27,304 nucleotides of DNA from a virus (taxonomy: Duplodnaviria; Caudoviricetes), in IMG/VR virus record IMGVR_UViG_3300023292_000044, positions 1 to 27,304 of that record, one strand, 5' to 3'. This document shows positions 1-27,304 of this stretch, in pieces. Numbering within the stretch: the first letter of the stretch is position 1; each line of letters starts with the position of its first letter. A model generated the notes under the pieces. That model was not told the origin of the DNA. It searched no databases and worked only from the letters and a program-made list of their open reading frames with translations. Both the position numbers and the translations under genes were made by a program.

Positions 1-2
1 AT

Positions 3-506
3 AACACCAATTGGAAAGAATCCGTATTAACGTTTACTGATGAAGGTTCAGCAAGTCAGACGTTGGGTAACAGATATATATCAAATACTACTGGTGCAGA
101 ATGGATAGAGAACTATATCTATGAATGGGATTCATCATGGATAGAGATTATACCTGATAATGGAACAACATGTTTAGTAGAAGATGAAGGTAGGTTTTAT
201 CTATTTAATGGAACTATATGGGTAAAACTAACAAGTATCATAATACATAATGATTTGAGTGGGATACAAGGGGGAAGTCTAACTGAACGTTATCATGCTC
301 TTACCCTACATCATAATTATTTGACTGCAGGAGTTGATGCCCAAATAATACATTACCATGATTTAGAAACTACTGCACCAGTATCAAATACTGATATAGG
401 AGTTGAAGGTCAATGGGCTAAAGATATAAACTATTATTATCATTGTGTATCTACTGATACATGGGTTAGAAGACCAGTTGAAACTGCATTTGTATCCTCA
501 CCTTAG
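3..506 (+). CDS. DUF2793-like tail fibre/adaptor protein, 5'-truncated by the window edge; paralog of 516..1160
   Basis: The frame is open from base 3 (NTNWKESVLTFTDEGSASQTLGNRYI...), so TTG at 63 is not the real start. It has the GxRYI..W...YIYEW...WIEIIPDNGTTCLVEDE..YLFNG..WV pattern, then HNDLSGIQGG...ERYH and a GQWAxDxNYYY.C.STxxW C-terminal module. Confidence 0.6.
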   Translation, partial: NTNWKESVLTFTDEGSASQTLGNRYISNTTGAEWIENYIYEWDSSWIEIIPDNGTTCLVEDEGRFYLFNGTIWVKLTSIIIHNDLSGIQGGSLTERYHALTLHHNYLTAGVDAQIIHYHDLETTAPVSNTDIGVEGQWAKDINYYYHCVSTDTWVRRPVETAFVSSP

Positions 507-515
507 GAACTTGAT

Positions 516-1160
516 ATGATAACATATACTAATATAGAGAAAATAGATCGTGCTGGTCTAAGCCGCACTACCCTTAATAATAATTTTCTATTTCTAGAAA
601 CTAAAATTGTTGAAGAAATAACGGGTCGTGATTGGAAAGAATCAATACTGACAATTAGTGATGAAGCTAGTGCTGTTGAAGTATCAGGTAATAGATATAT
701 CGCTGATTCAGATGGATCTACTTGGGTCAAAGATTATATCTATGAATGGGGTCTTCCGGTTGGTGGTAGTTCAAGTGTTTCTTTTGAATGGTTAGAAATT
801 ATCCCAAATGAAGGAACAGCATGCCTAATTGAAGATATAGATGAAGTTTATATTTATAATGGGATAACATGGGTTAGTCTCTATAACCCATTGATTCATA
901 ATGATCTTAGTGGTATAAATGGGGGAACTAATAATGAACGATATCATTTTACCAACTCAGAACTTACTGCATTAACTCAAAATGGAGATGCCCAGTCATT
1001 ACATTATCATGATACAAAAGTGAGTCCACCTGTTAATAACACTTCAATAGGGGTTAAAGGGCAATGGGCAATAGATAGCAACTATTATTATACATGTATA
1101 TCAACAAATGTATGGATTAGAGAAGTAGTAGAGACAACATTTCCCCCCCCCAGCCGCTAA
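516..1160 (+). CDS. DUF2793-like tail fibre/adaptor protein (short form, 214 aa)
   Basis: AGGA SD before ATG 516. Colinear with the upstream paralog (WKESIL, GNRYI, YIYEW, EIIPNEGTACLIED, HNDLSGINGG, ERYH, GQWAIDSNYYY). Ends TTT-C9-AGC-CGC-TAA. Confidence 0.65.
   Translation: MITYTNIEKIDRAGLSRTTLNNNFLFLETKIVEEITGRDWKESILTISDEASAVEVSGNRYIADSDGSTWVKDYIYEWGLPVGGSSSVSFEWLEIIPNEGTACLIEDIDEVYIYNGITWVSLYNPLIHNDLSGINGGTNNERYHFTNSELTALTQNGDAQSLHYHDTKVSPPVNNTSIGVKGQWAIDSNYYYTCISTNVWIREVVETTFPPPSR
1140..1151 (+). other. TTT-C9 slippery/homopolymer site (candidate +1 frameshift or phase-variable tract)
   Basis: TTT CCC CCC CCC directly precedes the stop of 516..1160. Loss or skipping of one base gives FPPPAANVLSF in the LamG frame. 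Confidence 0.6.
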
Positions 1161-1815
1161 TGTTCTCAGTTTTAATAACACTGGAGTAAATGTTGGAGAT
1201 ACGATTGATGGGGTTACTCAATTATCAGTAGCAGCATGGATTCGACCAACTGCTTATTCAGGATCTTATAACTGGATTATAGGCAAGCATAATACTGGGA
1301 GTTCTAGTGTGAGTTATGCCCTGATTCTAAGAGATGATAATGTATGGTTCCTGACTAACCCAACATTGGCACAATATGCATATGTGGACTCATTTATATC
1401 AATACCTTTAAACCAGTGGACTCATGTAGTTGCTACTTATAATGGAAGTCAAGATCCAAAAATATACATTAATGGTGTAAGTGTGTATGTTGAACACCAT
1501 GGAACAACCCCATCTAGTCTGTTAAGTTTTACTGCAGATGCTAGTATTGGATATGATATAGATGGTGATCGTTGGCCTTTTATTGGTGATATTGCAGATG
1601 TTAGAATATATAATGATGTTCTATCAGATTCTGAAATTGAATATATCAATAATGGCGGTACTAGTGGCGCAAATCCAGGAACAGCAAATCTAGTGAATCA
1701 ATGGTTATTAGATGAAGGTGAAGGATTAACGGTAACAGATTCGGGTTCAGGGAGCAATGATGGAACATTGGACGGAGCAACTTGGATCGCTAGTGATAGA
1801 CCACCAAGTGAATAG
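1141..1815 (+). CDS. LamG/concanavalin-like jellyroll domain, probably expressed as a +1 fusion to 516..1160 (about 432 aa)
   Basis: The frame opens at 1132 after TAG TAG. It reads FPPPAANVLSFNNTGVNVGDTIDGVTQLSVAAWIRP...WTHVVATYNGS..KIYINGV...FIGDIADVRIYNDVLSDSEI...WLLDEGEGLTVTDS. The domain's N-terminal strands lie upstream of the first start codon (GTG 1309). Confidence 0.75.
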   Translation, partial: FPPPAANVLSFNNTGVNVGDTIDGVTQLSVAAWIRPTAYSGSYNWIIGKHNTGSSSVSYALILRDDNVWFLTNPTLAQYAYVDSFISIPLNQWTHVVATYNGSQDPKIYINGVSVYVEHHGTTPSSLLSFTADASIGYDIDGDRWPFIGDIADVRIYNDVLSDSEIEYINNGGTSGANPGTANLVNQWLLDEGEGLTVTDSGSGSNDGTLDGATWIASDRPPSE

Positions 1816-1876
1816 TAAAAACATATCAGAACGATAACATTTAATACATATTTCAATTTTTTTTCATAAACAATCT

Positions 1877-1890
1877 GAACAAATAATAAA
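1877..1890 (+). promoter_or_regulatory. Putative phage late promoter motif GAACAAATAATAAA
   Basis: Intergenic, about 25 nt before ATG 1915 (SD GGAGG). The same motif recurs before other structural genes. Confidence 0.55.
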
Positions 1891-1914
1891 TTATATATTG
1901 GAGGAAGGGATAAA

Positions 1915-2916
1915 ATGGCAAAAGAAATAATTAACATGAAAGATAACTATCATCCAGCATTACATGATAGACTTTCCACTGAAGCTAAAACACCCAGAGG
2001 TATCGTTGGTATCTATGATAAACTCCCCAATGGTGATTTGCGTTTGATTGAACGCCAAAACATGATTGTCTTCCAAGGAAGAGAATGGTTGTTACAGCGA
2101 GCATTTGGACCTGAACTTCAAGGAAATACAGAAATAGCAGACCGGTATATTAAATGGTTTGGTTTAGGTACTGGTGGCGGAGAAGCCGGAAATCCATTAC
2201 AAGCAGGAGCAACAAACGCGTGGGATACTGATTTGAGTTCTACCCTTCGAATTAACTCATCAGGAACCGCGCCCAGTTATGCACCAAGAGATGTTGGTGG
2301 ATCATTGATTCCTGGATTTTATAAACAATTTTCTAGCGTAGTAAGAAAAGAAGATCCTGCTAATGGATATGTTGTTGATAGTTCAACATTTTATCCTGAA
2401 CTAATTGCAGAAATCAGAATTGAAATTGCTAGTGAAGATGGTAATGGTACAGATGGATCTGGTTATGCGGATTTAAATGAAGCTGGATTATTTATTGATA
2501 ACCCTGTCGTTTATTCCCCAAGTAGTTCAAGTGGGCTTATTGCTCCTTTGAACGTCTATTCTATTTCTAAGTTAAGTACATTTACAAATGAAACTCGTTA
2601 CACATTTGAAGCCGGTACGGATATTACAGATGTCCTTGCTGGAGATAGAATTACTGTAACAACTTCAACAAATTCGGATAACGATATAGTCGAGGCTCTT
2701 ATTACTGATGTAGGTTATGAGTCGGGTGGTTGTCTTGCATACATAACTGTTGATAATGCAAATGGTGTAGACGAAGGACCCGATTCTCCAGCAGTAGCCA
2801 GAGTAGTAACTAGGGACGAACTAAATGATATCGCAATGTTCTCACGGGTTACATTTAGTACCATTAGGAAGACAGTTGATAGAGAAATTGTGTTTCTCTG
2901 GAAAATTTACTTCTAA
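1915..2916 (+). CDS. Tail fibre-baseplate attachment/collar-type virion protein with an inserted beta domain
   Basis: NMIVFQGRE..FGLGTGG...DTDL...EDGNG...LNEAGLF...MFSRVTFSTIRKT...FLWKIYF matches the widespread tail-fibre N-terminal/baseplate-adaptor fold pattern. It lies directly upstream of the sheath gene. Confidence 0.6.
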   Translation: MAKEIINMKDNYHPALHDRLSTEAKTPRGIVGIYDKLPNGDLRLIERQNMIVFQGREWLLQRAFGPELQGNTEIADRYIKWFGLGTGGGEAGNPLQAGATNAWDTDLSSTLRINSSGTAPSYAPRDVGGSLIPGFYKQFSSVVRKEDPANGYVVDSSTFYPELIAEIRIEIASEDGNGTDGSGYADLNEAGLFIDNPVVYSPSSSSGLIAPLNVYSISKLSTFTNETRYTFEAGTDITDVLAGDRITVTTSTNSDNDIVEALITDVGYESGGCLAYITVDNANGVDEGPDSPAVARVVTRDELNDIAMFSRVTFSTIRKTVDREIVFLWKIYF

Positions 2917-2923
2917 AAGTGAA

Positions 2924-2937
2924 GAACAAATAATAAG
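2924..2937 (+). promoter_or_regulatory. Putative late promoter motif GAACAAATAATAAG upstream of the tail sheath gene
   Basis: 13/14 identical to the 1877 copy, intergenic, followed by GAGG SD and ATG 2971. Confidence 0.55.
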
Positions 2938-2970
2938 AAATCATTTTATAACGAAAAGAGAGGTAAGATC

Positions 2971-5073
2971 ATGGCTCAAAATATTTCACCAGGTGTCTAT
3001 ACAAAGATTATTGATTTAAGTCAATACCTTGCAGATATTCCAGGAACATTCGGATTTTGTCCGATTCTAACAAAACGCGGTCCTGACAACCAATTAACAT
3101 TCATTGGTAATGGACGGGATTACCGTAATTTGTTTGGATCTCCTGATATCGCAATCATGGGTAAGCATTATGGACAAGGACCATATATAGTAGAGAATCA
3201 TCTTTCTATTGCTACTTCTTGTTATGTAACTCGTGCTCTACCAGAAGATGCAACTTACTCGAACCTATTTTTGGGTATGCAGCTGGTTGATCCAAACGAA
3301 GGTTCTAGTTCTAATTCTCTGGGTGGCGGTCTATCTGCTGATCCAGTTAAGGCTGAACTTGCCACGTATTCTCATTCTGGAATCAATTCGGTTCCTGAAC
3401 TGGATACTTTCTTAGATCAAGCAGATATCACTACTTGGATAAATACAACAGATACTGGCGGTATTGGTCTTAGTGATGGTTGGTTAGCATACTTCCGTCC
3501 AATTGGGCGTGGTGACAGCTATGATGACTTCGCAATTATAATTGAGAAGCACGTCAACCCACAGAAAACTGGGGTCTATGTTCTAGAAATTTATGAAACA
3601 CAATTTGATGGTGATGATGTTCTTACAGAATCATATGAAGTTAGTTTCAATCCTCTAGATAAGGATTCGGCTGGTGAATCACTATATATCGAAGATGTGG
3701 TAAATAGATTCTCAGATCAGATTCGTGTTAAAATAAACCCGAAGGCTCTTGAAGTTCTTGAAGAACAACGAGTTGAATTCCATAAGAACGAAGAAGAAGA
3801 TACTTATCCAGATAACCCTTACTACATTGATGATCCAACGGATCCAAATTATGGAGTATTAGGTTATAAGGAATGGATCAAACAAGAAACACAAACAGTG
3901 TTTGATGCAGCACAGGCAGATCTTGAAACCGCTCTTGATGAATTAGTAGCTGCAAGAGAATTAACTCAGTTGACTGCTGCAGAGGTAGTAATTCGTAATA
4001 CTGCTATTGATCTTGCTTCGACTTCTGTTGCTTTAGCTAGAACAGCTTTAGCTACTGCGTCGACTGATTTGGAAGATGCATTCCAATTAGATATCTTGAC
4101 TACAAAAGATTATGATACCACAACTGCTACAATTGAACCGATTCATATGGATTATGGTTCAGATGGTTCTTTGTTTGCTATAGATCCAAGATCTGGTAAT
4201 CAGGTAATTCATCAGGCAACAGCGGATATGATTCTGGCTCAAGCATATGTTGGAATATTAACTGATCCATTAACACTTGACCCAATGGATAAGATTCTTG
4301 ACACTGAGGAAATTTGGATTGATTTAGTTTATGATCCAGGTTATCCTACTAATGTTAAATATTCTGCAGAGAATATTTCTAAGGATCTTAGAAGAGATTG
4401 TATAACCATTACTGACAATGGTGATAATAATAACTTCAAGCAAGCTAAAGATGAACATGATCAGTATCACCTAACCAACTCTAGATATGTTTCTAGGTAT
4501 GAAGGTTATTCTACGATCTTTGATGTGTGGACAGGTAAAGATATTGCGGTATCCCCTGTATACCATATGTCCAAGATTATTCCTATGGTTGATAAAGAAT
4601 ATGAACTATGGTACGCACCTGCTGGTTTCAATAGAGCCACAATTTCTGACATCAAGACACTCCGATGGAGTCCTAAACTTGGTGAAAGAGATCAGCTTTA
4701 TTTGATGCAGCTTAACCCAATTGTAAGATTCAATGTTGGATACACAGTTTGGGGTCAGCTAACCACTCAGGTAAGACCTTCGGCACTTCAGGATCTAAAC
4801 GTTATGCGTTTGGTTCTTTATATCAAGAGAGCTTTAGAACAATATCTTAAGTTCTTTATCTTTGAATTCAATGATGATCAGACTTGGGCACAAATCAAAA
4901 ATGGCATCATTCCATTCCTAGAAACAATTAGACGTAAGAGAGGTTTGAAATCATTTGAAGTTGACGTTGGTGCAACGGATTATGAATTTAAACAGAAAAT
5001 TGCTCATGTTAATATCATTCTCGAACCTATGAAGGTAATTGAGAGAATCGAACTTAACTTATTTGTAAAATAA
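2971..5073 (+). CDS. Contractile tail sheath protein (T4 gp18-like)
   Basis: N-terminal SPGVYTKIIDLS. C-terminal WYAPAGFNRA, RDQLY..QLNPI, VWGQLT, SALQDLNVMRL, FIFEFND..TW and ILEPMKVIERIELN sheath motifs. Confidence 0.95.
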   Translation: MAQNISPGVYTKIIDLSQYLADIPGTFGFCPILTKRGPDNQLTFIGNGRDYRNLFGSPDIAIMGKHYGQGPYIVENHLSIATSCYVTRALPEDATYSNLFLGMQLVDPNEGSSSNSLGGGLSADPVKAELATYSHSGINSVPELDTFLDQADITTWINTTDTGGIGLSDGWLAYFRPIGRGDSYDDFAIIIEKHVNPQKTGVYVLEIYETQFDGDDVLTESYEVSFNPLDKDSAGESLYIEDVVNRFSDQIRVKINPKALEVLEEQRVEFHKNEEEDTYPDNPYYIDDPTDPNYGVLGYKEWIKQETQTVFDAAQADLETALDELVAARELTQLTAAEVVIRNTAIDLASTSVALARTALATASTDLEDAFQLDILTTKDYDTTTATIEPIHMDYGSDGSLFAIDPRSGNQVIHQATADMILAQAYVGILTDPLTLDPMDKILDTEEIWIDLVYDPGYPTNVKYSAENISKDLRRDCITITDNGDNNNFKQAKDEHDQYHLTNSRYVSRYEGYSTIFDVWTGKDIAVSPVYHMSKIIPMVDKEYELWYAPAGFNRATISDIKTLRWSPKLGERDQLYLMQLNPIVRFNVGYTVWGQLTTQVRPSALQDLNVMRLVLYIKRALEQYLKFFIFEFNDDQTWAQIKNGIIPFLETIRRKRGLKSFEVDVGATDYEFKQKIAHVNIILEPMKVIERIELNLFVK

Positions 5074-5080
5074 TATATTG

Positions 5081-5108
5081 TGAGTAGGGGATATAATTCC
5101 CCTACTCA
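5081..5108 (+). terminator. Perfect 11-bp hairpin between sheath and tube genes (terminator/attenuator or processing stem)
   Basis: TGAGTAGGGGA-TATAAT-TCCCCTACTCA, followed by only a weak U tract (TTAATAACTTTT). Confidence 0.55.
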
Positions 5109-5139
5109 TTAATAACTTTTATCTTAAGGAGATAAAGAA

Positions 5140-5883
5140 ATGAATAACTCATTTAATGTAGTATCAGACAATAGATACGATCGAAACTTCGGTGGAACAA
5201 CTCAAGGTGTAGCTGATCCATATATCAGCGGATATCATTTTGTTGATTTCATCCGACTCCCGCCAAGAATAAGTGATTTCGTCCCCTCTAGTGGTGGTCG
5301 TCATTTTATTGGTTCATCACAAGAAGTTATGGATACTTTAAATTCTTCATGTTTATCCGTTACACCTCCAGGTGGAACATTAAACAAAGCAGAATTCACA
5401 GGTCTCGGCGGTGTTAAATTCGCAGTACCTACAAACGTTGATTATGGGAATACCCTGACTATGAAATTCTTGGAATTTAGTGGTCTTCCGATTCTTGGTA
5501 TTATCGGTGGTTGGGTACAAATGATCCGTGATTACAGAACAGGAGTATCAAACTTGGGTGATGGTGCTGATGAATACACTAAACAGAATTATGCCGCTTC
5601 AGTATTATATTGGACAACCAAACCAGATGGTAGAACTGTAGAGTTTTCAGCATTGTTCACAGGTGTATTCCCAACTAAAGATCCTAGAGATCTTTATACT
5701 GGTGATTTTACAGCAGTTGATAAACTTGAAGCCGATATCGAATTTAATGTTGATTGGACCTGGCATGAACCATGGGTACTTGATGCTGCACAAACAAGAG
5801 CTCATGCTATCCATGATGTAGGCGTCAAAGATTATCGTGTCAAAGGCGGAGATGGTGCTGGTGACGGAGAAGCCGGATTATAA
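5140..5883 (+). CDS. Tail tube protein
   Basis: Directly follows the sheath, with an AAGGAG SD. Tube-like pattern: SVTPPG.T...GLGG...VPT..DYGNTLTMKFLE.SG.P...W...IRD..TG...YAA......KPDG..VEFSALFTGVFP....EADIEFNVDW. Confidence 0.8.
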   Translation: MNNSFNVVSDNRYDRNFGGTTQGVADPYISGYHFVDFIRLPPRISDFVPSSGGRHFIGSSQEVMDTLNSSCLSVTPPGGTLNKAEFTGLGGVKFAVPTNVDYGNTLTMKFLEFSGLPILGIIGGWVQMIRDYRTGVSNLGDGADEYTKQNYAASVLYWTTKPDGRTVEFSALFTGVFPTKDPRDLYTGDFTAVDKLEADIEFNVDWTWHEPWVLDAAQTRAHAIHDVGVKDYRVKGGDGAGDGEAGL

Positions 5884-5900
5884 TATTTAGGTAAAAATGT

Positions 5901-5933
5901 CCCACCCAGTATAGAAACTACTGGGTGGGTTTT
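5901..5933 (+). terminator. Rho-independent terminator after the tail tube gene
   Basis: CCCACCCAGTA-TAGAAAC-TACTGGGTGGG (11-bp perfect stem) followed by TTTT. Confidence 0.8.
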
Positions 5934-5999
5934 GAATAAATTAAAAGGAAGAACATCAAAAATACAACGTATCAACTAAAAACTTAAAGGAGTTTAGTT

Positions 6000-6821
6000 A
6001 TGGACAAACATGGAATAGAAGTTATCCCATCATTCAAAATAAAGTATCCAGAATATACTATTATTACACCACATACAAATAAAGAATATACAATTCGAAG
6101 TTTGAAGATTGGTGAAGAAGAATCTTTGAGGTCTAGTATTTTGACCCCAGCATCATTAACTGAACATCTTAATAACGCCATATTCGGATGCCTAGTTAAT
6201 AAACCGGATGATGTTGTAACAATTGAAGATTTCTTGAATAAGAGTACTATAGCTGATAGAGAAGCTTTAATGTATGGTCTTTACCATATTACTTATAAAG
6301 ATAAACATGCTTATGATATTACTTGTAAAGAATGTGAACATGTGAACCCTGTAAAAGTAAACTTCGGTGATTCATTCTCAATGGTGGCATGGAACAAAGA
6401 AACGAATATTCTTGATGAAGAAGTCCGTGTACAATTGGAACTAGCTGAATCAGTAACTGTTGTCTTGAAGCAAGCTAATCTGATGGAGGAACAAGAGTTA
6501 ATGAACATGTTGAAGTTCTCTAGTGATGATGAACGAGAAAAACAAATTGGTCTTTTACCCATATCTTGTTTTGAAATCGATGTAGGCGGTACCAGTGTTA
6601 ATGGTAACGATAAGGATGTAATTAAGGATCGTAATAATATTAAGCAAATTTATAACGACCTTCCGGCACAAGACAGAATGTCAATCGAAGATTCATATGA
6701 GAAAAACTTTGGGAAGTATGGTGTTACCATCAAAGTACTGATGAACTGTGCAAAATGTCACACCTCTAACGAAACGGAAATCGATTTAGTTCGACAGTTC
6801 TTTCGCGCAATCTACGGATGA
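6000..6821 (+). CDS. Baseplate hub assembly/tail assembly chaperone (T4 gp26-like) with CxxC zinc-ribbon pairs
   Basis: AAGGAG SD. Pattern P.YTIITP..K.YTIRSL.IGEE..L, DR..LMY.LY..TY, CKEC, CAKC and a C-terminal DLVRQFFR. Located after the tube gene. Confidence 0.75.
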   Translation: MDKHGIEVIPSFKIKYPEYTIITPHTNKEYTIRSLKIGEEESLRSSILTPASLTEHLNNAIFGCLVNKPDDVVTIEDFLNKSTIADREALMYGLYHITYKDKHAYDITCKECEHVNPVKVNFGDSFSMVAWNKETNILDEEVRVQLELAESVTVVLKQANLMEEQELMNMLKFSSDDEREKQIGLLPISCFEIDVGGTSVNGNDKDVIKDRNNIKQIYNDLPAQDRMSIEDSYEKNFGKYGVTIKVLMNCAKCHTSNETEIDLVRQFFRAIYG

Positions 6822-7008
6822 GAAACAGGTAGATAAATACGTAGAGAATTTAGAAGAAAGTATTTTTCTAGCTATAGAACTTGGTAAACAGGATTATTCA
6901 TCCATAATGGAAATGCCTGTAAAAAGGTTAGAAAAATACTTAGAGTGGAAAATTAAATTCGACGAAGATCTTGCAAAAGCCAAGGCGGAAAAATTAGAAC
7001 AAATCTAA
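6802..7008 (+). CDS. Start-less +1 frame extension of 6000..6821 (gp51/tail chaperone GT-like C-terminal module), missing from the ORF track
   Basis: The frame is open from 6790 to TAA 7006-7008: (F)AQSTDEKQVDKYVENLEESIFLAIELGKQDYSSIMEMPVKRLEKYLEWKIKFDEDLAKAKAEKLEQI. It fills the gap exactly, has no ATG/GTG/TTG until 6907, and carries the 'Y..I..MP..R...Y' chaperone-extension motif. Confidence 0.7.
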   Translation, partial: FAQSTDEKQVDKYVENLEESIFLAIELGKQDYSSIMEMPVKRLEKYLEWKIKFDEDLAKAKAEKLEQI

Positions 7009-7010
7009 AA
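6997..7010 (+). promoter_or_regulatory. GAACAAATCTAAAA motif upstream of the gp25-like gene
   Basis: Matches the recurrent motif, but overlaps the last codons of the +1 extension. Confidence 0.35.
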
Positions 7011-7020
7011 GGGTTTGTCT

Positions 7021-7470
7021 ATGTCTATAGAAAATGATGAAAGATCTTTTAGAAGATTTGTAGCTGGTCAATTTGATCAAATATATGATTATATACCAGC
7101 TGTCGAGTCAACAGGAGATTTTATACGCATCGAGGGTATTGATGTAATCATTAATTCAATACGAACGTTGCTGTTAACCCCATTAGGGTTTTATCCATTT
7201 GATCCAGAGTATGGGTCTTTATTATACAAAAAAGTATTTGATCCCTTAGATGAACAATCAAAGAATGAAATAGTATATGAAGTAAAACAAAGAATTGAGA
7301 AATATGATGATCGGTGCAACATTACAAAAGTAGAGATATATGAGGTGGGCACTGATGGTAAAGCATTCCAGGTTGAAGTATACATTAAACGGGGAGAAAT
7401 CACAGGTCAAGTATCTATACATCTACCTAGTCCAAATCGCCAGTTCGCCTTTGAAACAGAGGATGCTTAA
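7021..7470 (+). CDS. Baseplate wedge subunit, T4 gp25/GPW-like
   Basis: IINSIRTLLLTPLGFYPFDPEYGSLLYKKVFDPLD...IEKYDDRC.I..VEI is the gp25 signature. ATG 7021 (AAGGG SD) is preferred over TTG 7015. Confidence 0.9.
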   Translation: MSIENDERSFRRFVAGQFDQIYDYIPAVESTGDFIRIEGIDVIINSIRTLLLTPLGFYPFDPEYGSLLYKKVFDPLDEQSKNEIVYEVKQRIEKYDDRCNITKVEIYEVGTDGKAFQVEVYIKRGEITGQVSIHLPSPNRQFAFETEDA

Positions 7471-7472
7471 TA

Positions 7473-8168
7473 ATGTCTACTAGCTCACAAAATTGGCGAT
7501 CAGTAACACAATATACTAATGAATATCTTGATTTAGTATATAGGTATTATGCTGAAGCTGGAATATCGTATATATGTACATATTACAATTTGAATCTTGC
7601 TGGTAGTGTGATCGATGATCATACTCTTGATGCTGGTAGCTATGAACAGCTTGGTGAACTATCGGGTTTGTTATGGAACCGAGTGATGCTATTTCCAGTA
7701 TATAATACAGAGACAATTCAAAACACATTCATATCAGACGAAAGAGGTATGGGGAAATTTGACCAGATAAGTAGTTTCAATTTTCCAACAATATATGGTC
7801 TAAAACCAAACATACATGATTATGTAATTTTTGAAGATGTCAAACTTGATGAAGAACCATCACAACATTATAGACAGCAAAGTATAACTGACCATTATAA
7901 AGAATCCAAGAAACCAGTATACGAAGTCATACATTTTGAAAAGGCTACAAATACAGATCAAACATTTTGGAAGACCAATCTAAAGATTGACCAAATAACC
8001 AAACCTCAAATAGACTTACAACTAAGTGGGGATTATACATACTTCGATATGGAAAAACATATTTATAACACGGATGAGACATCAACCATGTATAAGATGT
8101 TAGAGAAGAATCGATTGATTGAAGCTAATAAATTCTTTAAGCAGAATTGTGGGTTTTACTTTGTATAA
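7473..8168 (+). CDS. Putative virion structural protein (possibly neck/head-closure-like)
   Basis: 231-aa ORF tightly packed between the gp25- and gp6-like genes. The YY...D..Y.....W....PV...KP..HDY.IF...VYEV pattern is only loosely reminiscent of neck proteins. Confidence 0.4.
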   Translation: MSTSSQNWRSVTQYTNEYLDLVYRYYAEAGISYICTYYNLNLAGSVIDDHTLDAGSYEQLGELSGLLWNRVMLFPVYNTETIQNTFISDERGMGKFDQISSFNFPTIYGLKPNIHDYVIFEDVKLDEEPSQHYRQQSITDHYKESKKPVYEVIHFEKATNTDQTFWKTNLKIDQITKPQIDLQLSGDYTYFDMEKHIYNTDETSTMYKMLEKNRLIEANKFFKQNCGFYFV

Positions 8169-8178
8169 AGGTTTTTGG

Positions 8179-8192
8179 GAACAAAATTAAAA
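8179..8192 (+). promoter_or_regulatory. Putative late promoter motif GAACAAAATTAAAA
   Basis: In the 38-nt intergenic gap before ATG 8207. Confidence 0.5.
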
Positions 8193-8206
8193 GGAAAATA
8201 TAACCC

Positions 8207-11200
8207 ATGTCGGAACAAATTGATAGTTATAACAAGATTTTACAAAATACTGTAGATATCTATAGTTCTCGAGAAGAGATTCGAAGTCAGCTTACCACGT
8301 TTGCTCAAGAATATCTCGAACTAAGAACTGTAGATTTGTATAAGACTAGTTTCTTATCCTATATTATAGACATTCTATCTATCTTGACAGCTAATCAAAT
8401 GTTTTATAGTTCCACTATCTACAGAGAATTTTTCATAGTCACTGCTCAATTTAGGGAGTCAGTATTAAATCTTTCGAAGTGGATTGGTTATATACCAGAT
8501 AAAGCTATACCATCTACAGCAGATGTACAATTCACAATCCCACTAACTTTTTCTGCACCAGGTGTATCTTTTGCAATCCCATCAGATTTTGTTGTTAAAG
8601 CGGGAGATATAAAATTCCTGGTAGATTCTAATCCATCATCAACAATTGGGGCTGAATTCAAAAGAAATGTAGATCCAGAAGATCCAACAAAACCAAAAGA
8701 TATATCTTCAACAGCTGTAGCGAATACCACTGTAGAAATCATCAATAATAATGCAATCACAGTAAGAGATAGTAATGGATTCAATAGACCAGTTTCTATA
8801 GATTATACAAACAACACTGCATCTTTCGTTCTCCCATTTACTCAACATACAACAATAGTTAAACAATTCCTAATTCCTGACAGTCTAGAATTTTATCAAT
8901 TTTATTCAACCCACTTAAAGTTTGATGGCATGTATTCTGATATCGAGGTATATGTTAGAGAACCTATTGGAGGGGAACAGTTAGCAATTGAAGACGAAGA
9001 TAAGTATATAATCGTAGCTAATGAAAACCAAATATCATCTCAAGATTATAGCTTATATGGGTATAAAGAATCTCATAAATGGGCAGAATCAGAATCAGGA
9101 CTTTATACATTAACATCAACATCTAAAGAATATGTATGGGGCGCCACAGAAGATGAAGGAGATTTACTTTTCGGTAATGGTGTATTAGGTAGACAACCTT
9201 CTGCTGGTTCAAAGGTACTTGTTGTTCTCCATATAACACAAGGCGAAGATGGTCAAGTAATACCTGGTACAATAAACACAGGAAGTTCTCTTTACTATTT
9301 AGCAGCATCTAGTAGTGGGGCATTAACTTCGCCGACAACAAATCTTCTCAGAATATCATATAGTGTTTCTAATGCTTACCCATCAAGTGGTGGAGTTAAT
9401 ACCCCAACTCTTGCTGAGATTAAACATAGAGCAATCGTGAATCTTAGAGCAAAGAAACGTTTAGTATCGAGTGGTGATTACGATGATATAAATGAGATTA
9501 TGGGATCAAACTTTCCAGTTATTGAATCTCAACCAATCCTCAAACGAAGTGATATTAAGGTCAATGAGATCATGGCATTCATGAGATTAATTTATCATGA
9601 CTCAGATAATATGCCAGAAATTGTACCAACAAGAAATGCAAATATAGAAATATTAGATCCGACGTTTGTAGACTCTAAACATACAGTGAACAGAAAAGAA
9701 TCCGTTACAATTGATGGATTCCAATATGAATCTATGTTCAATATCACGATTAATCAAAAGACCAAAGTCGCATATTATGATTATGTTTTGTCTAACCTAT
9801 TTGATACCCCTGCCCAATTAAGCCCATCCCAACCATTTTATGATAATCAGCAATATATTGGACAATCATATATCCCGTTAACGACAATTGATTTCACAAT
9901 AGATACTGAAGCAGTGTATGATGACACATCATCTTCAAGTGGATCAGAAGTGGTAGATACCGGCAAATTCCCTTTAATAATTACTACCCATGTAAACCAT
10001 ATACCTAGTACAGAAATTCGACTATTTAGAATGAAGATTAAAACTAAGTGGGGAAACCTGGATGAGTATGTAACAGAGACTGAAGTCGTTCCTGATTATG
10101 ATACTGATTATGAATTAGATTCTGGCGTCTTTACCAATAGATATAAAACATTCACATTAACACTACCAGATTATCGAGATGTACCAGCTGGAACCCAAAG
10201 AATAGAATATACAACTATGGGTTACGTTGTCGATACAGGTTGGGTAGAACTTCAAAAATATTATACAGATACAATAATCCGTCAAGATCTAAGTGATGTT
10301 ATGATAAGTACAGTTACATCAACTAGAATGTGGGACGGGGTATGTCATGATGATGCTATGTGGACAATTCACAATGTTCCTGTAATATTTTCTGATTATC
10401 TAGATGATGGTGCAGGGGGTGGTGTATACAATACTGCATCACAAAGAAACTTTGAATTAGCTGTTATTCAGAACCTAATCAACAATCTAGATATGAATGA
10501 TAAGAGAATGTTGACTGATTTCATTAATGTCAAATTCCCAGATACACATGGTATTCTTTATAATCTAAAATATAATCCAGTTGACCATATTGTATCTAGT
10601 AGATATATAACTCCGTTTAATGATACCGCACCTGATGGATTTTCATCAAGTAGTAGCAGCAGTATAGAAGCAGGTACAAAATTTATTGTCAATGGTCCAG
10701 TTCCTGGTTATGAAGATATTGATCTAACCACATACATAAACCACATTGCTGAACTTAAAGCTGATGGTGGATGGTTAATACATGTACCAGAAAACGAAGA
10801 TTATATTCGTGTAGAAGATGAATACGATTCTCAACATGATCAAAAGATATATGCATTTAGTGGTGCTAGATGGGTGGATGTTCAAATATTCACTATACCT
10901 ATAGATATCAGTGCCAAAATCAGAGTATCAAGTAATGCAAATGTTAGTTATTCAGGTCTGGTTCAAGAGATCAAAGAACTTTTGATCGAGAAGTTTACCC
11001 CAAAGATGGGTATGAATAGACCATTGGATAGATCAGAGATTATTAAGGTAATCCGGGATGTTGATTATGTAACATTCTGTGATCTATTAACTCCAGAAAT
11101 CAATATCAGATTTGATTATGATATTGAAGATCTATCTCAAAAACAACTTTTAGATTACACTCCCCAATATGTAGGATTCAGTGAAGGTTCGATTGATATC

Positions 11201-11218
11201 GAGATCCTAGGAACATAA
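8207..11218 (+). CDS. Baseplate wedge protein, T4 gp6/baseplate J-like, 1003 aa
   Basis: IIDILS......FY.....RE.F..TAQ.RESV..LSK.IGY.P....PSTA at the N terminus, then LLFGNGVLGRQP, V.LHITQGEDG and SSGGVNTPTLAEIK..A......KRLVSSGDY. C-terminal LDRSEII..IRDVDYV. Confidence 0.9.
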   Translation: MSEQIDSYNKILQNTVDIYSSREEIRSQLTTFAQEYLELRTVDLYKTSFLSYIIDILSILTANQMFYSSTIYREFFIVTAQFRESVLNLSKWIGYIPDKAIPSTADVQFTIPLTFSAPGVSFAIPSDFVVKAGDIKFLVDSNPSSTIGAEFKRNVDPEDPTKPKDISSTAVANTTVEIINNNAITVRDSNGFNRPVSIDYTNNTASFVLPFTQHTTIVKQFLIPDSLEFYQFYSTHLKFDGMYSDIEVYVREPIGGEQLAIEDEDKYIIVANENQISSQDYSLYGYKESHKWAESESGLYTLTSTSKEYVWGATEDEGDLLFGNGVLGRQPSAGSKVLVVLHITQGEDGQVIPGTINTGSSLYYLAASSSGALTSPTTNLLRISYSVSNAYPSSGGVNTPTLAEIKHRAIVNLRAKKRLVSSGDYDDINEIMGSNFPVIESQPILKRSDIKVNEIMAFMRLIYHDSDNMPEIVPTRNANIEILDPTFVDSKHTVNRKESVTIDGFQYESMFNITINQKTKVAYYDYVLSNLFDTPAQLSPSQPFYDNQQYIGQSYIPLTTIDFTIDTEAVYDDTSSSSGSEVVDTGKFPLIITTHVNHIPSTEIRLFRMKIKTKWGNLDEYVTETEVVPDYDTDYELDSGVFTNRYKTFTLTLPDYRDVPAGTQRIEYTTMGYVVDTGWVELQKYYTDTIIRQDLSDVMISTVTSTRMWDGVCHDDAMWTIHNVPVIFSDYLDDGAGGGVYNTASQRNFELAVIQNLINNLDMNDKRMLTDFINVKFPDTHGILYNLKYNPVDHIVSSRYITPFNDTAPDGFSSSSSSSIEAGTKFIVNGPVPGYEDIDLTTYINHIAELKADGGWLIHVPENEDYIRVEDEYDSQHDQKIYAFSGARWVDVQIFTIPIDISAKIRVSSNANVSYSGLVQEIKELLIEKFTPKMGMNRPLDRSEIIKVIRDVDYVTFCDLLTPEINIRFDYDIEDLSQKQLLDYTPQYVGFSEGSIDIEILGT

Positions 11219-11224
11219 TCAATT

Positions 11225-12328
11225 ATGAAAAAAATAATGGTACCAGGAAAAGATAAAGTTGTTTCAACTATTGATCCTCGAAAATTACATTCTTTTGTAT
11301 TAAAAAATGTTAGTCAAGAATTGGGCAATTTAGTCGAAGATTGTTACTATCCTAAGTTTTCTACCATTTATAAAGAACTACTTCACCTTACAAATAGTAC
11401 CGAAAAAAACCTCGTTTTATATTCTAAAAAGAAGTATGGTAATCCTAAATTCCACTTACTCCATGATCCCAAGACAACTTTATTGATTCTTATCATTCAG
11501 GAGTTTTTAGATGCAAATGATGTAACAGCTGCATTGTCAGTGTATCATCTATTGTCACTGAGAACATACTCAAATGTGATGCATAAGTTTATCAAGTATT
11601 GCAATCCTGATCATTTCAGAATGGCACTTAGTAAGTTATCACATAATCATCTATTCGTATCCAAGAAAACAATTGGTACTAGTATAATGTATCTATCGAA
11701 TACAATGTTCAAGAAGCACAAAGACTCCCTGGTTAATGATGACCCAGAAAATATCCAGAAAATGATAATGGAAATAAGACATAGATTTAATCAATCAATC
11801 AGATCGTTTGCCCAAAAATATTATGAAAGTCATAAAGCTGGACTGAAATCTAAAAGTGAAGATGAGAAAGAATATGATCCAGGACTAGAAAGAAACATTA
11901 GGGATATTGTTAGTAAGATTACTGGTAACATAACCACTTATAAAAATATCGATAAGAAAGCTATAGATGAAGCTCAGAAATTGACTAAGTTTAATCGAAA
12001 ATTATCAGCTGCATATGTATCAGCATTGTCGACAACAAAATATTCAGGAGATATAGGGACAGCACTATATCTATTATTACGGGACATAAAAGACTTTGAT
12101 CAAATTGATACCGTAAAATTCTTGGATTATGTAAAAAGACTAATGTCTATAAAAGTAAGTAAACAACCTATGTATTTCAAGAAAACTATTTCAGGAATAC
12201 ATTCTGAGATTTTGAAAGATCTCGAACTAGAAGATTGGCACTCTAAATTATCAATTCAGAGTAAAGCAATCTCAAGGAATTTTATCGCCTATTATCTGGC
12301 GTTCTATGTACGAAACTATATATCCTAG
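11225..12328 (+). CDS. Basic helical protein; candidate sigma-like promoter-specificity subunit of a phage non-virion RNA polymerase (AR9 gp226/phiKZ gp68-like)
   Basis: Lys-rich and helical. The segment YSNVMHKFIKYCNPDHFRMALSKLSHNHLF...IMEIRHRFNQSIRSFAQKYYESHKAG resembles, from memory, the conserved core of that family. Not verified by alignment. Confidence 0.45.
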   Translation: MKKIMVPGKDKVVSTIDPRKLHSFVLKNVSQELGNLVEDCYYPKFSTIYKELLHLTNSTEKNLVLYSKKKYGNPKFHLLHDPKTTLLILIIQEFLDANDVTAALSVYHLLSLRTYSNVMHKFIKYCNPDHFRMALSKLSHNHLFVSKKTIGTSIMYLSNTMFKKHKDSLVNDDPENIQKMIMEIRHRFNQSIRSFAQKYYESHKAGLKSKSEDEKEYDPGLERNIRDIVSKITGNITTYKNIDKKAIDEAQKLTKFNRKLSAAYVSALSTTKYSGDIGTALYLLLRDIKDFDQIDTVKFLDYVKRLMSIKVSKQPMYFKKTISGIHSEILKDLELEDWHSKLSIQSKAISRNFIAYYLAFYVRNYIS

Positions 12329-12329
12329 A

Positions 12330-13469
12330 TTAGAAATATGGTTCAGCGATACCATTCAAAACATCATTCAAAGCCCGATTCGCTGTTTCTGCTGTACGGT
12401 TTGGTCGTTGACCAGATCTTGTTCTAATATTTGGTATAGCAGAATTTACACGAGCGGCACCACCAGCAGCAGTTGTGCAACATGTAGTACTATGTTCCGT
12501 CCGCATAGTTTCTACCATACGAGCAACTGTTGGAGCATGACTTGCCAATTCAGAACTAACCATTGTATTATATAGATCACCTATTGATAATTTGATATCT
12601 ACGATACCTGGTCGATTGTTCCACGCTTGATCATTTGCATCTCCGCCTTTAACTACGGACATAGATTTAATATATCCAGCATCAATTTGGAATTGACCAG
12701 GAGCTTGGAATTTGGCAATTAACGGCCACTTATAAGTATTCCCGTCTTCACTAGTCGGTACAACCATTGCTAATAAAGCAACCATTGGACCTATAATCCA
12801 TTTATCATGAGCATCATCATCGCCTGGAAACATATTATACAACCGAACTGTGATATCATAAGATCTATCAAAACTAGTAGATTTCCAAATCATCGGGAAA
12901 TTTAATTTTCCACCGGTAGCCAATTCTTTTCCTAAGGAGATTAACGTATTTGTACGTTGTTTACCTATAAGATTATTCGACTGCGCTTTCATCGCTTCCC
13001 CAGCTTTTGTAGCTGCAGCAACTATAGGCCCAGTGGTAGAATTGGTTTTCAAAGCTTTAGCTATATCACCCAAACTACCTTGAGCGACCCAAGCCATTTC
13101 TCGGCCACCCGCTGATAGAGGAGAAGACATTGCTGTTACAAGTGAACTTTGACTAAAATCATTACCATAAGATTCTGAGAATGGTGAGATATTTTGATAA
13201 CTAAGATCAATAAAATTATTCCACCCCAGTCCAGGAGTGAATCCACCATTAATAGTTAAAAATTCTGTAAATTTAGTCCATCCTTCATTAGTATCTAATG
13301 AGAACAATTCTAGACCATTTTCAAATTTCGGAGTAGCTGGATAAATTCTTAACCTAGGAAATACACATGGTGTAAAGTTCAAATTTTTCTTGCAATCTGG
13401 TGCGGTTATGAATGCCGGGATATCTGCATTATCCATTGGCGGTAAACCTATCACTGTCGGTAATTGCAT
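12330..13469 (-). CDS. Baseplate/tail tube initiator-like protein (gp48/gp54-type fold)
   Basis: Immediately downstream of the tape measure gene (1-nt gap). FPMIWKSTSFDRSYDITVRLY...P....YKWPLIAKF..PG......GYIKSMSV.KG.....WNNRP..VDIKLSIGDLY is a tube-fold pattern. Confidence 0.6.
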   Translation of the reverse strand: MQLPTVIGLPPMDNADIPAFITAPDCKKNLNFTPCVFPRLRIYPATPKFENGLELFSLDTNEGWTKFTEFLTINGGFTPGLGWNNFIDLSYQNISPFSESYGNDFSQSSLVTAMSSPLSAGGREMAWVAQGSLGDIAKALKTNSTTGPIVAAATKAGEAMKAQSNNLIGKQRTNTLISLGKELATGGKLNFPMIWKSTSFDRSYDITVRLYNMFPGDDDAHDKWIIGPMVALLAMVVPTSEDGNTYKWPLIAKFQAPGQFQIDAGYIKSMSVVKGGDANDQAWNNRPGIVDIKLSIGDLYNTMVSSELASHAPTVARMVETMRTEHSTTCCTTAAGGAARVNSAIPNIRTRSGQRPNRTAETANRALNDVLNGIAEPYF

Positions 13470-13470
13470 A

Positions 13471-16400
13471 TTAAATATTTACTCCATCTAAAAATGGTAA
13501 TGGTCTCCATAATTTTTGTTTCATTTCTCCACCACCTCCACCACCTCCGCTATTCTGTACAGAGCTTGAAGATAATATTGTCTGATTATTAATAGCGGTA
13601 ACAACATTCTCACTACCAGTATCTGATGATTTCTCCATTGTCTTTCCGAGTTTCTTAATCGGTTTAGAAGAAGCGATAGCTGATGCCGTCTCATTAAAAA
13701 TTTTATTTTCTCTTACTTTATCAGTCAAATATGATTTTCCTGAAGCCCAGTTCAATTCCTTTAATTTTTGTTCCTTATCTTTTAGATTAAAATCTGGTAT
13801 TGATATACCGGAAACCAAACCCCCAATTCGACTAGTTCCCTTTGCCCAATTAACTTCTTTTAATTTACTAGTTGCAGATTTTTTAGTTTTGGAAAGTAGA
13901 ATAGTTGCTTCTTCTACCGATAACCCGACTTTCATTGGAGCCAATACGTCCTTACCGTAACGCCCAGCTAAAGCTTTCCATTTTTCTGCTACTGCTTGGC
14001 TAACGGCACCAGCTATACCACTAACAGTTTCGGTAAGATTTCCAGCAGCACCTTTAATTCTCCCAGTAACAGTTTTACTCTCTCTTTCTTTTTCTCTATA
14101 TTCTTTAGACATCTTACTAAGAATGGAATATTTATCTTCTGATGTTTTAGCCTTAGCCTCTTTGATCCTTTTCTTATAGTCTGCACCAAATCCATCATAT
14201 CTCTCACTAGCAGCTTCGAGTAGACCTTTACTAGTCCCTGCTGTAACCTTCTCTCGTTGCCGCTCGTTTGATTTAGCTTTAAGGGCTTGTACACCAATAT
14301 TTACCGCTGTACCAATAGATTTTCCACTATTAAGAGCCCCATATAAACCCCGTTTTAATAGTCCTTTCTCTCCTAATTCATTAGCAGTCTTTTCTGCATA
14401 TTCTTTACTAGCTAATGATCTAGCAAGACCAACAGCTTGCATTGCAACATCAGCAATAATCAATGCTTTACCGGCACCTTTTATCGCAGCAGTTTTTCCC
14501 AACTTAGCAGCTCCAGGTACAAACCTAGCTATTGAACCAACTTTCTTTAATACTTTGCTCTTAGTGCCTATACCAGCCAATAATTTACTATTTCCTAAAG
14601 CAGGAATACCTCTCCGTGTACCCTTAACAATACCCTTACCTGTCTGCCATACCTTTTTCAGTGTACCTGTTCTACCAAATGCCCGTGTCGCTCTCCCAGC
14701 ATCGTCTACTTTTGTACCAGCGCTGGATAATATTTTTCCAACCTTGCTAATTTTGCCTTGTTTAATAGCTATTTGTCTAGCCACATTTCCTGCAACTTTA
14801 ATAGTTTTTCCAGTAGCTTGTGTTGCTGCACCAGCAGTCTTAATTCCTAAATTCGCTACCTTATTTGCCTTACTTGCTACATATCCACCAGCAAGGGCAG
14901 TACCACCAATAGCTGCAACTTGTGCCTTACCTCCGTGTTCACCTTTGATAGCATCCCATAATTTCTTACCAACCCACTTAGCCGCACCCCCTGCCATTTT
15001 TCTTCCAGTTTCCGTACCAAGTGCAAGTATAGCAGCTATTAAAGCTAACCCTTTTGGGCTCCTCAAGAAATCTAACATACCAACCATACCACGACCAGCA
15101 GCAGCTATCCCCTTACTACCACGAGATTTGGCTTTATCCCATCTAGCTTTTCCAGCATCTTTCTTAGCTTGCTTTGCTTTAGCAGCAGCAGATCTCTTAT
15201 TCTCTCTTATGGTATCTTTATCATCTTCATTCTCTTTCCATGAAAATAAACTTTTTCTTTGTTTTTGAGATTCATTTGATTCATCAATCCACGAACTCTG
15301 AACATCTATAATCTTACCTTGAGACGAATTAATCCCCCCAGTATTCTGTCTAATCTTTTCTTGGATTTTAATCTGAACATTAGCCGCACGTAGAAGATCT
15401 CTTAATATTGTTTGATTCTTAAATTCTAATTTTTCAGCAGCAGTACTTGGTAAACCTAATGCCTTAGCTCTAGCATTTTCACCAACCTTCTTTTGACGAG
15501 CACCTTCTCTTAGTTGAGATCTTTTAAATGCATTATTCTTATCAGTACCAGTCCAACTATGATCTTGGAGAGTTTTATATTGTCGTTTAATTTTTTCGAT
15601 TATGACGCCTTGGACGCCTTCTTTACTTTGCTTAACTCCACCAGCAAGACGAATTAATTCATTTTGTTGTTTCTGAGTTAATTCACCATATATCCTCTGC
15701 CATCTATAAATTGCAAATAAAGCAGCTGCTGTTTGAGCTTGTGGTGTTTTCTGTTTAGGAATATCAGTTAAATACTTACCTTTGAACAAGGTAGTCATAT
15801 TCATACCAGCCCAGAATTCAGAATCTTTACCTTTACTGGAGAGAATTCCCTTAGTTATGAAATTACCAACCGCAGTAATACTCTTCGTTGTTTTAGAAGT
15901 TATACCAACTAATTGTTTAGTTGTCCACTTCGAAAGATTATAAAATCCTTCTAATGCAGGATGAGATACTAATATTTTACTTACACCTTTATCGATACGA
16001 GTAGCCATTCCAAGCTTTAAAGTGCCTTTTTCAGTAAGCCGAATAAGTTGATTAAGACGCTCAATCATCTGTCCACCTTCTGTAGCGGCAAATGATTCAT
16101 CTGTTCTAGATATAAAAGCTCTGAATGCTTTACGAGGTAACGATGATTGTGCGAATGATTTACGAGTAGCAATATTATCTAATTGATTCTGTTTGATAAT
16201 TTTGTCATCTTTATTATCATTCTTGAATCCCTTTATCATATCTCGCAAAGAATTCGATTGAGCATTAATCGAGTGTTCTATAGATAATGCACCAAACCGT
16301 TCACTACCCTTACTAGTTTTAGTATCTACAGATTCAGTAGCTAAGGCAATCCTCTTCAATAATGAAGTCTGTACATCAACAACTTTTCCAGGTATAATCT

Positions 16401-17307
16401 TCTCATCTCTATGAATAACTGCAGCGCCAGATTTTTTAACAAGTCCACCAGTAGCTGCATGTGGTAAACCAATCGAAGAAATAGATTTTCCAGATAATGC
16501 TTCTGTTGCTTTTGCAATAATTGTAATATTACTTAGACGTAGACGGTCAATAGCACTAACCGTGTCAGCAGATGGTTGTTTTGGATTCCCTAATAAAAGT
16601 GAACCAGTTTCAAATGATTTAACTGCACCTGATCTTTTTTTATGGGTTCCTCCAACATCAGAACGCACTTTTCGGCGAGTAACATTAGTTGCAGTTTCTG
16701 TAATGCTGGTTGATTTATTATGAGTCTTACCAAAATCGGATCGTCTTTTATCATCGTCTTTAACTAAATCATCTTTAGCCTTTTCAAACGCATCACCAGA
16801 TGACCTTTTAAATTTATCAAACATTCCACTGAAGCCAGATTTTCCAGCTTGGAACATTTTACCAGCACTATCTTTAAGTGCATCTCTATTCGCATCTATT
16901 GTTCTATCAACTATACCACCAACAATCGGATTGATAGTACTAGCCAATCCTCCAATAAACGTCGATTTATCAATATCAATATCTTTTCGAATAGTTTCTA
17001 CTGTTGCTGCTGCTGGTTTAGCTACCATTTTAGCTGCACCAACTGCTGCTCGTCCAGTTCCTTTAGCTGCTGCAACAGACATAGCCGCAGTATTCTGTAC
17101 TAACGAATTAGATAGATGTCTAAGGGACGCCAACAAATTTCTAGTATCTGGTCCTGCTGGCCCACGTGGAGCAGGAATTATTTCTGGTGACGATGAATGT
17201 TGTGAATCAATATTACCAGATAGATCTTGGATAGAACGATTAATCTTTTCACCACTCGATTGTGACATCGGTGGTTCTATAGGTGGTTCTGGAGGTCTAT
17301 TTGGCAT
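13471..17307 (-). CDS. Tape measure protein (1278 aa)
   Basis: Long, Ala/Gly/Lys-rich and helical, with the LPHAATGGLV..SG.AVIH.DEKIIP motif typical of tape measures, a hydrophobic GLALIAAILALG segment, and a C-terminal low-complexity NVVTAINNQT..SSSS..GGGGGGG tail. Confidence 0.8.
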   Translation of the reverse strand: MPNRPPEPPIEPPMSQSSGEKINRSIQDLSGNIDSQHSSSPEIIPAPRGPAGPDTRNLLASLRHLSNSLVQNTAAMSVAAAKGTGRAAVGAAKMVAKPAAATVETIRKDIDIDKSTFIGGLASTINPIVGGIVDRTIDANRDALKDSAGKMFQAGKSGFSGMFDKFKRSSGDAFEKAKDDLVKDDDKRRSDFGKTHNKSTSITETATNVTRRKVRSDVGGTHKKRSGAVKSFETGSLLLGNPKQPSADTVSAIDRLRLSNITIIAKATEALSGKSISSIGLPHAATGGLVKKSGAAVIHRDEKIIPGKVVDVQTSLLKRIALATESVDTKTSKGSERFGALSIEHSINAQSNSLRDMIKGFKNDNKDDKIIKQNQLDNIATRKSFAQSSLPRKAFRAFISRTDESFAATEGGQMIERLNQLIRLTEKGTLKLGMATRIDKGVSKILVSHPALEGFYNLSKWTTKQLVGITSKTTKSITAVGNFITKGILSSKGKDSEFWAGMNMTTLFKGKYLTDIPKQKTPQAQTAAALFAIYRWQRIYGELTQKQQNELIRLAGGVKQSKEGVQGVIIEKIKRQYKTLQDHSWTGTDKNNAFKRSQLREGARQKKVGENARAKALGLPSTAAEKLEFKNQTILRDLLRAANVQIKIQEKIRQNTGGINSSQGKIIDVQSSWIDESNESQKQRKSLFSWKENEDDKDTIRENKRSAAAKAKQAKKDAGKARWDKAKSRGSKGIAAAGRGMVGMLDFLRSPKGLALIAAILALGTETGRKMAGGAAKWVGKKLWDAIKGEHGGKAQVAAIGGTALAGGYVASKANKVANLGIKTAGAATQATGKTIKVAGNVARQIAIKQGKISKVGKILSSAGTKVDDAGRATRAFGRTGTLKKVWQTGKGIVKGTRRGIPALGNSKLLAGIGTKSKVLKKVGSIARFVPGAAKLGKTAAIKGAGKALIIADVAMQAVGLARSLASKEYAEKTANELGEKGLLKRGLYGALNSGKSIGTAVNIGVQALKAKSNERQREKVTAGTSKGLLEAASERYDGFGADYKKRIKEAKAKTSEDKYSILSKMSKEYREKERESKTVTGRIKGAAGNLTETVSGIAGAVSQAVAEKWKALAGRYGKDVLAPMKVGLSVEEATILLSKTKKSATSKLKEVNWAKGTSRIGGLVSGISIPDFNLKDKEQKLKELNWASGKSYLTDKVRENKIFNETASAIASSKPIKKLGKTMEKSSDTGSENVVTAINNQTILSSSSVQNSGGGGGGGEMKQKLWRPLPFLDGVNI

Positions 17308-17321
17308 AATTCAAATCTCTC

Positions 17322-18224
17322 TTATAATGCTTTAATAGCTGCATAATGATTATTGTTAGTCTTATGTTGACTCTCAATACAAATAACTTCACTCGGAAAT
17401 ATAAGTTCTTGAATTGTCAATGATCTAGGATTTTTAATCTTTAAAGATCTATATGCTGCAGTCAATGAACGAATAACTTTAGTCATCTCGGGGTGACCAC
17501 TTTGGATAGCTGATACAAAAGCATTTGGATTAGTCAAATATACCTTCAATGTGGCCATTACACTTCTAACAGAATCTTCTCTCTTTGTTTGATCCGGGAT
17601 ATAATCAGCCATTTCATCAAACATAACATTAGCAAATCGAACTAGAAATTGAGTTGATTGTTTAGATGGATATTCAAAATTCTTTAAAACAAAAATTACA
17701 AAGTCATCAATTACACTATCAGGAAGATTGACATCAAAATGTATCTTGTAGAAGTTTCTGAAATAAGTTCTGAACGTATCCTTGTTTAAATTGTAAAATT
17801 TTGATTTTAAGTTCCTAGATGCATAATGTTGTAGTTCATGCATTGTTAAAGAACTTAACGCCTTGTTACTCATAAAGAATAAGAATTTTGTATGGTTATC
17901 TAGCATCACATAAATCTTATTCTTGGATGCTTCATAAAACCCAAGAATCATCCTATCGAATTGATCGGAAAGGAATTTATGCCCAATCAACCGTATAACA
18001 CTCTTGTTAACAAATGCTGGAACAATAATCTGACGGTCAACCAAATTTTCAACTTTATCAATTACTGGGGATAATATTTTCTGATTATTAATAGCCTCTA
18101 CAAATTTCTTTCTTACTGAGTCGGAGCTATAAAGTTTTTGCCCACTAACAGTATCTACAACAGATAAAGATGTGGGCAGAATACCCCACGCCTCTTCTAT
18201 GTATTGAAGATCATGTTTAGCCAT
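17322..18224 (-). CDS. Putative zincin-like metallopeptidase (HExxH)
   Basis: GFYEASKNKIYVML strand followed by the LTMHELQHY helix, with a candidate distal Glu in FPSEVI. AAGGA SD. Confidence 0.6.
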   Translation of the reverse strand: MAKHDLQYIEEAWGILPTSLSVVDTVSGQKLYSSDSVRKKFVEAINNQKILSPVIDKVENLVDRQIIVPAFVNKSVIRLIGHKFLSDQFDRMILGFYEASKNKIYVMLDNHTKFLFFMSNKALSSLTMHELQHYASRNLKSKFYNLNKDTFRTYFRNFYKIHFDVNLPDSVIDDFVIFVLKNFEYPSKQSTQFLVRFANVMFDEMADYIPDQTKREDSVRSVMATLKVYLTNPNAFVSAIQSGHPEMTKVIRSLTAAYRSLKIKNPRSLTIQELIFPSEVICIESQHKTNNNHYAAIKAL

Positions 18225-18245
18225 GTTAAGTCCTTTTAGATTGAA

Positions 18246-18259
18246 TTTATATTTTGTTC
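18246..18259 (-). promoter_or_regulatory. Putative late promoter motif GAACAAAATATAAA (minus strand)
   Basis: In the 48-nt gap between the terminase and metallopeptidase genes, correctly oriented. Confidence 0.55.
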
Positions 18260-18272
18260 GAGATATATCTTC

Positions 18273-20057
18273 TTAGAAATTCCAGATATCAATATCTGGG
18301 TTGGTTGGTTTTTTAAATTCTTGCCTTCTCTTACCCGTTGTCACATTAAATCCTAGAAGTTCTGATATATCGATATTTGGATTACCATTTACTAATGATT
18401 TCAAATTCTTTTTAATATGATCATGTATTATTTTATTTGTTTTCTCTTTAGATCCAACCCTATCATCAGAGACTTCCATAGATAAACCAAACAAGGAAGG
18501 ATTGAATACCTCATCATCAAAATTCATTCCTACCGTATCCACAATTTGATCTACTAGGTTCTGACTAACAAACCCACCAGCCACACCAAGAGGGGGATCA
18601 TACATTTTAACATATGCACAGAAAGCTAAAGAAAGAGCTAAATCGTCATGCTCACCCTCATCTGCTTCTACCCTACCACTAGATTTCACTATCAATCCAA
18701 TCAACTCAAGCATCGTTCTCTTAGCTTTAATCAGGGATGGATCATCCTTTACATAAGTATATAGAGCATCTAGCATTAATGGTCTAGTCTGCGGTCCAGT
18801 ATATAATCCATATTTGTATTTAGTTGTTCTTTTGTTACTTTGTGAATTTTTAGTCTTTTGTTGATACAGTCTATATGATGATCCTGTTTGTGTCAAGAAC
18901 TCAACTACCTGATTACCGTATGAGTTATTCTCAACCACAATCATATTATTTTGATATATTTTGTTAACTAAATCAATAATCCTACAGAATTGGTCAACCC
19001 TCAAATGATCTTGGAACTCACCAACTTGTTCAAATGTTTCATAATCAATAACTTGGATAGTACTAAAGTCAGGTCCAGCCTCAGAAGCAGTATCAACACC
19101 AAGAAGGTAAAACTTGTTAGGTTCAGGCATAGCAAACTGTCTAAACTTATAACGCATGATTTCTATTTCTCTTAATGGATCTGCTTCAGATGCATTCAAT
19201 TTCAAAACAACATCACTATCAAAGAATGAATTTGATGAAGCAACAAATTTCATCTCTAATTCTTGCTCAATCTTCCATTGTACATTACCAAGTAGGTCAC
19301 ATTGAGTTTTATACCAAGTAGGATCATCTCTGAATTCAACTACATCAGTCCAATGGATCTTATGCGGTTTAAATATACTATCAGTCTCCCACGCAGCTTT
19401 CCATTGTTTATAATACCATTTACCAAGACCCACTGTTCTATTCGGAGTTGAAATAATTAAAGTAGCATAAGGAACCCCGTTCATCCTAGCAACTTTCTGA
19501 GATTTGAATAGAGCTGGAGCCATACCAGTATAAGCATCATCAATCTTTACAATATGGGCTGCTTCGTCGATGATAGCAATTGTGATGGCCTTACCTCTAA
19601 ATAGGCCCTGGGGCTTAGCAGCGTTGACCTGAGAGGCATAGAACTTACATCCGTTATCAAGGATAAAGGTCTGTTCGGTATCCTTGTCAAAGACGGGCCT
19701 AAGGAATTTAGGAAGGTTCTTGATCATGCTCATTATTTTTCTACAAAAATCTGTGGCTTCTGGGCCATCACGAGATACCATTCCTGCAACAACATTCTTA
19801 TAAAAAGTAAATACATAAGTAACGTATGCTTGAGCAAGAGTAGAAATACCAATCTGTCTAGATTTCAAAGCAACAAGATGATGGTCTTTAATTAATGATA
19901 ACAAGAAAACTTTTTGTGGGGCGTAAAGTTTCATTAACACGTTACCACCAGGCAATTCTAATTGTACATAATTTTCAATAAAATAGATTGGATCATTTTT
20001 GCATTTAAAATACTCTCTGAGCTGTTTCTTTACTTGATTATTTGTTTGTGATGCCAT
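18273..20057 (-). CDS. terL: Terminase large subunit (T4 gp17-like)
   Basis: EY.KCKNDPIYFIENYV, LY.PQ, Walker A KSRQIGIST, Walker B IAIIDEAAH, ISTPN coupling motif, and RNase H-like GVDTASE.G.DFS, VVENNSYG and HDDL. Confidence 0.95.
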   Translation of the reverse strand: MASQTNNQVKKQLREYFKCKNDPIYFIENYVQLELPGGNVLMKLYAPQKVFLLSLIKDHHLVALKSRQIGISTLAQAYVTYVFTFYKNVVAGMVSRDGPEATDFCRKIMSMIKNLPKFLRPVFDKDTEQTFILDNGCKFYASQVNAAKPQGLFRGKAITIAIIDEAAHIVKIDDAYTGMAPALFKSQKVARMNGVPYATLIISTPNRTVGLGKWYYKQWKAAWETDSIFKPHKIHWTDVVEFRDDPTWYKTQCDLLGNVQWKIEQELEMKFVASSNSFFDSDVVLKLNASEADPLREIEIMRYKFRQFAMPEPNKFYLLGVDTASEAGPDFSTIQVIDYETFEQVGEFQDHLRVDQFCRIIDLVNKIYQNNMIVVENNSYGNQVVEFLTQTGSSYRLYQQKTKNSQSNKRTTKYKYGLYTGPQTRPLMLDALYTYVKDDPSLIKAKRTMLELIGLIVKSSGRVEADEGEHDDLALSLAFCAYVKMYDPPLGVAGGFVSQNLVDQIVDTVGMNFDDEVFNPSLFGLSMEVSDDRVGSKEKTNKIIHDHIKKNLKSLVNGNPNIDISELLGFNVTTGKRRQEFKKPTNPDIDIWNF

Positions 20058-21168
20058 TAATTCTCCAACATATTTTTAAAATTTCAAGATTAGGATCTTG
20101 TAACCAATTAGATTCTTTAATACGAATAGTATCAATTGATTCTTTTAATTTTAAATTCTTCTCCCTAATAATATCATAATCTTTATGTTTAGAATATTCA
20201 TGTGAGTATTCATCAAATTCAATATCTAATTTTATATGTGGAAGGTATATATCCATACAATAACCACACATCCTTTTCTGATCCTCTATACGGTACGGTA
20301 TAACTTTGGATAAAGAAGTTAGAAATTTTGATTCTTTTCTCCCACACATATGTGAAAACCCATACATCTCTTCAATCATATCTAATTTCAAATTTCTAAA
20401 TACCAATCTGGCTTCTTCAGCCTGAGTCCAATGATCAACCCCATACTTCTCATTACACGTAGCTATAGATTTGTTCCTAACTTCTTCACTCTCCATGGGA
20501 AAATCTACACCGAAATGTTGCTGACATGATTCTATCTTTTTCTGTTTAACCTCATCAGATTGACTAGGATTGTCAACGTCATAATTTTTACGGCATGTAT
20601 CAATTCCATGTTTTCGTATATCTTTTGATTTATATGGGACTTCTACCCCATATCTAGATAATAATGATTGTCTTTGTCTAGCTTGAATTTCTGGACATTG
20701 CATAGCATAATCAACACCATACAATTCATTTATAGTATCTTTTCTTTTTTCTTTAAATTCTTCTGATTGACTAGCATTCTCAACACCATATTTTTTCAAC
20801 ATAGTTTTTTCAACTTTATCATAATGTGAAGGATGTTTTGAACCATATTTCTTTAAATTGGTATCTTCTATTTGTAGTTTCATTGAATCAGAAGAAAAAC
20901 AATTAGTTACTCCATAATGATCAAGAAATGTTCCTTCTTTCTTCTTTTGAATATCTTTATTTTTTGATACACATGCAGAACAACAAAAATCTTTATAACC
21001 ATCAAACACATTAATAAACCCAGTTGGTCCGTGACATGTTTTACATTCACCGCGTGTACCACCAAAATCTAAATAATATTTTTCAGCCGGTTTATGTTTA
21101 CAAGAAATATGAATAGATAATGATTTTTTAGATTTAAATTCTTTATGACATATCTTACAAATTTCCAT
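20038..21168 (-). CDS. Free-standing putative homing endonuclease: C2H2 finger, YGV repeats and a Vsr/PD-(D/E)xK-like nuclease domain
   Basis: CKIC...SIHISCKH and CKTC...FCCSAC, 8-9 repeats of about 23 aa with a (K/R)YGV core, and a C-terminal MDIYLPHIKLDIEFDEYSH...D..RE......IRIKE. Confidence 0.75.
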   Translation of the reverse strand: MEICKICHKEFKSKKSLSIHISCKHKPAEKYYLDFGGTRGECKTCHGPTGFINVFDGYKDFCCSACVSKNKDIQKKKEGTFLDHYGVTNCFSSDSMKLQIEDTNLKKYGSKHPSHYDKVEKTMLKKYGVENASQSEEFKEKRKDTINELYGVDYAMQCPEIQARQRQSLLSRYGVEVPYKSKDIRKHGIDTCRKNYDVDNPSQSDEVKQKKIESCQQHFGVDFPMESEEVRNKSIATCNEKYGVDHWTQAEEARLVFRNLKLDMIEEMYGFSHMCGRKESKFLTSLSKVIPYRIEDQKRMCGYCMDIYLPHIKLDIEFDEYSHEYSKHKDYDIIREKNLKLKESIDTIRIKESNWLQDPNLEILKICWRINGITNK

Positions 21169-21171
21169 AAA

Positions 21172-22491
21172 TTAATCTTTTGATTGAACCGATCTAAATG
21201 CAGTCACTACAGCAGTTGCGACATAATTATCTCCACCATTATCAGTACGCTCTTTATCAATCACGATATCACTACTCCCGATAATATAAGACCCACTATA
21301 ATTCTTTCCTGGTAACTTTTCATGTTCTGATGTTATATCAACTTCACATACCTCACCCACCTGCATAAGTCGTCGAAGACTAATATTTCGTCTAAGTAGG
21401 AATCTGATATTGAACATATCTTTAATAGCTGAACCAAATCTAGTTGTTAATGGCAATTCCGAATAATCAGCTGTATAACCTTCATTCTCAAAACCTACTG
21501 AATCAGAGAAATACATTTTTCTACTTTCTAGATCATCAAAGTATTTTGTTTCATCCTTATCATGCCATATACCCTGTTCTTCTATTACCTGGGGAGCACC
21601 TCGTTTCAGAAGATAGTATAAATCTTCTCTAGGATGTGTTATCATTATATTTTCATGTCCATAACTAGCAATAACTGAATTGGGGTAATGGACAGTTTCT
21701 ACTTCATCATGCCCTGTAACTACTTCACCCCAATTAGCTGTAACTTCTTTATTTTGATCCCAGAATTTAGTTTCGCTATCATATTGAGCTGCTAACTTAA
21801 TATATTTGAGGGTAGGAGTTCCTTTATTTGCTTGCATCTTTTCATACAAATCCCACATAAGGAACTTACCAGCATAATTACAATACCTGAATATTGGACC
21901 TTTGAATATTGCAAATTTTTCATCGATCAAATCCATCGCTCGTTTCATTGTCATTGGTGGAACTATTAATTGATTTACCTTGTAATCGTTATATCCAGTA
22001 TCAACTATAATAGCATCTGATAAATATCCTCTCAATTCCAGTAACTCTTTAACGAAATCTAAAGGGACCTTTGCAGTAGGTTCTTCCCATAATCTATTAA
22101 CAAATGATGTCATTACATTAAATGCAGGATATGGGACACATCTGAACAATGTTGATCTTCTCTGATGGTCATCATATTTAGCACCAATATTTACTTCCGG
22201 TTTCGCAGGCAAATCTAAATCTGATTCAAGATATAATAACTTCATGACAGTCGGTGGATCTAAATGATCACCATCTTCTCGTGTAAGAGTTATGCTTAAT
22301 TCAAATTCTTGTTGTCCATATAGATCGTTGTCTATAATGTCCTGGTTATCTACCTCTAAAGTTAGATCTATTATTGGCCAAACATTATTAATAGAATTGA
22401 CAATCCTTATAGACACACAGAACTGACTAAGATCTTTTCCATTTGATGTAAGTTCAACATAATATTGAGTTGCTGCTCTAACTTCCGACAT
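21172..22491 (-). CDS. Baseplate hub-like protein (T4 gp27/Mu gp44-type architecture)
   Basis: N-terminal V.L..NGKDLS...VSIRIVNSIN..WP.I.LTL.VD. C-terminal L.QVGEV.EVD......YSGSYII.S.DI.I......YVATAVV barrel pattern. Confidence 0.55.
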   Translation of the reverse strand: MSEVRAATQYYVELTSNGKDLSQFCVSIRIVNSINNVWPIIDLTLEVDNQDIIDNDLYGQQEFELSITLTREDGDHLDPPTVMKLLYLESDLDLPAKPEVNIGAKYDDHQRRSTLFRCVPYPAFNVMTSFVNRLWEEPTAKVPLDFVKELLELRGYLSDAIIVDTGYNDYKVNQLIVPPMTMKRAMDLIDEKFAIFKGPIFRYCNYAGKFLMWDLYEKMQANKGTPTLKYIKLAAQYDSETKFWDQNKEVTANWGEVVTGHDEVETVHYPNSVIASYGHENIMITHPREDLYYLLKRGAPQVIEEQGIWHDKDETKYFDDLESRKMYFSDSVGFENEGYTADYSELPLTTRFGSAIKDMFNIRFLLRRNISLRRLMQVGEVCEVDITSEHEKLPGKNYSGSYIIGSSDIVIDKERTDNGGDNYVATAVVTAFRSVQSKD

Positions 22492-22500
22492 CCAATATCC

Positions 22501-22746
22501 TTACTTTAAACTATTGATATATGCTATTACTTGAGCACACATTGTCTTATGTCTATCTGTATTGTTGTAATCTTGTATCTTCCTTAAAAATGCTTTTTGG
22601 ATACTATTTGATAAATCAACGGAACTTTGTCCGTATTCAGAAACTACTTCCTTCTGATGGGTTTCTGATTTAGCCATCGGACAAGTACCTCTAGCTACAG
22701 GCGGATGCATAAAACCACATTCTGGACATAAAACATTTGCTGCCAT
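22501..22746 (-). CDS. Small zinc-finger protein (CxxC...HPP....C)
   Basis: CPECGFMHPPVARGTCP. ATG at 22746 has a GAGAGGA SD and is preferred over TTG 22761. Confidence 0.65.
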   Translation of the reverse strand: MAANVLCPECGFMHPPVARGTCPMAKSETHQKEVVSEYGQSSVDLSNSIQKAFLRKIQDYNNTDRHKTMCAQVIAYINSLK

Positions 22747-22790
22747 TTTAATTCCTCTCAATTATAAGTTCCACTTGTGTTACTTCGTCT

Positions 22791-22806
22791 ATTTATATAT
22801 TTGTTC
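22791..22806 (-). promoter_or_regulatory. Putative late promoter motif GAACAAATATATAAAT at the head of the minus-strand late block
   Basis: Lies just downstream of the ligase terminator and upstream of the Zn-finger/hub/terminase genes. Confidence 0.55.
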
Positions 22807-22817
22807 CAAAAACAGTA

Positions 22818-22883
22818 CAAAAAAATAACAACTGGATAGGTCAGTTAAATAATACATAATATATTATCTAACATGACCACCAG
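22818..22883 (-). terminator. Long imperfect hairpin plus U-tract after the DNA ligase gene
   Basis: Plus strand CTGGATAGGTCAGTTAAATAATA (22832-22854) pairs imperfectly with TATTATCTAACATGACCACCAG (22862-22883). On the minus strand it is followed by TTGTTATTTTTTTG. Confidence 0.65.
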
Positions 22884-22897
22884 AAGTATTTTTAAAC

Positions 22898-24817
22898 TTA
22901 ACCCATATCGAATAATTCATGTTCAGTTATAATAGGAATACCATATTCAATAGCTTTCCTATATTTTGCTGAACTACTACTATTATTACATACCAGATAC
23001 ATAGTATCACTTTTCTTAATACCAGTAATCTCTCCACCATTCTCAATCACCCATTTTTCAATTTCGGATCGTTTCATGGTTTCTAGCTTCCCAGTAACAC
23101 AGAATTGCTTTCCTGTTAGATTTCCAGAACTAGTATTTACTACCATACCAAGTTCTTCTAATCCATCAATCAAACCTCTATGGGTAGTGATTCCTTCGAT
23201 TATCGCTTTCGCGGTAGTCTCACCAATATCAGGAAGTTCCATCAATTCATTAATAGTGAACTGAGCATTCTTAATCTTTTCCCAACTATAATTGTTGACA
23301 AGAAGTTTGGATACTGTTTTCCCAATACCGTTAATACCTAACGCCTGAATCAAAAACTCAGGTCTGGTATCCAATGTATCATGTATTCGTTTTACCAAAT
23401 CAACTGAAGTATTTTCACCGAAACCTTCAATTGCCTGTATCTTCTCGGAAGTCAGTGCATAGACATCCATAATATTTGAAATCCCGAGTTTTTCAAAACT
23501 AGACTCACTAAATTCTTCTAGCCCTAAAGCTATAAAGAAATGAGTCAAAGATTTAATAACCCGTGGTGGACATTCATTATTAGTACAAATGATATGTACC
23601 TCATTATCATCCCACCCAAGATGGGTTCCACACCGAGGGCATAGTTCTGGAAGGACAGCACCTGTTGCGGTCACCACACCTTTAACATAAGGAATGACTT
23701 CTTCTGATCTACACACCAGAATTTTAGATCCGACTCCGATTTGATTATCATTGATGAACTTAAAATTGAATCCAGTTGCCTTAGATAGAGTAGCCCCGCC
23801 CATTTCAATTGGTTCATAATATACCACAGGTATTAATTTACCAAGCCTAGAAACTTGGATATCAATTTTCAATACCGTAGTTGATACAGCTTCTGAATGA
23901 CTCTTAAATGCAATCTTTCTCTCAGGGATATGAACCTCTTCCCATACATAACTATTGGGGCAAATAACCTTCCCATCAGCATCGTATAAATCATCCGTGA
24001 AATTAGTTGCATCTAAAGATATCATTTTTGCTACATCTGCTATTGAAACAGATGGAGAAATATATCGCCATAAAACAACAGGCAGATTCATACTAGCAAT
24101 CTCAGCCAATTGATCAGATACTGTTTCTGGCTTACTATTAACAACAACTCCATCAAGAGTCACATGATCTATTTTCTCAATCATCTCATAGAAGTAAGCT
24201 GTCAAGAATTCAACCCTATCAAGAGATTGCTTCTTCATAAGACCAACAGCACCATTCCTACGATTCTTATATCCTAATTCAGAAGGGGGAGCAGTCAACG
24301 TAGCTTCCCCTCTAAGAACCAATTTATGATACGGTATCTTTTGAGGGAACATGACTCTAGCCTTATCGGTACAATCTTTACCAACAAAACCATCACCACG
24401 GAGTTCAGCATGACTCACTTCACCCATCTCCCATGTAACCTGAATACTCAAGCCATCAATCTTATCCATTAGAGTCCAACCAGATCCATCTCGGTGCTTC
24501 TCTAACCAGGTTTCGATATCATTTGACTTTTTATATTCAGAACATCTCTTATCTTCATAGTAATGATAGTTCGCCAAACTGCCCATCATATATTCCAGGA
24601 CTACATCTTCACCAAACTCATCAGATAAAAATCCAACTTGTGTGAAGAAAGCATTATCTGGATGCTTCTCTCTAGTTTCCCTATAGAGACTGTCATATAC
24701 AGAATCAGTAACTATAGGGCTTCCCAGTCTATATGCTATATTCCATTCCTCTAGTCTTTGAATTTCAACAATCTCAACTACAGGACTATCCGTAAACGAT
24801 AACAATTCATCACTCAT
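22898..24817 (-). CDS. ligA: NAD-dependent DNA ligase
   Basis: Domain Ia AY..G.PIVTD..YD.L, KIDGLS adenylation motif, RGDG..G, LRGE, RN..VG, DG.VI, IAFK, OB fold QVSRLG.L.PV, C4 zinc finger, HhH motifs and a BRCT domain (LTGK.FCVTGKL). ATG 24817 has an AAGGGG SD. Confidence 0.97.
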   Translation of the reverse strand: MSDELLSFTDSPVVEIVEIQRLEEWNIAYRLGSPIVTDSVYDSLYRETREKHPDNAFFTQVGFLSDEFGEDVVLEYMMGSLANYHYYEDKRCSEYKKSNDIETWLEKHRDGSGWTLMDKIDGLSIQVTWEMGEVSHAELRGDGFVGKDCTDKARVMFPQKIPYHKLVLRGEATLTAPPSELGYKNRRNGAVGLMKKQSLDRVEFLTAYFYEMIEKIDHVTLDGVVVNSKPETVSDQLAEIASMNLPVVLWRYISPSVSIADVAKMISLDATNFTDDLYDADGKVICPNSYVWEEVHIPERKIAFKSHSEAVSTTVLKIDIQVSRLGKLIPVVYYEPIEMGGATLSKATGFNFKFINDNQIGVGSKILVCRSEEVIPYVKGVVTATGAVLPELCPRCGTHLGWDDNEVHIICTNNECPPRVIKSLTHFFIALGLEEFSESSFEKLGISNIMDVYALTSEKIQAIEGFGENTSVDLVKRIHDTLDTRPEFLIQALGINGIGKTVSKLLVNNYSWEKIKNAQFTINELMELPDIGETTAKAIIEGITTHRGLIDGLEELGMVVNTSSGNLTGKQFCVTGKLETMKRSEIEKWVIENGGEITGIKKSDTMYLVCNNSSSSAKYRKAIEYGIPIITEHELFDMG

Positions 24818-24827
24818 ACTATTCCCC

Positions 24828-25751
24828 TTACGCGACGGATGAAGCTTCGGTAACTTGTTTGATGTATTCAGCAATGAAGCTACGAAGTTTAATTTCTAGA
24901 TTAATCTTCTTCTCAGCATCAATCAAGATACCAAATATAAATGATACATAATACAGATTCTTGAAACTAGATGGAAGATCTTCAAAGAGATTCAAAAACT
25001 TCCTAGTAAACTTCTTCGGAAATTTTGAAGTAAACTCTTCGACGAAAGCTTCCAACACAGGAATCTGTTTAAATTGTTCAATCTTATTTACGATATTATC
25101 TCTGATGTTTGAGACTTCCTCAAATGAAACACCCATAGACCTATCATGAATCAGTCTATGAGTATATTCATCAAGCAAGAAAGGATTATTTGAAGATAGT
25201 ACCTTTTGATTCTCGCCTTCTGGACCATAGATATTTTTCATAAATCCATAATTCAATTGTAGAGCATGATTACCACTGAATCCATTAATGATATTAAAGG
25301 ATAACCCAGCTCTACTTAGAACATCAATCTCTGCATCTGTATTAGTAATCAGTTTGAAGATAAACTTATCAGCTTCATTATCTTCTGGTAGATCCAGTTC
25401 AAATCCAGATAGGATGAAAGTAACCTTAACAGTAGTATCCCACCGATAATGTTTTTCCCCGCTAATTTCTGCATTCAATCCTTCTCTAATCTGTCTCATT
25501 ACTTCTTCTGTTTTTACCACAGTAAAGTTTTGAGTTAGACAACCATTACATGTGATCCACCGTTCCATTGATTGTTCTCGATAATGCAAATTAAACAAAT
25601 CAGATAAGCTATCATCTGGTTGCATAATACGTTTATAAAAGAACTCATAATTCATATCTTGAACTAATACATTATCCTCGATATCCTTCAATGGGACAAT
25701 TGTTTGTATGGTCACAACTTCAGTATCATCAACTAATATTTCTTCAGTCAT
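24828..25751 (-). CDS. Hypothetical protein, DUF932-like
   Basis: NFTVVKTEEV and FNIINGFSGNHALQLNYG...RLIH resemble DUF932 motifs. ATG 25751 has a GAGGTG SD and overlaps the upstream stop. Confidence 0.45.
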   Translation of the reverse strand: MTEEILVDDTEVVTIQTIVPLKDIEDNVLVQDMNYEFFYKRIMQPDDSLSDLFNLHYREQSMERWITCNGCLTQNFTVVKTEEVMRQIREGLNAEISGEKHYRWDTTVKVTFILSGFELDLPEDNEADKFIFKLITNTDAEIDVLSRAGLSFNIINGFSGNHALQLNYGFMKNIYGPEGENQKVLSSNNPFLLDEYTHRLIHDRSMGVSFEEVSNIRDNIVNKIEQFKQIPVLEAFVEEFTSKFPKKFTRKFLNLFEDLPSSFKNLYYVSFIFGILIDAEKKINLEIKLRSFIAEYIKQVTEASSVA

Positions 25752-26181
25752 CTTCTTCACCTCTTCTTAATAATTCTTGAGCTTTTTCTTTAACTAATTT
25801 AGTTTTTTCTGGATCATGCCAATATGGATCCAAACTATCATTCGGGATTCTTTCTAATATACTTATCTGATGATTTAATCCAGAAGTTGGTAAATTATAT
25901 CTAGCACCCTTAATAGCATTCAATGCGATTTTTTTACCAGCATCATCGCGACATAATTCATTCAGATATTCCACCATTTCTTTCTGTAACGGAATCGTCC
26001 CATATACAGGAAACCTTTGCGGGTTAGCCATAGCAGTATGTTTCAATGTATGAAATGATACTGGGTCCCACGGGCTTATAGATATAAGCCCGTGACAATC
26101 AGCATAGAAGATATAATCAGCCAATTTGTCGGCTTTGTAACTCGACCGCTTCTGAGTCTTCATCCCCGCAGATTTTGACAT
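25744..26181 (-). CDS. Hypothetical protein (start uncertain)
   Basis: Fills the gap between neighbours, and its stop is coupled to the next start. The true start may be downstream of 26181. Confidence 0.6.
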   Translation of the reverse strand: MSKSAGMKTQKRSSYKADKLADYIFYADCHGLISISPWDPVSFHTLKHTAMANPQRFPVYGTIPLQKEMVEYLNELCRDDAGKKIALNAIKGARYNLPTSGLNHQISILERIPNDSLDPYWHDPEKTKLVKEKAQELLRRGEEDD

Positions 26182-27178
26182 CTTGTATCCCCTGTGTTTT
26201 ATTTAAGAAAGCAATGACCTCTTGAATATCACATGTATCAACATTCAGCATCACCCTTGTGGTATCTGCATTTTTTGAAACCAATTTAAGAACATGTGGT
26301 TTTGCAATCTCTTCTAATTTATTTGATAGATGCTCATATAATTTTGGACTGATCAATTCTTCAAAATTAACTGAATTTATTTTAGATGTAAATATTTCAG
26401 CGAATATTGGATTCTCCAAAGTGAGTTGACTTGCTATTAATCTAGACATATCAAACTCTTCAAAGCATTCCATTATTTTAACTTTAATACTATCTTCACC
26501 CAACATACCACCAGAATACTGTTCGATTTTAGTTTCGAGTATTTCATCCACCTGTCGTTGAAGTTCCCTAGGTAATAGACTATCTCGAACTTTTTCCCGG
26601 ATGACATCATCAGCAATATCCTCGATCTGGTTACCATCCAGATTTGTATCAACATTATCTGTTACAGCATCTCTAGCCATTTCTGTAATATCTGGACCAC
26701 ATATTTCATTTTCAACATAATTTGCAACAGCTTCCTCAATAATACTATCGGTTATATGGTCCCGAACTATTGTGGGTAAGTCAATCTCCCCAGAATTGAA
26801 AAGAGCATCTTGAATCAATCTATGCATACTTTCTGAAGCTTTAGCTCCTAAATCAATACCAGCAAGTTCAGCTTTAAGTGTCTCGTCTATAACAGTGTCT
26901 ATAGATTCACTATTAATGACAGTTACACATGCTTTAGAAAGAGAAGCAATTATTTGATCATCGGTAATGTTACCATTCACAATATCAGATAATACATGTT
27001 CGTTACTATTTAGATGGGCGGCAACAGCATTTGTAAATATCAATTTTAACAGATTTTGATCCCCACCAATTACGTCTATCATATGTTGACCCATTCGAGC
27101 AGTCAATGTTTTATCAACAACAGATGTTAGTAATTGGGTGAAGCTATCCATAATATTTAAATCAGATTCGTCCGGCAT
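26117..27178 (-). CDS. Acidic alpha-helical hypothetical protein
   Basis: 353-aa ORF with an AAGGGG SD. Asp/Glu/Ile-rich amphipathic helices. Confidence 0.75.
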   Translation of the reverse strand: MPDESDLNIMDSFTQLLTSVVDKTLTARMGQHMIDVIGGDQNLLKLIFTNAVAAHLNSNEHVLSDIVNGNITDDQIIASLSKACVTVINSESIDTVIDETLKAELAGIDLGAKASESMHRLIQDALFNSGEIDLPTIVRDHITDSIIEEAVANYVENEICGPDITEMARDAVTDNVDTNLDGNQIEDIADDVIREKVRDSLLPRELQRQVDEILETKIEQYSGGMLGEDSIKVKIMECFEEFDMSRLIASQLTLENPIFAEIFTSKINSVNFEELISPKLYEHLSNKLEEIAKPHVLKLVSKNADTTRVMLNVDTCDIQEVIAFLNKTQGIQDVKICGDEDSEAVELQSRQIG

Positions 27179-27189
27179 TTTATACCCCT

Positions 27190-27303
27190 TTAAATTTTAT
27201 ATTTCAGATTTGCCTTGTTAAACACAAGACTACATACCCCATTTAATTGGATATATATCTCTTCACAAATATCTTTCATTTCTTCTGAAGTCTGTCTATA
27301 TCT
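27190..27303 (-). CDS. C-terminal 37 aa of a gene entering from beyond the window (possibly ThyX-like)
   Basis: The frame is open from the edge: RYRQTSEEMKDICEEIYIQLNGVCSLVFNKANLKYKI*. Its stop lies just before the SD of the 27178 gene. Confidence 0.45.
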   Translation of the reverse strand, partial: RYRQTSEEMKDICEEIYIQLNGVCSLVFNKANLKYKI

Positions 27304-27304
27304 G

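Follow-up and report, generated by a model that had tools for sequence, protein, structure and literature searches.

The window analyzed here, the whole 27,304-nucleotide stretch of DNA, carries part of the contractile-tail module of an uncultured jumbo phage. Around the gene of interest, sheath, tube, chaperone, and baseplate wedge genes follow one another on the same strand, and the features needed below are as follows.

2971..5073, plus strand: tail sheath gene (phrog_19666, E = 3e-61; phrog_23, E = 5e-38)
5140..5883, plus strand: tail tube gene, adjoining the chaperone gene on its 5' side (phrog_45 tail tube, E = 1.6e-7; PF23806, weak, E = 0.008)
5901..5929, plus strand: terminator-like hairpin in the gap between the tube and chaperone genes (11-bp stem with 7 G-C pairs, T-rich tail)
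5987..5992, plus strand: Shine-Dalgarno-like AAGGAG of the chaperone gene, seen in the sequence (anti-SD duplex, -8.2 kcal/mol)
6000..6821, plus strand: gp26-family tail assembly chaperone, short form (TAC-N or G-like), 273 amino acids, two CxxC motifs
6787..6789, plus strand: TAG shutting the +1 frame, four codons 5' of the shift site
6798..6806, plus strand: putative shift cassette TTC TTT CGC, with the invariant core TTTCG at 6801-6805 (TTT CG in 150/150 loci)
6802..7008, plus strand: start-less +1 frame of 68 codons, the predicted C-terminal extension (TAC-C or T-like)
7021..7470, plus strand: gp25-like baseplate wedge gene, directly 3' of the extension (PF04965, E = 2.7e-9)

The 273-amino-acid open reading frame (ORF) and the gp25-like gene are separated by 200 bases, and it is this apparent gap that the +1 frame occupies. 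The arrangement recurs in related loci: in 62 loci, a tube homologue lies 0.8 to 2.1 kb ahead of the chaperone stop, and gp25 comes next after the extension in 139 of the 141 loci with enough flank. The chaperone gene is adjoined by gp25 and by no identified tape measure gene. A tape measure candidate on the minus strand (13471-17307) had no family match in the family searches. Adjacency of the chaperone and tape measure genes is usual but not universal, and T4 also departs from it. The hairpin at 5901-5929 exceeds expectation, since shuffles yield 0.3 such sites; its predicted effect could be to lower chaperone expression.

The shift site in the window

In the frame of the ORF, positions 6795-6821 read CAG TTC TTT CGC GCA ATC TAC GGA TGA. 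The TTT occupies 6801-6803, and the overlapping +1 codon, TTC, occupies 6802-6804. The +1 frame is open from 6790 to 7005 and ends with TAA at 7006-7008, giving 72 codons from stop to stop. Its first ATG, GTG, or TTG is the ATG at 6907, 35 codons past the site. The first-pass annotation had described the end of the ORF, a +1 frame shut by the TAG at 6787 and running through the gap to 7008 without a start, and a product of about 335 amino acids. All of these coordinates were confirmed on the sequence, with no start before 6907, and the computed long product has 268 + 67 = 335 residues. A second TTT C occurs in the +1 frame at residue 289.

Contigs from four other sequencing runs cover the site with zero base or indel differences, which rules out an assembly error. 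The 18 long ORFs of the window contain 16 Phe-Arg pairs, and this is the only one written as an in-frame TTT_CG.

Conservation of TTT_CG and the +1 frame

Homologous loci were collected in two sets. In the first, 165 loci had a match, and 103 remained after 48 duplicates and 14 incomplete loci were removed; in the second, 83 were examined, and 47 remained after removal of 34 duplicates and 2 incomplete loci. The resulting 150 non-redundant loci (82 duplicates and 16 incomplete loci dropped in all) include one 100% identical copy of the window's gene. The large locus scans used the best 80 of 270, 315, and 294 matches. In two scans, one of the three search patterns included residues of the site itself; a scan with patterns excluding the site returned 45 new viral loci, and all 45 carry the signal. 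The loci share 30 to 100% amino acid identity and form 70 clusters at 70% identity and 11 at 50%.

An in-frame TTT_CGN followed by a +1 frame of 64 to 83 codons was present in 150/150 loci (103/103 and 47/47 in the two sets, with the large scans limited to the best matches given above). The +1 frame is shut at most nine codons upstream of the site in 130 loci, and a -1 frame of at least 45 codons is found in one. The co-occurrence of TTT_CG with a long +1 frame is far beyond chance. Codon usage in the same genes gives the background: TTT makes up 1,218 of 1,583 Phe codons, and CGN makes up only 316 of 1,478 Arg codons (21%), the other 79% being AGR. At the site, the Arg codons are CGT (57), CGC (53), CGA (23), and CGG (17), with no AGR. 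The preceding E-site codon is TTT in 136 loci, TTC in 10, TTG in 2, and TTA and CTT in 1 each.

Synonymous changes were counted on a tree of 149 proteins as a control. The site Phe had 0 synonymous changes; the Phe just before it had 8, and the counts at 33 further conserved two-fold columns ranged from 13 to 33. The site Arg never switched between CGN and AGR, compared with 22 to 28 such switches at three other conserved Arg columns, yet its third base changed 51 times. With the Phe codon frozen, the Arg codon never AGR, and the third Arg base free, the constraint falls on five nucleotides and not on two residues. The first-pass annotation had proposed an alignment of homologous genes, and its outcome was as predicted, with nucleotide conservation of TTT_CG and a downstream +1 ORF in 150/150 loci. 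The pattern that it had held to speak against a shift, a Phe codon freely written TTC or not followed by C, was not seen: the codon is never TTC, and CG always comes next.

Among homologous proteins, 86/89 end in Phe-Arg plus a few residues; the other 3 end in Phe-Thr, Leu-Ser, or Phe-Ser. A search for the DNA of two homologues lacking Phe-Arg (P0236 and P0237) did not find it, and exceptions to the TTT_CG rule may therefore exist. In the other genes of a complete relative, TTT_CG is not avoided (33 seen, 24.6 expected). Thus, the motif alone is no strong signal, and the case rests on conservation. This lack of avoidance also fits a weak, low-efficiency signal.

The upstream protein is a gp26-family chaperone

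The first-pass annotation had called the 273-amino-acid ORF a tail assembly chaperone, and this identity is supported by both family and fold. The ORF scores 48.5 bits against PF12322, the T4 gp26 family (cut-off, 24.5), and matches phrog_150 with E = 2e-12. The protein aligns with T4 gp26 up to the final Phe-Phe (P = 0.0003), and it has 69 BFVD matches at E <= 0.001, many of them named baseplate hub proteins. The chaperone model (pLDDT, 87.6) had no PDB match by Foldseek. When VIA-align was run against 48,161 chains, the best match was 3KLU (Z, 5.8; rmsd, 6.2; 98 aligned residues). The HK97 tail assembly chaperone 2OB9 ranked second (Z, 5.5; rmsd, 4.5; 92 aligned residues) and 3FGX third (Z, 4.5), all three matching on residues 4 to 110 with middling Z values. 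We take 3KLU and 3FGX to be tail assembly chaperones as well.

Coding signal in the extension starts at the site

Several observations show that the +1 frame is protein-coding from the site itself. At the second codon after the site Phe, Ser is written TCA in 41/41 cases (31% background) and Ala is written GCA in 28/30 (44% background); both choices yield Gln or His in the +1 frame. In the stretch from the zero-frame stop to the first common Met, 2,116 substitutions fall on the third position of the +1 frame, compared with 1,204 and 839 at the other positions (330 non-independent pairs). Across the 150 loci, Pro39 and Lys50 are invariant, and Trp49 (149), Met38 (147), and Glu26 (145) are nearly so. 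The columns of Tyr13, Glu19, Ile21, and Phe22 are also conserved, and all four precede Met24.

No common point of initiation accompanies this coding signal. No ATG, GTG, or TTG precedes codon 20 in 63/150 loci, and no ATG does so in 100/150. A Shine-Dalgarno-like site lies ahead of the extension's first ATG in 3% of loci, unlike the sheath, tube, and chaperone genes, which have strong Shine-Dalgarno sites. The first-pass annotation had named an independent Shine-Dalgarno site and start with variable phase as contrary evidence; instead, the phase is +1 in 150/150 loci, with no shared start or Shine-Dalgarno site. A profile search of 1.84 billion proteins with the extension gave 193 matches. Except for one 4,082-amino-acid repeat match, the best 150 of these are short proteins called from scattered starts. 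Fusions of chaperone and extension were absent from these best 150 of 193 matches and from 89 full-length homologues.

The extension model (pLDDT, 93) consists of a helix, a short helix, a Met-Pro, and a long helix. Homology of the extension to the gp51-C or TAC-C domains is suggestive only. In profile-profile comparison, the extension aligned collinearly from the junction with the gp51-like domain of cyanophages, weakly (P = 0.0013; probability, 18%); the score was 21.0, and the maximum in 59 column shuffles was 16.0. The probability for five isolates was 5%, and there was no match to single T4 gp51. No Pfam, PHROG, or NCBIfam match was obtained for the extension. The best Foldseek match was a "tape measure chaperone" at E = 0.51, and the nearest named Atlas clusters were P2 GpE (PF06528; 0.90) and Gp51_C (PF28602; 0.89), which serve as a lead only. 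A tblastn search of isolates with the extension gave only matches at E = 7 to 8 inside a long unrelated Erwinia-phage ORF, which were rejected. Modeled together, the extension and the tail tube protein scored 0.00 as a complex; this score, obtained without folded controls, is evidence neither way.

A probable programmed +1 frameshift and its alternatives

From the sequence evidence, the gp26-family chaperone gene most probably yields two proteins through a programmed +1 ribosomal frameshift, a reading to which we give a probability of about 0.85. Most ribosomes would stop at 6819 and release the 273-amino-acid protein. In a minor share, with CGC waiting in the A site, the P-site tRNA-Phe would re-pair from UUU (6801) to UUC (6802), and the shifted ribosomes would read on to 7008 to give a G/GT-like product of 335 amino acids. 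This re-pairing is possible in 150/150 loci. By analogy with PA-X (0.7 to 1.3%) and Mu (2.2%), a low rate of shifting would be expected, from roughly 1 to a few percent. As in lambda, the abundant short form would coat the tape measure and the scarce long form would recruit the tail tube protein through the extension; by the same analogy with gpGT, the tube protein is the likely partner of the extension.

No stimulatory element was found at the site. In 75 of the 150 loci, the mean z score for a stimulatory 3' RNA structure was -0.4 to -0.6 compared with -0.2 in controls, and none was conserved. No internal Shine-Dalgarno site lies within 21 nt of the shift site; a peak of Shine-Dalgarno-like sequence 24 to 39 nt upstream tracks Glu and Gly codons. 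The G/GT-like system proposed in the first-pass annotation agrees with the chaperone fold, the tube gene upstream, the conserved +1 phase, and the frozen site; adjacency to the tape measure gene did not hold, and the match of the extension to TAC-C is not firm.

The same frame can be entered by a Mu-like -2 ribosomal shift, which would give the same long product with one additional junction residue. Phage Mu uses such a shift (PMC5009743, in excerpt), and at the 136/150 loci with TTT TTT, tRNA-Phe could re-pair two bases back. However, the -2 codon in the window and 12 other loci is UCU, UGU, or UAU, none of which tRNA-Phe can read, so that a -2 shift is blocked there, whereas the +1 codon is UUC in 150/150; the invariant C after TTT is likewise required by +1 and not by -2. 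We regard a -2 shift as very unlikely. A separate small gene, started on its own or by coupling, with TTT CGN kept for some other reason, is most unlikely. Extension residues 1 to 23 are conserved with coding-type substitutions, and the freezing of two codons at the synonymous level would stay unexplained. The start it could use, Met codon 24, is the first ATG in 75/150 loci, and the short database proteins are called from it, but in the window no start comes before codon 35, and the scarcity of early ATGs and Shine-Dalgarno-like sites described above points the same way. An ATG within A-TGA or TGA-TG at the stop would lie in the -1 frame, which is closed. A weak promoter-like match at 6881-6908 would favor a separate gene, but promoter matches in the region are below those in shuffles (2 versus 5.3).

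The long form might also arise from edited mRNA, if a multi-subunit RNA polymerase of the phage slipped on the T run and lost one U. The relatives carry two RNA polymerase beta/beta-prime sets, and the run is T6 in 128/150 loci and T7 in 8. Polymerase slippage requires longer runs, and two features argue against it: the run is only T3 in 13/150 loci, the window included (T5 in one), and a seventh T is avoided. Upstream AAY, AGY, or CAY codons end in C in 95 cases and in T in 12, against a background for Asn of 1,311 AAT and 377 AAC. Moreover, the conserved stretch keeps codon phase and includes the CG, so that we consider this origin extremely unlikely. The avoidance of the seventh T suggests selection against a -1 heptamer. 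The sequencing runs listed with the window's DNA include no RNA dataset. Finally, the shift could be real and the long product could serve baseplate hub assembly rather than a tail chaperone bridge, which we find just as improbable as polymerase slippage. In T4, both gp26 and gp51 carry a baseplate hub annotation, gp25 almost always follows the extension, and the likeness of the extension to TAC-C is weak; yet the best fold matches are known tail assembly chaperones, the gene sits just 3' of the tube gene, and its architecture is of the G/GT type. In addition, T4-like phages link hub and tape measure, as the gp29 annotation "hub subunit and tail length" shows, which makes the two roles overlap. 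A programmed +1 frameshift in a tail assembly chaperone remains the preferred reading.

Phage group and host

The gene content fits the mReC group, the multimeric-RNAP-encoding Caudovirales (PMC7481178, in excerpt). A complete 277-kb relative (G001) has genes for two beta and two beta-prime subunits of RNA polymerase, a PF07068 capsid protein, a GH108 peptidoglycan hydrolase, and a T4-like portal. Two beta genes were also present in 5/5 other large relatives. The window itself has a terminase matching PF03237 and no polymerase gene. An open -1 frame 3' of the capsid gene of G001 was examined as a further candidate and rejected, as it crosses a terminator and is not protein-like.

The host is probably bacterial. 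One locus lies in a Thermoplasmatales-labelled bin and one in a Hyphomicrobiales-labelled bin, bins being poor host evidence. The window's DNA is contained in salt-lake metagenomes, and a search of 50,697 phage records yielded no cultured member of the clade.

Related phages are open in the -1 frame at the aligned site

The shift directions of all relatives were read from their open frames. In P-SSM2, S-PM2, HTVC008M, ViI, and GAP32, the continuation is in the -1 frame, and in the first four of these it leads into phrog_634 (weakly for ViI). For the cyanophage-like loci, 80 were fetched, and 68 remained after 4 short and 8 duplicate loci were dropped. T_TTT_TTC stands at the aligned Phe-Phe in 67/68 of them, with G next in 64. 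The cyanophage TTTTTTCG is the same string as that in 136/150 of the +1 loci, one base out of phase.

The closest cultured homologues are the AR9-like phages, at 19 to 25% identity. In 7/7 readable isolates (AR9, BpSp, PALS_2, Machias, SA1, LY01, and phiR1-37), the downstream -1 frame is open and the +1 frame is closed; LPJP1 was left out because its junction spans the record end. At or close to the aligned position, each of them carries a Phe codon within CTT TTY, and a similar short helical frame comes next. Their records annotate the downstream frame as a separate hypothetical gene. In trees, the +1 set grouped with the AR9-like set (support, 96/89 and 100/99), the internal order being unstable. 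One tree recovered the +1 set as a single group (80/87); when four long rows were removed, the AR9-like rows fell inside the +1 set on a very long branch.

Thus, related phages likely slip backward, by -1, at the aligned site. We lean slightly toward a switch of direction in which an ancestral U-rich site at the 3' ends of gp26-family genes changed phase by one base: T_TTT_TTC_G would lead to -1 in cyanophages and TTT_TTT_CG to +1 in the jumbo clade, with the seventh U selected against. If so, the PA-X-type UUU_CGN would be a productive, structure-free signal on bacterial ribosomes and would extend to all three domains. The gp26 family would then offer a natural series (-1, +1, and the T4 gene duplication) on what sets the direction of frameshifting.

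Even apart from such a switch, a probably essential product would occupy what looks like empty space between genes in these RNA-polymerase-encoding jumbo phages, a clade that is widespread and uncultured; gene callers either overlook this product or give it the wrong start. Internal +1 sites easily escape notice, and bacteria offer few known examples. Frozen over 150 divergent genomes, the present site provides a minimal cassette suited to a simple reporter, and the relatives with a -1 frame at the aligned place, among them the cultured Bacillus subtilis phage AR9, give a direct handle on the choice of direction.

Comparison with known systems

This is no new class of system, as both the G/GT logic and the motif have precedent. 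The frameshift in tail assembly chaperone genes was reportedly found to be conserved by Xu, Hendrix, and Duda in 2004. As in lambda gpG/gpGT, the chaperone gene follows the tube gene, has its shift site close to the 3' end, is predicted to give a major short and a minor long product, and encodes a chaperone fold in the N-terminal part. In lambda, the shift is -1 at a heptamer, whereas here it would be +1 at UUU_CG; further differences are the 273-amino-acid gp26-family protein, its two CxxC motifs, and the gp25 gene next to it instead of a tape measure gene. The binding partners in lambda are the tape measure for gpG and the tube protein for the T domain (PMC5009743, in excerpt). G/GT shifts of -1, -2, and +1 have been described, with a likely +1 in HSTV-2 (PMC5009743 and PMC8211752, both in excerpt).

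For the HF1-group haloviruses, Dyall-Smith and colleagues have put forward a +1 shift at TTT-CGC in the chaperones of HF1, HF2, Serpecor1, and Hardycor2 (PMC7230728, in excerpt), and TTT-CGC was found in frame in the HF2 record. In these viruses and HSTV-2, as here, the +1 shift is a proposal, and the in-frame TTT-CGC lies near the stop of the first chaperone gene. The HF1 group, however, comprises archaeal myoviruses of about 78 kb with a 156-amino-acid chaperone adjoining the tape measure; the present phages are jumbo phages, about 280 kb in size and likely bacterial in host, in which the protein is of the gp26 family and the site is conserved over 150 divergent loci. The use of the motif in haloviruses and in the jumbo clade is likely independent.

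The first-pass annotation had presented UUU_CGN as the +1 motif of PA-X and amalgaviruses, but its use extends beyond eukaryotic RNA viruses to the proposed halovirus TTT-CGC shift (PMC7230728, in excerpt), and UUU_Ynn is +1-prone in bacteria (PMC5009743, in excerpt). For PA-X, the +1 shift at UCC_UUU_CGU was established by mass spectrometry (PMC3498833, in excerpt). The present site resembles it in the P-site UUU_C, in an A-site CGN that is not AGR, and in needing no 3' structure. Unlike in PA-X, the E-site codon is UUU (136/150) or UUC (window) and never UCC, the host is prokaryotic, and the +1 direction is a prediction.

A parallel within the same protein family is T4. According to reports, Vladimirov, Gautam, and Davidson in 2022 identified gp26 as the short and gp51 as the long chaperone, with frameshifting in several T4-like groups. 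In our searches, T4 gp51 matched phrog_150 along its length and phrog_634 at its C terminus, which makes it a natural long form. The 2022 study on T4-like chaperones is cited in PMC12846349 (in excerpt). In our literature search, which covered few subscription journals, no gp26-family gene was reported to shift by +1. Like T4, the present system belongs to the PF12322/phrog_150 family and combines a gp26-like part with a small helical C-terminal domain, as in gp51, and its junction is the same C-terminal Phe-Phe as in T4-like phages. In T4, the short and long products come from the separate genes 26 and 51, and the T4-like Kyanoviridae, ViI, and GAP32 have their continuation in the -1 frame, whereas here it lies in the +1 frame.

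Candidate frameshift signals in homologous chaperone genes

The motif T_TTT_TTC was found in the gp26 genes of 67 of the 68 cyanophage-like loci (L191-L275), where the -1 frame spans 59 to 66 codons and matches the gp51 C-domain. In the cultured AR9-like jumbo phages (AR9, L006; other isolates, L357, L358, L359, L360, L361, and L362), CTT TTY occurs close to the gp26-like gene's 3' end, and the -1 frame stays open for 227 to 272 nt beyond the stop of this gene in all seven isolates. Judged from sequence, CTT TTY is a candidate -1 frameshift site that is absent from the annotation. The downstream -1 frame has been entered in these records as a hypothetical gene of its own with an inconsistent choice of start, which is CTG in AR9. 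The candidate -1 frameshift region of AR9 is L006:3814-4073.

Among the 89 proteins of the homologue set, P0223, P0236, and P0237 have Phe-Thr, Leu-Ser, or Phe-Ser in place of the C-terminal Phe-Arg, and these endings may represent variant shift sites. The coding DNA of P0236 and P0237 was looked for and not found.

Other features of the window

5901-5929, T-rich on both strands: strong terminator-like hairpin separating the tube and chaperone genes
6864-6868: second TTT C (TTT CTA), in frame in the +1 frame, at residue 289 of the proposed long form
13471-17307, minus: 1278-aa Ala/Gly/Lys-rich protein without family matches
20038-21168, minus: DUF7487 homing-endonuclease-like gene

At the second TTT C, the following base is T, not G. 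The 1278-aa protein is possibly the tape measure; its gene lies on the strand opposite to the baseplate genes and is convergent with them. The DUF7487 gene shares 20 bases with the start of the terminase gene.

Gene content of the jumbo-phage relatives

The complete 277-kb relative, G001, carries the following:

L174:13511-14359: FolE2
L179:12701-13801: volactin-like actin homologue (PF25216, E 2e-70)
L180:11171-11767: QueC
L181:437-3697: family B DNA polymerase that carries a fused uracil-DNA-glycosylase-like domain

The presence of FolE2 and QueC hints at 7-deazaguanine DNA modification, and glycosyl-, methyl-, and sulfotransferases are numerous. Two complete pairs of beta/beta-prime RNA polymerase subunits are encoded in G001 (L175, L176, and L177) and in the further large relatives G002-G006. 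The RNA polymerases of phiKZ and AR9 consist of split subunits, whereas those of G001-G006 are unsplit, at about 900 to 1,380 aa.
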